This document shows, piece by piece, positions 1 to 64,000 of a DNA stretch of 64,000 nucleotides. The notes beneath the pieces are model-generated. The model did no database searches. It saw only the letters and a program-made list of their open reading frames with translations, and was not told where the DNA came from. The stretch spans positions 3,360,001 through 3,424,000 of the forward strand of contig OZ242351.1 of assembly GCA_965208675.1 (NCBI GenBank). The letters run 5' to 3'. The number at the start of each line of letters is the position of its first letter. Within the stretch, counting starts at the first letter, position 1. The position numbers were made by a program, and so were the translations under genes. This stretch comes from Candidatus Poribacteria bacterium. Its GTDB lineage: Bacteria; Poribacteria; WGA-4E; PCPOR2b.

Positions 1-168
1 GACGCCGACGAACACGCCGCGCCGGTGTGGAAAGAAATAGCACTCGGTTTTCCAAGTGCTGGCCCCGCCTGGTTTGACCCTGATTTTGTCGTACCGTTCT
101 CTGTCGCCTCTACGGACAAACGCCCTTTGAGTTGGGGCTGGCTTAAGAAAGCCGGAGCCGAGAAGTAG
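1..168 (+). CDS. 3' end of a TolB-like/PD40-repeat secreted protein (partial; paralog of 290..1315)
   Basis: Frame 1 reads DADEHAAPVWKEIALGFPSAGPAWFDPDFVVPFSVASTDKRPLSWGWLKKAGAEK* (TAG 166-168), matching the C-terminus of 290..1315 (WFDPDFVVEWAVSPADNRPLTWGWIKR). Confidence 0.8.
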   Translation, partial: DADEHAAPVWKEIALGFPSAGPAWFDPDFVVPFSVASTDKRPLSWGWLKKAGAEK

Positions 169-289
169 CGGGTGATAGACGAAGATTCATTCTTAACAAT
201 TTACGAAGAGACATCGAAACACGGCGGCTATCCGTTAACTTTCAATGCATTCAATCCTGATTTGCAATTAGCAAAAGGAGGTAGAAATT

Positions 290-1315
290 ATGCAACACTC
301 GATAACTACTTTGCGTCTAAGCATATTCACGGGTGTATTTCTTGTGAGTTGCTTTGCGCCAATCTTTAGCGTACACGCACAAGCGCCCACCGGCCCAACT
401 ATTGCAGTTGCCAGTTTAGGGGACGGAGGGACGCTCTGGCTAATGGATACGGACGGAAATCAACAGAAAGCAATTCACGACATTGAGGGAGATCCGGTAG
501 TCTTGGGGCTGTCGTGGTCCCCCGACGGCAATAAGATTGCGTTCTTTTCTGAAAAGAAGAAGGATGTAGATAGCGATGTGTATGTGGTGGACGCCGACGG
601 AAAGGGGTTGAGGAATCTCACGGACCGTCAAGGGTTTGATGGCTGGCCCACATGGCATCCCAGCGGTCAAAGACTCGCCTTCACTTCCGATCGAGACGGC
701 AATCTTGAAATTTACACCATGTCGGCTCAAGGAGTCGTCGGCGGCAACCTCACGAACGATGCTGTTCCCGACCAAATGCCCGCTTGGTCGCCGGATGGCC
801 GTAAGATTGCCTTCGCCTCAAAGCGGGGGAAGACGCTAGGTGACATCTGGGTGATGGACACTAGCGGCGGCAACCTCCAGAATTTGACGGATCATAGGGG
901 CCAGGACATTGAACCCCGATTTTCATTGGACTCCAAAAAAATTGCTTGGACAACACGGCGGTTCGGAGAAGGAGTCATCATGACCATGGACGCCGATGGA
1001 CAGAACAAGTTACAAATCACGCCCAACCCCGAGAACGAAAAGCGCGATCCGGCATTTTCGTCTGACGGAAAAAAAATTATCTACATTAGATTCGGCGGCG
1101 GTACGGCAAATGTCCAGCGGCGGTCGGTTAAACAGTTTGCAAAGGGAGAAGCAAACCTCTGCGCAGGGGATTGCTTTGAACTTCCGGCGATTGGTTTCCC
1201 GACACGTTCACCGGTATGGTTCGACCCGGATTTTGTAGTTGAGTGGGCGGTTTCTCCGGCTGATAATCGTCCATTGACTTGGGGTTGGATAAAACGGTTG
1301 GGACAGAGCAGATAA
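290..1315 (+). CDS. Secreted TolB-like beta-propeller (PD40 repeat) protein with C-terminal WG..K motif
   Basis: Signal peptide ending VHA-QA; repeated WSPDG.KIAF and D..P.W.PDG motifs; RBS AGGAGG upstream. Confidence 0.85.
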   Translation: MQHSITTLRLSIFTGVFLVSCFAPIFSVHAQAPTGPTIAVASLGDGGTLWLMDTDGNQQKAIHDIEGDPVVLGLSWSPDGNKIAFFSEKKKDVDSDVYVVDADGKGLRNLTDRQGFDGWPTWHPSGQRLAFTSDRDGNLEIYTMSAQGVVGGNLTNDAVPDQMPAWSPDGRKIAFASKRGKTLGDIWVMDTSGGNLQNLTDHRGQDIEPRFSLDSKKIAWTTRRFGEGVIMTMDADGQNKLQITPNPENEKRDPAFSSDGKKIIYIRFGGGTANVQRRSVKQFAKGEANLCAGDCFELPAIGFPTRSPVWFDPDFVVEWAVSPADNRPLTWGWIKRLGQSR

Positions 1316-1347
1316 TCCCTGGCGCAGACTCCGTCCACCAGCTAACG

Positions 1348-1797
1348 ATGAATCAATACAGGCATACCCAGATAGGTTATCTCCTTATCATCATGTATGG
1401 CGGGGTGGTAGTCCTCATAGGTTATTTTAATGTTTTGACGAGTTTTAGTAACCCGTTTGCCTTAGTCGCACTTATAGTTTTGCTTGCTATTCTGAAGTTT
1501 TTCTCTAGCTTGACCGTCACGGTCGATGCCCAGGTGATTAAGGTTCAATTTGGGGTCGGTGTTTATCGTAAAATTATTCCGCTAAAAGAGATTGAGTCTT
1601 ACGCTGTAGTCAAGAATCCTTGGTATTACGGTTGGGGAATAAGATACACGCCTCGGGGTTGGCTATTCAATGTGTCGGGGTTCTCGGCAGTCGAACTGCA
1701 ATTGAATAATGGGAAGAGATATCGGATCGGGACGGATGAACCGGATAATCTTGCGATTGCACTTTCGGATGCCCTGAATGATGCTCGCATTCGTTAA
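1348..1797 (+). CDS. Hypothetical membrane protein (2 TM plus PH-like soluble domain)
   Basis: Two hydrophobic helices, then YGWGIR...IGTDEP motif; ATG at 1348 preferred over TTG 1279, which overlaps the upstream gene. Confidence 0.65.
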   Translation: MNQYRHTQIGYLLIIMYGGVVVLIGYFNVLTSFSNPFALVALIVLLAILKFFSSLTVTVDAQVIKVQFGVGVYRKIIPLKEIESYAVVKNPWYYGWGIRYTPRGWLFNVSGFSAVELQLNNGKRYRIGTDEPDNLAIALSDALNDARIR

Positions 1798-1819
1798 CGC
1801 GGCGCAGTGGAGGAAAACA

Positions 1820-2605
1820 GTGTTTTATCGCATTGTACTATGCGTTTCGATTGCGTTTATCAGCGTAGTTACCTTCGCTAGTATCTTCGTAACACCAGGG
1901 TATGCAGAAATTGACCCAGACACCATTGTAGGATTGTGGTTGTTAGACGAGGATAAAGGCAGGGAAGTTAAAGATAGTTCTGGCAATGAACTTCACGGGT
2001 CGTTCACCGGGTCTCCCAAGTGGAGGGAAGGAAAATTCGGCCGGGCTTTGGAACTCCCAGGTGGAGGCGACACTGTCAAAATTGAAGGATTAGCACAGGA
2101 CTTTCCCGCCGAAGAAGTGACAATCACATCGTGGGTGAAAGCAGAGGGGCTCAAGAATCAAGACCTATTTAGTCTCGAACCACTTGACCCTAGCCGTGTC
2201 ACAGTCCACTTTCCCAGGGATAATCAACTTCACTGGCAGTTCAGCACGATATGGATGCATCCACCAATTCCCCTTGGTCAGGAGGTTGAAGGTAAATGGC
2301 AACACTGGGCTTTCATCCATAGTATTGCGGAAAACGTAATGCTTGCCTATCAGGATGGTGAGGTGGTCGGAGAATCACTGAATTCCAAAGCGTATGCTCC
2401 CCGGGCCGGAGATTTTCACATAGGCGGTAGGCTAGGTTCTTCCTTTAAAGGTTTCGTTGACGAAGTTGGAATCTTTGAGGCTGTCCTCAGTCAAGATGAT
2501 ATACAAAGCATCATGGAAAACGGCCTGGAGACGCAAGTCTTTGCAGTTACGCCAACAGGCAAAGTTGCGGTTTCATGGGGTAAAGTCAAGGCACGAAGAG
2601 AATGA
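1820..2605 (+). CDS. Secreted LamG/concanavalin-like jelly-roll protein (paralog 1)
   Basis: GLWLLDE..G..KDSSGN, GKFG.AL, WQHWAF and F.G.VDEV.IF motifs; signal peptide; GGAGGA RBS before GTG 1820. Confidence 0.85.
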   Translation: MFYRIVLCVSIAFISVVTFASIFVTPGYAEIDPDTIVGLWLLDEDKGREVKDSSGNELHGSFTGSPKWREGKFGRALELPGGGDTVKIEGLAQDFPAEEVTITSWVKAEGLKNQDLFSLEPLDPSRVTVHFPRDNQLHWQFSTIWMHPPIPLGQEVEGKWQHWAFIHSIAENVMLAYQDGEVVGESLNSKAYAPRAGDFHIGGRLGSSFKGFVDEVGIFEAVLSQDDIQSIMENGLETQVFAVTPTGKVAVSWGKVKARRE

Positions 2606-2734
2606 ATTTGAATTTGCTATCGACAGTGGTTGGTTTCAGTAGGTGCGTTGCTTGCTGTCGATGGATAACATATGACAGCACAGTTGCAATAAAATTTTGA
2701 AACACATCAAAATTACCAATTAGGAGGAAATACA

Positions 2735-3532
2735 ATGTTTATTCGTAATGCAACCCAATTTTCGATTGTATTTATGAGTTTAGTAGCCATCGGTTGGGTT
2801 TTCACACCATCCGGTCATGCGGAGATTGACCCAGATACCATTGTAGGGATGTGGCTGCTCGACGAGGATAAGGGCAAAGAAGCCAAAGATGGTTCAGGCA
2901 ATGAACGTCATGGAACTTTCACCGGATCCCCCAAATGGAGAGAAGGCAAGTTCGGCCGGAGCGTGGAGTTTTCCGGTGGAGGCGATACTGTAAGAATAGA
3001 TGGATTGGGGCAGGAATTTCCCACGGAGGAAGTAACAATTACGTCGTGGGTGAAGGTAGAGGGTTTCAACAATCAAGACCTTTTTAGCCTTGAGCCGCTT
3101 GAGGTCGGTAACAGGGGCCGCGTCACAGTCCACATGCCGTGGGACGGCGGTGTTCACTGGCAGTTTGGTTCGCCATTTACGGGGATTAATCCAGTTGCGC
3201 TCGACAAAGGCGTGGAAGGCAAATGGCAGCACTGGACGTTCGTCCATAGTGTTGCAGATAACGTGTTCCTTGTTTATCAGGACGGCAAGGAAGTGCAAAG
3301 GAACGTGAATTCGCAGGCGTTTGTTCAAGGAGCCGCAGATTTTCACATAGGCGGTAGACTGGGGTCCTCATTTGAGGGTTTCGTCGATGAGTTCGCAATA
3401 TTTGAGGCTGTCCTTAGCCCGGCTGACATAAATAGCATCATGGAAAACGGTCTTGAAGCTCGCGTCTTTGCGGTTTCTCCAGCTAGCAAACTTTCGACCT
3501 CCTGGGGTCGAATTAAAGAACTGAGAGAGTAA
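2735..3532 (+). CDS. Secreted LamG/concanavalin-like jelly-roll protein (paralog 2)
   Basis: Same motifs and clearly similar to its neighbours; AGGAGG RBS. Confidence 0.88.
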   Translation: MFIRNATQFSIVFMSLVAIGWVFTPSGHAEIDPDTIVGMWLLDEDKGKEAKDGSGNERHGTFTGSPKWREGKFGRSVEFSGGGDTVRIDGLGQEFPTEEVTITSWVKVEGFNNQDLFSLEPLEVGNRGRVTVHMPWDGGVHWQFGSPFTGINPVALDKGVEGKWQHWTFVHSVADNVFLVYQDGKEVQRNVNSQAFVQGAADFHIGGRLGSSFEGFVDEFAIFEAVLSPADINSIMENGLEARVFAVSPASKLSTSWGRIKELRE

Positions 3533-3608
3533 CCCCGGACGTGCTGCCGCAAGCGAATTTTCATTTCTTTGTATTCACATTTGTCCTACAGTCCATGTGC
3601 GACTGGAC

Positions 3609-3637
3609 TCTTGCGAAGGTTTTAAACCTTCGCAAGA
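3609..3637. repeat. Near-perfect palindrome (REP-like or terminator-like hairpin)
   Basis: TCTTGCGAAGGTTT-T-AAACCTTCGCAAGA (14-bp arms). Confidence 0.6.
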
Positions 3638-3742
3638 ACTAACCTGGTTATCGTAAAATCCTGGCACCCATATTTACACCCTTCGCGGGACGAGCCGAGT
3701 GACCATAGACAGCGAAATAAGAATCTTTGGAAATCGGCCATA

Positions 3743-3856
3743 GTGCAAACACAGGATTGCGAAGCGACGCTGACGGATGCGCAGATCGTAGCGTTCTGAA
3801 AAAACGGGTTCTTAATTTGTGAAGGCGTTGTTTCGGATGAAATCAATCGGCAAATC
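3743..3856 (+). pseudogene. 5' remnant of a PhyH-family dioxygenase gene
   Basis: Reads VQTQDCEATLTDAQIVAF*KNGFLICEGVVSDEINRQI versus MPTHDCEATLTDTQVMEFCKNGFLMFEGVVPDEINQRV of 4893..5675; TGA at 3797, and homology ends before 3877. Confidence 0.85.
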
Positions 3857-3876
3857 ATTCATCGGGGGCAGAAACG

Positions 3877-4662
3877 ATGTTTTTTCGTGTTGTAACTAGG
3901 TTTGTGGTTGCATGTATGAGTTTACTAGCCTTTGACTGGATCTTCGCACCATCAGTGTATGCAGAGATCGACCCGGATACCATAAGAGGGTTATGGCTTC
4001 TTGACGAAGGTAAGGGGAAGGAGGCCAAGGACAGCTCAGTCAATGAACTTCACGGGACGTTCACGGGAACCCCCAAATGGAGAGATGGCAAGTTCGGCAA
4101 GAGTTTGGAGTTTCCAGGGGGAGGCGATACGGTCAAGATTGAGGGATTTGCCAAGGACTTTCCCGCGGAAGAAGTGACAATCACGTCGTGGGTGAAGTTA
4201 GAGGGGTTCAATAATCAAGACCTTTTTAGTATGGAACCGCTTGACCCTAGTCGCGTCACAGTCCACTTCCCATGGGATAACGCTGTCCACTGGCAGTTTG
4301 GCATTAACAATGGTATTAATCCAATTCCAATCGGCGACGAGATAAAAGGCAAATGGCAGCATTGGGCTTTCATCCATAGCGTTGCGGATAACGTAATGCT
4401 AGTCTACCAGGATGGAAAGGAAGTACGACGCGTGGGGGTCTCCAAGGAGTATGTTCCGCGGGCCGGAAGTTTTCACATTGGCGGTAGACTGGGTTCTTCT
4501 TTTGAAGGATTCGTTGACGAAGTTGGACTATTTGAAGCTGTTCTCAGCCAAGCTGACATAAAGAGAATCATGGACAATGGACTTGAGGGGGGTGTATTTG
4601 CTGTTTTACCAACTAGCAAACTTGCGACCTCCTGGGGCAAAATTAAGATGCGGAGGGAGTGA
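3877..4662 (+). CDS. Secreted LamG/concanavalin-like jelly-roll protein (paralog 3)
   Basis: Same motifs as 1820..2605 and 2735..3532. Confidence 0.88.
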   Translation: MFFRVVTRFVVACMSLLAFDWIFAPSVYAEIDPDTIRGLWLLDEGKGKEAKDSSVNELHGTFTGTPKWRDGKFGKSLEFPGGGDTVKIEGFAKDFPAEEVTITSWVKLEGFNNQDLFSMEPLDPSRVTVHFPWDNAVHWQFGINNGINPIPIGDEIKGKWQHWAFIHSVADNVMLVYQDGKEVRRVGVSKEYVPRAGSFHIGGRLGSSFEGFVDEVGLFEAVLSQADIKRIMDNGLEGGVFAVLPTSKLATSWGKIKMRRE

Positions 4663-4892
4663 TCCAAACCCTCCTTCCTTGGAATTCTCCCATCTTGTGT
4701 TGGGTATTCTATCAGAGTTTCATTTTATCCATACGGTACCAAACCCTAGCGGAGGTTTCAAGACTTAGTAAGGTTAAATCTTTCCTAACCTACCATCAGG
4801 CCTAAACACTTTCTCAATCCAAAAGGAACCTTTTTTGGGATTAGTTCAGTAATCAGTAGCGGAAAAGAAAAGGACAAATGAGGTCTACCTAA

Positions 4893-5675
4893 ATGCCAAC
4901 ACACGATTGCGAAGCAACGCTGACCGATACGCAAGTCATGGAATTCTGCAAGAACGGCTTCTTAATGTTTGAAGGCGTTGTGCCGGATGAAATTAATCAG
5001 CGAGTCTGTCAATATTCCGATGAACATGAGGCCCAGGTGCCTGCAGGTGAAGATTGGTACATTGAGAACGTAACGCTAAATCCACAAGTGACCGGAGCGA
5101 TACGTTCCGTTTTGGGCAAGAATTTCCGTTATAATCTCTTCGCGGGGAATCATCGAGTCCAGTGTCCTACCCGGGCAACCGGCGGATGGCATAACGATGG
5201 AGGGTCTGTATACAAACCTCATCTTGACTCCCTACAGGTGTTCTACTATCCGCAGCATACCCCAGTCGAACTCGGGCCGACCGAAGTTGTTCCCGGTTCC
5301 CACTTTCTAGTTCATTTACAGCGCTGGATGGGACACTATACGGGCATCAAAGGAGCAGTTTCTACTGCAGCGCCCGCGGGCTCGATTTTTCTCACTATCT
5401 ATTCTATCTGGCATCGGCGGAGTACTTCCACCGCGAGCGGCATCCGTAATCTGATTAAATATTGGTATATACGTACGTCGCCGCCGGAGCGCGACTGGGT
5501 TATCGAACCGGATTTTGACCTCGTACGCCCCTATCATTTCCCGCCGGGACAATCCTTTCACAGGGAACATCACCACACAGTCAATGACGCCGCTGAGATT
5601 TTTTATTGGTTGTGCGGAAAACACGACGACTATCGCGGGCACACCAACAATTTGCCCGTCTATTTCTCTAGATAG
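4893..5675 (+). CDS. Phytanoyl-CoA dioxygenase (PhyH)-family Fe(II)/2-oxoglutarate oxygenase 1
   Basis: LTD.Q...F.KNGFL..EGVV, WHND (HxD), GPTEVVPGSH, distal WHRR His. Confidence 0.85.
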   Translation: MPTHDCEATLTDTQVMEFCKNGFLMFEGVVPDEINQRVCQYSDEHEAQVPAGEDWYIENVTLNPQVTGAIRSVLGKNFRYNLFAGNHRVQCPTRATGGWHNDGGSVYKPHLDSLQVFYYPQHTPVELGPTEVVPGSHFLVHLQRWMGHYTGIKGAVSTAAPAGSIFLTIYSIWHRRSTSTASGIRNLIKYWYIRTSPPERDWVIEPDFDLVRPYHFPPGQSFHREHHHTVNDAAEIFYWLCGKHDDYRGHTNNLPVYFSR

Positions 5676-5689
5676 CGAGGGAAAATACT

Positions 5690-6481
5690 GTGAGCAGGCA
5701 TGACTGCAAACCAACGCTGACCGATACACAAGTTCTTGAGTTTTGCAGGAATGGGTTCTTAATGTTCGAAGGCGTTGTGCCGGATGAAGTTAATCAACGG
5801 GTCTTTGACTATTGCGACAAAAACGACGGCCGCGTACCGGCAGGCGAGGATTGGTATATTGAGAATGTGACGCTTAACCCGCAAGCGGCGGGGGCGATAC
5901 GGTCTCTTCTCGGAAAAAACTTCCGTTGGTCTGGGGCGGGCAACCATCGCATCCAATGTCCGCTTGAAGAAGTACACCAACAGTCGAACGGTTTGTGGCA
6001 TAACGACGGCGGTTCGGTGTACACTCCGGAGCTAGACTGTCTACAGGTGTTCTATTATCCGCAGGATACTCCGGTCGAGCTAGGTCCGACAGAGGTGGTA
6101 CCCAGTTCGCATTTTCTCCGGAGTTACCATTTCTGGATGGGGCATTATGGCAGGATTCGGAACGCAGTTTCCACCGCAGCTCCGGCTGGTTCGATTTTTC
6201 TCACCATCTACCGTATTTGGCATCGGCGCACCCCATCCACAGCTACCGGAGTTCGCAACCTAATTAAGTATTCGTACATTCGAACCGTGCCGCCGGAGAG
6301 AGATTGGATTATTGAACCGGAGTTCGATCTAGCACATTCCTATCACGCGCCTGCTGGACCTCAGTTCCATCGGGAATACCACCGCACAATCAATGACGCT
6401 GCCGAGATTTATTTTTGGCTGTGCGGAAAACACGATCAATATCGCGGCACGCGCAATAATTTGCCTATCTATTACTCTTGA
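5690..6481 (+). CDS. PhyH-family Fe(II)/2OG oxygenase 2
   Basis: WHNDGG, GPTEVVPSSH, IWHRR; paralog of its neighbours. Confidence 0.85.
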   Translation: MSRHDCKPTLTDTQVLEFCRNGFLMFEGVVPDEVNQRVFDYCDKNDGRVPAGEDWYIENVTLNPQAAGAIRSLLGKNFRWSGAGNHRIQCPLEEVHQQSNGLWHNDGGSVYTPELDCLQVFYYPQDTPVELGPTEVVPSSHFLRSYHFWMGHYGRIRNAVSTAAPAGSIFLTIYRIWHRRTPSTATGVRNLIKYSYIRTVPPERDWIIEPEFDLAHSYHAPAGPQFHREYHRTINDAAEIYFWLCGKHDQYRGTRNNLPIYYS

Positions 6482-6581
6482 TGCCGTGGTGTCGAGTAAT
6501 GACGATTGTAGCAGAAGTATTCAGCCAAAAATCAGCTGTGATGCGGGTACGGTAGAAGAGAATTTCTGGGGTAATTTATCG

Positions 6582-7367
6582 ATGAAAACTTATAACTGTG
6601 AACCTACGCTTACAGACACCCAGATACTGGAAATCTGTAGAGACGGCTTCAAAATGCTCAAGGGTGTTGTGCCGGAAGCGATAAATAAGCAAGCGTTCGA
6701 GTTTCTGGATTTACACCCGCACGGCACACCCGTTGAAATCCTCGAGGAGGATTGGTTTGTCGAGAACGTAATACTCAATGCGCAGGCAGTAGGTATTGTG
6801 CGGTCGCTTCTGGGGAAAAACTTTGCGCTTCCCACCCGGATGGCCAATCATCGCGCTGAGCGTCCCGGACCAGCGCAACATTGGCACCGGGATGGTGGAT
6901 CGGTATACAGTCCCGAAATGGACAGTTTACAGGTGTTCTATTATCCACAGGACACACCGCTAGAGTTGGGGCCAACACAGGTGGTGCCCGGTTCACACCT
7001 GCTCTTCTCTTTGCAGAGCTATATGAGTCACTATGGCGGTATTCGAGTTGCACATCCAACCGTAGCCCCTGCTGGCTCAATTTTCATCACGATATATTCG
7101 ATTTGGCACCGCCGCGGCCCATCCACTGCGCACGGTACGCGCAATCTGCTGAAATATTGGTACCGTCGAACTGTACCGCCCGAGCGCGACTGGATTATTG
7201 AACCGGAGTTCAATCTGAAGCAGGCATATCATTTCCCCCACGGCTTAACCTTCAATCGAGAAGGCCACAAGACTATTAATGACGCCGCGGAAATCTATTT
7301 TTGGTTGTGCGGTAAGCACGACCAATTTCGCGCGCGCACTAACAATTTGCCCGCCTATTTCTCATGA
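6582..7367 (+). CDS. PhyH-family Fe(II)/2OG oxygenase 3
   Basis: WHRDGG, GPTQVVPGSH; start moved to ATG 6582 by alignment with the paralogs. Confidence 0.85.
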   Translation: MKTYNCEPTLTDTQILEICRDGFKMLKGVVPEAINKQAFEFLDLHPHGTPVEILEEDWFVENVILNAQAVGIVRSLLGKNFALPTRMANHRAERPGPAQHWHRDGGSVYSPEMDSLQVFYYPQDTPLELGPTQVVPGSHLLFSLQSYMSHYGGIRVAHPTVAPAGSIFITIYSIWHRRGPSTAHGTRNLLKYWYRRTVPPERDWIIEPEFNLKQAYHFPHGLTFNREGHKTINDAAEIYFWLCGKHDQFRARTNNLPAYFS

Positions 7368-7383
7368 GAGGGGAGGAGTGGCA

Positions 7384-8226
7384 TTGGAAGCATATGATTT
7401 TGAGCCGACACTGACCGATACACAAGTGGTCGAGTTCTGTAAGCAGGGCTACCTGATGCTGGAAGGTGTCGTTTCGGAGGAAATTAACCAACGCGTGTGT
7501 GAAAGTGTGGTGGGCGGATTTGAAGATGGGCGGCTGCTTCAGGAGGACTGGTTTCTTAACGATGTGATTCTCAATCCTCAAGCCGCTGGAGCGGTGCGGT
7601 CGCTGCTCGGAAAGGAATTTTCTACTCCGGTTGGGTTGCACAATCATCGGGTTGAATGTCCTGCGCCGTCTCAACATTGGCATCGGGACGGCGGATCGCG
7701 TCACGAACCGGGACTCAATCATTTGCAGGTTTTTTATTATCCGAAGGATACTCCTGTGGAGCTTGGGCCGACAGAGGTACTTCCCTCCTCCCATTTTTTG
7801 TTCTGCTTCCAAAGCTGGATGGGGCACTACGGCAACATAAAGGGCGCAATTAAAACAGCCGCGCCGGCGGGGTCAATTTTCCTCACGGCATATCCGATAT
7901 GGCATCGGCGGCCCGTGTCAACCGGGCATGGCGTTCGCGATATGTTAAAATACCTTTATTGGCGAACCGTTCCACCCGAGCGGGATTGGGTTATCGAACC
8001 CGATTTCGAACCAGCCGCAGCAACCTATAGCCGGAAAGGTGCAGCTTCCCACCCACCTCGGCAGCAGTTTGACGATTGGTATGATGCCGCCGAGATGTTT
8101 TTTTGGTTATGTGGGAAATCTAGCGAGTTGACCACTATATTGGGTGGTGAAGGCTGGCCGGCAGGATACCCTCCGCCGCGTCCTGATGCGCAGATTTATC
8201 CGCCCAAGGGATTCCGCCGATTTTAG
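7384..8226 (+). CDS. PhyH-family Fe(II)/2OG oxygenase 4
   Basis: WHRDGG, GPTEVLPSSH; GGAGG RBS 7 nt before TTG 7384. Confidence 0.85.
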   Translation: MEAYDFEPTLTDTQVVEFCKQGYLMLEGVVSEEINQRVCESVVGGFEDGRLLQEDWFLNDVILNPQAAGAVRSLLGKEFSTPVGLHNHRVECPAPSQHWHRDGGSRHEPGLNHLQVFYYPKDTPVELGPTEVLPSSHFLFCFQSWMGHYGNIKGAIKTAAPAGSIFLTAYPIWHRRPVSTGHGVRDMLKYLYWRTVPPERDWVIEPDFEPAAATYSRKGAASHPPRQQFDDWYDAAEMFFWLCGKSSELTTILGGEGWPAGYPPPRPDAQIYPPKGFRRF

Positions 8227-8237
8227 GAAATTAAAAC

Positions 8238-10205
8238 TCATTTGGCGGTTCTCATCGAGACACCGTGGTTAACCGTGTCAATACGAGCCATGGCGTAAGG
8301 AAGCAAGTTGAGTTCGAGATCTCCATCTGCGGTTCGCAAGCGTTTGCCCAGTTCGGTGAGAAAAGTTTCGGGAGAAACCATCGCCTTTTGAGCGTTAGTC
8401 TCGTTAATTTCGCGCAGTTTGACAGTTGGCGCCAAATTGTGCACCGTGACCCGCTGTGTTTCAGGAGTGAAATTTGCGAGTAGAATTCGCGTCGTTCCAT
8501 TCTTGCGGAGTGCGATGCCATCCATTCTCAAAGTGTCGCTTGATGTTGTTGGTAAAACCCTAGATCCGGCAAACTCTCCCACATCTGCGAACACATGGTA
8601 CGCAGGAAAAACCCAGCCGGGGCCGGATGAAAAATTATCTGGCAACAGTGAACCATCTTCTGTCTCCATCACCCCGCGCCATCCAGTGGTTTCGTAGTAT
8701 GTCACGCTAATCACCCCGCTCTCTGAAAGATACTTGAGGCTTCCCACAGTCCAGCCTGCGCCAAACAGTGACATCTGCCGAACATCCACCGGCGCCGGCA
8801 ATTCGCCGGGCGGAAGTTCAGGTTCAGGTCCGGTAGCATCCGAGTTGAATCGAGCTTTTAGCGTGACCGGCGTGGCGGCGATAGGTAGTCCGCCAACAAA
8901 CTGACGAGCGCTTTCTACGGTCGAGGCTTGTGCTTCGAGTGTTTCCACCAATGAGGCGTTGTCAAAGGCGTGCGCTTGCGGATTGATTGAATAACATACC
9001 AAATCCAGTGCGGACACGGTCGGTCGCCCGCGGTTTAGTTCGGTGAAGAACGCATTTGTGCCCGCGCCAATCATCGCGTCTGCGGCGTAACGTCTGAGGG
9101 ATTTTCTGGCGAGTCTCACCCATTTTTCCGATGTAGATTCTTCCGAAATATGGAAGATTAACCATCTGCAGATGGCCGGTTTGACTGTTTCGAGCACCGC
9201 TTCCAATTGGCCGAGTTCGCGCGCGGCCGCGTCTGAAAGCGTAAGCGCAATTTCCAGCGGTACGTTGAGCGGCTTCGCCTCACGATTAGCCCGCCGCAGC
9301 ACCGAATCGTAATTGGGGTGGGTAAGATTGACATCTACGCGCAGATGCGAAAGGTTTAACTTTTTGAGCCGCTCCAATTCCTTCTGAGTTAGCGGCTTGC
9401 CGTGATGCGCAACGCCAAGCCCGATACGTGGGAGGGGGACATCGGAATCGCTGCTGATGGAGAAGGTAAGCCCTGTATCACGATAGCGTACGGTGCTGCG
9501 GCTATTCCTTAGAGATAGCGTGATTGATTGAGAGATTTTCGTCCCCGCCTCGATTTCGACGGGATAGGGAATGCGCAGCGGCGTGCTATAAGTTTTGTAG
9601 GAGGCGTCTGTCCAATTCCGTTGATCCTCCATCTCGAAGATGTCGCCGTCGAACCGAACCTCTGCGTGGAGATTGGGTACAACTTCATGCGAGATTGCTC
9701 GTACGTCCATGAACGGTTGATGCGGCGAAACGTATTTGGGAAACTCTCCTAGTTCAACCGTACCGTTTACTTTCTCAACACGGCACGGCAAACCCGCACA
9801 CTCACTCATCGGGTGCAGCACACAGATTCCTATTCGGTTCCGCAGGAAGGTCGAGCGCGCCTGACCGTCCATGATGAAGGTGATTGATCCCTGCGCATCT
9901 CCGACGATAGTGCCTTTCCAGAAGAAGTCAATGCCGCCTCGCCTGTTTTCCATGTCGTAGGTAATGTGGAACGCCTCGTTGGTGCGCTCAATCTGGAGGT
10001 TCGTGAGAGCCGATGGCAGCGTGTTCCAGTTATGGTCTCGAACGGCTGCATACACTCGGCGCAGGATTTCGGTATTGCCTAGTCGAATGTAGCGCAAATC
10101 ACCTGCCTCAAAGATTAGCGATAGTGGTCCGGCGCGTAGTGCTGTCCGATCGGGCAGAGGCTCATCTTTTCCGTAATATATTGTACGAGGCGGCAATTGG
10201 TTCAT
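8238..10205 (-). CDS. D-apionate lactonase (ApnL)-like protein
   Basis: LRAGPLS...GDLRYIR, VRD.NW.T and FEMEDQRNWTDASYKTY motifs recalled from the ApnL family; C-terminal TIM-barrel-like region. Confidence 0.65.
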   Translation of the reverse strand: MNQLPPRTIYYGKDEPLPDRTALRAGPLSLIFEAGDLRYIRLGNTEILRRVYAAVRDHNWNTLPSALTNLQIERTNEAFHITYDMENRRGGIDFFWKGTIVGDAQGSITFIMDGQARSTFLRNRIGICVLHPMSECAGLPCRVEKVNGTVELGEFPKYVSPHQPFMDVRAISHEVVPNLHAEVRFDGDIFEMEDQRNWTDASYKTYSTPLRIPYPVEIEAGTKISQSITLSLRNSRSTVRYRDTGLTFSISSDSDVPLPRIGLGVAHHGKPLTQKELERLKKLNLSHLRVDVNLTHPNYDSVLRRANREAKPLNVPLEIALTLSDAAARELGQLEAVLETVKPAICRWLIFHISEESTSEKWVRLARKSLRRYAADAMIGAGTNAFFTELNRGRPTVSALDLVCYSINPQAHAFDNASLVETLEAQASTVESARQFVGGLPIAATPVTLKARFNSDATGPEPELPPGELPAPVDVRQMSLFGAGWTVGSLKYLSESGVISVTYYETTGWRGVMETEDGSLLPDNFSSGPGWVFPAYHVFADVGEFAGSRVLPTTSSDTLRMDGIALRKNGTTRILLANFTPETQRVTVHNLAPTVKLREINETNAQKAMVSPETFLTELGKRLRTADGDLELNLLPYAMARIDTVNHGVSMRTAK

Positions 10206-11254
10206 TGTGACTCTGTTGTTCTCGCTGCATAGCGGCGAAACTTTTCTTGTAAGCGAGGGTGGTCGAGGACTTCACGGTTTACTACGCTGCGCGGAATTCG
10301 CCCCTTTGTGACATCCAAAATACTTAGGCACGCATCGCGCCCCATACTCTGGAAGCACTCGTCTGTCCAGCAGATGGAGTGCGGCGTGACAATGACGTTA
10401 TCCAAAGTCAGGATGGGATGATTTTTGTCTATCGGCTCCTCCTCAAACACATCCAGCCCAGCGCCACGTATACGCCTTGTCCGAAGTGCGTCGGTAAGTG
10501 CGTCCTGATCTATGATGGGTCCGCGGGCAGCATTGATTATGTACGCTGATTTTTTCATCAGTGCAAGCCGTTCTGCATTGATGAGGTGCCGGGTCTCCGG
10601 CGTAAGAGCACAGCAGATGCAAACGAAGTCCGCCGTTTGCAGCAAAGTTTCTAGATTCGTCAGTTCCACACCCGCCCCCGCTGCTTCTGCCGTTTGCACG
10701 TATGGGTCGTATGCCAGGTGGCGCATCCCGAACGGCTGAGCTAAGGCGAATACCTCACGCCCAACATTGCCCAAGCCTACTACACCGAGTGCACGTCCGG
10801 TTAGCCCCATTCCCATAGCATCAATCCGCTCTATCCAGCGTCCGGAACGAGTCAGACGGTCTTTGATGAGCAGCTTATGGCTAAGCGCCAAGATAAAAGC
10901 CATGATGGACGATGCCAGTGGGCGCCGTACGCCATCAGGGGTGATAGTCAGCATCACTCCATTTCGTGTACAAGCTTCCACATCCACAGTGTCGTATCCC
11001 ACGCCAAACCGCGCTACAATCGCCAGTCGGCTGACTCCATGAAAAGTATCAGCAGTGACTCGCCGCCCGAGCAATAACAACCCGTCATAATCCTGCACAT
11101 GGTCTGGCCGCAAGGTCTGCGCGTCCTCCGGCAAAAGTTCAAATGCCACGCCTATCGCGTTATTCAGCAGATTCAGACCCATGTTGTCAAAGCTGAACGT
11201 GCCATCTGGTTTAACAAAGTCTCGGGTGATTCCCACGCGAAATATGTGGCGCAT
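10202..11254 (-). CDS. D-isomer-specific 2-hydroxyacid dehydrogenase (SerA-like)
   Basis: RFGVGYD.VD, GVVGLGNVG, INAARGPIID, GAGLDVFEEEP, TPH; AGGAG RBS favours ATG 11254; ATGA overlap with the downstream gene. Confidence 0.9.
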   Translation of the reverse strand: MRHIFRVGITRDFVKPDGTFSFDNMGLNLLNNAIGVAFELLPEDAQTLRPDHVQDYDGLLLLGRRVTADTFHGVSRLAIVARFGVGYDTVDVEACTRNGVMLTITPDGVRRPLASSIMAFILALSHKLLIKDRLTRSGRWIERIDAMGMGLTGRALGVVGLGNVGREVFALAQPFGMRHLAYDPYVQTAEAAGAGVELTNLETLLQTADFVCICCALTPETRHLINAERLALMKKSAYIINAARGPIIDQDALTDALRTRRIRGAGLDVFEEEPIDKNHPILTLDNVIVTPHSICWTDECFQSMGRDACLSILDVTKGRIPRSVVNREVLDHPRLQEKFRRYAARTTESQ

Positions 11255-11589
11255 TGGTTGCATTCTCCTTGCACGGAGTGGTTCCCCATTATTCAACCTG
11301 AAACACCAAGTATAGCAGAGATTAAACTGGTGGTCAAACGGATTAAATTGTCAAAACCTAGTTCGGCTAGTGCGATGAAAAAGTATAACTTGGTTAAGTA
11401 AGCATCTTTATCAACTCGCTCAATATTTGGGCAGTCGCCTGATGAAATTTTCAGCATGAATCTCCCAGGAAAGTGGGGTGAAGCGCCAAAATTCAATCCT
11501 GCTTCGACACCGCCGCCCATGCGAGGCACCTTGTACGGACATAACATAAACGTAGTAGATGCTTGCAGGGTATATCAGTTATTTCATCA

Positions 11590-11605
11590 TGGCATATTTA
11601 TTGCG
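11590..11605 (+). promoter_or_regulatory. Sigma54 (-24/-12) promoter of amtB-glnK
   Basis: TGGCAT-ATTTA-TTGCG with exact GG-N10-GC spacing, upstream of nitrogen-uptake genes. Confidence 0.8.
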
Positions 11606-11835
11606 TAATTGCCCATGATAGCACAGTCCGTAGATCTTGCGGGAGCGGGGAGGGTTGGTTAAAAACTCGGCTTAACCTATAAATTTAAGCACTAGGAAAC
11701 GTCTTACGTTTGTAAATTCACGATTTGAGGGTGACCATCAGGCACCTCATATTCATATGTAGTTCGCCGCTGTCAAAGCGAAGGATCGTACAAAAAAATA
11801 AAAATCTTGCTTAAAATGAAAGGGGAAACTCCAAA

Positions 11836-13140
11836 ATGAAAAAGTTGCTGATGAGCTGTTCCCGGGTATGGGTTGCCGTTCTGGTTTTCACACTCCTTCT
11901 AAGTGTGAACGCTTTTGCGTTGAACGGTAAGGTGGATGGCGAAGAGATTGACAGTTCAAAGTATATTGCCGACACACTCTGGGTATTGATCGCTGCATTT
12001 CTGGTTTTCTTTATGCAGGCGGGTTTTGCGATGGTCGAAGCCGGATTCACCCGTGCAAAGAATGCTGTCAATATCTTGATGAAAAATTTAATAGATTTCT
12101 CAATGGGCTCGATTGCTTATTGGGCAATCGGATTCGCGATTATGTTCGGCGCTGGCGGATGGTTCATGGGATTTAGCGGATGGTTTGTCCCATCAGAAAC
12201 CGATGCTTTCAGTTCTCTAGAATGGTCGTCTGTTCCGACGCACGCGGCATGGCTGTTTCAACTGGTTTTCGCCGCAACCGCAGCAACCATCGTCTCCGGT
12301 GCGATGGCGGAGCGCACCAAATTCAGGAGCTATTTGGTTTATAGTGTTTTCATCACCGGTATTATCTACCCCATTGTTGGGCATTGGATTTGGGGCGGCG
12401 GCTGGCTCGCCTTAATGGGAGCCATCGTATTGGGAGCGCGTACCGGCAAATTCAATGGTAACGGCAGACCGCGCGTGATTGCAGGGCACAACCTCCCGCT
12501 GGCGGCACTGGGTGTGTTTATTTTGTGGCTGGGTTGGTTCGGATTTAATCCTGGGAGCCAAATGGCGGCGGACGCGAGCGCTATCGCCTTGATCGCGGTT
12601 ACCACAAACATAGCGGCAGCAGCCGGTGCAATCGCTAGCATGATTACCGCTTGGGTACGGCTTGGAAAACCCGATGCCGGTATGGCGCTCAACGGTGCCT
12701 TGGCGGGACTAGTTGCCATTACTGCCCCATGTGCGTTTGTCGAACCGTGGGCAGCAGTGGTAATTGGTGCAATCGCAGGGGTTGTTGTCGTATTCTCAGT
12801 CCTGCTGTTGGAAAGCCTAAAGGTTGATGACCCCGTTGGTGCAATCTCCGTTCACGGTACTTGCGGTGCATTGGGAACGATATTACTTGGTGTGTTCCAC
12901 AACGAACAAGGACTTCTGTACGCGGTAGACAAGGGCGCAGCCTTCAAATTCCTCGGGGTTCAAGCCCTCGGAGTTATCGCTGTTCTTGTGTGGTGCGTGA
13001 TTACAGGATATATCTTGTTTTCCACCATCAAAGTGGTCGTTGGTTTACGCGTTAGCCAAGAAGAAGAGATGGAAGGTCTGGATTTACGTGAACACGGTGC
13101 AAGTGCCTACCCGGACTTTTCGGTATCGTCCATGCGTTAG
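11836..13140 (+). CDS. amtB: Ammonium transporter Amt/AmtB, apparently with an in-frame internal deletion
   Basis: FFMQAGFAMVEAG, FQLVFAATAATIVSGA.AER, LWLGWFGFN.GS, NG.LAGLVAIT, DDPVGAISVHG; the DFAG..VVH segment is missing. Confidence 0.92.
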   Translation: MKKLLMSCSRVWVAVLVFTLLLSVNAFALNGKVDGEEIDSSKYIADTLWVLIAAFLVFFMQAGFAMVEAGFTRAKNAVNILMKNLIDFSMGSIAYWAIGFAIMFGAGGWFMGFSGWFVPSETDAFSSLEWSSVPTHAAWLFQLVFAATAATIVSGAMAERTKFRSYLVYSVFITGIIYPIVGHWIWGGGWLALMGAIVLGARTGKFNGNGRPRVIAGHNLPLAALGVFILWLGWFGFNPGSQMAADASAIALIAVTTNIAAAAGAIASMITAWVRLGKPDAGMALNGALAGLVAITAPCAFVEPWAAVVIGAIAGVVVVFSVLLLESLKVDDPVGAISVHGTCGALGTILLGVFHNEQGLLYAVDKGAAFKFLGVQALGVIAVLVWCVITGYILFSTIKVVVGLRVSQEEEMEGLDLREHGASAYPDFSVSSMR

Positions 13141-13217
13141 CAAAAACATGAATCGTATTGAGGGAATAGGATTATGGCTTGTCATCAATCCTTAAACCTA
13201 GTCCCCTCAATACTTGA

Positions 13218-13592
<375 letters not shown>

Positions 13593-13677
13593 CCTGAATT
13601 TGTTAAATTTTCACATCGCGTTGGTCACAAACAGCACCATAACGTCATAACCAATTCAAGTTTCGACGCAGACAAGT

Positions 13678-13728
13678 AAAAACGTCCATTTGCGGGAGAA
13701 TTATTTTCGCCGATGGACGTTTTTTTTT
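13678..13728. terminator. Probable bidirectional intrinsic terminator between glnK and the convergent peptidase gene
   Basis: AAAAACGTCCAT...ATGGACGTTTTTTTTT hairpin with A and T tracts. Confidence 0.75.
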
Positions 13729-13803
13729 GCAACTGAAAGCGTGGACGCAATAACTCCGCGCCGCGCTTAAAATCGACGCCACGATTGCGGTTGATTGGTG
13801 GTG

Positions 13804-16719
13804 TTAATTGACGAAGATGTCCTCTAGCTTGATTTCAACCACTTTTCCGATAGTTGTCAACTGCTCAATATCCATCTTGTTCTGGTCGCCCACGATAGAA
13901 ATGAGCTTGTGTCGGTTTCGTAAGTGTTCTTTATGAAATTCGAGCATCAGGTCAATCTTGGATTCTTGAATTTGTTCAAATCGCCATTTTCGCGGATCAA
14001 TTGGCACCTCTAGTCGTTCCCATGAACGGACGGCTCCGATAACGTCGCGGAAGCCGAGTTTAGCAGTGCGATAGCGGTTCAGTATGGAGTGGCGCGCCTC
14101 ATCGAAACGTTCCGGCGATTGAGGAAGGTTGTCAATGAGATCAATGAATGCCTTCACAGCTACGGGCGTTTTATCCGCTTGGCAGGCAATATATCCCCAC
14201 ATTGTATTTTGATCGCCTTTGCGGCGGCCGGTTGCGTATCGGGCATGTGTTGCATAAGCGAGCGCGCGGGCTTCGCGCAATTCCTGGAAGACAACCCCCG
14301 CCATCCCGCCGGCAAAGTAGGCGTTGTAAAGTTGGAGTGCTGGATTTTCAGCTTCGTTGTAGTCGTCGCCGCCAAACTCGATATCCACCTGCGACTGCGC
14401 CATCTCTTTTTGAAAGATGAAGATTTCGGTCTTTTCTGGGAGACGGGCTTTAAGAAAATGGTAGGGCGGGGGCGTTTGTAGCGCGCCCCTTATGGAATGG
14501 TGCTTTTTTAGGGCGCTCATCACTTCATCCAGTGATAACGAACCCACATAACTAATGGTGTGTTCGTAGTTCAGGAGATTTTTAATCTCATTGTGAAGTT
14601 CATCTACTGTCAGTCTCTGCACGGCTACACTAGGGAGCATACGCAAATAGCGAGAGTCTTCTCCATAACGATTGTAATGCAGTAGGGCGCGGCGTATGGC
14701 GCGGTGGTTTTTCTTGGCATCTTCACGGTTAATCAAAATAATTCTGATGAGCTCTTCCAAGGTCGTTGCATCAGCGGTTGGATGTTTTAAAAGGTCTAGT
14801 AACTTTTCGAGAGATGCACCGAAATTCTCGTCGAGCCCTGAAATGGTGATTGTCGTTTCGTGGTCGTCAACGTCAATGCTGAAGTCGGTTCCCAGTTTGT
14901 ACCGTTCTTTTTTCAAATCTTCGGCGCTGTACGCTGAAGCGCCAGATTTGTCGAGTAGTTGCGCGGCGATGCTCAACTTGTTATTGTGTCGGCTGCCGAG
15001 GTCAACGGAAATCGTGAAGGAAAACAGGTCGTTGACCGGATTCTGAGCGTAATAGAGTTTGACACCGTCCTGATAGTTCGTGATTTGATAGTCCTTATAC
15101 GAAACAAAGACTGGTTCAATTTCTTTAACCGGCATTGCTAAGATTTGTTTGGCAAAAGCGGACTGTCTAGTAGGATCAATCTCAATGGTGTCGATTTGCG
15201 GTTTTTCGATAGCTGGCACTTCGTGCTGTTCGTCCACACGATAGCCCGCGACATAGCCGCCGCCAAAATATCGGTTGGCAACCGCGGCGAGTTCCTGTTT
15301 TGTTAGTTCTTCCATGCGTGCGATTTCACCGACGGCGTCATCCCAATCCTGAAAAGCCAGAAAAGCATCTCGCATCATCGCGGCCCTTGAACGGTTCGAC
15401 TCCAATTGCGCCTTCTGATGTTTCTTAAAGTCGGTCACAATTGCTGGCACCAACCACGCTTCAAACTCGCCCTTTTTGATTAATTCAATCTGCTCAAGCA
15501 GCAATTTTTCAACCGTTTCGAGAGACTGCCCCTCTTTCGGAATGCCCCACAGATATTGCGCACCATCGTCGTTATCCATGCTAGGATACGAACCCGCTTG
15601 CCGCACTCTCTGCGCCTGATTTAGGTTTAGGTTTATCAAGCCGGCGGTCGCATTATCCAAAATCATGTCAATTAGTTTCAGGGCTTCCGCGTCAGCGTGG
15701 TTGCGGCTCGCTGTCCGGAAGGCTATCAGGACATACTCTTCACCCTCGTACTTTACGGTTACGCGCTCGGCACCCTTCAGCGGCGTTTCTTTCCATTCGT
15801 TCGCTTCAGGCAGCTTTTTTGGCTGCCAACGCGAAAAATGTTCGTCAATCATTCGGATAGTTTCCTCGGCATTGATGTCTCCGGAGATGTGAATTGCCAT
15901 GTTATTGGGCACATAATAGGTATGGTAGAATTCGTACATCTTCTTTAGAGATGGATTCTTCAGGTGTTCGGCGGAGCCGAGGGTTGTCTGTTGCCCGTAA
16001 GGGTGATTTTTATAGAGCAATCGCTTGACGGCTTCGCTAATGATACGGCGTTTATTGTCCATTGACCGGTTCTTTTCCTCATAGACCGTTTCCAACTCGG
16101 TCTGAAAGAGGCGAAAGACCGGTCTAACAAAGCGATCGGATTCAATCATCATCCACTGATGCAGCCGGTTTGCAGGCAGGTCTACCGAATACACGGTCTC
16201 CTCCACCCATGTATGTGCATTGACGCGCCGCCCGCCCATCGCTTTGTACAGCTTGTCAAGTTCGTTGGGGATGCCGTATTGCGCCGCGAGTTGAGATGCC
16301 TGATTAATTTCAGCGTAAATTTCCAAGCGCTTCTCCGAATCAGTTTCTTGGAAATGCGCTTCGTAGAGATCGGTAATTCTGTCTAGATGCAGTTTCTCTT
16401 TTTCGTAGTCGAGCGTGCCAAAATTTCGGGTGCCTTTAAAGAGCATGTGCTCCAGATAGTGGGCGATACCGGTCGCTTCTGCCGGGTCTTGTTTGCTCCC
16501 GGCACGCACAGAAATCTCTGCGTAGAAGCGCGGCTCCTCACTGTTTTCAGTAAGATAAACTGTTAAACCGTTATCCAATTGGTAAATCTGGACCGCCATC
16601 AAATCCGCGGGGTTCGGTTCATTAATGCGCCTATATCCCGCCCAGCTCGTGGATACGGTCAAGCTCAAAATTAAAGCTGAAACAATTATTTTGTACAAAC
16701 CCTGTTTATTGTTATACAT
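13804..16719 (-). CDS. Secreted M16 family (insulinase-like) zinc metallopeptidase
   Basis: Signal peptide; TGIAHYLEHMLFKGT (inverted HxxEH); NAHT..EETVY; V.EE; four-domain length. Confidence 0.92.
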   Translation of the reverse strand: MYNNKQGLYKIIVSALILSLTVSTSWAGYRRINEPNPADLMAVQIYQLDNGLTVYLTENSEEPRFYAEISVRAGSKQDPAEATGIAHYLEHMLFKGTRNFGTLDYEKEKLHLDRITDLYEAHFQETDSEKRLEIYAEINQASQLAAQYGIPNELDKLYKAMGGRRVNAHTWVEETVYSVDLPANRLHQWMMIESDRFVRPVFRLFQTELETVYEEKNRSMDNKRRIISEAVKRLLYKNHPYGQQTTLGSAEHLKNPSLKKMYEFYHTYYVPNNMAIHISGDINAEETIRMIDEHFSRWQPKKLPEANEWKETPLKGAERVTVKYEGEEYVLIAFRTASRNHADAEALKLIDMILDNATAGLINLNLNQAQRVRQAGSYPSMDNDDGAQYLWGIPKEGQSLETVEKLLLEQIELIKKGEFEAWLVPAIVTDFKKHQKAQLESNRSRAAMMRDAFLAFQDWDDAVGEIARMEELTKQELAAVANRYFGGGYVAGYRVDEQHEVPAIEKPQIDTIEIDPTRQSAFAKQILAMPVKEIEPVFVSYKDYQITNYQDGVKLYYAQNPVNDLFSFTISVDLGSRHNNKLSIAAQLLDKSGASAYSAEDLKKERYKLGTDFSIDVDDHETTITISGLDENFGASLEKLLDLLKHPTADATTLEELIRIILINREDAKKNHRAIRRALLHYNRYGEDSRYLRMLPSVAVQRLTVDELHNEIKNLLNYEHTISYVGSLSLDEVMSALKKHHSIRGALQTPPPYHFLKARLPEKTEIFIFQKEMAQSQVDIEFGGDDYNEAENPALQLYNAYFAGGMAGVVFQELREARALAYATHARYATGRRKGDQNTMWGYIACQADKTPVAVKAFIDLIDNLPQSPERFDEARHSILNRYRTAKLGFRDVIGAVRSWERLEVPIDPRKWRFEQIQESKIDLMLEFHKEHLRNRHKLISIVGDQNKMDIEQLTTIGKVVEIKLEDIFVN

Positions 16720-16783
16720 GTTATGAGTTTCCTTCGTCAGGTTTTAAGAAAATCTACACATTGAGTTCTAGCTCTCGACTGTC

Positions 16784-17872
16784 TTAATAAACCCCCACGA
16801 CAACTGTCTCCTGAAGGTCCGAAAGCAAGCGGAGGTTTCGCACGCCGCCCCACGGATATTGATCGATGGGTTCAGACCGTTCGGCTTCGTCTCTTTCCAA
16901 AAAGCGCGGCATAAAAAACTCTCGAGTTAACGTCGTCAACATGACCCGTCCGGTTTCCCCATAATCGACGGGTTCTTCGGGGTTGTCGCGGTTGACCAAT
17001 TCAATCACAGCGCGCGGTTGTGGAGGATAGTAGATAATCGCATAGTTGTCAGCAGGGTCAAACGGTTTGCAGCACGCCAATCCCATCAGTGTGTTCCCGT
17101 AAGTCGGGACGAAATCAATCCCCGGCACCAACTCTTCACGGGCAAAGCGGTGAAACTGGGCATCCATTTCCGTCCCGCCGCAAAATATACCCTTGATTCC
17201 AATCTTTCGCAACGAAATCTTCTCGCATAGCGCTTCAAGGAGTTTGGGAGTCGTAAATAGGCATTGGATATTTTCATGGGCTCTCAAGATATTCAGAGCT
17301 TGATTGATGACATGGTCTTTGTAGGCGTCTAATTCTTGGTACTTCCCGTACTTAATCAACCTATTCACCCATCGCGGGTCCAGATCCACCATAAAACAGA
17401 TGCCGCCGCGGAGTTGAGCCAAATACTCAACAGCAAGGCGCAGCCGTCTCGGCCCGGAAGGCCCCAGCATCAACCAATCGCTCCCTCGTGGAAAACTCCC
17501 ATCGGAAAGGGTTTCACTGAAGATTTCGTAATCAATCTGAAAATCTCGGATGTTGATACGCGATTTAGGGACGCCAGTGGAACCGCCCGTTTCAAAAACG
17601 TACACCGGTTCCTTCGCATACGCTTTTGGAACCCATCGCCGTACTGGCCCGCCGCGCAGCCATTCGTCTTGAAAATGCCCCAGAATCTTTAAGTCATCAT
17701 AACCGCCGATTTCTGTGCGCGGGTCAATATCAAGATTGCGCGCAAATTCTAGCCAAAATGGAGCGCCGGTCTCCGGACTGAAATGCCATTGCACAATTTC
17801 TCGAACGTGGACGTCCAGTTGCCGGCGTGCCGTTGCGATTTTTTGAGATAGAGAAGCCTTTAAGTTTTCCAT
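16784..17872 (-). CDS. EhpF-like / phenylacetate-CoA-ligase-like adenylating enzyme
   Basis: WHFSPETG.PFWL, P-loop FETGGSTGVPKSR, YGNTLMG, GETGRV.LTTLT...F.PRFLERD. Confidence 0.65.
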   Translation of the reverse strand: MENLKASLSQKIATARRQLDVHVREIVQWHFSPETGAPFWLEFARNLDIDPRTEIGGYDDLKILGHFQDEWLRGGPVRRWVPKAYAKEPVYVFETGGSTGVPKSRINIRDFQIDYEIFSETLSDGSFPRGSDWLMLGPSGPRRLRLAVEYLAQLRGGICFMVDLDPRWVNRLIKYGKYQELDAYKDHVINQALNILRAHENIQCLFTTPKLLEALCEKISLRKIGIKGIFCGGTEMDAQFHRFAREELVPGIDFVPTYGNTLMGLACCKPFDPADNYAIIYYPPQPRAVIELVNRDNPEEPVDYGETGRVMLTTLTREFFMPRFLERDEAERSEPIDQYPWGGVRNLRLLSDLQETVVVGVY

Positions 17873-17998
17873 GCCTATCCTTTCTCATATCAATCAACAC
17901 AAGGAGAGATTATATCGATTAGGCAATTAAACCACCTTGCTGGAAAACGCGGAAAATATCATCTCATCCTTGGTTATTTCGACGCTTGGAAGTTTCTA

Positions 17999-18028
17999 TT
18001 GACACTCCATTGATTCGTGTGCTAAACT
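17999..18028 (+). promoter_or_regulatory. Sigma70-type promoter
   Basis: TTGACA-N18-TAAACT with an extended -10 TG. Confidence 0.6.
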
Positions 18029-18161
18029 TGAAAATTGCCTGCGGACGGTCAGTTCCTTGTCGAAGCGTGTCGGTTGATGCGCGATCCCTTTAGCCGTTAT
18101 CACGTGTGGGATTCAGCCAGCGCTCATATCCCCTCTTTGCCGCAGGCTTGAAGGCACTAGA

Positions 18162-18812
18162 ATGCAAAATGAGTTAAAACTATCTGAAGATGAACTTCCA
18201 CTCTTTCCGCTGCACGTTGTGTTGTTTCCCGGTGCTATACTTCCCCTTCACATTTTTGAGCAGAGGTACCGATTGATGATTCAATTCTGCTTGGATAACG
18301 AACGTCCGTTCGGGGTTGTTCTCATCAAGGAAGGGCAGGAAGTTGGAGACCCTGCGGAACCCTTTCTCGTTGGCACATCGGTGGAAATTGTCGAAGTGGA
18401 TCGGCTGCAAGACGGTCGAATGAACCTAATAACCCTTGGAAAGTACCGCTTCGAAGTCTTGGATATTACACAATATGAGCCGTATTTGGTCGGAAAAGTC
18501 AGCGTACCAGATATCGCGGATGTTGAGGCAGACGAAGAACAACAATCGCTTGCGGCGAAAGCCAGCAATCTGTACCAAGACTATGAATCCCTGTTGGAGA
18601 AACTGATACCGGGCTGGGAGAAACCGCAAGACATTCCGTCATCACCGTCCCCATTGTCATACCAGATTGGTGCAAGACTTCAAATCCCTTTGGAAGAAAC
18701 ACAGCAGTTGCTGGAAACGCTGCCAATCGATGAGCTTTTAACTCGCGAAATTGAGATTCTTGAACGAGAGAACCGACAATTAAAAATCAGAATAATTGCT
18801 CAAAGCAACTAA
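18162..18812 (+). CDS. Lon peptidase N-terminal (substrate-binding) domain protein
   Basis: LPLFPL.VVLFPG..LPLHIFEQRY..MI, FGVVLI, VGT, DGR.NL...G..RF. Confidence 0.9.
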   Translation: MQNELKLSEDELPLFPLHVVLFPGAILPLHIFEQRYRLMIQFCLDNERPFGVVLIKEGQEVGDPAEPFLVGTSVEIVEVDRLQDGRMNLITLGKYRFEVLDITQYEPYLVGKVSVPDIADVEADEEQQSLAAKASNLYQDYESLLEKLIPGWEKPQDIPSSPSPLSYQIGARLQIPLEETQQLLETLPIDELLTREIEILERENRQLKIRIIAQSN

Positions 18813-18908
18813 AGCCGTATCTCCATCCGAATTATTGCTTGCCCCGGTGTTGAATTCCGGGAGTTCGCTGACCGGGAGATATGCCAATTCAGAGTAGAAG
18901 ATAAACCC

Positions 18909-19553
18909 ATGCACCGCCTCTTAAGTTCAAACGAAACCATCGACACAACTACTGTTCAAATCAACGCGCGGCACTTTTTTTATGTCAGCAACATGTTGTC
19001 CCTTGCGAGAATTGGGCTTATCCCGCTCATCGTTTACAGCATCATCCGCCACCAACATTTGATGACGCTGGTGATAGGGGGTCTGGCTATCATCACTGAT
19101 CTGCTCGACGGCTACCTAGCCCGGCGCCTGAACCAACAGTCGGACCTCGGAAAAATTCTGGACCCGATCGCCGACAAATTGGTAATCGGTGTGGTGATTC
19201 TCGCTCTGGTTCTATCGGATCGTAAATTCCCGCTGTGGGCGTTTGCGATTGTCATCATCCGCGACTGTCTAATCGTTATTGGAAACATGATTGTGTTCCG
19301 TCGCAGGAGAATCATAACGAGATCCAATCGTTGGGGCAAATGCACGAGTTTCGTGCTTTCAACAGCTCTGATGCTTTACGTTTTTAATGAATATATTCCC
19401 AATCCAATTCCGTTCTATGTGCTAACCATCGGATTGGTGTTAGCGTTGATTTCAGCGTGGAGCTACGGCAAACGCTGGTTGTATCTTATGCAGTTAAGTA
19501 ATTCCCCTCAGCCAGTGGAAACGATTAACCCCAACAAGTCCCCCTCCGCTTAG
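18909..19553 (+). CDS. CDP-alcohol phosphatidyltransferase (PgsA-like)
   Basis: N.LSLARI, TDLLDGYLARRLNQ.S.LGKILDPIADK signature. Confidence 0.9.
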   Translation: MHRLLSSNETIDTTTVQINARHFFYVSNMLSLARIGLIPLIVYSIIRHQHLMTLVIGGLAIITDLLDGYLARRLNQQSDLGKILDPIADKLVIGVVILALVLSDRKFPLWAFAIVIIRDCLIVIGNMIVFRRRRIITRSNRWGKCTSFVLSTALMLYVFNEYIPNPIPFYVLTIGLVLALISAWSYGKRWLYLMQLSNSPQPVETINPNKSPSA

Positions 19554-19575
19554 CGGTAAAAGGAAGAATCGTCGA

Positions 19576-20058
19576 ATGCCAACTACAGTCACTGTGGCTG
19601 AGATTGCGGATTTGATTGGTGTCGAAGACACCATTATCAGGAGAACTATCGAACGGCGCGACGACGATCTTCAACCCTATTTACATGAAGACCCTGAATA
19701 CAACGCCCAAAACCAATCCGATACAGATGCACCGGTTTCCGAGGTGCCAACACCTCTGCTGGATTTAGAAGGGCTGCCGCTTCTAATTACCAAACTTTCC
19801 TTTAATATTCCCACATTGGACATTATCGAAAACCTTGCCTGCCAAGTGTTGCACCTCACAGTCCTGCGAGAGGAAAAGACAGACCTCACGAGTAAAAACC
19901 GAGAACTGCAAGGTCAAAATGCAAAACTTCAAGCGCGTATCAATGATTTACAGCATCAGGTCTCGGAACTGCAAGGGGAATTAACCCGGCAAGCGGAGAT
20001 GCAATCTCGTAGTTGGATTCAGAAACTTTTCAGACGCCCCAATTCTGAGGGTTCTTGA
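19576..20058 (+). CDS. Hypothetical protein with N-terminal HTH-like segment, coiled coil and amphipathic C-terminal helix
   Basis: TVAEIADLIGV...IRR; heptad-rich region; SWIQKLFRR tail; RBS AGGA. Confidence 0.6.
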   Translation: MPTTVTVAEIADLIGVEDTIIRRTIERRDDDLQPYLHEDPEYNAQNQSDTDAPVSEVPTPLLDLEGLPLLITKLSFNIPTLDIIENLACQVLHLTVLREEKTDLTSKNRELQGQNAKLQARINDLQHQVSELQGELTRQAEMQSRSWIQKLFRRPNSEGS

Positions 20059-20159
20059 AGTTTTCTCGTGTCGTCCAAGCGGCTTTTCCCCGTACCCGTA
20101 TGGTCCAATTATAGCATAGTTCACTCAGCTTATCCATACTATTGGAATCCTCGCCGTAG

Positions 20160-20867
20160 ATGAAGAATCGCAATCAAATCGTCGCACTTGCAGCGGTAAT
20201 ATTGGGTTTGGTATTTCTCTATCAGCCGCGTTATATTCTGCTCAAGGGGATTGCGTTGCTGCTTTTAACCCTGGCTGCAATCTTGTCAGCGACCTCCTTT
20301 TCCAAAAAACGAATTGTCGAAGGCATCGCTGCAATTGGCCTTGGCACCGGATTCATATTCCTTTATCTGCCGGTATCAAAGGACACGCCCATCGTTTCGA
20401 CCCTACACGGGTCGGCGTTTCATCTCCTGTTTGCCAGCGCTATCGCGTTTGGTATGACAACCCGCCTGAAAAAAGCAGCGGCAATCGCCGCTGCAGCTAT
20501 CGCCGTCATTGGACTGGTGTTCCTTTATCAACCTTACGTATTTCTGTTCACGCTGGACATGCCGGAGGAATTCTATTCGCTCAGACAGTTGGAAGATGTG
20601 ATTCGTAACGAAGGTCACCAACTGAAAGAACGTCTTTTCCATCTCGCTCTCCTTCACAAGGATTCCGCTCTTCATTTGATGCTGGCAGGCATGATTATAG
20701 TTGCGGTTGTTTCCCCGCGGAAGGTGTTAATCGAACGCATGTCGCTTGGCGGGATTACACTCGGGTTGGTCTTTCTCTGTCAGCCGTTTTGGATCCTACT
20801 CTACCAAACAGGCTTCCAAATTCTATTGGGCGGGTTAACGGCATTCATCGTCGTCGCGCACCGGTAG
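20160..20867 (+). CDS. Hypothetical multi-pass membrane protein with internal repeats
   Basis: GLVFL(Y/C)QP repeated three times; hydrophobic. Confidence 0.65.
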   Translation: MKNRNQIVALAAVILGLVFLYQPRYILLKGIALLLLTLAAILSATSFSKKRIVEGIAAIGLGTGFIFLYLPVSKDTPIVSTLHGSAFHLLFASAIAFGMTTRLKKAAAIAAAAIAVIGLVFLYQPYVFLFTLDMPEEFYSLRQLEDVIRNEGHQLKERLFHLALLHKDSALHLMLAGMIIVAVVSPRKVLIERMSLGGITLGLVFLCQPFWILLYQTGFQILLGGLTAFIVVAHR

Positions 20868-21199
20868 GATTAGCGAACAAGCGGTCATTATCACGCCTAC
20901 TCGGGGCATTCCACAGTTCAATGACGGGTGCCCTCTCAAAACGGGAAGCGTGACGAATATTGCCTACGACCTCCCCCGCAGTCCCCCTTGCCAAAAAGCC
21001 GCTTGTTGACAAAGGGCCGACGACACTTGCAGTTTCCAATGCCGCGGCAAATCCAATCGCTAAACACATGTCTCGCGACACCCTCGCAATGAGGCATTCA
21101 AAATTCATGGTAGGGTATCGCTCAGTCCAACGGAACCAACACAGCGGATACGGTGTCTTGTCAGAATTTATTCTAACTCAATCTCTGAAGGAATTAGCA

Positions 21200-21406
21200 A
21201 TGAAAGTTAAGCGGTCTACTGGCATAAAAAGAATTACAATCTTCTGCACATTAATGTTTCCTATCCTTTTTTTGATATTGAATGCGTCATTGGCAAGAAA
21301 TCCTGATGCTAGCTGGGGGTTCACAATCCCGTTGGTAATTCTGCCATTATTCGTGTACAAGGTGGGATATTGGATAGCGGACGGATTTCGACGGGACAAA
21401 GAGTAA
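21200..21406 (+). CDS. Small 2-TM hypothetical protein
   Basis: ATG 21200 with AAGGA RBS; MKVKRSTGIKRITIFC...WIADGFRRDKE. Confidence 0.5.
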   Translation: MKVKRSTGIKRITIFCTLMFPILFLILNASLARNPDASWGFTIPLVILPLFVYKVGYWIADGFRRDKE

Positions 21407-21478
21407 ACGCCTTTGTTGCCTGTGAAATGATATGCAGCAGCGGTGTTGATGCCTTAAGACTCAAATTTAATTCTCTGG

Positions 21479-22135
21479 CTAGCGCAGTTGCATTATTGCA
21501 TCACACGCTCTCTTTGAATCGTTTCCGTTAAAATCGGGCGCTTGTTCAGAATTGAGTGCCCCATTGTCTTCTAAAGCGGCGGGTTTCCAGGGTTTCCAAG
21601 TGCCCTTTGGTCCATCAAATTTAAGTACCTCTTTCATTCTATCGGCTTCAAATGCGCAATAAAATGAATTAGAATGAACGGCAATCATTGGATAATCTTC
21701 ATACCTGTAGCCATTGGTTTTTAGCCAAAGCCCAAATACGACCGACCGATGATTGCCATCTTCCACTCGGAACGAACAATCAGGATTACGTTTCTTTTCG
21801 CAGCCTAGTTCACAGTTGCGGATTAAAATTCTAGGCATCATGCCGTAATCAAAATCGTACCCCAAGGCAACTAGCCGTTTAAACCACGTTCTAACACCAT
21901 TAACCCTATCTGCCTCGGGCATTATATTGTTCAAAATTTCCCCAGGATTTGAATATGTCCGATTGTCGTTCTTTTCAAAAACACTGTCAATAACTTTGGA
22001 TATCTTCATTCCGCACCACTCATCATCATACTCAAATCGATCTTCAGGATTAGATGAACGCGGATAGAAAAACATCAAATTCCAAAAATCCTTCTCTTCC
22101 AAAGCAAATTTGGTAATAATGTATTCCTGATTCAA
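21479..22135 (-). CDS. Hypothetical protein with a ParB/Srx-like motif
   Basis: FRVEDGNHRS motif; AT-rich; GGAGG RBS. Confidence 0.5.
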   Translation of the reverse strand: MNQEYIITKFALEEKDFWNLMFFYPRSSNPEDRFEYDDEWCGMKISKVIDSVFEKNDNRTYSNPGEILNNIMPEADRVNGVRTWFKRLVALGYDFDYGMMPRILIRNCELGCEKKRNPDCSFRVEDGNHRSVVFGLWLKTNGYRYEDYPMIAVHSNSFYCAFEADRMKEVLKFDGPKGTWKPWKPAALEDNGALNSEQAPDFNGNDSKRACDAIMQLR

Positions 22136-22341
22136 GATTGGCCTCCTATGTTTTGCAATACTAATGCAAAAGTTTCATGGCAACAATATACACCTAATGC
22201 CATCAAAAAATAGATTAAAGCCACGAAAAAATATAGAGTCTCGAATACCCAATCGGCGTTCCGCAGTTTCTTGTCGAGGATGTAACTTAGGATTTTTCTC
22301 CTTGTAACAATACCCACAATTACTGTTTGAGACACTGCCAT
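22132..22341 (-). CDS. Small membrane protein; short or truncated paralog of 23755..24078
   Basis: RKILSYILDKKLRNADWVFETL versus RKPLSYILDKKPRKIEWAFETL. Confidence 0.5.
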   Translation of the reverse strand: MAVSQTVIVGIVTRRKILSYILDKKLRNADWVFETLYFFVALIYFLMALGVYCCHETFALVLQNIGGQS

Positions 22342-22368
22342 TGCAATCCGTGTGGTAATGTAGCGTTG

Positions 22369-22812
22369 TCAATGGGTTGTTGCAGGGGCTACCGTGTCTC
22401 GAATGTGCCTTCCGAGGCGTTGATAGTAAATAAATTTAATTGTGGCACCAAATAAAACATCGTACAAATCTCCCAGATTTGGCATTACAACAATATACAC
22501 AATCACTACTGGAATTAATGCGATAGCAAATCGAATGGATACTACCCAGCCTAAAATGAGATATTTTTTTATTAGGTTGAATCCCTCTTTTCCGCCGTTC
22601 TGCCGATACACGTAGTACGTACCGCCGATTGCGATTATAACGGTTAGGCACAGCGATAGGAAGCCATACCCATTCGATAATCTATCTGCTTCAGAGTAGG
22701 AGCCAAGAGCGAAAAGAACGGCGTAAATTATCAAATAGGGCAGTGCTTCCCTGTCACTAAGAGAATTGGTCCTCAACTTGTGTTTCAGTGGATGGTAGAA
22801 GACAAAATACAT
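22369..22812 (-). CDS. Hypothetical membrane protein
   Basis: Four hydrophobic segments, NGGKEGF.LI..Y..LGWV..IRF; AGGAGG RBS. Confidence 0.65.
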   Translation of the reverse strand: MYFVFYHPLKHKLRTNSLSDREALPYLIIYAVLFALGSYSEADRLSNGYGFLSLCLTVIIAIGGTYYVYRQNGGKEGFNLIKKYLILGWVVSIRFAIALIPVVIVYIVVMPNLGDLYDVLFGATIKFIYYQRLGRHIRDTVAPATTH

Positions 22813-22906
22813 TACCTCAACATACCTCCTTCCTTATTTCAAGAATTAAAGTATTGTTGCAACAGAGAGCAGTCGAACGAAAGAGCCGCGGGGTGCGTTT
22901 TCGCGG

Positions 22907-23305
22907 TTAACTATTTAGTTTTCGGCGTAATGCCGGTCCAAGTAAAATCACCGTCGCGGATCCTACAAATAATCCATTGACTCCACTCAAGATTGTAGAG
23001 TTGAGGTCAGGCGAAACGGTCAAAATTCCAAAGATAAAACCGAACACTCCGCCAAGCAGGAATCCAATCGTATACAACACTTGTGCGGCTCTATTATGTC
23101 CATCGTTTAGTCTGTATGTCCATAGGATTCCGAGAAACCCGCCGTACACTGCCCCGATGGTTGCCAGGACAGGGATGGCACTACCCGGAACTTTGTCGCT
23201 CGACGGAATGATTAATGGGAGCGCCCACAATAACAGCGGCGTTAAAACGGCGCCGCCAAATATGCAAGTGAGGAGCTTGAGGAATATTAATCTACGAAGT
23301 TTCAT
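22907..23305 (-). CDS. Gly-rich 4-TM membrane protein (paralog family A)
   Basis: KLLTCIFGGA, IP.L...GAVYG, IGF.LGG shared with 23333..23710; GGAGG RBS. Confidence 0.65.
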   Translation of the reverse strand: MKLRRLIFLKLLTCIFGGAVLTPLLLWALPLIIPSSDKVPGSAIPVLATIGAVYGGFLGILWTYRLNDGHNRAAQVLYTIGFLLGGVFGFIFGILTVSPDLNSTILSGVNGLFVGSATVILLGPALRRKLNS

Positions 23306-23332
23306 TTTGACAAATCCTCCTTTTTGCGGGAT

Positions 23333-23710
23333 TTACTTTTTTCTTTTTCGCCAAAAAAATAGTAGAATGGGGATGCTAATAAAGATAGCTGCTCCGCTAC
23401 TAGCAAATGCAGAGTTGTGGTCAATCGAAATTCCGTAGATAAAGCCGTAAAATCCACCCAGCATGAAACCGATGCCGGAAAAGACCATCGCTATTCTGTT
23501 CTGTTCAATCTTGTGCCTGTATGCCCGCAATATGCCGATAACTATACCGTAAACCGCACCCATACCAGTAAGGGCGGGTATTTCGGCAACCCTCACGTTA
23601 TCGGTTGATGGTAGGATAACGGTGCATACCCACGTGAACAACGTTAGGAACGCCGCACCTCCCGCCGCGCAGACGAGGATATTGAGAACTGCTTGTGCGC
23701 GAAATGTCAT
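23333..23710 (-). CDS. Gly-rich 4-TM membrane protein (paralog family A)
   Basis: NILVCAAGGA, IPALTGMGAVYG, IGFMLGGFYGFIYG. Confidence 0.65.
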   Translation of the reverse strand: MTFRAQAVLNILVCAAGGAAFLTLFTWVCTVILPSTDNVRVAEIPALTGMGAVYGIVIGILRAYRHKIEQNRIAMVFSGIGFMLGGFYGFIYGISIDHNSAFASSGAAIFISIPILLFFWRKRKK

Positions 23711-23754
23711 AACGAATTTTCCTCCATTGCTCTATTCCATCGTGTCATGATTCG

Positions 23755-24078
23755 TCACCTGTTTTTGTAGTTCGCGTATATGAGCAGACAGAAGTACGCC
23801 ACACTCATTATCAATTGCGCTGAAATAAAGACAAAAATAAGCTGATACGGACGCGATTGACTCACATCGGGAACCATTAGTTTCCAGTAAAACAACAGCG
23901 AAACACCGATTAAAGCCAAGAGAATACGTAGAGTCTCGAATGCCCATTCGATCTTCCGCGGTTTCTTGTCGAGTATGTAACTTAGGGGTTTTCGCTTTGT
24001 TACAAAGCCTATAATTAGATAGATACAAGAGAAGATGAGTGCGGTTGCACCGAAAGCGGCGAATACTAGTAGTATCAT
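23755..24078 (-). CDS. 3-TM membrane protein (paralog family B)
   Basis: GGAGG RBS 8 nt before ATG 24078; DNA-level similarity to about 22210-22320. Confidence 0.6.
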   Translation of the reverse strand: MILLVFAAFGATALIFSCIYLIIGFVTKRKPLSYILDKKPRKIEWAFETLRILLALIGVSLLFYWKLMVPDVSQSRPYQLIFVFISAQLIMSVAYFCLLIYANYKNR

Positions 24079-24177
24079 GACCAAAGCCTCCTTATAGTGC
24101 TGGCAACCTCGTTACCGTGGTGGGGCGATTGAGAAACGTAGGCATGCCGGTATCGTGTAGTCATGAAGGGGTGTCCT

Positions 24178-24525
24178 TCACTTTGAGCGGAATGCGCCGA
24201 TGGCCACGAGCGCCGGTACTGTACCGATATACGCACCCAATATAAGGGCTAACCCTAACAGGTTGTCGTTTCCCACGATAGCCGTAAATACACCTCCCAA
24301 TACAGAACCAGTCACAGGAAAGGCGATAAGGACTTGCCGCGCCGTTTTGTGATTGATTGCCCAAGATATACCGCAACACGCGCCGGCAAGCAGGCACAAG
24401 TTTACTATTCCATAGCTGATTGGGTGTAAGGCTACGTATAACACTCCGCCCGTGAGTGCGCCTCCGACGGCGCAGGTGAGAATTTTGACAAAAACAGGAA
24501 ATGGAATCAGGTGGCGTCTTGGCAT
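24178..24525 (-). CDS. Gly-rich 4-TM membrane protein (distant member of family A)
   Basis: KILTCAVGGALTGG; GGAGG RBS; upstream sequence resembles that of 23305. Confidence 0.6.
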   Translation of the reverse strand: MPRRHLIPFPVFVKILTCAVGGALTGGVLYVALHPISYGIVNLCLLAGACCGISWAINHKTARQVLIAFPVTGSVLGGVFTAIVGNDNLLGLALILGAYIGTVPALVAIGAFRSK

Positions 24526-24900
24526 TCGAAAGAACCTCCTTTATTTGCGGGTTAGTACCTGTTGGCGGGGGTAGTTCTGCACGCCTAGCTATGGCTTGGC
24601 AATCCGCAAAATAAGATGCCAGCCTACACCCAGCGGCGAGGATGAAAAAGCAAGACGTTGGCGGCCTGTCCGCTATGTGTAAAATTTAGCACACATTTTA
24701 ACGAGCGTCAAGGATTTCTGCCTAACTTTTAATTCCTTGGGCGGCGGAAAACACTGTCGCCGTCGCTATTCGCCCAGTTGACCAATTTTCAGGGGAGAGT
24801 TTGTTGGAGGGAAATTTGGCTTCGCTTTGGGTTCGTTTCGCAAAATGACGGGAATAAGGCTAGCGGTTTTCGGGGCATTTGCAGATTACAAGTTTATCAG

Positions 24901-25267
24901 CTTTTGTAGGTTGGGTAGAGCGGGTACACCGAAACATGCCCATTATAACCAATCGATTTGTAGGCTAACTTTGTGCAAGATATGTGGGCCGCAGCGAAGC
25001 CCAACGATCAACCGACCGAATACGGAGGGCGATAGTCTTCGTATTTCATAACCTCCGCCACTCCAAAACACATTCCACCTCCCCAATTACCAAACACCCC
25101 CCTTTTTTATTCGAATCAGCCTAGTGGCGGCATCTGTCAACAGGTTACCCGAACGTTCCAAAAACGATGGGTTTTGGAAAAGACTAAAGGAAAACTATCG
25201 CCCTCCCTCTTCGGTCGGTTGATCCTTCGCTATTCGCTCAGTTGATTGCTCTACCCAACCTACAAAA
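24901..25267. repeat. REP-bounded non-coding element, copy A (direct repeat of 29221..29591)
   Basis: Ends TTTTGTAGGTTGGGTAGAGC ... GCTCTACCCAACCTACAAAA; about 275 bp (24901-25175) closely matches 29221-29495. Confidence 0.9.
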
Positions 25268-25360
25268 ACCCGTCCAAACAGGGTTCTAGATTCTATTCGG
25301 TGGGTAAACCGCATGCATCGTCCTCGCGCATCGGTAGGAATTTCTGGATTGCCCATGTTT

Positions 25361-25912
25361 TTAGGATGGGGTGTGCGCCCAAGTGCGGAGTTGGCGATGA
25401 TCATCCGGCGGGGCGCCGTTTTGAAGCCAATCTAGGGGTTCTTCTTCTGTACGGTCTGGATTCACCCAAACAATGTGTTGGATTTCGCCAACACGTTGAG
25501 TAGCGCGGGCAAAACAGCCCCGGACAGTTTCATCAAGAGAGATAATGGTTTGGTCAGTTACTAGCGCTGCTTCGAGGAGGTGGAAATCCTTCCACATCGC
25601 TTTGACCTCATTTTCACGGGATGTTGAAGTTTCGATTTTATTGCACAACGCTTGGTTCAAAGCCGATCCGACATAATGAAATCTCTTTCTAGCAACCATC
25701 GATTTCAGCCATGTGCGTGCAAACACCGATCGAATCCTATTCCATTCCGCCGAAAGTTCGGGGGTCATGACAATGTGATGCCGGCATTCGGTCCGAAACG
25801 ATTCAAGAAATTCGGTGCAGTTGATTGATACCGAAGCCGTTGCCTCCTCTCCGCCGGCAGCCCGTCCAACCGAGACATTCACAACAAGCCGCTTGAAATT
25901 CGTTGGCCGCAT
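25361..25912 (-). CDS. PIN-fold-like protein
   Basis: LVVNVSV (PIN VDxxV-like, with Asn), EW, KDFHLLEAAL..DQTIISLD; starts 2 nt after the ATPase stop. Confidence 0.6.
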   Translation of the reverse strand: MRPTNFKRLVVNVSVGRAAGGEEATASVSINCTEFLESFRTECRHHIVMTPELSAEWNRIRSVFARTWLKSMVARKRFHYVGSALNQALCNKIETSTSRENEVKAMWKDFHLLEAALVTDQTIISLDETVRGCFARATQRVGEIQHIVWVNPDRTEEEPLDWLQNGAPPDDHRQLRTWAHTPS

Positions 25913-25913
25913 A

Positions 25914-27218
25914 TCATGCTCTTTCAGCCAAACGCAATTGGGCTGCGTTTAGATAACGGCTCTGTGCCTTCAGATCGACATCGTCAAAGTCCTCGGGCCA
26001 GTCCCCGTAAGCCCCCGCCTCGTCGAGATCTGCACAGTTGATTTCGGTGGCGCCGTTTTCGCGCCGTGTGAACCAATGTAGTTTCACCAAATTCGGAGAA
26101 AGGTCTCCTTCGGCAACGAACGTTTGAACCGCCAAAAGCAGCAGCGAACTGTGCGTTTCCGCAACGACGCGAACGCCGCGTTTCGCCGCATCTGCCAGTA
26201 TTTGCGCCAACTTGACTTGTGCACGCGGGTGGAGGTGCATCTCCGGCTGTTCCAGATAGACCAACTGCCCCGGTTCCGCAACAATCAGCGCTACTAATAT
26301 AGGCAACACTTGGGACACACCGCATCCCACATCGGCGATGCTGACCATGTCCGTTTGAGCGGTGCCGCGGTGAGGAAGGCGACCGACTTGCAGTTCGATG
26401 CGGGCGTCCCCGATTTTTTTTGTACCCACCCTGCCGGTAAGCCCAAGCGTGTGAAGAGCATTGGCTAACGTATCCAAGTGTTCATCTGTTGTCTCCTGCC
26501 AACTGTGAATAATACTCGCTACGTAATTCTCAAATGTGCCGAGATATCGTGGACCGGTGCTGGTTAGTTTGTAGAGGCGTTCTGGATTGCCACGTAGTCC
26601 GGGGAGGTGAATACAGTTGACAATGTTAAACGCGAGGTCATGGGTAAAGTCTACCACCTTATGACGATCTTGAGATTCCAAATGCAAAAAACATCGAGAG
26701 CGCCCTACGACATCAAGATCTTCACGCAAATCTTTGGGCATCGAATCTTCTTCAGCCAGCATTTTGATTTTTTCAACCGACATCTCAGGATACAGGGTAA
26801 TGGACTTGAAGGACACCTCCAACGGTTGGTCAGTCTCTAATTTTCTTTCTCTAATCATTTCGGAAAGTTCAATTCCACTTGCCCCTTTTCTGAAAGTCGT
26901 TCTCACCGAAATAGACTCATCACTCTCAATCCGAAGCCGAAAATACTCCGCCCCTTTTTCACCGATTAACTTTGACAAGAATTGCGCCGCCGACGTAAAC
27001 TGCGCATTTGGGCCATCAATCAACAACGGTCCCGGATCATACGGCGCTTCCAGTGTCTGCTTCAGCATCAATAGCGGTTGCATGATGCTCGATTTGCCGG
27101 AGCTATTCGCACCGGCAAGAAGCGTCAGCGGACGGATGTCAATTGCGCACTCGTTCGCGAGTGACTTGAAGCCGCTCACAGTTATCTTGGTAATGCCTTC
27201 GATCGTTTCCTTCGACAT
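25914..27218 (-). CDS. ABC-type (AAA_15/AAA_21) ATPase with DUF3696-like C-terminus
   Basis: GFKS, LLAGANSSGKSS (Walker A), VGCGVSQVLP, YLEQPEMHLHP (Walker B), ETHS, G.WPEDFDD; AGGAG RBS before ATG 27218. Confidence 0.88.
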   Translation of the reverse strand: MSKETIEGITKITVSGFKSLANECAIDIRPLTLLAGANSSGKSSIMQPLLMLKQTLEAPYDPGPLLIDGPNAQFTSAAQFLSKLIGEKGAEYFRLRIESDESISVRTTFRKGASGIELSEMIRERKLETDQPLEVSFKSITLYPEMSVEKIKMLAEEDSMPKDLREDLDVVGRSRCFLHLESQDRHKVVDFTHDLAFNIVNCIHLPGLRGNPERLYKLTSTGPRYLGTFENYVASIIHSWQETTDEHLDTLANALHTLGLTGRVGTKKIGDARIELQVGRLPHRGTAQTDMVSIADVGCGVSQVLPILVALIVAEPGQLVYLEQPEMHLHPRAQVKLAQILADAAKRGVRVVAETHSSLLLLAVQTFVAEGDLSPNLVKLHWFTRRENGATEINCADLDEAGAYGDWPEDFDDVDLKAQSRYLNAAQLRLAERA

Positions 27219-27287
27219 GAGTGAAACGCTCCTTTTCCTCTGGTAAAAATGAGACAACCATCAGGCCGCATCGTGGTAGCTTATCAC

Positions 27288-28559
27288 TTACGGTTGCGGA
27301 GAATTTGATACTGGACTGATTTGTTCTGACAGGTTTGCAGCGAGGACGTTTTCGAACGATACGTTCATGTTTGTCTCCAACTCTTTCGCAGCCGTTCGGT
27401 CTAATCTGAGGTTTTTAAGTGATTCTAGCAGTAACCACGTCTCGCCATGGTTATTATCCGTGTCGGCATAATTGGGATTCAGTTTTATGGCTTTATTATA
27501 GTCTTTAACGGCGCGGTCAACCTCACCTTTGACATCGTAGGCGATACTGCGATTGTAATAGGCATCTGCATAATCTGAATTAAGCCGTATCGCTTTGTCA
27601 AAGTCAGCGATGGCACGGTCAACCTCGCCTTTGCGGCCGTAAACCAGGCCACGGCAGCAATATGCGTCGGCGTGATTCGGCTTTAACTGTATGGCTTTAT
27701 TATAGTCTGTGATGGCGAGTTCATACTCGCCTTTATCATCTTGAATGACGCCCCGATTATGATATGCGTCGGCGTCATTTGGGTTCAAATGTATAACCTT
27801 ATTGTAGTCTTCGATGGCAAGTTCATACTCGCCTCTGTGTCGATGAGTCAAGCCTCGATTGTAATGGGCATCGGCATAATTGGGATCCAGTTGTATGGCT
27901 TTGTTGAAGTCTTTGATGGCAAGGTTATATTCGCTCATTTTATCGTAAACATTGCCCCGGTTGTTATACGCTTTAGCGTCATTCGGTTCCATTTGAATTG
28001 CTCGGTTATAGTCTACAATGCTGTGGTTGTACTCGCCTATGTCAAGGTACGCAGCCCCGCGGTTGAAATAGGCCTCCGGGAATTCCGCATTAAGTTCGAT
28101 TGCTCTGTTAAAGTCGCAAATAGCCCGGTCGTAATCTCCATTGTCCATGTAGAAAACGCCCCGGCTGTAATAGGGGTAGGCGTTATTTGGATTTAATTCT
28201 ATGGCTTTGTTAAAGTCGGTGATGAAATTATCATAATCGCCTTTTTGATGGTAAACCAAACCACGAAAGTAATAGACGTCCGAACATGGGTTCAGTTCCA
28301 TTACAGCGTTAGTTTCCTCAAGGGCTAGATCGTATTCTTCAAGTAAGTAATACATTAAACCGCTCAATGAACGTACTTTGTAAATAAGGTCTTTGTTCTC
28401 ACCCTGCGCTTTGGCGATGCTTTGAAGTGCTAACAAAAATGCGACGGAGTCACCGTCTTTTTGGTATTCCTCTATAGAAACTTCGAGATAGACGATTGCC
28501 TCCTCGCGGTCGGCAAGCCTTTCGACTAGGTAATCGCGGTAGTTTCTCATTCGCCTCAT
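27288..28559 (-). CDS. Addiction-module antidote (HI1420-like) N-terminal domain fused to about 9 TPR repeats
   Basis: YRDYLVERLADREEAIVYLEVSIEE..DGDSVAFLLALQSIAKAQG, then 34-aa AY.NRG..Y...GEY..AI.D.NKAI.L.P repeats; ATGA overlap with the toxin stop. Confidence 0.85.
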   Translation of the reverse strand: MRRMRNYRDYLVERLADREEAIVYLEVSIEEYQKDGDSVAFLLALQSIAKAQGENKDLIYKVRSLSGLMYYLLEEYDLALEETNAVMELNPCSDVYYFRGLVYHQKGDYDNFITDFNKAIELNPNNAYPYYSRGVFYMDNGDYDRAICDFNRAIELNAEFPEAYFNRGAAYLDIGEYNHSIVDYNRAIQMEPNDAKAYNNRGNVYDKMSEYNLAIKDFNKAIQLDPNYADAHYNRGLTHRHRGEYELAIEDYNKVIHLNPNDADAYHNRGVIQDDKGEYELAITDYNKAIQLKPNHADAYCCRGLVYGRKGEVDRAIADFDKAIRLNSDYADAYYNRSIAYDVKGEVDRAVKDYNKAIKLNPNYADTDNNHGETWLLLESLKNLRLDRTAAKELETNMNVSFENVLAANLSEQISPVSNSPQP

Positions 28560-28894
28560 TTCGACTGCTCCTTGTATTCCCGCCAATAGGCTTTTGCCCG
28601 TTTTATGTCTCGAACTTGTGAAGATTTGTCGCCTCCGTAAAGTAGCAGCACAAGGGTATTTCCAATTTGTCCGAAATAGACGCGGTAGCCAGGACCAAAT
28701 CGGTAACAGAGTTCAAATACACCACCACCAACTGATTCGCAGTTACTAAAATTGCCAGATTCGATGCGGTCTATTCCGGCTTGAATTCGAGTTCGCGTTT
28801 TTAAATCGGGAATTGATTCAAACCATTGGGTATAGGGCTCTTGACCATTAGGTGTACGGTAGATTTCTAGTTCTCTTGGCTGTACAACGGGCAT
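28556..28894 (-). CDS. RelE/HigB-family addiction-module killer toxin (HI1419/Gp49-like)
   Basis: YRTPNG.EPY..WFESI.D...RI...IDRIE.GNF.NC.SVGGGVFEL...FGPGYRVYFG....LVLLL.GGDKS.Q.RDI..AK.YW. Confidence 0.9.
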   Translation of the reverse strand: MPVVQPRELEIYRTPNGQEPYTQWFESIPDLKTRTRIQAGIDRIESGNFSNCESVGGGVFELCYRFGPGYRVYFGQIGNTLVLLLYGGDKSSQVRDIKRAKAYWREYKEQSK

Positions 28895-29220
28895 TTACGA
28901 TATCAAAGCTACGTGTAAAGACTAAACAGAACATCGGCACGAGACACTCAATTTGGAGAATTTTCAATAGGGATATGAATTAGTCCGCCTGTAATTGCGA
29001 TTTGTACATTATACCACACGAAAATCGGGCGTGCAAATGGTCGAAAACGCGCTGATTAGCAGTTTCCACGAATTCTGCGCACTAATTCGTTCTGTTTCCT
29101 CTGTTGAATAGGGTGCTTGATTGGAAATCACGGTTTGGGTTCGATTTGGCTTCGTTTCGCAATAATTGGTGATTAGGCTAACGGTTTCCGATGCTTCTGC
29201 AACGCCGCAAATTTATTTGG

Positions 29221-29591
29221 CTTTTGTAGGTTGGGTAGAGCGGGTACACCAAAACATACCCATTATAACCAATCGATCTGTAGGTTAACCTTGTGCAAGA
29301 TCCGCTGGACGCAGCGAAACCCAACGATCAACCGACCGAATAGGGAGGGCGATAGTCTTCGTATTTCATAACCTCCGCCATTCCAAACACAATCCTCCAC
29401 CCCAATTACCAAACAACCCCCTTTTTTTATTCGGATCGGCCTGGTAGTGGCATCTGTCAACCGGTCACCCGAACGCTCCAAAAGCGTTGGGTTTCGCTAC
29501 ACCATAACCATTCGCCAAACAACTTCTATATAAGAATCGCGTACAAATTACTGCGTCTGTTCATCATACCCGCTCTACCCAACCTACAAAA
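29221..29591. repeat. REP-bounded non-coding element, copy B
   Basis: TTTTGTAGGTTGGGTAGAGCGGGTA ... TACCCGCTCTACCCAACCTACAAAA inverted ends; direct repeat of copy A. Confidence 0.9.
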
Positions 29592-29858
29592 ACTTTCATA
29601 TTTCGGTTGTGAAGGGGTTCGATTTCGGTTCTGAGAGGTGTGGGCAGTGACCCCAATTGAAAATCACGTTCGCGATTTGATAACCCGCTTCAGGCAGGAT
29701 TGCAAGGTAGGTTTTATGGACTCGCAAAACCGTCTTGACAACAGAAGTGAGTATGTACGATAATGCTCTTTTTCACACACAACCGAATTTGACCGTTGGG
29801 CGGTGATAGATATGCAGGGCAAACTAGGCTTTAATCACTATCTATGAATGGAGAAACG

Positions 29859-30308
29859 ATGAGGTATTATTTTATAAACACTGATGTGAAAACGTTGGGT
29901 TATAGTCCACATGCGACGTGGGTTAAACACAATTACGCCTTCACCGCCGGAGATTATGAAAAATACGGCGAACGACGGCTGGGAAATTTGGAAACGGGCG
30001 ATGTTCTGTTTATGTATGTAAACAATGTCGGTGTAGTTGCGGTGGGTGAAGTTACGGCGCCGTGGGCGGGCGGAAGCTACAGCGGTGCGGATCGGTTGGT
30101 ATATCGCCGATGCAAGGCTGAATTGAAAGAATACAGAATCCACGTTGACTGGTATCTTCCGACCGTCAACAATCCGATTAGTATTGAAGAATTGAAGCAA
30201 CAGGACGGCGGCTGGACGCCGTCGCAAACACTCCATCACATAACGAATGCAGCCTTTGCTGCGAATCTTCACGAAGAAATACGTCGAAGGTCATCAAGAG
30301 GGTGGTAA
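29859..30308 (+). CDS. Stand-alone EVE/PUA-like domain protein
   Basis: LETGDVLFMYVNNVGVVAVGEV...YRIHVDW pattern, like the N-terminal reader domains of restriction nucleases. Confidence 0.55.
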   Translation: MRYYFINTDVKTLGYSPHATWVKHNYAFTAGDYEKYGERRLGNLETGDVLFMYVNNVGVVAVGEVTAPWAGGSYSGADRLVYRRCKAELKEYRIHVDWYLPTVNNPISIEELKQQDGGWTPSQTLHHITNAAFAANLHEEIRRRSSRGW

Positions 30309-30494
30309 GGCGGACTTCACTCAGAACAAAGAATGAAGATGCGAAAAAATTGGCAATTGTAGGCATGAAACGATTTACGTGATGTTGTGTGGCACGTTTG
30401 CAAGTGAGTATGCTGTGGTCCCAAATCAGATGGTCATTAGGATGCGGTTGCATTTGGCACGTCATTCGCCTATGACGACAAGGAGCACATTGCC

Positions 30495-30899
30495 TTGGCA
30501 AGAATTGAAAAACTGACAAATTTTGCTAGAGAACACTTGGATCCTTGCGAGGAAATTCTTGCTGTGGTGAAGGGAACCTATGCGGGAAAAATGTGCGGAA
30601 GAGCTATCGCCAGGTCCGGTATATTGTTGGCTACAGATATGAACGTGGTCTTGTACGGCAAGAGGTGGACGGGTTTTGACTTGGAATTTTTCCCTTACGA
30701 CACCATATCGTCAATCGAAATCCGCAAGGGCTTTGGATCGATATATCGCGTGTCTTTTCGTGTATATTTTGACATAATATATGTGAGCAACATTCGTGCC
30801 GACAGTTGGTCTGACCATGGGGATGTAACGCATTTTGTTGAAATCGTAAAGCGCATGATTATGGGGGATAGCCCCGTAAAGAGCCCAATCGGATTCTGA
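30495..30899 (+). CDS. Bacterial PH-domain protein (bPH_3-like)
   Basis: EEIL.VVKG, GILLATD..VVLYGK...G....FPYD.ISSIE; AGGAG RBS. Confidence 0.7.
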   Translation: MARIEKLTNFAREHLDPCEEILAVVKGTYAGKMCGRAIARSGILLATDMNVVLYGKRWTGFDLEFFPYDTISSIEIRKGFGSIYRVSFRVYFDIIYVSNIRADSWSDHGDVTHFVEIVKRMIMGDSPVKSPIGF

Positions 30900-31060
30900 A
30901 CAGGATTAGTTTGAACGATGTAGAACACTCGCACAGCTGAAATCGGAAAGAAAAAATACTGGCGGAGAGTACGAATTATTTGAAAAGAAACTATTGACTA
31001 TGTAAGGCATGAAGGCATTAAAAGAAGCTTTTGTCTTTAAACCATAATGGAGGATTTCAG

Positions 31061-31669
31061 ATGTTTAGCGCACAACATTGGCAGATTAAGTTGGTTTATG
31101 TCGGGTTCGGCGGGTTTTTGATGCTTATCGGAATGCTCTTTTCGCCGGTTACGGCGCTTAGAGACAAAAAATTCGGGGATATTGAATGCACTAGCTTAAC
31201 CGTCGTTGATGCCGACGGGGCGGAAGGGTTGTTGCTCAATGTCTCTGAATATGGCGGGCGAATCTTCGTAGGCGGGAATGATGGGACGTCGGCGGTGTTT
31301 CTTTCCATCAACGAAGATGGTGGGAATGTCGTTGCCCAAGGGAAAGATGGAAAATCCGGCGTATTTCTTGATGGAATGGTTAAGAGCGGCGGTGGCGGGT
31401 CTGTTTCTGTACTGAACAGCGACGGGAAACCGGGAGTTGCTCTTGCCGGTATGGATAAGAGCGGCAGCGGCGGGTGGGTTACTGTGCAGGGCAAAGATGG
31501 GAGAGCAGTGGTGATGCTCAGCACAAATGACCATGGTGGGCTTGTCTCTTCCCATAGCAAAGATCGGCAATCGTCGGTAGCGCTTGGCATCAATGAGCAT
31601 GGAGCATATGGAAAGGCTAAGGGTCGTGACGCGGAGTTCGTGTGGGACAAGAACGGGTATCGACAGTGA
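31061..31669 (+). CDS. Membrane-anchored/secreted protein with Gly-rich beta-repeats
   Basis: TM segment, SPVTA..DKKFGDIECTSLTVVD, then about 22-25-aa GG.V.V..KDG...V.L repeats; GGAGG RBS. Confidence 0.65.
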   Translation: MFSAQHWQIKLVYVGFGGFLMLIGMLFSPVTALRDKKFGDIECTSLTVVDADGAEGLLLNVSEYGGRIFVGGNDGTSAVFLSINEDGGNVVAQGKDGKSGVFLDGMVKSGGGGSVSVLNSDGKPGVALAGMDKSGSGGWVTVQGKDGRAVVMLSTNDHGGLVSSHSKDRQSSVALGINEHGAYGKAKGRDAEFVWDKNGYRQ

Positions 31670-31744
31670 AGAGCAGTGGAGAGTTGCTAGTTGCCAGTGG
31701 TCAGAGAAAACTGTCCACAATTTCTAATTCAAGGAGGAATTGAA

Positions 31745-32161
31745 ATGAATACCAAACACCATTTGGTTATAAGCGGCATTATTGGCGGGGTCATCGGCAG
31801 TTTGTTCACCGCGATGTTGGTTTCACCGGTTACGGCGGATAGGGATAAGTTCGGTGAAATTGAGTGCACTAGTTTAAAGGTTGTTGATGCGGAAGGGAGC
31901 ACATTGGCGCTAGTTTCGGGCGGCGAGCGCGGCGGCGTGGTGCAGGTCTTTGATAAGGAGAGTCAGGCGGTCGTGAATCTAAATGTCGAAGCCGTCGGGA
32001 CTGTTGAATGTAGGCGGCTTCAGGTAGTTGATGGGAACGGTAAAAGGCGGGTGAGCGTTTCGAATGGTTTTTTGGGGGGGCGTGTAAATGTTTATGACAA
32101 TGATGAGATATCGAGGGCGGAACTTTCGGCGTTTCCAATCGTCAATGCGCCGGCGCCGTAG
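31745..32161 (+). CDS. Paralog of 31061..31669
   Basis: SPVTADRDKFGEIECTSLKVVD; second ECRRLQVVD unit; AGGAGG RBS. Confidence 0.65.
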   Translation: MNTKHHLVISGIIGGVIGSLFTAMLVSPVTADRDKFGEIECTSLKVVDAEGSTLALVSGGERGGVVQVFDKESQAVVNLNVEAVGTVECRRLQVVDGNGKRRVSVSNGFLGGRVNVYDNDEISRAELSAFPIVNAPAP

Positions 32162-32244
32162 GCATTGCGGAGCAATACGGCTTTCATTATAATTGGGCGA
32201 GGGATTTGAGGGCAATTAAGGGTGAAGTTTGAATAGGGGTTAAG

Positions 32245-32751
32245 ATGAAACGCAAGGGTTGTATCTGGCTAGTGCTGCTGGCGATTGCCGGTGTAGGGTA
32301 CTGGTGGTTTTTCAGCCGCGACAAAGGAGAACCACAATCTTATGAAGTGGTTCGCATTGTTGACGGCGACACAATTCGCGTAAGATACAATGGGACGGTG
32401 GAACCCGTTCGGCTACTCGGCGTGGATTCGCCGGAGACCGTGCACCCTGACAAGCCAGTGGAGTTTTACGGTGTGGAGGCGACCAATTTTACGAAGAATC
32501 TACTAAAGGGCGAACGGGTATTTCTTCGGTACTGGAAGGAAAGACGGGATTCTTATGGGCGACTGCTAGCGTATGTGTATCGCGCGCCCGATGAGTTGTT
32601 CGTGAATCTTGAGATTGTCCGCCAGGGATACGGGTTCGCGATTGGGCCAATAGACCATCGACACATCGACCGCTTCATCAAAGCAGAGCGTCGAGCACGT
32701 GAGGCGAGGAAAGGGATTTGGGTAAGAAGCAGACGAAAGCCAATAAAATGA
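32245..32751 (+). CDS. Thermonuclease (SNase) family protein, membrane-anchored
   Basis: VVRIVDGDTI, VRLLGVDSPE, DSYGRLLAYVY, VNLEIVRQGY, AREARKGIW. Confidence 0.92.
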   Translation: MKRKGCIWLVLLAIAGVGYWWFFSRDKGEPQSYEVVRIVDGDTIRVRYNGTVEPVRLLGVDSPETVHPDKPVEFYGVEATNFTKNLLKGERVFLRYWKERRDSYGRLLAYVYRAPDELFVNLEIVRQGYGFAIGPIDHRHIDRFIKAERRAREARKGIWVRSRRKPIK

Positions 32752-32865
32752 AAGAGATTTGCAATGATAACGGCGTGATGTCCGCTCAATAGCGGGGTTT
32801 AAACTTGAGAGGACGCATTCAGCAGGGTCTGGACGCAGTGAACAAAGAAGGGACGAAATCAGACT

Positions 32866-33705
32866 ATGAACATGTTACAATTTCTACAAGCCATGAATCC
32901 TAGTTTCGATCCGGAGGAAGCCAAACTGCATCTTGCAACGCACAGTGAGACTTTGAATAGGCAAGCGATTGACATTTATACTGCAGGGGAATTTGACGAA
33001 TGGCAACGTTGGAATAATCCGGGGAGTTTTAATCGCGACTATGTCATCTCCTTGATTAGTCTTCCACCTCGCGACAGCGGTAGATGGCTATTTGCGGGTA
33101 TACATCGGTGTCTCGGGGGTGAGGAGACATACAGACCCGAGACCGACCGTGATGAATACAAGCACAACTTGACTGAGGAACAGCATTATGCGGAAATGAA
33201 CGGGCGTCTAGTCGTGGAGTTTGAAAGGATTTTCCGTCAGCCGTACGCCATTGCAGCGAACTGGATTCGAGACATTATGGTACGCGAAATCTATCCAAAA
33301 CGGTTATCTATTGGCGAGTTCCCTGGATTTAAGGCTGTAAATATCTTACGGGCACACCTGGAGTTAATTTTCGACGAATCTCTTGAATCGTGGCGTGTTG
33401 CCCTGTCCAATGTGGCGGGGGTGTATCTGATTATGGACGCGGCGACGGGAAAACCCTATGTCGGATGCGCGTACGGCGACGAAGGTATATGGGGACGCTG
33501 GTCGGAGTATGCCGATAGTGGACACGGAGGCAACATCGAGCTTCAGAAACTTTTGAAAGAGAATGGGAGTGATTACGTCAAGAATTTTCGCTACTCAATT
33601 CTTGAAGTCTCCGATCCTAATTCGAGTGACGATGAAATCAGGGAACGCGAGAATCACTGGAAAGAAGTCCTGATGACGCGCACCTATGGATTGAATGCAA
33701 ACTAG
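32866..33705 (+). CDS. GIY-YIG nuclease family protein
   Basis: GVYLI.D..TGKPYVGCAYG..GIWGRW..Y...GHGGN..L, ILE, RE.HWK..L......GLNAN. Confidence 0.85.
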   Translation: MNMLQFLQAMNPSFDPEEAKLHLATHSETLNRQAIDIYTAGEFDEWQRWNNPGSFNRDYVISLISLPPRDSGRWLFAGIHRCLGGEETYRPETDRDEYKHNLTEEQHYAEMNGRLVVEFERIFRQPYAIAANWIRDIMVREIYPKRLSIGEFPGFKAVNILRAHLELIFDESLESWRVALSNVAGVYLIMDAATGKPYVGCAYGDEGIWGRWSEYADSGHGGNIELQKLLKENGSDYVKNFRYSILEVSDPNSSDDEIRERENHWKEVLMTRTYGLNAN

Positions 33706-33773
33706 GTTTGTTGGAATGGCGAAGGGCGGGCAGGCTATATGGTGATTAAGATGGGCTGAAGATTGAGCAAAAT

Positions 33774-34049
33774 TTGAGACACCGGCGTTATTCGCCGTAT
33801 TTGAAGCGAAAGGTAGCGCTCCGCATTTCCATGACGGACCGTGGGAAACCGTGGCAGAATCCATACGTTGAGAGTACGATTGGCAGAATCAAAGACGAGT
33901 ATATGGTTGACTCCGAGTATCAGGATTTCCGGGATGCATACAACCAACTTAGTCCAGTATTAGATGTCGTGTATAATCAGAAAAGGCCTCATTCAGCGCT
34001 AGGCTATCGGACACCTGCTGAATTCGAGGCAGCGTATAATGCGCACTAG
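33774..34049 (+). pseudogene. IS3-family transposase C-terminal remnant (integrase core)
   Basis: ISMTDRGKPWQNPYVES..GRIKDE ... YNQKRPHSALGYRTPAEFE; N-terminal part absent. Confidence 0.85.
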
Positions 34050-34485
34050 AACACAAATCGGTATTTCATCTTGAATTAACAACGCAGCACTAACACAGTT
34101 ACAGGTAAGTCCAAAACTTCAAAATACCTTCTTAACATCCACAATTTCGTGTCCAAACAATTGGGGTCACTGCCTTATACCTCTGAATTTGCAATGTGAC
34201 ATTCTGTGTTTTATACTTTCAGATGGTTTAATCTCTGGTTTTGTGCCGGCCTCTATATTTGCCAGTTTCAGGAATTAGTTGCGGAATTTTTCATTAGACA
34301 GGCAATCCGCATTCGATTCATGGCAAGTTTAATAGCCAAAAAGGCCGCACAGGATTTAACCAAGACAAAAAACGCGGGCAGTAACTACCACCGGCGTACC
34401 CTCCTCATCGAATTAGTCACATTATCAAACATGCTATGAAATTTCGCATCTATTCAACGAAGCCGCCCGCTAATTTGTTCCGCAG

Positions 34486-34705
34486 GCAGTTCTTGTAGGT
34501 TGGGTTGAGCGTTCAACCGAGTGAATAACGAGGGCGATAGTTTCCCGATGAAACATACAACTTAGGGCGCATGGGTGTTGGGAGTGGACTCTGTTTGAAA
34601 GTTGTTAGTCTGACCGTGTCGAGCGTCGGGTAACTGCCGAGTGGTTCAAGGATATTCAAAAGCGTTGGGTTTGACCGTCGGTTCAACTCAACCTACAAGA
34701 ACTGC
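34486..34705. repeat. REP-bounded element, copy C (shorter relative of A and B)
   Basis: GCAGTTCTTGTAGGTTGGGTTGAGC ... GTTCAACTCAACCTACAAGAACTGC; internal GAGGGCGATAGT and CAAAAGCGTTGGGTTT shared with A/B. Confidence 0.8.
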
Positions 34706-34752
34706 TGTCTCAATTCATTCCCGAATTCTAAACATTTAGATGTGGATTTTTA

Positions 34753-34781
34753 TTGACGCATTCTGAATTTTGAAGTATAAT
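34753..34781 (+). promoter_or_regulatory. Near-consensus sigma70 promoter
   Basis: TTGACG-N17-TATAAT. Confidence 0.75.
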
Positions 34782-34787
34782 TTAACT

Positions 34788-34873
34788 TACAAGGCTACAG
34801 CGACCTACTGAGCTGATTTCAATTCAATTGTGCTGTAGTTTACTGCCGTGGGCATTCCGCTCCCGGCTTTTTT
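34788..34873 (+). ncRNA. Candidate small non-coding RNA of about 85 nt
   Basis: Follows the promoter; hairpin CTACAGC...GCTGTAG, then GCCG..CGGC-TTTTTT terminator; no ORF. Confidence 0.5.
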
Positions 34874-35010
34874 CATGATTATCCCCGTTGATAAACAATT
34901 AACCGATTTAACCGCAATCTAGCAATTGAGAATTTAGATAACGAGTCCAGATAAATGGTCACCGGTGCGAATGGTCAGATTTCGTCCCCCACGTTCACGC
35001 TGAAATGGGG

Positions 35011-35403
35011 TCAAAAACTAAGCGTAAAATAGCTGTTTATTCCATTGTAAATTAGGAGTCCGTTGTGTAGTATATCTCTCGCAATCAAACATTCAACCGT
35101 GGTATCTAGTCCGTCAACAATACGATATTGACCCAAATTCATTATTATACCGTCTTGAGACTCAAATGCGATATTTGCAAAATAGCTATTGCATTGCATA
35201 GAGGAATATATTGATCGAATTTCTTCAAAGTCGTGAAATGGCAAATCTAGCCTTTTAGCAATGTGTGTCTCGATTTGGGTGGTGGTCGCCCCCGTGTCTA
35301 TTACTGCTTCCACAGTCAACTGTCGGGCCGTGTTAGGATTCTCGATAATGACCGGTACGATTAATTCATCGTCGCCGGACACATCGAATGTGCAAGTTGG
35401 CAT
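35011..35403 (-). CDS. Retropepsin-like (clan AA) aspartyl protease
   Basis: AVIDTGATTT catalytic motif; LIARDIL (GRD-like) motif. Confidence 0.8.
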   Translation of the reverse strand: MPTCTFDVSGDDELIVPVIIENPNTARQLTVEAVIDTGATTTQIETHIAKRLDLPFHDFEEIRSIYSSMQCNSYFANIAFESQDGIIMNLGQYRIVDGLDTTVECLIARDILHNGLLIYNGINSYFTLSF

Positions 35404-36250
35404 GGCGGATTAATCCTTTCTATTTTAATTCTCCCACAATGGTTACGTCAGGATCATCTTCAATCCGTGAATATTCCCCATATTCAAGCTATTAAAAATG
35501 ACAGTTTTCGTAGGTTGAGTTAAACGATAACGAAGCGGATATGGAAGCCTACGCCACGTGCGTCATCAAGGATTTGAGCGGGTATTTTGGGATAGAGGGT
35601 AAACCTACAATCATAAACCTTTATTCCAAAAAATTCACACCCAAACCCTTGAATCCCAACCGATGGGATTGTGCAAGGCACGTCTGAAATCTAACTTGAC
35701 CAACCCGTCAGAGGGTTCAAAAATGAGCATTCTCAACTTATTTTTTCAAATACTCACAAATACTCAACGCCGCGAACCCGCGCCCTGACTAGCTTTCAGC
35801 CCATTTTCGATTATTTTTCGATGTTTCAAATGCTCACAAAATAAGTAAATCGAATTTCGTAGATTTCCCCTCTTTCAAAGGCAATTTCAGGACGACGGTT
35901 TTTTGGAGTAATTGAATAACCGTGGGCTGCACCAAACAACGCTTTTAAATCTGACCTCGGCCCCGCTACCCTTCTGTCTCGACACCCCCAAGCAGTGCCG
36001 CATCCAGTGAGGTTTTCGTCTTCGCCGACGCTATTGCTTTTCTCCATTCCAAAAAGCAATAAAGTTTCATAGTTAACTTCCCACCCCTCTATGACGCGAA
36101 CTACGATAAATACAGTGCTAGACTGCATTCCCGCCCTTTTTCTCCTAAATAAAATCCTCACGGTGCATCGAAAAACTATGAAAACTATGAAATTTTCACA
36201 CAATCACTAATTTGGATATTATTGTAAAACATATAATTATTTATACACGG

Positions 36251-36323
36251 CGGTAGGTTCGGTTTCCCAACCGAACCGGTATTTATCCAGCCCCGCAGGT
36301 GCGGTTGGAAACCGCACCTACCG
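36251..36323. repeat. GTAG-family REP doublet (REPIN-like)
   Basis: CGGTAGGTTCGGTTTCCCAACCGAACC ... GGTGCGGTTGGAAACCGCACCTACCG in inverted orientation. Confidence 0.75.
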
Positions 36324-36486
36324 AAATATGTGTAAATATGAAGGGAATTGGATATTACATATCGGCTCGTGTTTGTGCAACTTTAATCTTAGATGACCTG
36401 TTAGAAAATTGAACAACACCCTGTTTCGGCTGAAATCTGTCCCTGCCCGCGCCCCTAAAACAGCCGAATGTGTCCCGATTTTAATC

Positions 36487-37794
36487 TTAAGGTTCACCAC
36501 TATCTTCGCTAAGCTCGGAGATGTTCGGTGAGAGGTCCAACTGTGCGGCGGATTCCTCCGTAGGAAGGGCTTCGACAGATTGAAGTTGCCGCTCCATCGC
36601 GCGTGTGCGGGTCTTGGTCTGACCGACTGTATTGGAGGCTGTGTTCAACTGGCGCTCCAACTTATCCATGACCTCGCCGAATTTGCCGAACTCCGTCTTC
36701 ACGGCTGCGAGGATCTCCCAAACCTCGCTAGACCTCTTTTCAATGGCGAGGGTTTGGAAACCCATGCGCAGGCTATTCAGAAGCGCAGCTAGCGTGGTTG
36801 GGCCCGCGACGACAATCCGGTATTGTTGCAGGAGTTCCGTCACTTGACCCGGGGAACGGAGGACCTCGGCATAAAGCCCTTCGGTCGGCATAAACATAAT
36901 GGCGAAATTCGTGGTCTTAGGCGGGGCGATGTATTTGTCGTGAATCTTCTTGGCTTCAGCTTGCACCGATCGTCTGAAGGCGCGGGACGCTTCTTGCACG
37001 GCAGTTGGGTCAGCGCCGTTGTCTGCAGCTTCAACCAATTTTTCGTAATCCGCAAGCGGGAACTTGGAATCAATCGGCAGCCACACACAGGAGTCCGGCT
37101 CATCATCTCGTCCCGGAAGGCGGATGGCGTACTCCACTTCGTCCTGCGAATTCGCTATCGTCCGTACGTTTGTGTCGTACTGATCCGGCGTGAGCACCTC
37201 TTCAAGCAGTGCGCCAAGCTGAACCTCGCCCCAGGTGCCGCGCGCTTTGACGTTTGTCAGTACGCGCTTGAGATCGCCGACCCCCGTTGCGAGGTTCTGC
37301 ATCTCTCCGAGGCCGAGTTGCACAGCTTCAAGACGTTTGCTGACGAGATTGAATGATTCGCCAAGCCGTTTTTCCAGCGTTGATTGGAGCTGTTCATCAA
37401 CCGTCTTGCGCATCTGTTCAAGCTTGTTTTCATTGCTCGTCTGCATGGCTTGAAGCCGTTCGTCGACCGTTGACCTGACCTCCTTAAGGCGCTTTTCGTT
37501 GGATTGCGTCAGTGTGTCTATTGCATCGGTTCCGCTCTTGATGTGGCGCGCCTGTGTTTTACCGAGTTCCCCGACGGTCTTAACGAGTGTGTTGGCAGTG
37601 GTTTCCTGACTCGCTCTGATCTCGTTCCTAATTTCGCGGTCGGACCTTGCTACTTCCTCACGAAGGGAGCGCAACCCGTCTTGCACGGCTCTTCCTGCCC
37701 CGCTCTTTCCAATCAACCGCGCTAACACGAACCCGAGGAGCGCAAGATTGACGGCTGACAGAACTACAATGACCCAGATAAGTGTTTCAATCAT
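36487..37794 (-). CDS. rmuC: DNA recombination protein RmuC
   Basis: N-terminal TM plus coiled coil; NVKARGTWGEVQL, LPIDSKFP, KYI.PP.TTNFAIMF.PTEGLYAE, GPTTL.ALLNSL.MGF. Confidence 0.93.
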   Translation of the reverse strand: MIETLIWVIVVLSAVNLALLGFVLARLIGKSGAGRAVQDGLRSLREEVARSDREIRNEIRASQETTANTLVKTVGELGKTQARHIKSGTDAIDTLTQSNEKRLKEVRSTVDERLQAMQTSNENKLEQMRKTVDEQLQSTLEKRLGESFNLVSKRLEAVQLGLGEMQNLATGVGDLKRVLTNVKARGTWGEVQLGALLEEVLTPDQYDTNVRTIANSQDEVEYAIRLPGRDDEPDSCVWLPIDSKFPLADYEKLVEAADNGADPTAVQEASRAFRRSVQAEAKKIHDKYIAPPKTTNFAIMFMPTEGLYAEVLRSPGQVTELLQQYRIVVAGPTTLAALLNSLRMGFQTLAIEKRSSEVWEILAAVKTEFGKFGEVMDKLERQLNTASNTVGQTKTRTRAMERQLQSVEALPTEESAAQLDLSPNISELSEDSGEP

Positions 37795-37835
37795 CTCCTT
37801 TTACCCCCAGTTGTTTAACTTGGAACTTACGCAGT

Positions 37836-38516
37836 TTAGTTCAGTTTCTCAGTCCAGCCATTGACAATGCGAGCCATCTCAACGAAAACGTCCTCTGTAG
37901 TTTTGCGGGAGCGTTTGAGCACCTTGAAACCGTGGTCGGCGGTATCCAGCAGATGCAAGGTTGCCTTGCCTCCGAGTTTTTCACATACCGGTGTTAACAA
38001 ATTCAGTTCCGCCAGCTTGTCCCGTGTGCCGGACAGGAACAACATCGGCACCGTCACATCGCTCAGGTGCTCGGCGCGTTCGGTGCCCGGTCTCCCGGCG
38101 GGGTGAAGCGGGAATGCGAAGTAAACTAAACCGCGTACCCCTTCCAGCGGGGCATCCGCGGCTGCATGAGAGGACATTCGTCCGCTGTAAGAGTGCCCTC
38201 CAACGAGAAGCGGTAGTCCGCTCGCCGCCTCGTGTGCGGCGGCAACTGCGGACCGCACGGTTTCCAGCGCAACCGCTTGTGATTCTCGACCGCCTCCGCC
38301 GCGTTCCATGTAGGGAAACTGATAGCGGAACGTGGCGATTCCGGTCTCTGCCAAACGTTCGGAAATCGTCTGGAGGGTTGGATGCCGCATGTTTGTGCTG
38401 GCGCCATGCCCCAGAACCAGCAGCCAACTCGCGCCATCCGGGCGAATCAGTAACGAGGAGACCTCGCCTTTTTCCTGCGTTGCGATGAATTTTGATTCTA
38501 TCATCTCATGGCTCAT
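37836..38516 (-). CDS. Alpha/beta hydrolase (KANL3/Tex30-like, dienelactone-hydrolase-like)
   Basis: LGHGA, GGHSYSGR nucleophile elbow, FPLHPAG, GTRD, ADHGF. Confidence 0.88.
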   Translation of the reverse strand: MSHEMIESKFIATQEKGEVSSLLIRPDGASWLLVLGHGASTNMRHPTLQTISERLAETGIATFRYQFPYMERGGGGRESQAVALETVRSAVAAAHEAASGLPLLVGGHSYSGRMSSHAAADAPLEGVRGLVYFAFPLHPAGRPGTERAEHLSDVTVPMLFLSGTRDKLAELNLLTPVCEKLGGKATLHLLDTADHGFKVLKRSRKTTEDVFVEMARIVNGWTEKLN

Positions 38517-38762
38517 TGGATGCGTCTCCTAATAAGACAATTCTGTAAAACATTTTTGTGCTCGCCGTTTGCGGCATAGCATGATTTTAGAATAGAACCG
38601 CGTTTTGCGTCAAGGCGAAACTGGCGTAATCTGGAAACCGTTCGGAAGGATTGCCGGGGTTCGACCTCCCTTGTTATACTTACTCTCTCCCACAAGTCCC
38701 CAGGGTCGGATAGTGAGTGGGTTATCTCCCGTCATTCTTGACGAAACCGTGCTGTGAAGCGC

Positions 38763-38817
38763 CTGTGGGCATGGCTTCGTAGCCTTGCTTATCGGGACAG
38801 GGATGTCCCTCCCACAG
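38763..38817. repeat. REP-like doublet
   Basis: CTGTGGG...CCCACAG outer inverted repeat enclosing hairpins GCATGGCT/AGCCTTGC and GGGACA/TGTCCC. Confidence 0.5.
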
Positions 38818-38958
38818 TTTGCACCATACCGAAATGAACAATCGTTTTTAACCCTAACATAGACAGCGTTTAGCTCCAGAGACTGGTGGGTAACAGTAAG
38901 CCTTGGTAAAGGGGAGTATATGCTTATTTCAGTTCGCAAAATTCAAGATGTGCAAGGT

Positions 38959-39798
38959 CTACTCTTTTTTCACGCCGGTTTTTGCCCCTTTTGAGCGGAG
39001 ATGGTCAATCATGTCCTGGCGATTGAGTTCGATTGCAAGATCGAGAGGCGTCCAGCCTGTATCGGTTTCGGCGTTGATATCGGCGCCCGCGTCGAGCATG
39101 AGGTCGGCTTGTTCGGTAAGCCCCGACCATTCCGCGAGGGTGTGCATGGGGCGCCAATTTCCCCAAACTTCACCTTGAGCGTTGACATCGGCGCCGTTTT
39201 GTATAAGCAGTGCGGTAATCCGCACAAAACTGTCTTTGGATCCTCGCCGTGTGCGTCCAACCCAATGGAGCGGGATGAAGCCGTCAACATCGGTGGTTGC
39301 GGCACAGGACGGATTGCTTTCGAGCAAGTCTTGCGCGACGCCCAGCATTCCGAAATGCGACGCGGTAAGAATGTCGATTTCTGCGCCTTTGGCTAGCAGA
39401 TAATCCATAACGGCTTCAGCTTCTTCACAAGCGCCGTAGATGAGAGATGCGCACTGCAGCGGCGTGTAACCGCGACGATCTCGGGTATGGACGAGATTTG
39501 GATTCTCCAGGAGCATGCGGCGCACCGCGTCGAGCAAACCGGCGCGAGCGGCGGTAAAGATGTCCAAATCGGCACCGTTTTCAGCCAAATACTTTACGAT
39601 TTTTCGATGTTGCGGCCGATGCCAAACCACGTGGGATGCGGCAATCTCAATCAGGCTGCCCCCACCGTCTTGTCTCTGTGCAACCGCAAGTCGGCGGTCT
39701 CCTTCAACAAGTGTTTTTACCGTCGAGAGGTCGCCCTTTTTGACGGCGTTAATCGCCTCATTTACACGGGTTTCAAAGTCATTTTCACTGCCTGCCAT
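38959..39798 (-). CDS. Ankyrin-repeat protein
   Basis: G.TPL..A, LL..GA.IN and GWTPLDLA repeats. Confidence 0.9.
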   Translation of the reverse strand: MAGSENDFETRVNEAINAVKKGDLSTVKTLVEGDRRLAVAQRQDGGGSLIEIAASHVVWHRPQHRKIVKYLAENGADLDIFTAARAGLLDAVRRMLLENPNLVHTRDRRGYTPLQCASLIYGACEEAEAVMDYLLAKGAEIDILTASHFGMLGVAQDLLESNPSCAATTDVDGFIPLHWVGRTRRGSKDSFVRITALLIQNGADVNAQGEVWGNWRPMHTLAEWSGLTEQADLMLDAGADINAETDTGWTPLDLAIELNRQDMIDHLRSKGAKTGVKKE

Positions 39799-39928
39799 AA
39801 AAAAAATCTCCTATGAACGTTTGTGTTCTCTGCAGCGCGAACAGTCTACTCACCCGCGCCATGCAACCGCCTAACTTCTCGCTGTCTAAACGAAAGGAAT
39901 CAACCGGGGATGGGTGTAGACACCTCGA

Positions 39929-40600
39929 CTACTCCGTTTTCTCCGCGATGAGCCGAATGACTGCCGCCGTTCCGTCGTGCATCCCCTCATCCAGTTCTAC
40001 GACGGTGTCCTCGTAGTACAAGATTCGCAACGACTTAAAGTGATGCAAAAGTTCGTTGGGTTTCACAAGATAGTCGGGATTCCTGGGTCCAAAGCCGCTA
40101 GATTCCCTGTAGTTGAGGTGGTCGATCGAGAATTGTTCTAGGATAAACATGCCGCCCGGCTTCAGCGCTTCAAGGACTTGAGTGAAGATTGACGTGTCGT
40201 AGTAGTAAAAATTTGTGACCAGATCGTATTGCGCTTTGCCCATGTCATAGCCGGTCAAATCGGCAACGACGGCATGTACCTCTGTGTTTCTTTCCTTTGC
40301 CAGCTTGTTGCATTTTTTGATGGCGACTTCAGAAATGTCAACGCCGGTGACATCAAAGCCGTTTTGGGCGAGATAAACCGCGTTGCGCCCCTCCCCCATC
40401 GCCAGCACGAGCGCTTTACCGACCTTGAGTCCGCCAATCTTCTGCTTGAGGAAAGCAGCCGGTTCTTTACCGTAGATATACATATCGCGGTCGTAACGCT
40501 CATTCCACCGCGCTTTCGTAGACTCGGATTTGCCGCCTAGTAGCGGGACTTGGCTGAATAGAAATAGTCCAATGGCTGCGGGTATGATTAGATGTCTCAT
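39929..40600 (-). CDS. Class I SAM-dependent methyltransferase (TehB-like) with N-terminal signal-like segment
   Basis: WNERY, ALVLAMGEGRNAVYLA..GFDVTGVDIS, LKPGG. Confidence 0.88.
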   Translation of the reverse strand: MRHLIIPAAIGLFLFSQVPLLGGKSESTKARWNERYDRDMYIYGKEPAAFLKQKIGGLKVGKALVLAMGEGRNAVYLAQNGFDVTGVDISEVAIKKCNKLAKERNTEVHAVVADLTGYDMGKAQYDLVTNFYYYDTSIFTQVLEALKPGGMFILEQFSIDHLNYRESSGFGPRNPDYLVKPNELLHHFKSLRILYYEDTVVELDEGMHDGTAAVIRLIAEKTE

Positions 40601-40857
40601 ATTTCTCCTTTCGGTTGTATTTTTACGAGATCTCTAGGCTTACGGCAATTGGTTCTCGCCGTAGATTGTGCGTTGTGGAATTGATCAGAAGTTACCATTC
40701 TACAGGAAGATTAAATGGATGGCGGCGCAAGCAGATTGGATTTTCGGTTTCTCCTCACAATGGGAATGGTAAGATTTGTATTTGGAAGGGTGAGAGTGGA
40801 TACTAAATTTTACGACCTATCGAATCGAAAATCAACCATTTTTAGGCATAGGAATTA

Positions 40858-41694
40858 CTATGGATACGGTGTTGCATAGTCATACCATTCAAGAATGCGC
40901 CATTCGCTTGTGTTTTCGGCGTTTTCTCGAAGTTCTAGTATGAAAAACATGTGCCCGGATGGATAAGATACCTCTCCTGAAGCATGTTGGACGAATTTGA
41001 GGTCGTAATCATACTCAACCATTGCAAGGGTATCATTTAAGAACTCAATATCTCCACGCCGAGAGAGATTTAAATCGATACGCTCCATTGCATTGAACAG
41101 TCTCGATGTTCCTTCGCGTTCCTGCCGCCCGCCCCGGAATATCAGATCGTCGTCTGGATTATCGGGTGTGCCTAAGTCGCTGGTGTAGAAGAAGTCGTCT
41201 TCCCATATCGCGGACATATATTGTTCTATATCGTAAATTTCGAGCCCATATTTCCATTGATCCCAAATAACGGATTCTATTTTGGATTTTTCTTGATTGT
41301 AATCAAATTCATCGTTTCCGGCATCATTTTCTTGGTTAAAATCCGCTTGCTCTGTCTCGTCAAAAGTATCTTCGGGTTCAAGGCTCGAAAGCCAGGCGAT
41401 AAAGTCCTTGATTTCATCGTCGCTACTCTGAGCTGTAGGTACTTTCTCAGGAATGTGCGCCGTCTCTGTCTCTTGGAAATCTGTGTTTTCCTCAACCGGT
41501 TGAGTTTGCGTTGCAACCCAAGAACTGCGCTTGACGAACCGAGGTTTAGTGATTCGCCGAGCTTCCGGCAAGACTATTTCTACGCGCCGTTCCACCTCGG
41601 ACGCGTGGTACTTCAACACCTGAAGCCCGATGAATCCAGCAGTAAGAATACCAACGCAAGCGAGGAGTATCTTTATTTTCGTTCTAAATTTCAT
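40858..41694 (-). CDS. Membrane-anchored hypothetical protein with C-terminal NTF2/SnoaL-like domain
   Basis: TM after ATG 41694; acidic linker; DIEQYMSAIW...WRILEW. Confidence 0.55.
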   Translation of the reverse strand: MKFRTKIKILLACVGILTAGFIGLQVLKYHASEVERRVEIVLPEARRITKPRFVKRSSWVATQTQPVEENTDFQETETAHIPEKVPTAQSSDDEIKDFIAWLSSLEPEDTFDETEQADFNQENDAGNDEFDYNQEKSKIESVIWDQWKYGLEIYDIEQYMSAIWEDDFFYTSDLGTPDNPDDDLIFRGGRQEREGTSRLFNAMERIDLNLSRRGDIEFLNDTLAMVEYDYDLKFVQHASGEVSYPSGHMFFILELRENAENTSEWRILEWYDYATPYP

Positions 41695-41867
41695 AATGTG
41701 AATTGATGCCTTGTCAACGAAATGAATAACTCTTTCTGGATGTTTTATTGGTGTAAAATCCCAATTAACTCCATCATTATATGTCAGGTTATGTTTTGAC
41801 AGCAATCGGCAAAATAGGCTTGAAAATCTCGGTTACACTGGTTATCATTGGTGCAGAGATGATTGCT

Positions 41868-42593
41868 ATGGAAAACGTGGAGAAGTCAACGAAGCGGGCG
41901 GTTATATTCGATCTCTACGAGACGCTAATCACTGAAAATCACCCGGAATGGCATGCGGAGGCGCCAACCCCGGGCAAGCGGCTCGGTTTATCTCAAGAGG
42001 ATTTTGAACGTGAGTGGTTTGCGCGGTACCAAGCGCGAATGACTGGGAAGTTTCAGTGCTACCGCGACGTGTTGAGGGAAATATGCTGTGCTTGCCAAAT
42101 TGCTCCGCCTGAAGAAGAAATCTCCCTGATGCAAGCGGAGAGATTGGCTGCGAAGGCTCGGCCGTTTGAACGATTGGATCCGCTGGTTGTTGAAACGTTG
42201 TATAAGTTAAAAACGTCAGGATATCGTATTGGGCTTATCTCAAATTGCGGATATGATGAAATGGCGACATGGGATTCCACCGAGCTTGCGGTTCAGGTTG
42301 ACGCGCCAGTTTTCTCGTGTGTAGAAGGGGTAACTAAACCGAACCCTGCAATTTACGAACTGGCATGCGAGAGGTTGGGCGTCGACAATAGTGCTGCGGT
42401 TTATGTGGGTGACGGCGGGAGCGATGAGTTGCGCGGTGCGGATACGGCAGGACTGACGGCGATCTGGGCGACGTGGTACATTGAGAAATGGCCGTGGGAC
42501 TGGGTGGGATATGCAGCCAAAACGTCAGATGCCTTTCCTCGATGCCGGCGAATTTGCGATTTGCCTGCCCTTGTAGATGGCATGTACACTTGA
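41868..42593 (+). CDS. HAD-superfamily hydrolase
   Basis: AVIFDLYETL, GLISN, KPNPAIY, YVGDGGSDEL.GA...G. Confidence 0.88.
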   Translation: MENVEKSTKRAVIFDLYETLITENHPEWHAEAPTPGKRLGLSQEDFEREWFARYQARMTGKFQCYRDVLREICCACQIAPPEEEISLMQAERLAAKARPFERLDPLVVETLYKLKTSGYRIGLISNCGYDEMATWDSTELAVQVDAPVFSCVEGVTKPNPAIYELACERLGVDNSAAVYVGDGGSDELRGADTAGLTAIWATWYIEKWPWDWVGYAAKTSDAFPRCRRICDLPALVDGMYT

Positions 42594-42685
42594 AGGATTC
42601 AAGCACCGGAGAAGCGTTCGTTAGAACCACCGAAAGCGTCCGGTAGGGCGATTCGCTTTTATCTAAGATCTATTGCAATCGTATT

Positions 42686-42701
42686 CGGCACGATTATTGC
42701 G
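42686..42701 (+). promoter_or_regulatory. Sigma54 (-24/-12) promoter upstream of the sensor kinase gene
   Basis: CGGCACGATTATTGCG (GG-N10-GC). Confidence 0.65.
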
Positions 42702-42753
42702 TAGATTTGCAAAATAGTTCGCCGTATCTGTTATCATCGGCGTTGAAAATTAA

Positions 42754-42960
42754 CTAGGGCGTGTTGACATTTGGCATCCCGTAGGTTGAATTGAACGGTT
42801 GAACGGCAGTCCCTATCAAGTATAAGGGAATCTTTTGTAACAAAATCTGTTAGATTGTGATCCGAGCCCGCAAACTAACAGTTTGCGCTACTTACATCAG
42901 ATTATCCAATGGAGACAACGTTTGCCGAATCAGTAGCCTCAAAATGTCAACAGAACCTAG
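42754..42960. mobile_element. MITE of about 200 bp with IS5-like ends and CTAG flanks
   Basis: CTAG-GGCGTGTTGACATTT ... AAATGTCAACAGAAC-CTAG; no transposase. Confidence 0.7.
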
Positions 42961-43003
42961 AAAGAATAAGAGCTCTTGGTCATAACATCCGAGAGGAAGC
43001 ACG

Positions 43004-44662
43004 ATGCGCCTAAATCGACACAGCCTCTTTTTTCCCGCGGTGACGCTGACCGTGTTGACAATCACGCTCACCGTGATTTTAGCCATCTCCACATACCGGA
43101 ACCTGCATCGTGAGCGAAGCCAGATGGAGGAATCAATCACGCGGGAGGGAGCCGCACTGCTGCGCCTGTTTGAAACCGTGCTTCGCAGCCGGGATTATGG
43201 AAGCAGGGAAAGAGTTGCCGAAGTCCAACAGATGGTATCTGCCGCGGCGCCGAACGAGAATATCGCCTACATTTATATGTTTAATCAACAGGGACAGATT
43301 TTGGCGCATACCAATCCCGAAATGGTTGGAAGACTTATTGACGGCGACATTCCACAAAGTTCCAAGAATCCGTTGCTGCGGAAACATGATTCCGCAGAAC
43401 ATCTCTTTGAGGTTCGAAGTGGTTTTCACACCGTTCCATCTGAACAGTCTCCCACCCACTATCTCGGAATCGGCCTTGAGATGGGTACGCTTGAGCGGGC
43501 GCATCATGAAGACCGCCGGCACACCATGATGATGGCTGCCATGCTCATCCTGTTAGGTTCAGGCTCGCTGTTCTTTATTCTTGTGGTGCAGAATTTCCAC
43601 CTCGTCCAGCGCACGCTCAATCAGATGAAAAGTTATATTCACTACGTTGTGGAGAGCATGGCGAACGGCTTGATTTCGCTCGATGCTAACGGCGCAGTGA
43701 CCACAATCAACCGAGCGGCTCAAGAACTTGTCGGTATATCAGAAACGGAGTCGAAATCGCTTGAGATTGATAGACTTTTACCTCCGCACGCGACCGAGAT
43801 TCAGGAGGTGCTTGAACATAATCACACTATCCTCAACAAAGAGATTGTATTGAAACACCGTGGCGGCCTCGCCATTCCTGTGAACCTGAGCGCAACTCAG
43901 GTGAAAGATGAGGGCGGATCCAAGCTGGGCGTGGTGGTGCTGCTGCATGACATGCGTGAGATGGTGGAGTTGCAGGAGCGAGCCAAACGCGCCGAGCATC
44001 TGGCGTCCATAGGCAGAATGGCAGCGACGGTTGCGCATGAGGTTCGGAATCCGCTCTCTTCGATTCGAGGGTTTGCCCAATTTTTCGCGAATCTCTTTCA
44101 GGAAAAAACAGAGGAACGCACCTACGCGTTGGCAATGATGAAAGAGTCGAACCGCTTGAACCGTGTGGTTTCGGAACTGTTGGATTACGCGCGGCCGCTG
44201 GAATTGAAGATTGAATCGACCTCAATCGAGACACTATTTCACGATGTCGTCCGGCGGCTTGAGCTGGAAAAGTCAGACTCCCGCGTTGAGGTTATTCAGG
44301 AGATACAACCCGATATGCCGGAATTGCAGCTTGACTCTGACCGGATGCTTCAGGTGTTGCACAATCTTATGCAAAACAGCATTGACGCCATGCCCGACGG
44401 CGGCAAGCTAGTTCTATCCGCCAGGTGGGACACAGAACGAAAGTGCGTCCAGATTGGCGTACGGGACACGGGAGACGGCATTTCGCAAGCCGATATGCCG
44501 AGATTGTTTGAGCCTTTTTTCACAACGAAAGCACGCGGGGCCGGACTTGGGCTTGCCGTCGTGCGAAAAATCGTGGATGCGCAAGATGGTGAAGTGGACG
44601 TTAAAAGTGAAGAGGGCGTTGGAACAGACGTGATTTTAACCCTGCCGCAAAAGGAGACATAG
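43004..44662 (+). CDS. PAS-domain sensor histidine kinase (ZraS/HydH-like)
   Basis: 2 TM, PAS, AATVAHEVRNPL H-box, NLMQNSIDA, DTGDG, FEPFFTTK, GAGLGL. Confidence 0.92.
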   Translation: MRLNRHSLFFPAVTLTVLTITLTVILAISTYRNLHRERSQMEESITREGAALLRLFETVLRSRDYGSRERVAEVQQMVSAAAPNENIAYIYMFNQQGQILAHTNPEMVGRLIDGDIPQSSKNPLLRKHDSAEHLFEVRSGFHTVPSEQSPTHYLGIGLEMGTLERAHHEDRRHTMMMAAMLILLGSGSLFFILVVQNFHLVQRTLNQMKSYIHYVVESMANGLISLDANGAVTTINRAAQELVGISETESKSLEIDRLLPPHATEIQEVLEHNHTILNKEIVLKHRGGLAIPVNLSATQVKDEGGSKLGVVVLLHDMREMVELQERAKRAEHLASIGRMAATVAHEVRNPLSSIRGFAQFFANLFQEKTEERTYALAMMKESNRLNRVVSELLDYARPLELKIESTSIETLFHDVVRRLELEKSDSRVEVIQEIQPDMPELQLDSDRMLQVLHNLMQNSIDAMPDGGKLVLSARWDTERKCVQIGVRDTGDGISQADMPRLFEPFFTTKARGAGLGLAVVRKIVDAQDGEVDVKSEEGVGTDVILTLPQKET

Positions 44663-44678
44663 AAAGGGGTACTTCAGC

Positions 44679-46034
44679 GTGCGGTTAAAGATTCTTATCG
44701 TTGACGACGAGCCGTCTCATCGATTGATGCTATTTGCCCATCTCAAATCGGATTACGATGTCTCAGAGGCATCTGACGGTTTTCAGGCGGTGGAAGCGGT
44801 AAAACTGCAGTTCTACGATTTGGTGATTATGGACATTCGCATGCCGGGTATGGATGGTTTAGCGGCGCTTCGACAGATTAAAGCGATTAGCCCGGGAATT
44901 GTTGTGTTTATCATGACCGCGTTCCAGTCTGTGGAGACCGCACGGGAAGCGCTGCGACAGGGTGCGAGCGACTACATCGTCAAACCGGTTGATGCGGAAG
45001 AGCTATTAGGAAATATCAAGCGCGAGTTCTCTTACCGCGACCTGCAACGCGAGAATACACTGCTGAAAGAGCGTCTGGATGAGCAGTTCACCGATTCCAA
45101 CATTATTGCGCGAAGTGCTATGATGCGGGAAGTGCTGCAGAGCGTTGGGTTAATTGCGCCCTCGGATGCGACGGTGCTCATTCTCGGCGAGAGCGGCACC
45201 GGCAAAGAGCTAATTGCCAATCTAATCCATGCGCGAAGTCCTCGCGCAAAAAAGCCGTTCATCAAGATAAACTGCGCTGCGCTCACGGAGACACTGTTGG
45301 AGAGTGAGTTGTTTGGCCATGAGAAAGGATCTTTTACCGGCGCAACTGGACGGAAGCTGGGACGATTTGAGTTAGCAGATGGCGGCTCGCTCTTTCTCGA
45401 CGAGGTGGGGGAGATGAGTCAAACCACCCAAGTCAAGCTGTTACGCGTCCTTCAAGAGCAGCAATTTGAGCGGGTTGGCGGTACGGAGCCGATAACCGTT
45501 GATATTCGAATCATCACGGCGACGAATAAGGACATCTTGGAAGAGGTGAAGGCGAATCGGTTCCGTGAAGACCTGTACTATCGACTCAACGTTGTCCCGG
45601 TTCAGCTTCCGTCGTTAAGAGAGCGGCGCGAAGACATCCCGCCGTTGGCTGTGTATTTTCTTGATTTCTATTCAGAGAAAAACCAGCGCGGATTCATGAA
45701 AATCCTGCCCGACGCGCTTGATGCAATGATGCGCTACGATTGGCCCGGAAATGTGCGCGAACTCGAAAACACCATCGAACGCGGCGTTATCATCGCACGC
45801 TCGGAACACCTAACCACGGAGGAACTCCCGCCGAATATCCGTAAAATCGCCGAATCGGAAACCGGTTACGATTCCGATGTGACGGTTGGCGGTACGATAA
45901 AAGACATGGAGAAGGAATTCATTGCTCGAACACTGGTTTCTGTCGCTGGAAATCGTACCCATGCCGCTAAAATCTTAGGAATTACGCGCAAAACTTTACA
46001 GAACAAGATGCGCGAGTACAACCTCGACCTCTGA
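44679..46034 (+). CDS. NtrC-family sigma54-dependent response regulator (ZraR/HydG-like)
   Basis: Receiver DD/D; GESGTGKE; ESELFGHEKGSFTGA; FLDEV; FREDLYYRLNV; WPGNVREL; Fis-type HTH. Confidence 0.95.
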   Translation: MRLKILIVDDEPSHRLMLFAHLKSDYDVSEASDGFQAVEAVKLQFYDLVIMDIRMPGMDGLAALRQIKAISPGIVVFIMTAFQSVETAREALRQGASDYIVKPVDAEELLGNIKREFSYRDLQRENTLLKERLDEQFTDSNIIARSAMMREVLQSVGLIAPSDATVLILGESGTGKELIANLIHARSPRAKKPFIKINCAALTETLLESELFGHEKGSFTGATGRKLGRFELADGGSLFLDEVGEMSQTTQVKLLRVLQEQQFERVGGTEPITVDIRIITATNKDILEEVKANRFREDLYYRLNVVPVQLPSLRERREDIPPLAVYFLDFYSEKNQRGFMKILPDALDAMMRYDWPGNVRELENTIERGVIIARSEHLTTEELPPNIRKIAESETGYDSDVTVGGTIKDMEKEFIARTLVSVAGNRTHAAKILGITRKTLQNKMREYNLDL

Positions 46035-46085
46035 TCTGAATCAACCACCGTTTATCAACCCTCATCTCTCCAATTTTTCCTCGCC

Positions 46086-46135
46086 TGTATAAAAAGTATC
46101 CAGTCTCACACTCCCGCCTGCGTAAAAAATACCCA
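46086..46135 (+). promoter_or_regulatory. Tandem enhancer (UAS) sites for the ZraR-like activator
   Basis: TGTATAAAAAGTATCCA and TGCGTAAAAAATACCCA, 33 nt apart, 140-190 nt upstream of the sigma54 promoter. Confidence 0.6.
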
Positions 46136-46271
46136 CTCACTGGTATACTTCTTCAATCTCCGCATAATTATTTGCTGAAATGCGAGATATGGCGTGAGTG
46201 TGCGCTTTATCCAGTATTTTGGGCGAATCCAAGTGGCTTGGTTATAGGTCGTTTCATCCAATCGTAACGGG

Positions 46272-46288
46272 TTGGCATTTAACTTGCT
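46272..46288 (+). promoter_or_regulatory. Sigma54 promoter of the metal-efflux operon
   Basis: TTGGCATTTAACTTGCT (GG-N10-GC). Confidence 0.8.
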
Positions 46289-46381
46289 CTAAGTATGTTC
46301 GTATAAAAAATTGAAACAGGCATAAGGAGATCTCCCAGATTTTCTTTGTCCCCAAATCTGAAACGAAAAAAGGAGAAAATC

Positions 46382-47020
46382 GTGAAAAGGACAATCGTAC
46401 TCACAATCTCAATACTCGGTCTCGTTGTAGGACTCTTGGTTTCTACTTCCTCAATTCAGGCGGATAAGCGTTCACATGGGCATGATCATCATGCCGATAT
46501 GCACCACCACGGTGAGCACGCCAAGAAGAGCGGCAAGGCACGCTGTGCGATTGTTGGTATGATGATGAAAGCGTCCGCCATGACGGAAATGAGTCTTGAC
46601 GGAAAAACGTACTATTTCTGTAATGCGAAACAAGCCGAGATGTTCAAAGTCCATCCGGACAAATACCTCAAACAGACTTCGCTCGGTCATGCCACGGTCA
46701 ATCTGAATGTTTTGACAATTGATGAATACAAAGAGATAATGCAGGATTTGGGCATGGGCGGTATGATGAAGATGGACGCGATGAAGGGAAAAACGCACCG
46801 CATGAGCGTCTACATAACGCAACAAAATAAAGATCATGGCCAACCACTTGAGGGGGCTTACCTCGCATTGAAAATTACCGAATCCAACGGCAAGAAAACA
46901 ACCGTGCCGTTGTCTTACAACAAAATGATGAAAACTTATGACGCTTTTGCTGCCGTGCCAGCAGATGCAACCCTTCGGGTTCAAATGGTCATTACAACAC
47001 CTGAAATCAACGTTTCGTAG
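46382..47020 (+). CDS. Periplasmic His/Met-rich YHS-domain metal-binding protein
   Basis: Signal peptide; HGHDHHADMHHHGEH; C...GM...DGKTYYFC....AEMF...P.KY; GTG 46382 after AGGAG. Confidence 0.75.
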   Translation: MKRTIVLTISILGLVVGLLVSTSSIQADKRSHGHDHHADMHHHGEHAKKSGKARCAIVGMMMKASAMTEMSLDGKTYYFCNAKQAEMFKVHPDKYLKQTSLGHATVNLNVLTIDEYKEIMQDLGMGGMMKMDAMKGKTHRMSVYITQQNKDHGQPLEGAYLALKITESNGKKTTVPLSYNKMMKTYDAFAAVPADATLRVQMVITTPEINVS

Positions 47021-47035
47021 TAAACTGATCAGATT

Positions 47036-47070
47036 CGCTGGTTCAAACCGGCATCGGGTTTGAACCGGCG
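47036..47070 (+). terminator. Intergenic hairpin (attenuator or mRNA-stabilising)
   Basis: CGCTGGTTCAAACC-GGCATCG-GGTTTGAACCGGCG; no strong U tract. Confidence 0.45.
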
Positions 47071-47125
47071 GTTGGGTTTAATTACTTGAGTAAAACCCGT
47101 GAAAGTTTCTTTTATAGGAGCCGTT

Positions 47126-48457
47126 ATGATAAAGCGGATTTCAATGACTTGGCTATCGCTCCTGATGGTATGGGTGTTGCTTCAGGTCGAGTCTAGCGCT
47201 CAGGCGGAAGAGGCGGCATCGGCGGCAAAATCACTTCCTGAATCTGTCGAAGCGGCATTGGCTGACGGCATTAATTTGCCGACGCTGATTCGCCTCGCGG
47301 TCGAGCGCAACCCAAAGCTCAAAATCGCCCGAGCGAAGTGGCAGGCAACTATTGAGAAGTATCCGCAAGTGACAGCCCTGCCGGATCCGATGCTGATGTA
47401 CAGTTATTTCGCTCGGAGTGTGGAAACCCGTGTCGGACCGCAGCGGCACCGCGTCGGTTTTTCACAGGCGTTGCCATACCCCGGCACACTTGATGCCGCG
47501 GGGCGAGTGACGGTGAAGGAGATAGAAATTCGGCGGGTAAAATATGAGAAGGTTGTACGCGACGTGATTGTCGACTTGAAACTCAGCTACCACGAGTTGA
47601 CTTACCTTCAACGGGCGAGGCAGGTCACCCATCAGAATCAGCAATTGCTATCTCAGATATTAAACATTGCCACCACCCGCTACGCATCTAGTGAAGCAAC
47701 GCTAAATGATGTGCTAAAGGCGCAGAGCCAGTTGGCGCAACTGTCTTACGATCTGATTCTGTTGCGGGAATTGGAGGAGGTCGAAAAGGCGAACATCAAT
47801 GCGCTCATTAGCGTATCTTCGCAGACACCGTTGGGTCCGCCTGCCCCCGCGGCATACACTGCGCACGACATTCCAATCTCCGATTTGCAAACGAGGGTAT
47901 TGGCGGGGCAACAAGAATTACAAATCGCAGATTTAATGATACAGAAGGCTGATGAAGCCGTTGCGCTCGCCAAGCTGAAAACGAAGCCGCGTTTCAAACT
48001 CGATTTGATGACCGTCGAAACTGGCGAGGGGTTGATGCCGGATGCTATCGACAGCGGGAAAAATCCGATTTCCATCGGAGTCGGCATCTCGATTCCGTGG
48101 TCTTCTACAAAGAATCGCAGTCAGATACAAGAGGCGGAGTTGAACCGCTCTGCCGCCATCGAAAACAAACGGTCGATGGAAGACAGGACGTTAGCGAACC
48201 TGAGAAAGCTTTATTTCCGCCTGGAGAACGCACGGCGGTTGGTTGACCTTTACCAAGATAGCCTCATTCCACAAGCCGAGGGTGCAATAGAAGTTGCTGA
48301 AACATGGCATCAGGAAGGTACAAAAAGTATCGCGGGATTTCTTGAAACGCAGAGCGTTTGGCTAAACTTTAACCTGGCGCGGCTTCGCGCTATCACCGAC
48401 TATCAGCAGAGCCTTGCACGGTTGGAACGGCTGATTGGAGGGAGTATATCGCCATGA
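47126..48457 (+). CDS. TolC-family outer-membrane efflux protein 1
   Basis: LA.ERNP.L, ALPDP, Q.LPYPG, ISIPW, LY...LIPQAE; signal peptide. Confidence 0.88.
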   Translation: MIKRISMTWLSLLMVWVLLQVESSAQAEEAASAAKSLPESVEAALADGINLPTLIRLAVERNPKLKIARAKWQATIEKYPQVTALPDPMLMYSYFARSVETRVGPQRHRVGFSQALPYPGTLDAAGRVTVKEIEIRRVKYEKVVRDVIVDLKLSYHELTYLQRARQVTHQNQQLLSQILNIATTRYASSEATLNDVLKAQSQLAQLSYDLILLRELEEVEKANINALISVSSQTPLGPPAPAAYTAHDIPISDLQTRVLAGQQELQIADLMIQKADEAVALAKLKTKPRFKLDLMTVETGEGLMPDAIDSGKNPISIGVGISIPWSSTKNRSQIQEAELNRSAAIENKRSMEDRTLANLRKLYFRLENARRLVDLYQDSLIPQAEGAIEVAETWHQEGTKSIAGFLETQSVWLNFNLARLRAITDYQQSLARLERLIGGSISP

Positions 48458-49992
48458 AGCATCTCATGATACTCCTTTCCATATTTCTCTTTTCGTGTGC
48501 GAGTGGACGGGAGGCGACCTATCAAGACCTACTGACGCAATTTGAGGATGCGCCGACCCCCAAATACTATCGGACTGAAATTGCGATGGACAAGCCCAAG
48601 GCGGATACTGATGAACACCCCGAAGAAGACGCTTTCTTGACTGAAGTGGGGGCGAAAGTGCTGAAATTTCAGAGAGAATTTCAAGCGCAATTAGAAAGCG
48701 AAACGCCGATTCCGGAACCGTACTACGACTTTTCGGTGCCGCAGATGAAAGCGTATCGGGAACTCGCAACGGAGGCGGGGAAGGCTGAGGCGAGATTGGC
48801 AGAATCGGTGAATCTTGAGTTGTTATTGGGGATTGGATATGAGTGGAGCCCCGCCATTAAAGCCGCCCGCAAAAAGATGAGAGCCACCCTCGAGCAGTAT
48901 CCCCAAGCGGTATATCTGGACAACGTGTTACGGCAGTACAACGCCTTTACAAAGCAGCTAGACACGAAAATCGGTCAACCTCGCCATAAAGAGATGGTGG
49001 CGATGAATTTTCCATTCCCGGACATGCTGGCGCTGAAAGGGCAAATCGTCACCGAAGATGTTCAAATCGCCCAAAGGGAAATTGATATTGCACTTCGAGA
49101 TTTGGTGACAGATATCAAATTGGCGTATTATGACTACCTCTACCTCAACGAAGCCATTGAGATCAATCGAGAAAACCAAGAACTGCTTCGGCAGATGATT
49201 CAGATTGCTCAGGCTAAGTTTCGCGCCGGCATCGGAAAATATCACAGTGTAATCATGGCGCAAGTGGAGTTTTCCAAACTTTCCGACTCAATCATCACAT
49301 TAGAAGAACGGCGTGAAACTGTCATCGCTCGAATCAACACCTTATTGAATCGCCCCGCCGATGCGACGCTGGGGGAGCCGTTGCCCCTAGCATATGAGGA
49401 TGTTGCCCAACCGTTGGGCGAGCTATACGCCCTCGCACTTAGGTCTCGGCAGGAAATTCAGAAACAGAAACTGGTGATTAGTAAAATGAACCTCATAATA
49501 CAGCTGGCGGGAGAAATGGCGTATCCTGACGCATCGCTCGGTACAAGCTACTTTGAGAACCGGATGAAGTTATCGCCAACCTTTTCTACGCAGCGCACGC
49601 TGAATCCGAAGCATTCAGCGTCGTTTGCACAGAAAGACGCATATATTCGGGAAGTCGAGATTAAGGCAGATGCAATGCAGCAGAAGCTTGTCGAACTTGA
49701 GAACAACACGCGATTTTCAGTAAAGAAGCACCATTTCGGGATGGAGACTGCTGATCGCAGCATTGCATTATACCGCACAACACTGTTGCCGCAGGCGCGG
49801 AGCGCTTTGGAAGCGGCGAACACGGCTTATCAAGCTGCGCAGGTTGATTTCATTAGCTTTCTTGACGCCCAGCGCACGCTGTTAAAATTTCGTCTCGGAG
49901 AACAGCGGGCGTTCCGCGACCATCGTCAACATTTGGCACAGTTAGAACAAGCGGTCGGACAAGTGTTGCCAAAACAGACTATGGAGGAGTAG
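48454..49992 (+). CDS. TolC-family outer-membrane efflux lipoprotein 2
   Basis: Lipobox LFSC; FPFP..L.LKG; LY.TTLLPQAR.ALE....AYQ..QVDF..FLDAQR. Confidence 0.85.
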   Translation: MKHLMILLSIFLFSCASGREATYQDLLTQFEDAPTPKYYRTEIAMDKPKADTDEHPEEDAFLTEVGAKVLKFQREFQAQLESETPIPEPYYDFSVPQMKAYRELATEAGKAEARLAESVNLELLLGIGYEWSPAIKAARKKMRATLEQYPQAVYLDNVLRQYNAFTKQLDTKIGQPRHKEMVAMNFPFPDMLALKGQIVTEDVQIAQREIDIALRDLVTDIKLAYYDYLYLNEAIEINRENQELLRQMIQIAQAKFRAGIGKYHSVIMAQVEFSKLSDSIITLEERRETVIARINTLLNRPADATLGEPLPLAYEDVAQPLGELYALALRSRQEIQKQKLVISKMNLIIQLAGEMAYPDASLGTSYFENRMKLSPTFSTQRTLNPKHSASFAQKDAYIREVEIKADAMQQKLVELENNTRFSVKKHHFGMETADRSIALYRTTLLPQARSALEAANTAYQAAQVDFISFLDAQRTLLKFRLGEQRAFRDHRQHLAQLEQAVGQVLPKQTMEE

Positions 49993-49995
49993 ACC

Positions 49996-51942
49996 ATGAT
50001 TCAGAACATCAATCGGAATACGATAATTTTTCCTCTGTTGCTGCTGACAATCGGTTTTGTTGCGGGGTGCGGAAGGACCGATTCCGCCGAAGAACACACA
50101 GCGGAAAAGACTATGGAAGGCATGGTGCAGCATGCGGAACATTCAGAACATGCAGAACACGGTCTCGTCCCTGTCACTTCGGCGGATGGGGAGAAAATTA
50201 GGTACTGGACATGCGTGATGCACCCATCGGTGAAGATGCCCGTTGAAGGGGATTGCCCCGTGTGTAAAATGGATTTAATTCCGGTTTACGAAGGCGTCGG
50301 ACTGACACTTACCGAGAGGCAGAAATCGCTGATTCCGGTTCGCACCGAATCGGTTGAATTTCGCAATCTTAACCGCGAAATCCGGACTGTGGGTGTATTG
50401 GACTACAACGAAACACGTATGGCGTATGCTTCGACCCGAATATCTGGCTGGATTGAAGATCTGCATGTTGACTTCACCGGTATCAATGTCCGTGAAGGCG
50501 ATGAACTCCTTACGATTTATAGCCCGGAACTGTTAGCGGCACAGGAGGAATATCTCACGGCGTTGAAGAGTGTGGATGAATTAAAGGATACACAATACGC
50601 CGAATTAAAACGTACTGTTGAACAGACGCTTTCTGCGGCGAAATCCAAGCTGGAACTGTTCGGATTGACTCCGGAACAGATTGATGACATCCGTGACCAC
50701 GGTGAGGCACGGACGACACTGCCGCTGTATGCGCCTAGCGGCGGAACAGTCATCCACATGAACGTTTACAAGGGGCAACATGTGAAGAGCGGCACAAACC
50801 TGTATCGCATTGCGGATCTGAAAAGCCTGTGGATCATCGCGGATATCTACGAATACGAACTGCCGTGGGTCTATATGGGACAAGATGTCGAGATTACGGC
50901 GCAGTCAATGCCTGACCAAACATTTCATGGGAAAGTCAACTATATCTATCCATACTTTGATGCGCCAACTCGAACGCAGAAAGTCCACATTGAAGTGCCA
51001 AACCCGGACGGACAGTTGCGGCCGGGGATGTATGTCACCCTCCGGCTGAAGCCCACACTAGCGGAAATCTACGCTCGTGAGGCTCAACCCAAAGCTGCGT
51101 ATGCGTGTCCAATGCACCCATGGATAACTTCCGAGATGCCTAGCGATTGCGACATCTGCGGAATGGATCTTGAATCAACGCGCCCTGAAGCGGCTGCCTC
51201 AGGACCGATGGAATCCGTTTGGACCTGCCCGATGCATCCGCAGATAAAACAGTCCGAGTTCGGTGAATGCGACATCTGCGGAATGGACTTAATCGAAAAA
51301 CAGGTGCCAGTGGAGGCGCATGCCCATGCCGGTCATAGCCACTCCGATATGAAATCATCGCGTGAAAGTGCGACGCAAGAGAAGTGGGTTTGCCCGATGC
51401 ATCCCGAAGTTCAAGCGGATGAAATGATAGAATGCGACATCTGCGGAATGGATTTGGTTAAGGACACGGTTCCAGCAGAATCAACCGCCCATGAAGGCGT
51501 GACTTCTGTGCCGCAGGATCCTCCGCTGGTTTTCAAGTACGCTTGTCCCGACCACCCCGACCAGTATGCGACACTGCCGGACAGATGTTCTATAGACGGC
51601 AAACCCCTTGTGATGACAGGAGAGGTCTTAGCGGTGCCTAAGAGCGCCGTTATTGACACCGGGTTACGGAAGATAGTCTTCATCGACCGGGGTGAATCTG
51701 GCTACGAGTTGCTTGAAGTCGAGTTGGGGCCAGAAGCATGGGCGGAGGTTGAACACAACGGCCGGGCGACCAAACGGCGATTTTATCCCGTCATTAAGGG
51801 GTTGAATCCCGGGGATATAGTGGTTACGAATGGGAACTACCTTCTCGATTCACAAACGCAATTAACCGGTTCAGCGGCGGGTGCGTATGGCGGTGCGCTC
51901 GGCGGAGAAGAAGGATCAAGCGCACCATCGCATCGGCATTGA
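49996..51942 (+). CDS. CusB-like RND membrane-fusion protein with five heavy-metal-binding (CPMHP) domains
   Basis: Lipobox VAGC; GWIEDL, IYSPEL.AAQEEYL, LYRIADL, LRPGMY; C.MHP..C..C.MDL four times plus CPDHP. Confidence 0.92.
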   Translation: MIQNINRNTIIFPLLLLTIGFVAGCGRTDSAEEHTAEKTMEGMVQHAEHSEHAEHGLVPVTSADGEKIRYWTCVMHPSVKMPVEGDCPVCKMDLIPVYEGVGLTLTERQKSLIPVRTESVEFRNLNREIRTVGVLDYNETRMAYASTRISGWIEDLHVDFTGINVREGDELLTIYSPELLAAQEEYLTALKSVDELKDTQYAELKRTVEQTLSAAKSKLELFGLTPEQIDDIRDHGEARTTLPLYAPSGGTVIHMNVYKGQHVKSGTNLYRIADLKSLWIIADIYEYELPWVYMGQDVEITAQSMPDQTFHGKVNYIYPYFDAPTRTQKVHIEVPNPDGQLRPGMYVTLRLKPTLAEIYAREAQPKAAYACPMHPWITSEMPSDCDICGMDLESTRPEAAASGPMESVWTCPMHPQIKQSEFGECDICGMDLIEKQVPVEAHAHAGHSHSDMKSSRESATQEKWVCPMHPEVQADEMIECDICGMDLVKDTVPAESTAHEGVTSVPQDPPLVFKYACPDHPDQYATLPDRCSIDGKPLVMTGEVLAVPKSAVIDTGLRKIVFIDRGESGYELLEVELGPEAWAEVEHNGRATKRRFYPVIKGLNPGDIVVTNGNYLLDSQTQLTGSAAGAYGGALGGEEGSSAPSHRH

Positions 51943-51968
51943 TGCCAGTCAGTCTTCAGGAAAGTGCT

Positions 51969-54900
51969 ATGGTAAACCGAATTATCGAAATCTGCATGGG
52001 GAACCGTCTACTCGTCCTTGTTACATTTGTGTTTTTGACAGCCGCGGGCTGGTGGGCGCTGAATCGTACTCCAATCGACGCTATTCCCGACATCGGCGAA
52101 AATCAGGTTATCGTGTTTGCCGATTGGTCCGGGAGGAGTCCGAGAGACATTGAAGATCAGGTAATCTACCCGCTTAGTATTGCCATGCTTGGTATCCCCG
52201 ATGTCAAAGATGTCCGATCCACGTCAATGTTTAGTTTCGGTTACATCAACATCATTTTCAAGGAGAACGTGGACTTCTATTGGGCGAGAACTCGTGTGCT
52301 CGAACGAATGAATCTCGCGCAGAAGGACATGCCCGACGGGGTGGTGCCGGTGTTGGGCCCCGATGCGACCGGCATCAGTCAGGTATTCTGGTACACCGTC
52401 GAAAACGGCTATTACTGTCCTGACCATCCGACAGAACGGTACGAGCAACCCGGAAAGTGCCCTGAAGATGGAAAGCCGCTGGTTGCCTCAAGGCTTGACT
52501 TACATGAACTCCGCACTCTACAAGACTGGACGATTCGATACTATCTCGCTTCAGCCGACGGGGTATCGGAAGTCGCATCCGTCGGCGGTTACGTGAAACA
52601 GTATCAGGTCGATGTCGATCCCAACCTGCTTTTGGCGTATAAAGTGCCGCTCTCAATGGTTTTTAATGCGATTCGGGACAGCAACGTGGATGTCGGTGCG
52701 AAGGTGGTTGAGGAAGGCGGGATGGAGTTCCTTATTCGGGGTTTGGGGTTCATAAAAAGCATAGAGGACATAGAGGACATCGTGGTCAAGGCGCACGAGG
52801 GTGTACCGGTGTATGTCAAGAACCTAGGCACTGTGACGGAGGGGCCCGACTTCCGGCGCGGGGCGTTGGACAAAGCGGGCGTGCCAGCGACCGGCGGTGT
52901 GGTGTTGATGCGTTACGGCGACAATCCGTTGCGTGTAATCGAGAATGTGAAAGCGAAGATTGCTGAGATTGAACCGGGCCTTCCCGCCGGCGTTCGCATT
53001 GTTCCCTTCTACGACAGGAGCCATCTGATTCACCGTGCGGCGGAAACACTAAAAGACACGCTAATCGAGGAAATCGTTGTCGCGGCGGTCGTGATTATCT
53101 TCTTCTTAGGTCAGGTGACCAACAGCCTGATTATCGCACTGGTATTGCCGTTGGGAGTGCTGCTCTCGTTCTTAGGCATGAAACTCGTCGGCTTGCCGTC
53201 GAATATCATGTCCATGGGCGGGATGGCGATTGCCATCGGTGTTATGGTGGATGCAGGCATCGTCATGACGGAAAACATCACCCGCCTACTGCGGGAACCG
53301 CATGAGGGAGAGAGCAAACTGCAGGTCGCAACGCGTGCGGCAAAGGAGGTCGGACCGGCGATATTCTACGCGATGCTGATTATTATCGTCGCGTTTATCC
53401 CGGTGTTTTCGTTGACGGGACAAGCGGGCAAGCTGTTCAAACCGTTGGCGTTCACCAAAACTTTCGCGATGCTCGGCGCGGCGATTGTCGCGATTAGCCT
53501 CGTTCCGGTGTTGGCATCCATTCTACTTTCTGATCCAACGCGCCGCCCCAACATTTTCGGCCGCATTATTGCAATCGCCAGTTTCCCTTTGAGAAAATTC
53601 GCCGACGGTATAACCTGGATTTTAAAAGCCGTCTACGGTCCAATTATTCGATTTGCTGTCAAAAACATATTCACCAAGCTGCTTGTAGTTGCTTTGGCCG
53701 CGGCAATTTTGATCGCTAGTATTCCGCTCACGCCCTTCTACAAAAATATCGGGCAGGAGTTCATGCCTCCGCTCAACGAAGGGGATTTGCTGTTCATGCC
53801 GGTGCTGCTGCCCGGTGCGTCGATTACGCAAGCCAAAGATGTGATGTCAAAGCAAGACATGATTATGAACCGTTTCCCCGAGGTTTCGATGGTGGTGGGA
53901 AAACTCGGGAGAGCGACAACTGCAACCGATCCGGCTCCAATTGGGATGTTTGAAACCATCGTTAACATCGTTGACCCTTCTACGTGGCCGCGGCGTGCTG
54001 TCAAATCGGGTGCTGCGGCGAACCTGGTTTCCAGCGTTGCCGAACGACTTTTGAGCGCCGAAATCCTGAACAAGGAACATGCAGGACATATAACTACAGA
54101 TGTTACAGCGCGTATCGCCGATGATGCGGCGGCGCGGATTGATGAAATGGCGACGGAGTATCACAATCCCTTTATCACTGTTGAACAACGTGAACAGCTG
54201 TACCGAGTTTGGTTGTTGCGGGTGGTTATGGAAAAACTTCTGGCGGAGATGGGCGAATCAAGTCAACTGGGCAACAGCGAATCAGAAAGCCGACTTCACG
54301 CACTCGCCTCCGAGATTGAACCGACGCTTGAGCACAAAACCTACTTTCGCACAAAGACCCGCGCAGAACTGATTAACGATCTCACCGAATCGTGCCGTAT
54401 GCCCGGCGTTTCTCCAATTATGACCCAGCCGATTCGCAACCGCATCGACATGTTGGCGACAGGAATTCAAACACCGATTGGTATCAAGGTGTTCGGTACT
54501 GATTTGTCAAAAATTGAGGAAATTGCGGTTCGCATTGAGCAGGAATTGCTCAAACTCCCGGGCGCCGTGGGGCCGTATGCCGAGCGGATTGGAAATAAAC
54601 CGTACCTCGAATTTCATATCGATCGGAAAGAGGCGGCGCGCTACGGGATTAAGATTGGGGCGGTGCAACAGATTATCATGACCGCGATTGGCGGCATGAA
54701 CCTCACAACTACGGTCGAAGGGCGAGAACGTTTTCCGGTTCGCATTCGCTATAAACGGGAATTGCGCGACAACGTTGAAGCGTTGAAGCGGGTGCTAGTG
54801 CCAACGCCCAAGGGCATACAGATTCCGCTAGGGCAATTGGTCAGAATTGAGCGCCGCCCGGGTCCAGCGAAAATCTCATCCGAAAACACCTTGTTGTTTT

Positions 54901-55739
54901 CCCGGGTGTTTTGCGATGTGGACGCAGATGTCATCGGGCTAGTCAACTTCGTAGAGGCGGCGCAGAAGACACTCGACGAGAAAATTAAGCCGACGCTGCC
55001 GCAGGGCTATTTCTATTCATTCAGTGGCCAGTATGAAGCGGAGTTGGAAGCACGATCCCGGTTGCTGGTTGTTGTTCCAGTCTGCATCGCAGTGATTTTC
55101 ATGTTGCTTTATGTCAAGTTCCGTTCGCCATCCGCGATGCTAGCGATATTCCTCGCGCTTCCGTTCGCCTTTATCGGTGGAATGTGGATGCAGTGGTTGA
55201 TGCAATATGTGCCCCCCGCGCTCGGCGGCGGATATGCGATCAAATACAGCACCGCGGTGTGGGTCGGGTACATCGCCCTTTTTGGTGTGGCAGTTGAGGA
55301 CGGGATTGTATTGATGGAATACCTGCTTGAGCGGGTACGAAGAGGCGAACCGGTCAAGGAAGCCGCCGTCAACGCGGGTTTGTTGCGCGTGCGTCCCATC
55401 ATCATGACGACCGCTACGACAGTGCTGGCACTCTCTCCCATTATGCTGTATGAAATCAGCACCAACACCGGGGCGGAGTTAATGAAGCCAATTGCGGTGC
55501 CGACCTTCGGCGGAATGATCACTGCGACAGTTGCCAACTTGATTTTAGCGCCCGTGCTGTTTTCGCTGTTTTATTGGGTAGAAAACCTGGGTGCTCGGCA
55601 TCGGGGTTCGGAAGGCGGGGAAACTTTGGAATCAGAAGAGCCACCCGTACCATTGGCGGAAGATGAGACTACTGGGGAAGAAATTCCGGCTAGCGACGAC
55701 GAAACCACGGAGAACGGGGATTCGGAAGTACCGAAGTAA
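51969..55739 (+). CDS. cusA: CusA/SilA-family heavy-metal RND permease
   Basis: PIDAIPD, GPDATG, AIAIGVMVDA, and the three metal-binding Met motifs LLFMP / APIGMFET / IRNRIDML; R.RPIIMT. Confidence 0.92.
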   Translation: MVNRIIEICMGNRLLVLVTFVFLTAAGWWALNRTPIDAIPDIGENQVIVFADWSGRSPRDIEDQVIYPLSIAMLGIPDVKDVRSTSMFSFGYINIIFKENVDFYWARTRVLERMNLAQKDMPDGVVPVLGPDATGISQVFWYTVENGYYCPDHPTERYEQPGKCPEDGKPLVASRLDLHELRTLQDWTIRYYLASADGVSEVASVGGYVKQYQVDVDPNLLLAYKVPLSMVFNAIRDSNVDVGAKVVEEGGMEFLIRGLGFIKSIEDIEDIVVKAHEGVPVYVKNLGTVTEGPDFRRGALDKAGVPATGGVVLMRYGDNPLRVIENVKAKIAEIEPGLPAGVRIVPFYDRSHLIHRAAETLKDTLIEEIVVAAVVIIFFLGQVTNSLIIALVLPLGVLLSFLGMKLVGLPSNIMSMGGMAIAIGVMVDAGIVMTENITRLLREPHEGESKLQVATRAAKEVGPAIFYAMLIIIVAFIPVFSLTGQAGKLFKPLAFTKTFAMLGAAIVAISLVPVLASILLSDPTRRPNIFGRIIAIASFPLRKFADGITWILKAVYGPIIRFAVKNIFTKLLVVALAAAILIASIPLTPFYKNIGQEFMPPLNEGDLLFMPVLLPGASITQAKDVMSKQDMIMNRFPEVSMVVGKLGRATTATDPAPIGMFETIVNIVDPSTWPRRAVKSGAAANLVSSVAERLLSAEILNKEHAGHITTDVTARIADDAAARIDEMATEYHNPFITVEQREQLYRVWLLRVVMEKLLAEMGESSQLGNSESESRLHALASEIEPTLEHKTYFRTKTRAELINDLTESCRMPGVSPIMTQPIRNRIDMLATGIQTPIGIKVFGTDLSKIEEIAVRIEQELLKLPGAVGPYAERIGNKPYLEFHIDRKEAARYGIKIGAVQQIIMTAIGGMNLTTTVEGRERFPVRIRYKRELRDNVEALKRVLVPTPKGIQIPLGQLVRIERRPGPAKISSENTLLFSRVFCDVDADVIGLVNFVEAAQKTLDEKIKPTLPQGYFYSFSGQYEAELEARSRLLVVVPVCIAVIFMLLYVKFRSPSAMLAIFLALPFAFIGGMWMQWLMQYVPPALGGGYAIKYSTAVWVGYIALFGVAVEDGIVLMEYLLERVRRGEPVKEAAVNAGLLRVRPIIMTTATTVLALSPIMLYEISTNTGAELMKPIAVPTFGGMITATVANLILAPVLFSLFYWVENLGARHRGSEGGETLESEEPPVPLAEDETTGEEIPASDDETTENGDSEVPK

Positions 55740-55793
55740 AAACACGGGTATCTCAACCTTCCATTGACCTTTTCACGTTTATTGGAGGATGTT

Positions 55794-56411
55794 ATGAATT
55801 TAAAAAAGCTGTGTGGTCTTTGGTTTCTTACAGCGTTAATATTGATACCGACGGGGGCAATCGGTCTTGAACTGGATCGATATCAGCATGTCACTGATGG
55901 AGTGATACTAGGCATCGGGCGCGGAATCACGCTCTTTAACAAAGAACTGGAATCCAACCGAACGGAGGAAATTTCGCTGGGGACACAGTTAGTACCCGAT
56001 GTCCTGCACCTCACAGTGCCCTTTAGCAATTATAAAGTAGATACCCGCGGCGGAACTGGCGACGCCCTACCTATTGGTACAATCAACGTCAACACGGTTG
56101 GGCTTGCGTTAACTCTGGCGATACCGGGGAGATGGTCGCCGTTTGTTGGAATTGGCGGCAGTTTCTACTCGTTCGATGAGAAGTTCGAAACGCCCGCGAA
56201 CATTCAGAACACATTCGGAGCGGAGGGGCATGCCGGCTTGCGAATCCGACTAATCGAGAAGATATTTGACGCGGCACAACTCCACGGAGTGATTGGCTAT
56301 CAATTTAGCCGCCTTAAACCCGCCATTAGCGTGCCAAACAAGCCGGAGGTAGATGATGTATCTCTGAATCGCCATCATGTGGTATTTCGGTTGGAACTGA
56401 CCGGTTTGTAG
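55794..56411 (+). CDS. Small outer-membrane beta-barrel protein (OmpW/OMP-like)
   Basis: Signal peptide; SPFVGIGG, FGAEGHAGL alternating strands; GGAGG RBS. Confidence 0.6.
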   Translation: MNLKKLCGLWFLTALILIPTGAIGLELDRYQHVTDGVILGIGRGITLFNKELESNRTEEISLGTQLVPDVLHLTVPFSNYKVDTRGGTGDALPIGTINVNTVGLALTLAIPGRWSPFVGIGGSFYSFDEKFETPANIQNTFGAEGHAGLRIRLIEKIFDAAQLHGVIGYQFSRLKPAISVPNKPEVDDVSLNRHHVVFRLELTGL

Positions 56412-56592
56412 CTCACCGACGCAGACCGCGCCTTTTAAAATCGCCATTTGAATTTATTTTACCTCCTCAAACTTTTCCTTGACTCAACTGTGTGAAATGC
56501 CTAATATAGGACAGGTGTTTATTCACACGCTGTACGATTGAAGTTTCAAAGATTAGACAGATTTAAGTCAAGCGAGATTGAGGGGGTTTATT

Positions 56593-58830
56593 ATGCCTCA
56601 TTTTTGGATTTTAATTCGCGTCCCACATGTTTTTCCTCAAGGAAGTGCAATACGCTTTCTCCTGGTGTGGCTGCTGTTATGTCCGTTCATTGCGAGCGCA
56701 CAACCGGACACGATGCAACCTCATACTTCAGCCTACCGAATATCCCAAGACATCAAGATTGACGGAAATCTTGATGAGCCAGAATGGCAAAAAGCCCAGC
56801 CAATCAAGCGGTTCCTCCAAATACAACCGAACCAAGGGGAACCGATGACGCAGCCTTCGGAAGTGCGCATTCTTTATGATGAGAAACACCTATACTTTGG
56901 TTTTACCTTTTACGACTCGGAGATTGAAAAACTGGTCGCCAATGAGATGCGCCGGGATTCTGACGGTTTGCGATCCAACGACTACGGTTATCTGCTCTTG
57001 GACACATACAATGATCGGCGAAACGCAGTTTTCTTCCGTTTCAATCCGTTGGGCGGGATGGAAGACACGGCGGTGTCAAACAGCGGCGATAGTCTAAATG
57101 GGAGCTGGGATATGGTTTGGGAGTGCCGCAGCAAAATCAGTGCGGACCGGTGGACAACGGAGATTGCTATTCCGTTCAGCCAGCTTCGCTTTAAACGAAG
57201 CGACAATATGACATGGGGAATGAACTTCGGGAGGGAAATCGCGCGCAACCAAGAGATTGGGGGGTGGAATCCGGCACCGAAGACGTATGGCCCGCTAGGT
57301 AAATACCGCACCGCCTACTTCGGCAGTCTCGTTGGTTTGGAGGGTATTTCCCCGTCGCGGCATCTGGAAGTGCTGCCTTATGTGTTGTCGGGTGCAAGCC
57401 GGGTCGCCGCAGAAGGTGAAACCGATGAGGTGTTTGAAGGCGGTTTGGACCTGAAGTACGGGATAACCCCAAATATAACTGCCGATTTAACCTTTAACAC
57501 TGACTTTGCCCAAGTCGAAGCTGACCAAGAACAGGTAAACCTTACCCGTTTCGACCTCTTTTTCCCTGAGCAGCGTCCGTTTTTCTTGGAAGGTGCAAGC
57601 ATCTTCGATGTGGGCGTTCCGCGTACCGGTTTTCACCGTCCGCCGCCCTTGCTGCTGTTTTACAGCCGCCGCATCGGCCTTGCTGAAGAACGCGCCATCC
57701 CGATACTCACCGGGGGGAAAATGACCGGGAAAGTCGGCGCTTACAATATCGGGTTTTTGAATGTGTTGACGGACAAGTTTACGGATGATGATTCTCGGGC
57801 GGATGTGGACCGCGTCGATGAACCGCGCACAAACTATTCGGTAATGCGTGTAACGCGGGACATCTTTAGCGGATCTTCCATTGGAGCGATTGCCATCAAT
57901 AAGCAGGACGCTGACGTGTACAACCGCACGGCGGGGCTTGACTTTTCGTACCGCCCGAAGCGGGATATGGATTTCCGCGGGCTATTGGCGCGCACATTTG
58001 AAGAAGGTGTCTCGGAACAAAACAGCGCCGCCTACTTTGGCAGCGATTGGCGAACGAACCGGTTTAAACTCGACGGTTCGTATATCGACATCGGCGAGGA
58101 TTTTAATCCGGAAGTTGGATTTGTTCATCGCAGCGGCATCCGCGGCTTTCGCGGCAACGCCCGGTATACGCCGTGGCCGCGGGCATACGGCATTCGACGC
58201 ATTGAGATTGGACCGCAGTTTGACTTGGTTCTCAATCGAGAGAATACGTTGGAGACACGTGAGACAAAGTTCGACACTGAATTGCAGTTTGAATCGGGCG
58301 ATTGGGCCGGTTTCCAAGTCCAGAACACGACAGAACATCTGCGTGAAGAATTCTCGATTCAGGAGGCAATCATCGCAGTTGGCGATTACGATTTTACGTC
58401 GTTTTTTGCATGGGTCGAGGCCAGTAATAGCCGGAATATCTTCGGGACGTTCATCGTTCAACTAGGTGAATACTATAGCGGTGACATACGCGGTGTACGA
58501 ATTGACGGGACAATCAAGCCCAATGCCCGCCTGAGTATGGAGTCGCTGATTGAGTTTAACCGAATTACGTTCCCTGATAAGGCGTTCAATGCCAACGTTT
58601 TTGGGGGGCGTGTGAGCTATTCCTTTTCGACGACGCTCTTTACGAAATTGTTTGCCCAATGGAGCAGCGAGAAGGATGCAATCTCTACCAATTTTCTAAT
58701 CAACTACATCTACCGTCCCGGCAGCGATTTCTACCTAGTTTTCAACCAAAATTACGATACGCGCGGCGGTGGGACAGATCTCCTCGACTGGACACTCGTA
58801 GGGAAGATGACGTATTGGTGGAATCCGTAA
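56593..58830 (+). CDS. CBM9-like sugar-binding domain / DUF5916 outer-membrane protein
   Basis: IDGNLDEPEW, YD...LYFG, WTTEIAIPFSQLRF, NTDFAQVEAD..QVNLTRF.LFFPE.RPFFLEG; C-terminal YWWNP. Confidence 0.85.
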   Translation: MPHFWILIRVPHVFPQGSAIRFLLVWLLLCPFIASAQPDTMQPHTSAYRISQDIKIDGNLDEPEWQKAQPIKRFLQIQPNQGEPMTQPSEVRILYDEKHLYFGFTFYDSEIEKLVANEMRRDSDGLRSNDYGYLLLDTYNDRRNAVFFRFNPLGGMEDTAVSNSGDSLNGSWDMVWECRSKISADRWTTEIAIPFSQLRFKRSDNMTWGMNFGREIARNQEIGGWNPAPKTYGPLGKYRTAYFGSLVGLEGISPSRHLEVLPYVLSGASRVAAEGETDEVFEGGLDLKYGITPNITADLTFNTDFAQVEADQEQVNLTRFDLFFPEQRPFFLEGASIFDVGVPRTGFHRPPPLLLFYSRRIGLAEERAIPILTGGKMTGKVGAYNIGFLNVLTDKFTDDDSRADVDRVDEPRTNYSVMRVTRDIFSGSSIGAIAINKQDADVYNRTAGLDFSYRPKRDMDFRGLLARTFEEGVSEQNSAAYFGSDWRTNRFKLDGSYIDIGEDFNPEVGFVHRSGIRGFRGNARYTPWPRAYGIRRIEIGPQFDLVLNRENTLETRETKFDTELQFESGDWAGFQVQNTTEHLREEFSIQEAIIAVGDYDFTSFFAWVEASNSRNIFGTFIVQLGEYYSGDIRGVRIDGTIKPNARLSMESLIEFNRITFPDKAFNANVFGGRVSYSFSTTLFTKLFAQWSSEKDAISTNFLINYIYRPGSDFYLVFNQNYDTRGGGTDLLDWTLVGKMTYWWNP

Positions 58831-59098
58831 ATATGCGTTTTCTGCGCGACAGATTTCCTCCGTATAGCCGCTTCGAGTCGTCCGACACCCCAAACAACTC
58901 TCGTCCGATTTGATAAGGTTTAGGTATTTTATACAATCCACAGCGCTATGTTGCTGTGAGCCGCTCCCAGATACGCCGTCCTCGATTCAATATACATGGT
59001 TGGGCTTTCCGCCGGGGATTGTCGCGTCTAGATTTTTCCAATCCAGTCCGAACTTCAAATATGAACTCCATAATTACTGAAGACACTAGAAGAGGCAG

Positions 59099-60001
59099 AT
59101 GGAAATTGTCCAATATACGCCTAAACTGCAAAGTGCTTTGACGGAATTTTATAACCGCCAGACCACCAACATTCCTCATTGCTACCCGGTAAGTGAAGAG
59201 GAGTTTGCCCTTGTGATGCGCGGTGTTACCGGTAAAGCCGACATAAAGGCGGGTGGGCTTGGTTCCGAAATAGTCTTCGTTGCAATAGTAAACGGAGTTG
59301 TAGCAGCATTTATTCACGTCGGCGTCGGACAGATTGGAGATAACAGAGAAATTCCCGTAGGTGTCGTTCGGTTTTTGGGTTACGAGCGCGGTGCACGGCG
59401 TGCCGGGCAAGCCGTGCTTGAAAAAGCAGAAGCATATTTGAAAGCGTATGATGCCGCCCAAATTTTTGCGTTTTCACAAGACTGCCGGTATCGTTTTTAT
59501 CATTTTGAAAATGCTTGCTTATCAGGTGGACTTGACCATGTTCAAGCACTCCTTGGGTTCAACGGTTATTGCCGTTGTTCAGGGGAAATCTTTTTAGCTT
59601 GGGAGAACTATTCTGTTACGTCAACGCCTTCAAGTCTGCCAGTCACACTTTCTCTCGATTGGAAACAGGGGAGCGGGCGACGTCCCAATTGCATTGCATA
59701 TGCCCACCTAGATGGTCAAGAAATCGGGAAATGCGAGTCTGTCTCAGGCGGTGAGTTTTCAAACCACCCCGATGCACAGGACTGGCTTCATACGGTCGGT
59801 CTTGATATAAAGGATGCGTTTCAAGGACAAGGTTTCGGGCGTTATCTGCTCCAGTACACACTGAAAGAGATGCATAAAATCGGATACCGCCACGCGGCGA
59901 TTAGCACTCAGTACGACAACTACCGTGCATTCCTCTTTTACAGCAACTTTGGCTATCGCGTTGTGGATTGGACCTACGAACTGCAGAAGGCAATTCGTTA
60001 G
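59099..60001 (+). CDS. GNAT-family N-acetyltransferase (tandem GNAT)
   Basis: FQGQGFGRYLL, N.RA..FY..FGY. Confidence 0.85.
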   Translation: MEIVQYTPKLQSALTEFYNRQTTNIPHCYPVSEEEFALVMRGVTGKADIKAGGLGSEIVFVAIVNGVVAAFIHVGVGQIGDNREIPVGVVRFLGYERGARRAGQAVLEKAEAYLKAYDAAQIFAFSQDCRYRFYHFENACLSGGLDHVQALLGFNGYCRCSGEIFLAWENYSVTSTPSSLPVTLSLDWKQGSGRRPNCIAYAHLDGQEIGKCESVSGGEFSNHPDAQDWLHTVGLDIKDAFQGQGFGRYLLQYTLKEMHKIGYRHAAISTQYDNYRAFLFYSNFGYRVVDWTYELQKAIR

Positions 60002-60031
60002 AAGATTTGATTTTACATCTTGATAGTCGTT

Positions 60032-60060
60032 TTGACAACGCTGGATTTTGGTGGTACAAT
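60032..60060 (+). promoter_or_regulatory. Sigma70-type promoter
   Basis: TTGACA-N17-TACAAT. Confidence 0.6.
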
Positions 60061-60317
60061 TCCTCGACTAACGCCTCCCACCGGCGCTCAGGAGAGCCTC
60101 GATTCACAGCAGGATCGATGCGGTTGACATGAAAATGCTGTGTCAATTAAGGGATTTTAGCATTTGGATTTGACAATCCAGACCAATTTTTCGTCCTACA
60201 CGTATACACTCTCAATTATATAACGCTTGACTAAATAGTCAAATAAGATTGTGAAGAATTCGGGTTTTTCCACACAGAATCTAAAACATACAGTTTTGCT
60301 TGAGGGACGTGCCTAAT

Positions 60318-62057
60318 ATGAAAGACGTATTCCGGCTTTTGTCGTATCTTAAACCCTATTGGCACTTTCAGATGTTTTACATTTTTTCATCGCTAGGCAT
60401 TTCAGGCGCCATTCTCGCTTTCCCTTGGATTGAGAAGATTTTGATAGACGACGTCTTTATCGCCCGAAACGTTGAGTTGCTTTTGCCGACGTGTGGACTC
60501 TGGATTTTAGCAGTGGCCAGTATGTACTTTTTTTCACTCGGAGTCGCTTACTTTCCAACGAAGGTTGCGGAAAATGGTTCTAAAGACATTCAACTTGATG
60601 CCTACCGTCACCTCCGCAGGTTAGGATTTCGATTTTACGACACCCATCAAACCGGGCAAGTGATGGCAACATTCACGTCGGACACGCCGAAAGCTGTCGA
60701 AGGGTTTAGAGTGTTCGCTGGCGACTATTTCATGAACGGCGTCAGGCTGGTGGTTACCGCCGGCCTCATTGCAGCCATTAGCTGGCAGTTGTGCATCCTT
60801 ACTTTGGCGCTAGCCGCTGTAAATATTCTAATTCCAATCTTCTTGAATAACCCGCTCCAACGAATTGGAGAGAAGGTTCAGGAACAGAAGGCTTTAATTT
60901 CGGGAAGCTTACAGGAGAGCATTGCCGGTTCGCGGGAACTCAAAGGATTGGGAAAGGAGTTCTATGATTTAAAACAACTGCGTAAGTCACTTTTGCGGCT
61001 CGTAACTCTCAATATCAAACAGGTAACAATCCAGAATGTGGGGAATGTCACCCAGGTCTTATTTTTTATAGGAATCGCATTGATATTTCTGGTCGGAGGG
61101 AGGTATGTTCTGCGCGACGCAATTTCGATGGGTGAACTCTTTGCAATCACTCGGTGGTTTGACCTTATAAGCGAGCCTGCGATGCAACTCGTAAGCCTTC
61201 AATTTAGAATTCCATCAATATTGGTTGCCGCCCGCCGCGTGTTTGGTTTTTTGGATGAACACGAGGAAGAGTCCCAAGCCGGGAGACCCATCGAACAGGT
61301 CGATGGAGGCGTTCGATTTTCCAAGGTTTCGTTTGGATACGGCGACAACCAAACCGTATTGAAAGAGGTGAGTTTCCAAGCGGAGCCGGGTGAGACGGTT
61401 GCAGTCGTTGGACCGAGCGGTGCAGGGAAAAGCACATTGATTAACCTGATTCCACGGTTCTATGAACATCAGGGCGGTGAGATTTTGATAGACTCCACAC
61501 CCATTAAGGATATACAGATCCAATCGTTGCGTTCACACGTGGGCATCGTCTTTCAAGACCCGTACCTGTTTGCGGACACAGTGGACTACAACATCCGATT
61601 GGGTGCGGAAGACCCGGAAGCGGTATCACATGAATCGGTTGTTACCGCCGCAAAGTTAGCCAACGCACACAATTTCATCGTGAAATTTCCCGACGAATAT
61701 AAAAGTAAGGTTGGAGAGAAAGGTATTCAATTATCCGGCGGAGAACAGCAGCGGATAGCTATCGCGCGTGTGTTGATAAGGAATCCCAAGATTCTGATTT
61801 TGGATGAGGCAACGTCGTCACTAGATGCGGAATCGGAAGATTTAGTTCAGCAAGCCCTCACACAGCTTATGAAAGGACGCACTAGCTTTGTAATTGCGCA
61901 CCGTCTCTCAACGGTCTTGAACGCAGATAAGATTCTCGTTCTCAGCGATGGAAAAATCGTGGAATCCGGTAAACATGCAGAGCTCATGCAACATGACGGC
62001 GTATACCAAGCCCTGTTCCAGAAACAGTTTGCCGGGATGAAGTCAGCCGAAGCTTAG
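60318..62057 (+). CDS. ABC exporter, fused permease/ATP-binding protein (MsbA/MdlB-like)
   Basis: 6 TM; GPSGAGKS; LSGGEQQRIAIAR; ILILDEATSSLD; IAHRLST. Confidence 0.95.
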   Translation: MKDVFRLLSYLKPYWHFQMFYIFSSLGISGAILAFPWIEKILIDDVFIARNVELLLPTCGLWILAVASMYFFSLGVAYFPTKVAENGSKDIQLDAYRHLRRLGFRFYDTHQTGQVMATFTSDTPKAVEGFRVFAGDYFMNGVRLVVTAGLIAAISWQLCILTLALAAVNILIPIFLNNPLQRIGEKVQEQKALISGSLQESIAGSRELKGLGKEFYDLKQLRKSLLRLVTLNIKQVTIQNVGNVTQVLFFIGIALIFLVGGRYVLRDAISMGELFAITRWFDLISEPAMQLVSLQFRIPSILVAARRVFGFLDEHEEESQAGRPIEQVDGGVRFSKVSFGYGDNQTVLKEVSFQAEPGETVAVVGPSGAGKSTLINLIPRFYEHQGGEILIDSTPIKDIQIQSLRSHVGIVFQDPYLFADTVDYNIRLGAEDPEAVSHESVVTAAKLANAHNFIVKFPDEYKSKVGEKGIQLSGGEQQRIAIARVLIRNPKILILDEATSSLDAESEDLVQQALTQLMKGRTSFVIAHRLSTVLNADKILVLSDGKIVESGKHAELMQHDGVYQALFQKQFAGMKSAEA

Positions 62058-62176
62058 CCCCTGTCGAAGCGAACTTGAAATCCAGGCATCGAAAATTCCG
62101 TTAATCATATATCTATTGACAAAAAGGTCAGATGTAATTTGAGGAGTTTGGGTTTTGCCTTGCAAAGCCCAAAAGA

Positions 62177-63817
62177 TTGGTGAAAACTTTCAAAAACAGA
62201 ATTTCGCTCAACCTTGACGACACAGCAGAAGTGTCCGTGAACGGTTTCATCGCGCCGGTTGAGTACTCTGCTGGAGATTTCCATAAGAGGTGGGACGCAT
62301 TGGCGAATCTAAGGGTCGCTGAGCCAGAGATGCAGTATTCTGCGTCAGTTTTTCGTGCGTTTCTCCCGTCCAAAGCGGTTTCGGCAGGTGAAGTCTGGCG
62401 TATTGAGGAAGCGGGGGCACTGGCGTTGTTGAGGCAACTTCACCCTAATCCACATCTGAATTTGCTCCATGATGTAGGAGACTCCTGTGGATTGTGGGCA
62501 TGTCTGCGTTCCTATAACAATGAACTTGCCCATGTTGTGTTCCGCATTCATGCAGAATTTGCGTTGACGGACGGTTGGTTCACACCCTCCCAATTCGCCG
62601 GACATTTGGTTATCGATCGAAATGAAGACAAGATTGTGTTTTTCCAGATGCGCGTACCTGAAGGTGTAATGAACTTTGATGCTAATTGGCATACGACGGA
62701 AGAAGGGTGGAGACCAGATACGATAATTACCGATACCGGCTTTTGTCCGCAAATGGAATTGCGTGCCGGTATTGAACCCGATGTGCAGAATCTTGAATTC
62801 ATAGAAGCTATTACGGAAGAAGAGGCGGCGCACAAACTGATACTGTGCTTTTACGAATCGGAGCAAATTCATTGGGTGCCGTTGGACGAAGCATTGGAGA
62901 TTGCACAGGTACAGCAGAAACACGTTCACGCCATCTCAGTAGATGGGCCGCTAGCTGACGAATCGTGCTGAGGCAGTGGCAAACTCTTGAGGGCAGTTGC
63001 TCTCTCACACGACCGGGTCATCAAATTCTTGAACGAGAATTTCATCAACACTTGGGCAACCAATGCCGAATTAGGGCGTAAACCCCAATTGCGCGACCCT
63101 ATTGCCAAGAGACGCGAGCGCGAGTCCAAGACCTTTGACACAACGTCCCCATTGGTACAAGCAATCATGAAGGGCTGGAAGAAAGGTTCACCGGTGGATT
63201 GTATGGTTATATCACCGAACTTTGAACTGAGAGGGAAACTTCCACTCAATGAATATACTAGCAACGCCTTGGATGGTGGGAGAACGGCGGCGGAAAACTA
63301 CCGACTGTTTCTCGTAGAATCCTTAGAAGGGAAACGTCCCGGGCTTAGTCGAGACAACTCTTTCGGATATTTATTTGGCGGAGTAGATGATAGCGCCGTG
63401 GAACCGCTCTTAAGTGATTTGAACGTTGTCCTCAACAGTGAGCAACCCTCGCTGGAAGTGTTGGATGTTTTTCGCACCCCAACGCCGGATTGTCAGGATT
63501 ACACTGTCGTAAAAATTGATGTCACGGCGTTTGATACCGGTGGGACGCTAGCGATTGATATCCGAGTCGGCGGCGCCGAACTGGGAGGTTCTTTCTATTT
63601 GTACGATAGCGATGTCGAAATCCCCACAAGCCGCGGAGAGCGTTATTATCACTCGTTTGCCAATGCGACGGATATGCCTCGCAAGGGAGCGGCGCAAATC
63701 CGGTATCCTTTCCATCGACCTCAGGTGTTTAAGCTGGTAGTTGCGGGGGAGGCGGAGAATGGGGACGGGAGTGCCAACGCCTTTCATGCGAGAATTTCTG
63801 TAGAGCAGGCAAATTGA
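62177..63817 (+). CDS. Selenoprotein N (SELENON/SEPN1)-like protein, 546 aa, with an in-frame UGA (62969-62971) read as selenocysteine
   Basis: ORFs 62177..62971 and 62987..63817 share a frame; readthrough gives GPLADESC-U-GSGKLLRAVALSHDRVIKFLNENFINTW, matching animal SelN [16 protein letters not shown]...[27 protein letters not shown] and PQMEL are also conserved. Confidence 0.88.
62989..63004 (+). promoter_or_regulatory. Candidate bacterial SECIS hairpin
   Basis: GAGGGC-AGTT-GCTCTC; loop begins 23 nt after the UGA and has GU at loop positions 2-3. Confidence 0.55.
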
Positions 63818-64000
63818 ACTTGCTGCACGGGTGGTTGAGTAATCAACATGGATTTGCCGCCTAGATGACATTCACGTCAATCACCGGCGACTTTTGCGGT
63901 GCAACACTACGGGGACTCTTGCTGTTTTAATACCGCAGGGTGAACGGCGTTTATAGATTGGGCTATCATGTCACCGATTAATTCGGCTTCAGGCGAATTC

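Follow-up and report, generated by a model that had tools for sequence, protein, structure and literature searches.

A Sec-containing bacterial relative of selenoprotein N is probably encoded across two neighbouring "hypothetical" genes of Candidatus Poribacteria

Introduction

Bacterial selenoproteins of the thioredoxin fold include the Sec forms of DsbA-like, Prx-like and SelW-like proteins, which carry an in-frame SECIS. In the model of the E. coli fdhF SECIS, a stem-loop lies just 3' of the UGA and presents G(U) in its apical loop. The locus described here resembles these genes in having a UGA at the redox position, at the predicted start of helix 1, a GU-loop hairpin soon after the UGA, and coexisting Sec and Cys forms. 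It differs from them in forming its own sequence family with large flanking beta domains, and in carrying an adjacent Cys-Sec pair where they have CxxU or UxxC.

Selenoprotein N (SelN; SELENON/SEPN1) is the human disease protein of SEPN1-related myopathy, and reviews still call its catalytic site "predicted". Animal SelN has a type II membrane anchor and a luminal EF-hand that senses calcium, and it acts as a reductase on oxidised partners such as SERCA2. In 2007 it was viewed as an animal-only protein (PMC2375036); in a 2020 survey of eukaryotic algae, SELENON was one of the selenoproteins with the narrowest distribution (PMC7539508). Sponges possess SelN (PMC3473315, Table 1). Homology between the protein encoded at our locus and animal SelN covers the entire luminal core, some 350 columns. 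Both carry the redox motif S-C-U-G-S-G-[KR], their Sec residues aligning, and a PQMEL block; in both, an RNA hairpin adjoins the UGA, the animal one being known as the "SRE" of SELENON (PMC8584023). The two also differ: the bacterial protein lacks the EF-hand and the N-terminal transmembrane segment (aligned columns start at animal column 126), it adds a C-terminal beta-sandwich of about 130 aa, its Sec insertion must use an in-ORF bacterial SECIS rather than a 3'UTR SECIS, the copy studied here is predicted to be cytoplasmic whereas animal SelN is luminal, and the bacterial genes occur in multi-copy tandem arrays.

In the GCUG centre of thioredoxin reductase, too, Cys and Sec stand side by side with Gly after them, a comparison that a SelN review also makes (PMC12839072). 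In thioredoxin reductase, however, the motif sits on the flexible C-terminal tail of a flavoenzyme, whereas here it is internal and, in the predicted model, at a helix N-terminus.

Results

The window is a 64,000-nucleotide stretch of contig OZ242351.1 from a Candidatus Poribacteria genome. Close to its end, two open reading frames share one frame, and the junction between them reads GAA TCG TGC TGA GGC AGT GGC AAA CTC TTG in the sequence view, as an earlier note on this DNA had written it from TGC on (a common frame across TGC-TGA-GGC). The features of the locus are as follows:

62177..62971, + strand: ORF 1, 264 aa, TTG start; the end coordinate counts the stop codon
62987..63817, + strand: ORF 2, 276 aa, in the same frame as ORF 1
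62180..62968, + strand: coding part 5' of the Sec codon, 263 codons from GTG 62180 (alternative start, TTG 62177), covering strand 1 of the thioredoxin-like domain and, before it, the beta-rich N-terminal core domain of SelN (about aa 15-200)
62969..62971, + strand: in-frame TGA, probable selenocysteine (Sec264/265) in S-C-U-G-S-G-K, from homolog conservation and the animal SelN alignment
62972..63814, + strand: coding part 3' of the Sec codon, from translation, predicted model, dN/dS and profile alignment, comprising the remainder of the thioredoxin-like domain, which ends near aa 385 (nt 63334), then a linker modelled at low confidence and the beta-sandwich
62989..63004, + strand: SECIS-like hairpin, from folds and comparative pairing counts
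63416-63814 (approximate; about aa 413-545), + strand: C-terminal beta-sandwich; animal SelN is without such a domain
63815..63817, + strand: terminal stop codon, also TGA; homologs end at the same place

Translation with the TGA read as U yields 546 residues with U265, counting from TTG 62177, and the flanking peptides listed in the earlier note, including HAISVDGPLADESC-U-GSGKLLRAVALSHDRVIKFLNENFINTW, are all present in it. Since a 92%-identical paralog (paralog B) has ATG at the codon equal to GTG 62180, the gene probably starts at that GTG rather than at TTG 62177, giving 545 aa and Sec264. Of the 546-aa protein with Sec265 that had been proposed, the read-through and the Sec are thus retained, with a probable change of start. 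With a probability of roughly 0.9, we consider 62180 (or 62177) to 63817 to be one gene whose product is a selenoprotein of 545 aa that belongs, as a bacterial member, to the SELENON/SEPN1 family; the two neighbouring "hypothetical" genes would then be a single Sec-containing bacterial SelN relative.

The relationship with SelN is apparent on both sides of the Sec codon. An hhalign comparison of 20 bacterial with 10 animal SelN sequences gave a probability of 100% and an E-value of 1.3e-55 over 348 columns, spanning positions 28-382 of the bacterial profile and 126-553 of the 562 animal ones. The bacterial U aligns with the animal U, and the similarity downstream of the UGA, whose absence the earlier note would have counted as refuting, extends about 118 residues beyond Sec. 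At the motif itself, the counterpart of DESC-[TGA]-GSGK of the window in the starfish SelN P0317 is DDQSC-[U]-GSGR (U stored as C), and the consensus of ten animal SelN sequences around the Sec site agrees with the human sequence quoted in the earlier note. Single-sequence searches point the same way: phmmer gave E-values of 3.6e-20 to P0255 and 2e-19 to P0261, whose relatives carry the names selenoprotein N or SELENON in NCBI and UniRef, and BLASTP gave 2e-28 (29% identity over residues 84-294) and 2e-27. In the ESM Atlas, the nearest cluster to the Cys-form homolog P0146 is named "Selenoprotein N" (0.93). A Pfam scan found no EF-hand in the window protein, and the first aligned block begins 14 residues from the protein start. 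The description "full-length SelN" is an overstatement, as the protein is a SelN core in which the transmembrane/EF-hand part is missing and to which a C-terminal domain is added.

Hundreds of homologous copies keep the TGA. It occupies the aligned codon in all five copies of this genome, at paralog identities of 38-92%. Family matches occur in 131 of the 176 genomes of the phylum, and all 150 matches among those listed contain one in-frame TGA. The family is also present in Planctomycetota, where the best match bears the TGA in 11 of the 12 genomes with E<=1e-25 (401 genomes sampled). As many as 81 of the 150 listed database representatives stop exactly on the Cys just before the TGA codon. 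Other residues occur at the site as well: Gly (GGA/GGC) in 8 of the 20 exported-type copies in which the site was located, Trp in the homologs P0123 and P0015, and Cys, yielding a Cys-Cys form, in the bacterial homologs P0133, P0146, P0128 and P0160; among the top orthologs, 9 of 21 are without a stop. Downstream of the TGA, dN/dS is 0.13-0.28 in seven of seven pairs; upstream, it is 0.08-0.27 in the five pairs with estimable dS. On these comparisons, the conservation of the TGA is far beyond chance and the codons after it are under purifying selection. The expectation that the TGA would be kept in orthologs and paralogs, with selection on both sides and Cys-Cys forms in other bacteria, was thus borne out. 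Assembled contigs of four sequencing runs contain synonymous variants nearby and none listed at TGA 62969-62971; the site is also covered by a 1028-nt contig that comes from another study. As a side observation, the replacement of Sec by Gly or Trp in some orthologs indicates that the protein can persist without Sec.

The genome encodes the complete set of Sec genes for which the earlier note had proposed a search. The tRNA-Sec, with anticodon tca, scores 77.5 bits (cut-off, 47), and selA (595.6 bits), selB (367.5 bits) and selD (375.8 bits) all exceed their curated cut-offs. selA, selB and the tRNA-Sec cluster at C1:2131409-2134883, and selD has an in-frame TGA of its own.

Seventeen nucleotides past the UGA starts a hairpin, GAGGGC-AGUU-GCUCUC, with a 6-bp stem and a tetraloop containing GU; relatives show an alternative, longer stem starting inside the UGA. 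Across 78 distinct sequences, 91.7% of hairpin cells are paired, versus 44.9-77.6% with slid partners, and the covariation (0.198 versus 0.161) was reached by none of 500 shuffles. Column shuffles still pair 89.3% of cells, and the changes are mostly wobble steps among G-C, G-U and A-U. Much of the conservation may reflect protein constraint, because the stem overlaps the codons of a conserved L-R-A-x-x-L peptide. The minimum free energy fold of the window's 75 nt after the UGA is no better than that of shuffled sequences (z 0.43). Four Planctomycetota genes possess a differently placed hairpin, with loop CGUGC or CGUGA, which exhibits CC/GG to GG/CC double compensatory changes accompanied by amino-acid changes. 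In the Gly-form copies, the stem sequence is kept in 8 of 8 displayed and the loop G is lost in 3 of 8.

An AlphaFold2 model of the protein has a mean pLDDT of 84.1 and a pTM of 0.69, with pLDDT of about 85-94 in the thioredoxin-like region. There, a strand (249-254) leads through the C-U loop into a helix (265-272), and the elements follow the order expected of a thioredoxin-like beta-alpha-beta-alpha-beta-beta-alpha core. Foldseek gave weak matches to 7tkv (a Thioredox_DsbH protein) and 3ira, at E-values of 4.9e-4 and 7.3e-4, and also matched beta-sandwich modules. The Pfam family Thioredox_DsbH (PF03190) matches 8 of 39 family members weakly (best E 0.0083, all below the Pfam cut-off), and the window's own domain shows no match to it. 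Scans of the read-through protein against Pfam and NCBIfam returned no family and one chance match to a lasso-peptide entry (E 0.2); the PDB sequence search gave chance matches only (E>1), and the domain profile had none in the PDB. In structure and in profile, the central domain comes closest to Thioredox_DsbH/DUF255 (PF03190; 7tkv, 3ira), membership not being claimed. The model places the Cys-Sec pair at the start of helix 1 of a putative thioredoxin-like domain, a fold indicated by this prediction and by the weak matches.

Signal or lipoprotein peptides are found on most bacterial relatives, and in P0128 and P0257 a membrane segment links the SelN-like part to an ECF sigma factor. The window copy is expected to be cytoplasmic because it has no signal peptide. 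Its gene neighbourhood (Cus-type efflux, DUF5916, GNAT, ABC exporter) points to no substrate or partner.

The earlier note had described one hidden gene; the gene is retained, but it is one copy of a large family, with five copies in this genome, tandem arrays in relatives and tandem copies at many of the loci examined. Datasets holding DNA of this stretch are mostly labelled as sponge metagenomes, and homolog clusters are named Candidatus Poribacteria; the family is widespread and multiplied in sponge-associated bacteria. In a 66-row tree, the 13 animal sequences group in a single long-stemmed clade (SH-aLRT 100) that is not sister to Poribacteria; the latter fall among sequences of Planctomycetota and of metagenomic bacteria. 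Forcing the animals to group with the main Poribacteria clade lowers the log-likelihood by 37.5 (p-AU 0.033; 34 rows, LG+G4, the constrained group having been named after the first tree was seen). The trees contain no sponge, cnidarian or algal SelN.

Discussion

Our analysis suggests that a selenoprotein once held to be animal-specific has a bacterial branch. The earlier note called SelN eukaryotic and mainly animal; an animal-only SelN was the view of 2007 (PMC2375036), and SELENON was later listed for eukaryotic algae (PMC7539508).

The same junction could be read in other ways. Were the TGA a true stop, the locus would encode two proteins, of 264 aa and of 276 aa restarting at TTG 62987, as a split gene or two subunits. 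Gene callers and NCBI do list the family halves as "hypothetical protein", and a TTG lies 16 nt past the TGA. Yet single-polypeptide homologs carry Cys, Gly or Trp at the site, the modelled thioredoxin-like domain spans the TGA (strand 1 before it, helix 1 after it), animal SelN has Sec at the aligned position, and the Sec machinery is encoded in the genome; furthermore, relatives often have CTG where the window has TTG 62987, as in sequences with CUGAGG, and therefore there is no conserved restart. We judge two separate proteins very improbable. A pseudogene, a private nonsense mutation or a sequencing error at 62969-62971 might be suspected, given that paralogs B and D of the five are visibly damaged elsewhere (B truncated near aa 385, D interrupted by a transposase gene). 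The same TGA recurs, however, in 150 of 150 homologs among those listed and in independent assemblies, and the frame after it, at dN/dS of 0.13-0.28, stays open to the family's usual C-terminus, so that this explanation is, in practice, refuted.

The preferred reading, a single selenoprotein gene, must also be weighed against a UGA that is decoded but yields Gly, Trp or Cys, whether by read-through, by a suppressor or under an altered code. Gly and Trp do stand at the site in some orthologs, and other bacteria have codes in which UGA means Gly or Trp (NCBI tables 25 and 4). Against this, the gene and its homologs terminate on TGA at the family C-terminus, internal stops are absent from selA, selB and the other genes searched, the genome holds tRNA-Sec (tca), SelA, SelB and SelD, a SECIS-like hairpin is in place, and the aligned animal residue is Sec. 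Such decoding seems to us just as improbable as a pair of proteins. Slightly less so, but still quite unlikely, is a recent capture of the poribacterial genes from the sponge host as a eukaryote-like symbiont protein. The sponge-metagenome sources, the Candidatus Poribacteria clusters and the SelN of sponges themselves (PMC3473315) would suit it. Host-symbiont transfer, an idea raised in the earlier note, finds no support in the separate animal clade or in the constraint test (SH-aLRT 100; 37.5 lnL, p-AU 0.033), and signal or lipoprotein peptides of bacterial type, the in-ORF hairpin, the lack of an EF-hand and the ECF-sigma fusions also speak against it. Recent transfer between host and symbiont is thus not supported by these trees.

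Taking the selenoprotein reading as a basis, a working scheme can be outlined. SelB carrying Sec-tRNA(Sec) would bind the putative hairpin at 62989-63004 (loop AGUU) and insert Sec. The product would consist of an N-terminal beta-rich SelN core, a thioredoxin-like domain and a C-terminal beta-sandwich, with Cys263-Sec264 at the N-terminal end of helix 1, where thioredoxins have their CxxC motif. By analogy with the GCUG end of thioredoxin reductase, the pair might cycle between selenol/thiol and selenenylsulfide. The protein could then act as a thiol-disulfide (or sulfenate/peroxide) reductase, its partners being held by the flanking beta domains, and the window copy would do so in the cytoplasm. 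For the bacterial relatives, the signal and lipoprotein peptides and, in some, the ECF-sigma fusions suggest a role in envelope redox sensing or redox repair.

We also put forward, tentatively and as a rather unlikely whole, a bacterial origin of SelN. The family would have begun as mostly exported thioredoxin-fold Cys-Sec oxidoreductases of bacteria; animal and algal SELENON would descend from one ancient horizontal transfer, the donor belonging to the "DQSC-U" subgroup and the recipient compartment being topologically equal to the periplasm. The SRE, which adjoins the UGA of animal SELENON mRNA and whose mutations cause myopathy, would be a vestigial SECIS, and the symbiont arrays would represent an expansion of a redox toolkit. 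If this is true, the tandem arrays of sponge symbionts are a lineage-specific expansion and make up a large share of the symbiont selenoproteome.

Bacterial SelN is not described in the literature searched, which covered the main text of openly accessible papers. Term searches found no bacterial SelN in the text of the BSepDB paper (PMC13326102), whose supplementary family lists could hold one, or in that of a Planctomycetes genomes paper; in two reviews of prokaryotic selenoproteomes, the same kind of search met no mention of the family in the main text, and the searched text of the 2020 PNAS SEPN1 paper (PMC7474598) makes no mention of bacteria. Table S9 of PMC4807772 could hold a bacterial SelN, the absence applying to text outside supplementary tables. 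Pfam, NCBIfam and the PDB have no entry for bacterial SelN, and searching the PDB by sequence and by profile turned up no solved structure of SelN or its relatives.

For microbiology, the gain is a selenoprotein family whose genes are cut into two hypotheticals by annotation pipelines. Given its presence in 131 of 176 genomes of the phylum, its tandem copies and its split annotation, selenium use by sponge symbionts is therefore undercounted. For SelN itself, the bacterial branch offers deep alignments for judging patient variants, a testable account of the origin of a selenoprotein once called "animal-specific", and natural Cys variants and anchor-free soluble forms for structural work and enzymology. 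The residues that replace Sec at the site are one or two base changes away from TGA, or Cys.

Gene structure and relationship to SelN

The window ends with two ORFs that share a frame and meet at TGC TGA GGC AGT GGC AAA CTC TTG, as the earlier note had claimed and as the ORF coordinates and the DNA between 62177-62971 and 62987-63817 confirm.

Features of the window gene
62177-62971, + strand: ORF 1, 264 aa, in the frame of ORF 2
62969-62971, + strand: in-frame TGA at the ORF junction
62987-63817, + strand: ORF 2, 276 aa, in the frame of ORF 1
62989-63004, + strand: hairpin GAGGGC-AGUU-GCUCUC, with a 6-bp stem starting 17 nt past the UGA

Translating the TGA as selenocysteine (Sec, U) yields 546 residues, with ...HAISVDGPLADESC-U-GSGKLLRAVALSHDRVIKFLNENFINTW... 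around the site. The single read-through frame of 546 aa proposed earlier therefore stands, but its numbering (Sec265) probably does not: since the codon GTG 62180 is the ATG start codon in a 92%-identical paralog in the same genome, the product is likely 545 aa long with Sec264. An in-frame TAA lies 13 codons upstream of TTG 62177, leaving no room for a signal peptide, which is absent throughout the ortholog group.

The claim of a Sec-containing homolog of selenoprotein N (SelN) is supported by profile alignment, the conserved TGA, and the Sec machinery, and we put the probability that the locus is one Sec-containing SelN-family gene at roughly 90%. The animal proteins P0255 (wombat, named "EF-hand domain-containing protein" in UniRef) and P0261 are matched by phmmer at E values of 3.6e-20 and 2e-19 and by BLASTP at 2e-28 and 2e-27; a search with P0261 retrieves molluscan, echinoderm, amphioxus, fish, and mammalian proteins named selenoprotein N or SELENON in NCBI and UniRef. 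Comparing a profile of 20 bacterial sequences with one of 10 animal SelN sequences gave a probability of 100% (E 1.3e-55, 348 aligned columns), with bacterial positions 28-382 matching animal positions 126-553 of 562 and DESC-U-GSGK aligned at the Sec motif. The similarity continues for about 118 residues past Sec, contrary to the absence of downstream similarity that the earlier note had named as a refutation. For the Cys form P0146, the nearest ESM Atlas cluster carries the automatic name "Selenoprotein N" (0.93); Planctomycetota clusters without a name come next.

The window protein lacks the transmembrane segment and the EF-hand that define animal SelN, and it carries an extra C-terminal domain of about 130 aa. 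The gene represents a SelN branch that is bacterial, differs in architecture, has multiplied massively, and would insert Sec in the known bacterial mode. No Pfam or NCBIfam model (release of June 2026) matches the protein, and the PDB holds no relative by sequence. NCBI calls the family's pieces "hypothetical protein" (once "BrnA antitoxin family protein"), in line with the proposed annotation split. Bacterial SelN was not found in the literature covered, which included the BSepDB paper and reviews of prokaryotic selenoproteomes; an earlier mention is possible, because supplements and subscription journals lay outside this scope.

Conservation of the UGA and Sec machinery

Searching its own genome (one contig, C1, of 4.89 Mb) with the read-through protein uncovered five SelN-like copies (38-100% identity), each with exactly one TGA inside the match, always within DDESC-U-[GA][SN]GK. 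Matches occur in 131 of the 176 genomes of the phylum (10/28 in family f1, 10/11 in f2, 110/112 in f4, none in the other eight families), and 150 of 150 among the matches listed have one in-frame TGA (920 more matches exist). Tandem copies are frequent, with up to three per 4.6-kb locus. Among 1.8 billion cluster representatives, 478 proteins match at E<=1e-3; 81 of 150 among the matches listed end on the Cys just before the TGA codon, because gene callers stop at the conserved TGA. Purifying selection acts on both sides, a pattern that the earlier note had proposed to look for, with dN/dS of 0.13-0.28 after the TGA in seven ortholog pairs (278-281 codons) and 0.08-0.27 before it in the five pairs with estimable dS.

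Over 62700-63250, contigs of four public runs differ synonymously at positions 62974, 62977, and 62980 but have no variants at 62969-62971; one of the runs, X1, may be the source sample, and a 1028-nt contig from a separate study spans the TGA. Depth rises about tenfold at 63023-63060 (codons of the conserved FLNENFINTW block) in contigs of runs X1, X7, and X9, presumably because these metagenomes contain numerous paralogs and relatives.

The complete Sec machinery (selA, selB, selC, selD) is present in the genome. The tRNA-Sec scores 77.5 bits against Rfam (cut-off 47), has the anticodon tca in ARAGORN, and adjoins selB (367.5 bits) and selA (595.6 bits).

Sec machinery loci
C1:2131409-2134883: selA/selB/tRNA-Sec cluster (L001, L009, L010)
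C1:4649539-4650462: selD (L018), 375.8 bits, with one in-frame TGA, away from the cluster

From its in-frame TGA, selD is probably a selenoprotein itself.

Other residues at the site were also found. Among 11 full-length database homologs spanning the Sec position, nine have Gly, one Thr, and one Trp, an excess that is misleading because only such copies are visible whole to gene callers. The 21 best orthologs of the signal-peptide-bearing subgroup comprise 12 with TGA and nine without a stop; a script located the site in 20 (12 TGA, 4 GGA, 4 GGC). One substitution separates each of GGA and TGG from TGA, as expected if TGA is ancestral and has been lost now and then. Cys-Cys occurs in the metagenomic bacterial homologs P0133, P0146, P0128, and P0160. 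Of 401 sampled Planctomycetota genomes, 52 match at E<=1e-3 and 12 at E<=1e-25; the best match has TGA in 11 of these 12, and the twelfth ends before the site. In an ortholog group 69-80% identical to the database protein P0003, Sec versus Gly (GGA/GGC) varies from species to species (loci L099, L101-L105, L108, and L112 compared with L094-L098, L100, L106, L107, L109-L111, and L114), and the hairpin-loop G is also gone in three Gly forms, L102-L104.

Putative recoding hairpin

The hairpin past the UGA likely functions as a SECIS element, judging from 78 distinct 48-nt sequences among 105 Sec-form copies. Its stem cells are paired in 91.7%, versus 44.9-77.6% with partners slid by 1-3 columns, although the stem overlaps the codons of a conserved L-R-A-x-x-L peptide and pairing is 89.3% even in shuffled columns. 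The covariation score is 0.198 versus 0.161 in shuffles, and none of 500 shuffles attains 0.198. Pair 24-33 is GC in 38, GU in 14, and AU in 11 sequences, and pair 25-32 is GU in 40, GC in 35, and AU in 2. The loops read AGGU or AGUU, or GGUC where the register is shifted; GU is present in every one. Four Planctomycetota genes have an alternative hairpin 5-6 nt nearer the UGA, with the loop CGUGC or CGUGA; in this type, two neighboring pairs swap C-G to G-C between L065 and L067, with amino acid changes in both arms. The SECIS loop of Escherichia coli fdhF carries G23 and U24, and we take the G and U of the Planctomycetota type to lie exactly at these positions. All eight Gly-form copies examined keep the stem sequence, and three have lost the loop G. 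In the window gene, the 75 nt after the UGA are no more stably folded than shuffled versions (z 0.43).

Origin

The earlier idea of host-symbiont transfer found no favor in an unrooted tree of 66 chosen rows (13 animal, 14 Poribacteria, 10 Planctomycetota, 29 metagenomic; 387 columns; IQ-TREE quick, LG+C20), built without sponge, cnidarian, or algal SelN. The animals group into a single clade (SH-aLRT 100) whose stem is long (1.26), and Poribacteria fall among Planctomycetota and metagenomic bacterial sequences. Nearest to the animals, with a weak support of 82, are bacterial-type proteins with the animal "DQSC" motif: P0187 and P0230 terminate at it, and P0199 groups with both but has a Cys-Ala site. 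Forcing animals together with the main Poribacteria clade, a group chosen after the first tree was seen, costs 37.5 log-likelihood units (p-AU 0.033; 34 rows, LG+G4). Tree and constraint test show no sign of recent sponge-symbiont exchange; the direction of any older bacteria-animal link would require a rooted tree. Passages in earlier papers term SelN animal-specific (2007; PMC2375036), report it from the sponge Amphimedon (PMC3473315), and count it with the algal selenoproteins of narrowest distribution (2020; PMC7539508).

Predicted structure and role

An AlphaFold2 model from a 35-row alignment has a mean pLDDT of 84.1 and a pTM of 0.69.

Predicted domains of the window protein (AlphaFold2 model)
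~15-200 aa: beta-rich N-terminal domain
~205-385 aa: central alpha/beta domain
between central domain and beta-sandwich: disordered linker
~415-545 aa: C-terminal beta-sandwich

In the modeled central domain, strand 249-254 is followed by a loop ending in Cys263-Sec264 and by helix 265-272; thioredoxin folds have their CxxC motif where Cys263-Sec264 is placed. Foldseek against the PDB matched the central part to the Thioredox_DsbH protein 7tkv (E 4.9e-4) and 3ira; its other hits were beta-sandwich modules, PliG (4dzg) and the ColH collagen-binding domain (3jqw). Pfam Thioredox_DsbH matches 8 of 39 family members, all below cut-off. Cys-Sec may form a selenenylsulfide redox center, as reviewers propose for animal SelN from its likeness to the thioredoxin reductase GCUG motif (PMC12839072), and this center would act on protein partners. 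We regard this mechanism as fairly probable.

A hydrophobic or lipoprotein-type leader, judged by eye, is found in 21 of 23 metagenomic N-terminal halves examined; P0156 is ambiguous, and P0257, which ends at the Sec site, starts with an ECF sigma-factor domain, as does the Cys form P0128. P0242 is fused to leucine-rich repeats. These leaders and fusions make envelope redox sensing or repair plausible for the family, and the absence of a signal peptide from the ortholog group makes a cytoplasmic role plausible for the window copy. No function is suggested by the neighboring genes: CusB/CusA-like efflux, DUF5916, GNAT, and ABC exporter genes lie upstream, and two ORFs without assignment lie downstream on the opposite strand. 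In the heavy-metal efflux pair (49996-55739), the adaptor is of the CusB/HlyD type and carries four heavy-metal-binding repeats (HMBD); the pump is of the AcrB/CusA type and also has an HMBD match.

Additional copies and a second candidate family

A tandem SelN-like array occupies C1:2539489-2545255 of the same genome (L022-L025, L028, L029), and a further copy lies elsewhere.

SelN-like paralogs
Paralog A, in the array: 377 aa, without the C-terminal domain
Paralog B, in the array: truncated near aa 385, sharing 92% identity with the window gene
Paralog C, in the array: 512 aa, 40% identical
Paralog D, C1:903626-906132 (L026, L027): TGA kept

After paralog C comes a segment that shares 88% identity with window-protein residues 378-546; apparently, either an insertion placed paralog C with its flanks inside B, or the copies recombined. 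Paralog D is an interrupted copy, with a transposase-like ORF, presumably IS5-type, after about aa 412 and its C-terminal domain about 1.1 kb further on.

A second, distinct candidate selenoprotein family (L079, L081, L088, L089, and L092 in Planctomycetota genomes; 428-519 aa), matching no Pfam or NCBIfam model, combines a leader peptide with the motif LDDEFC-U-ANGR and an extended helical C-terminal region, and has a hairpin about 17 nt past the UGA with a GU-containing loop. Its match to the SelN query is weak and lies around the redox site. Finally, P0017 (541 aa) is one ORF that covers the post-Sec part and C-terminal domain of one copy, then a linker, then the N-terminal half of another copy, ending at the ...DDESC of the latter; two SelN-like copies seem to be fused in frame, possibly as a two-Sec protein.
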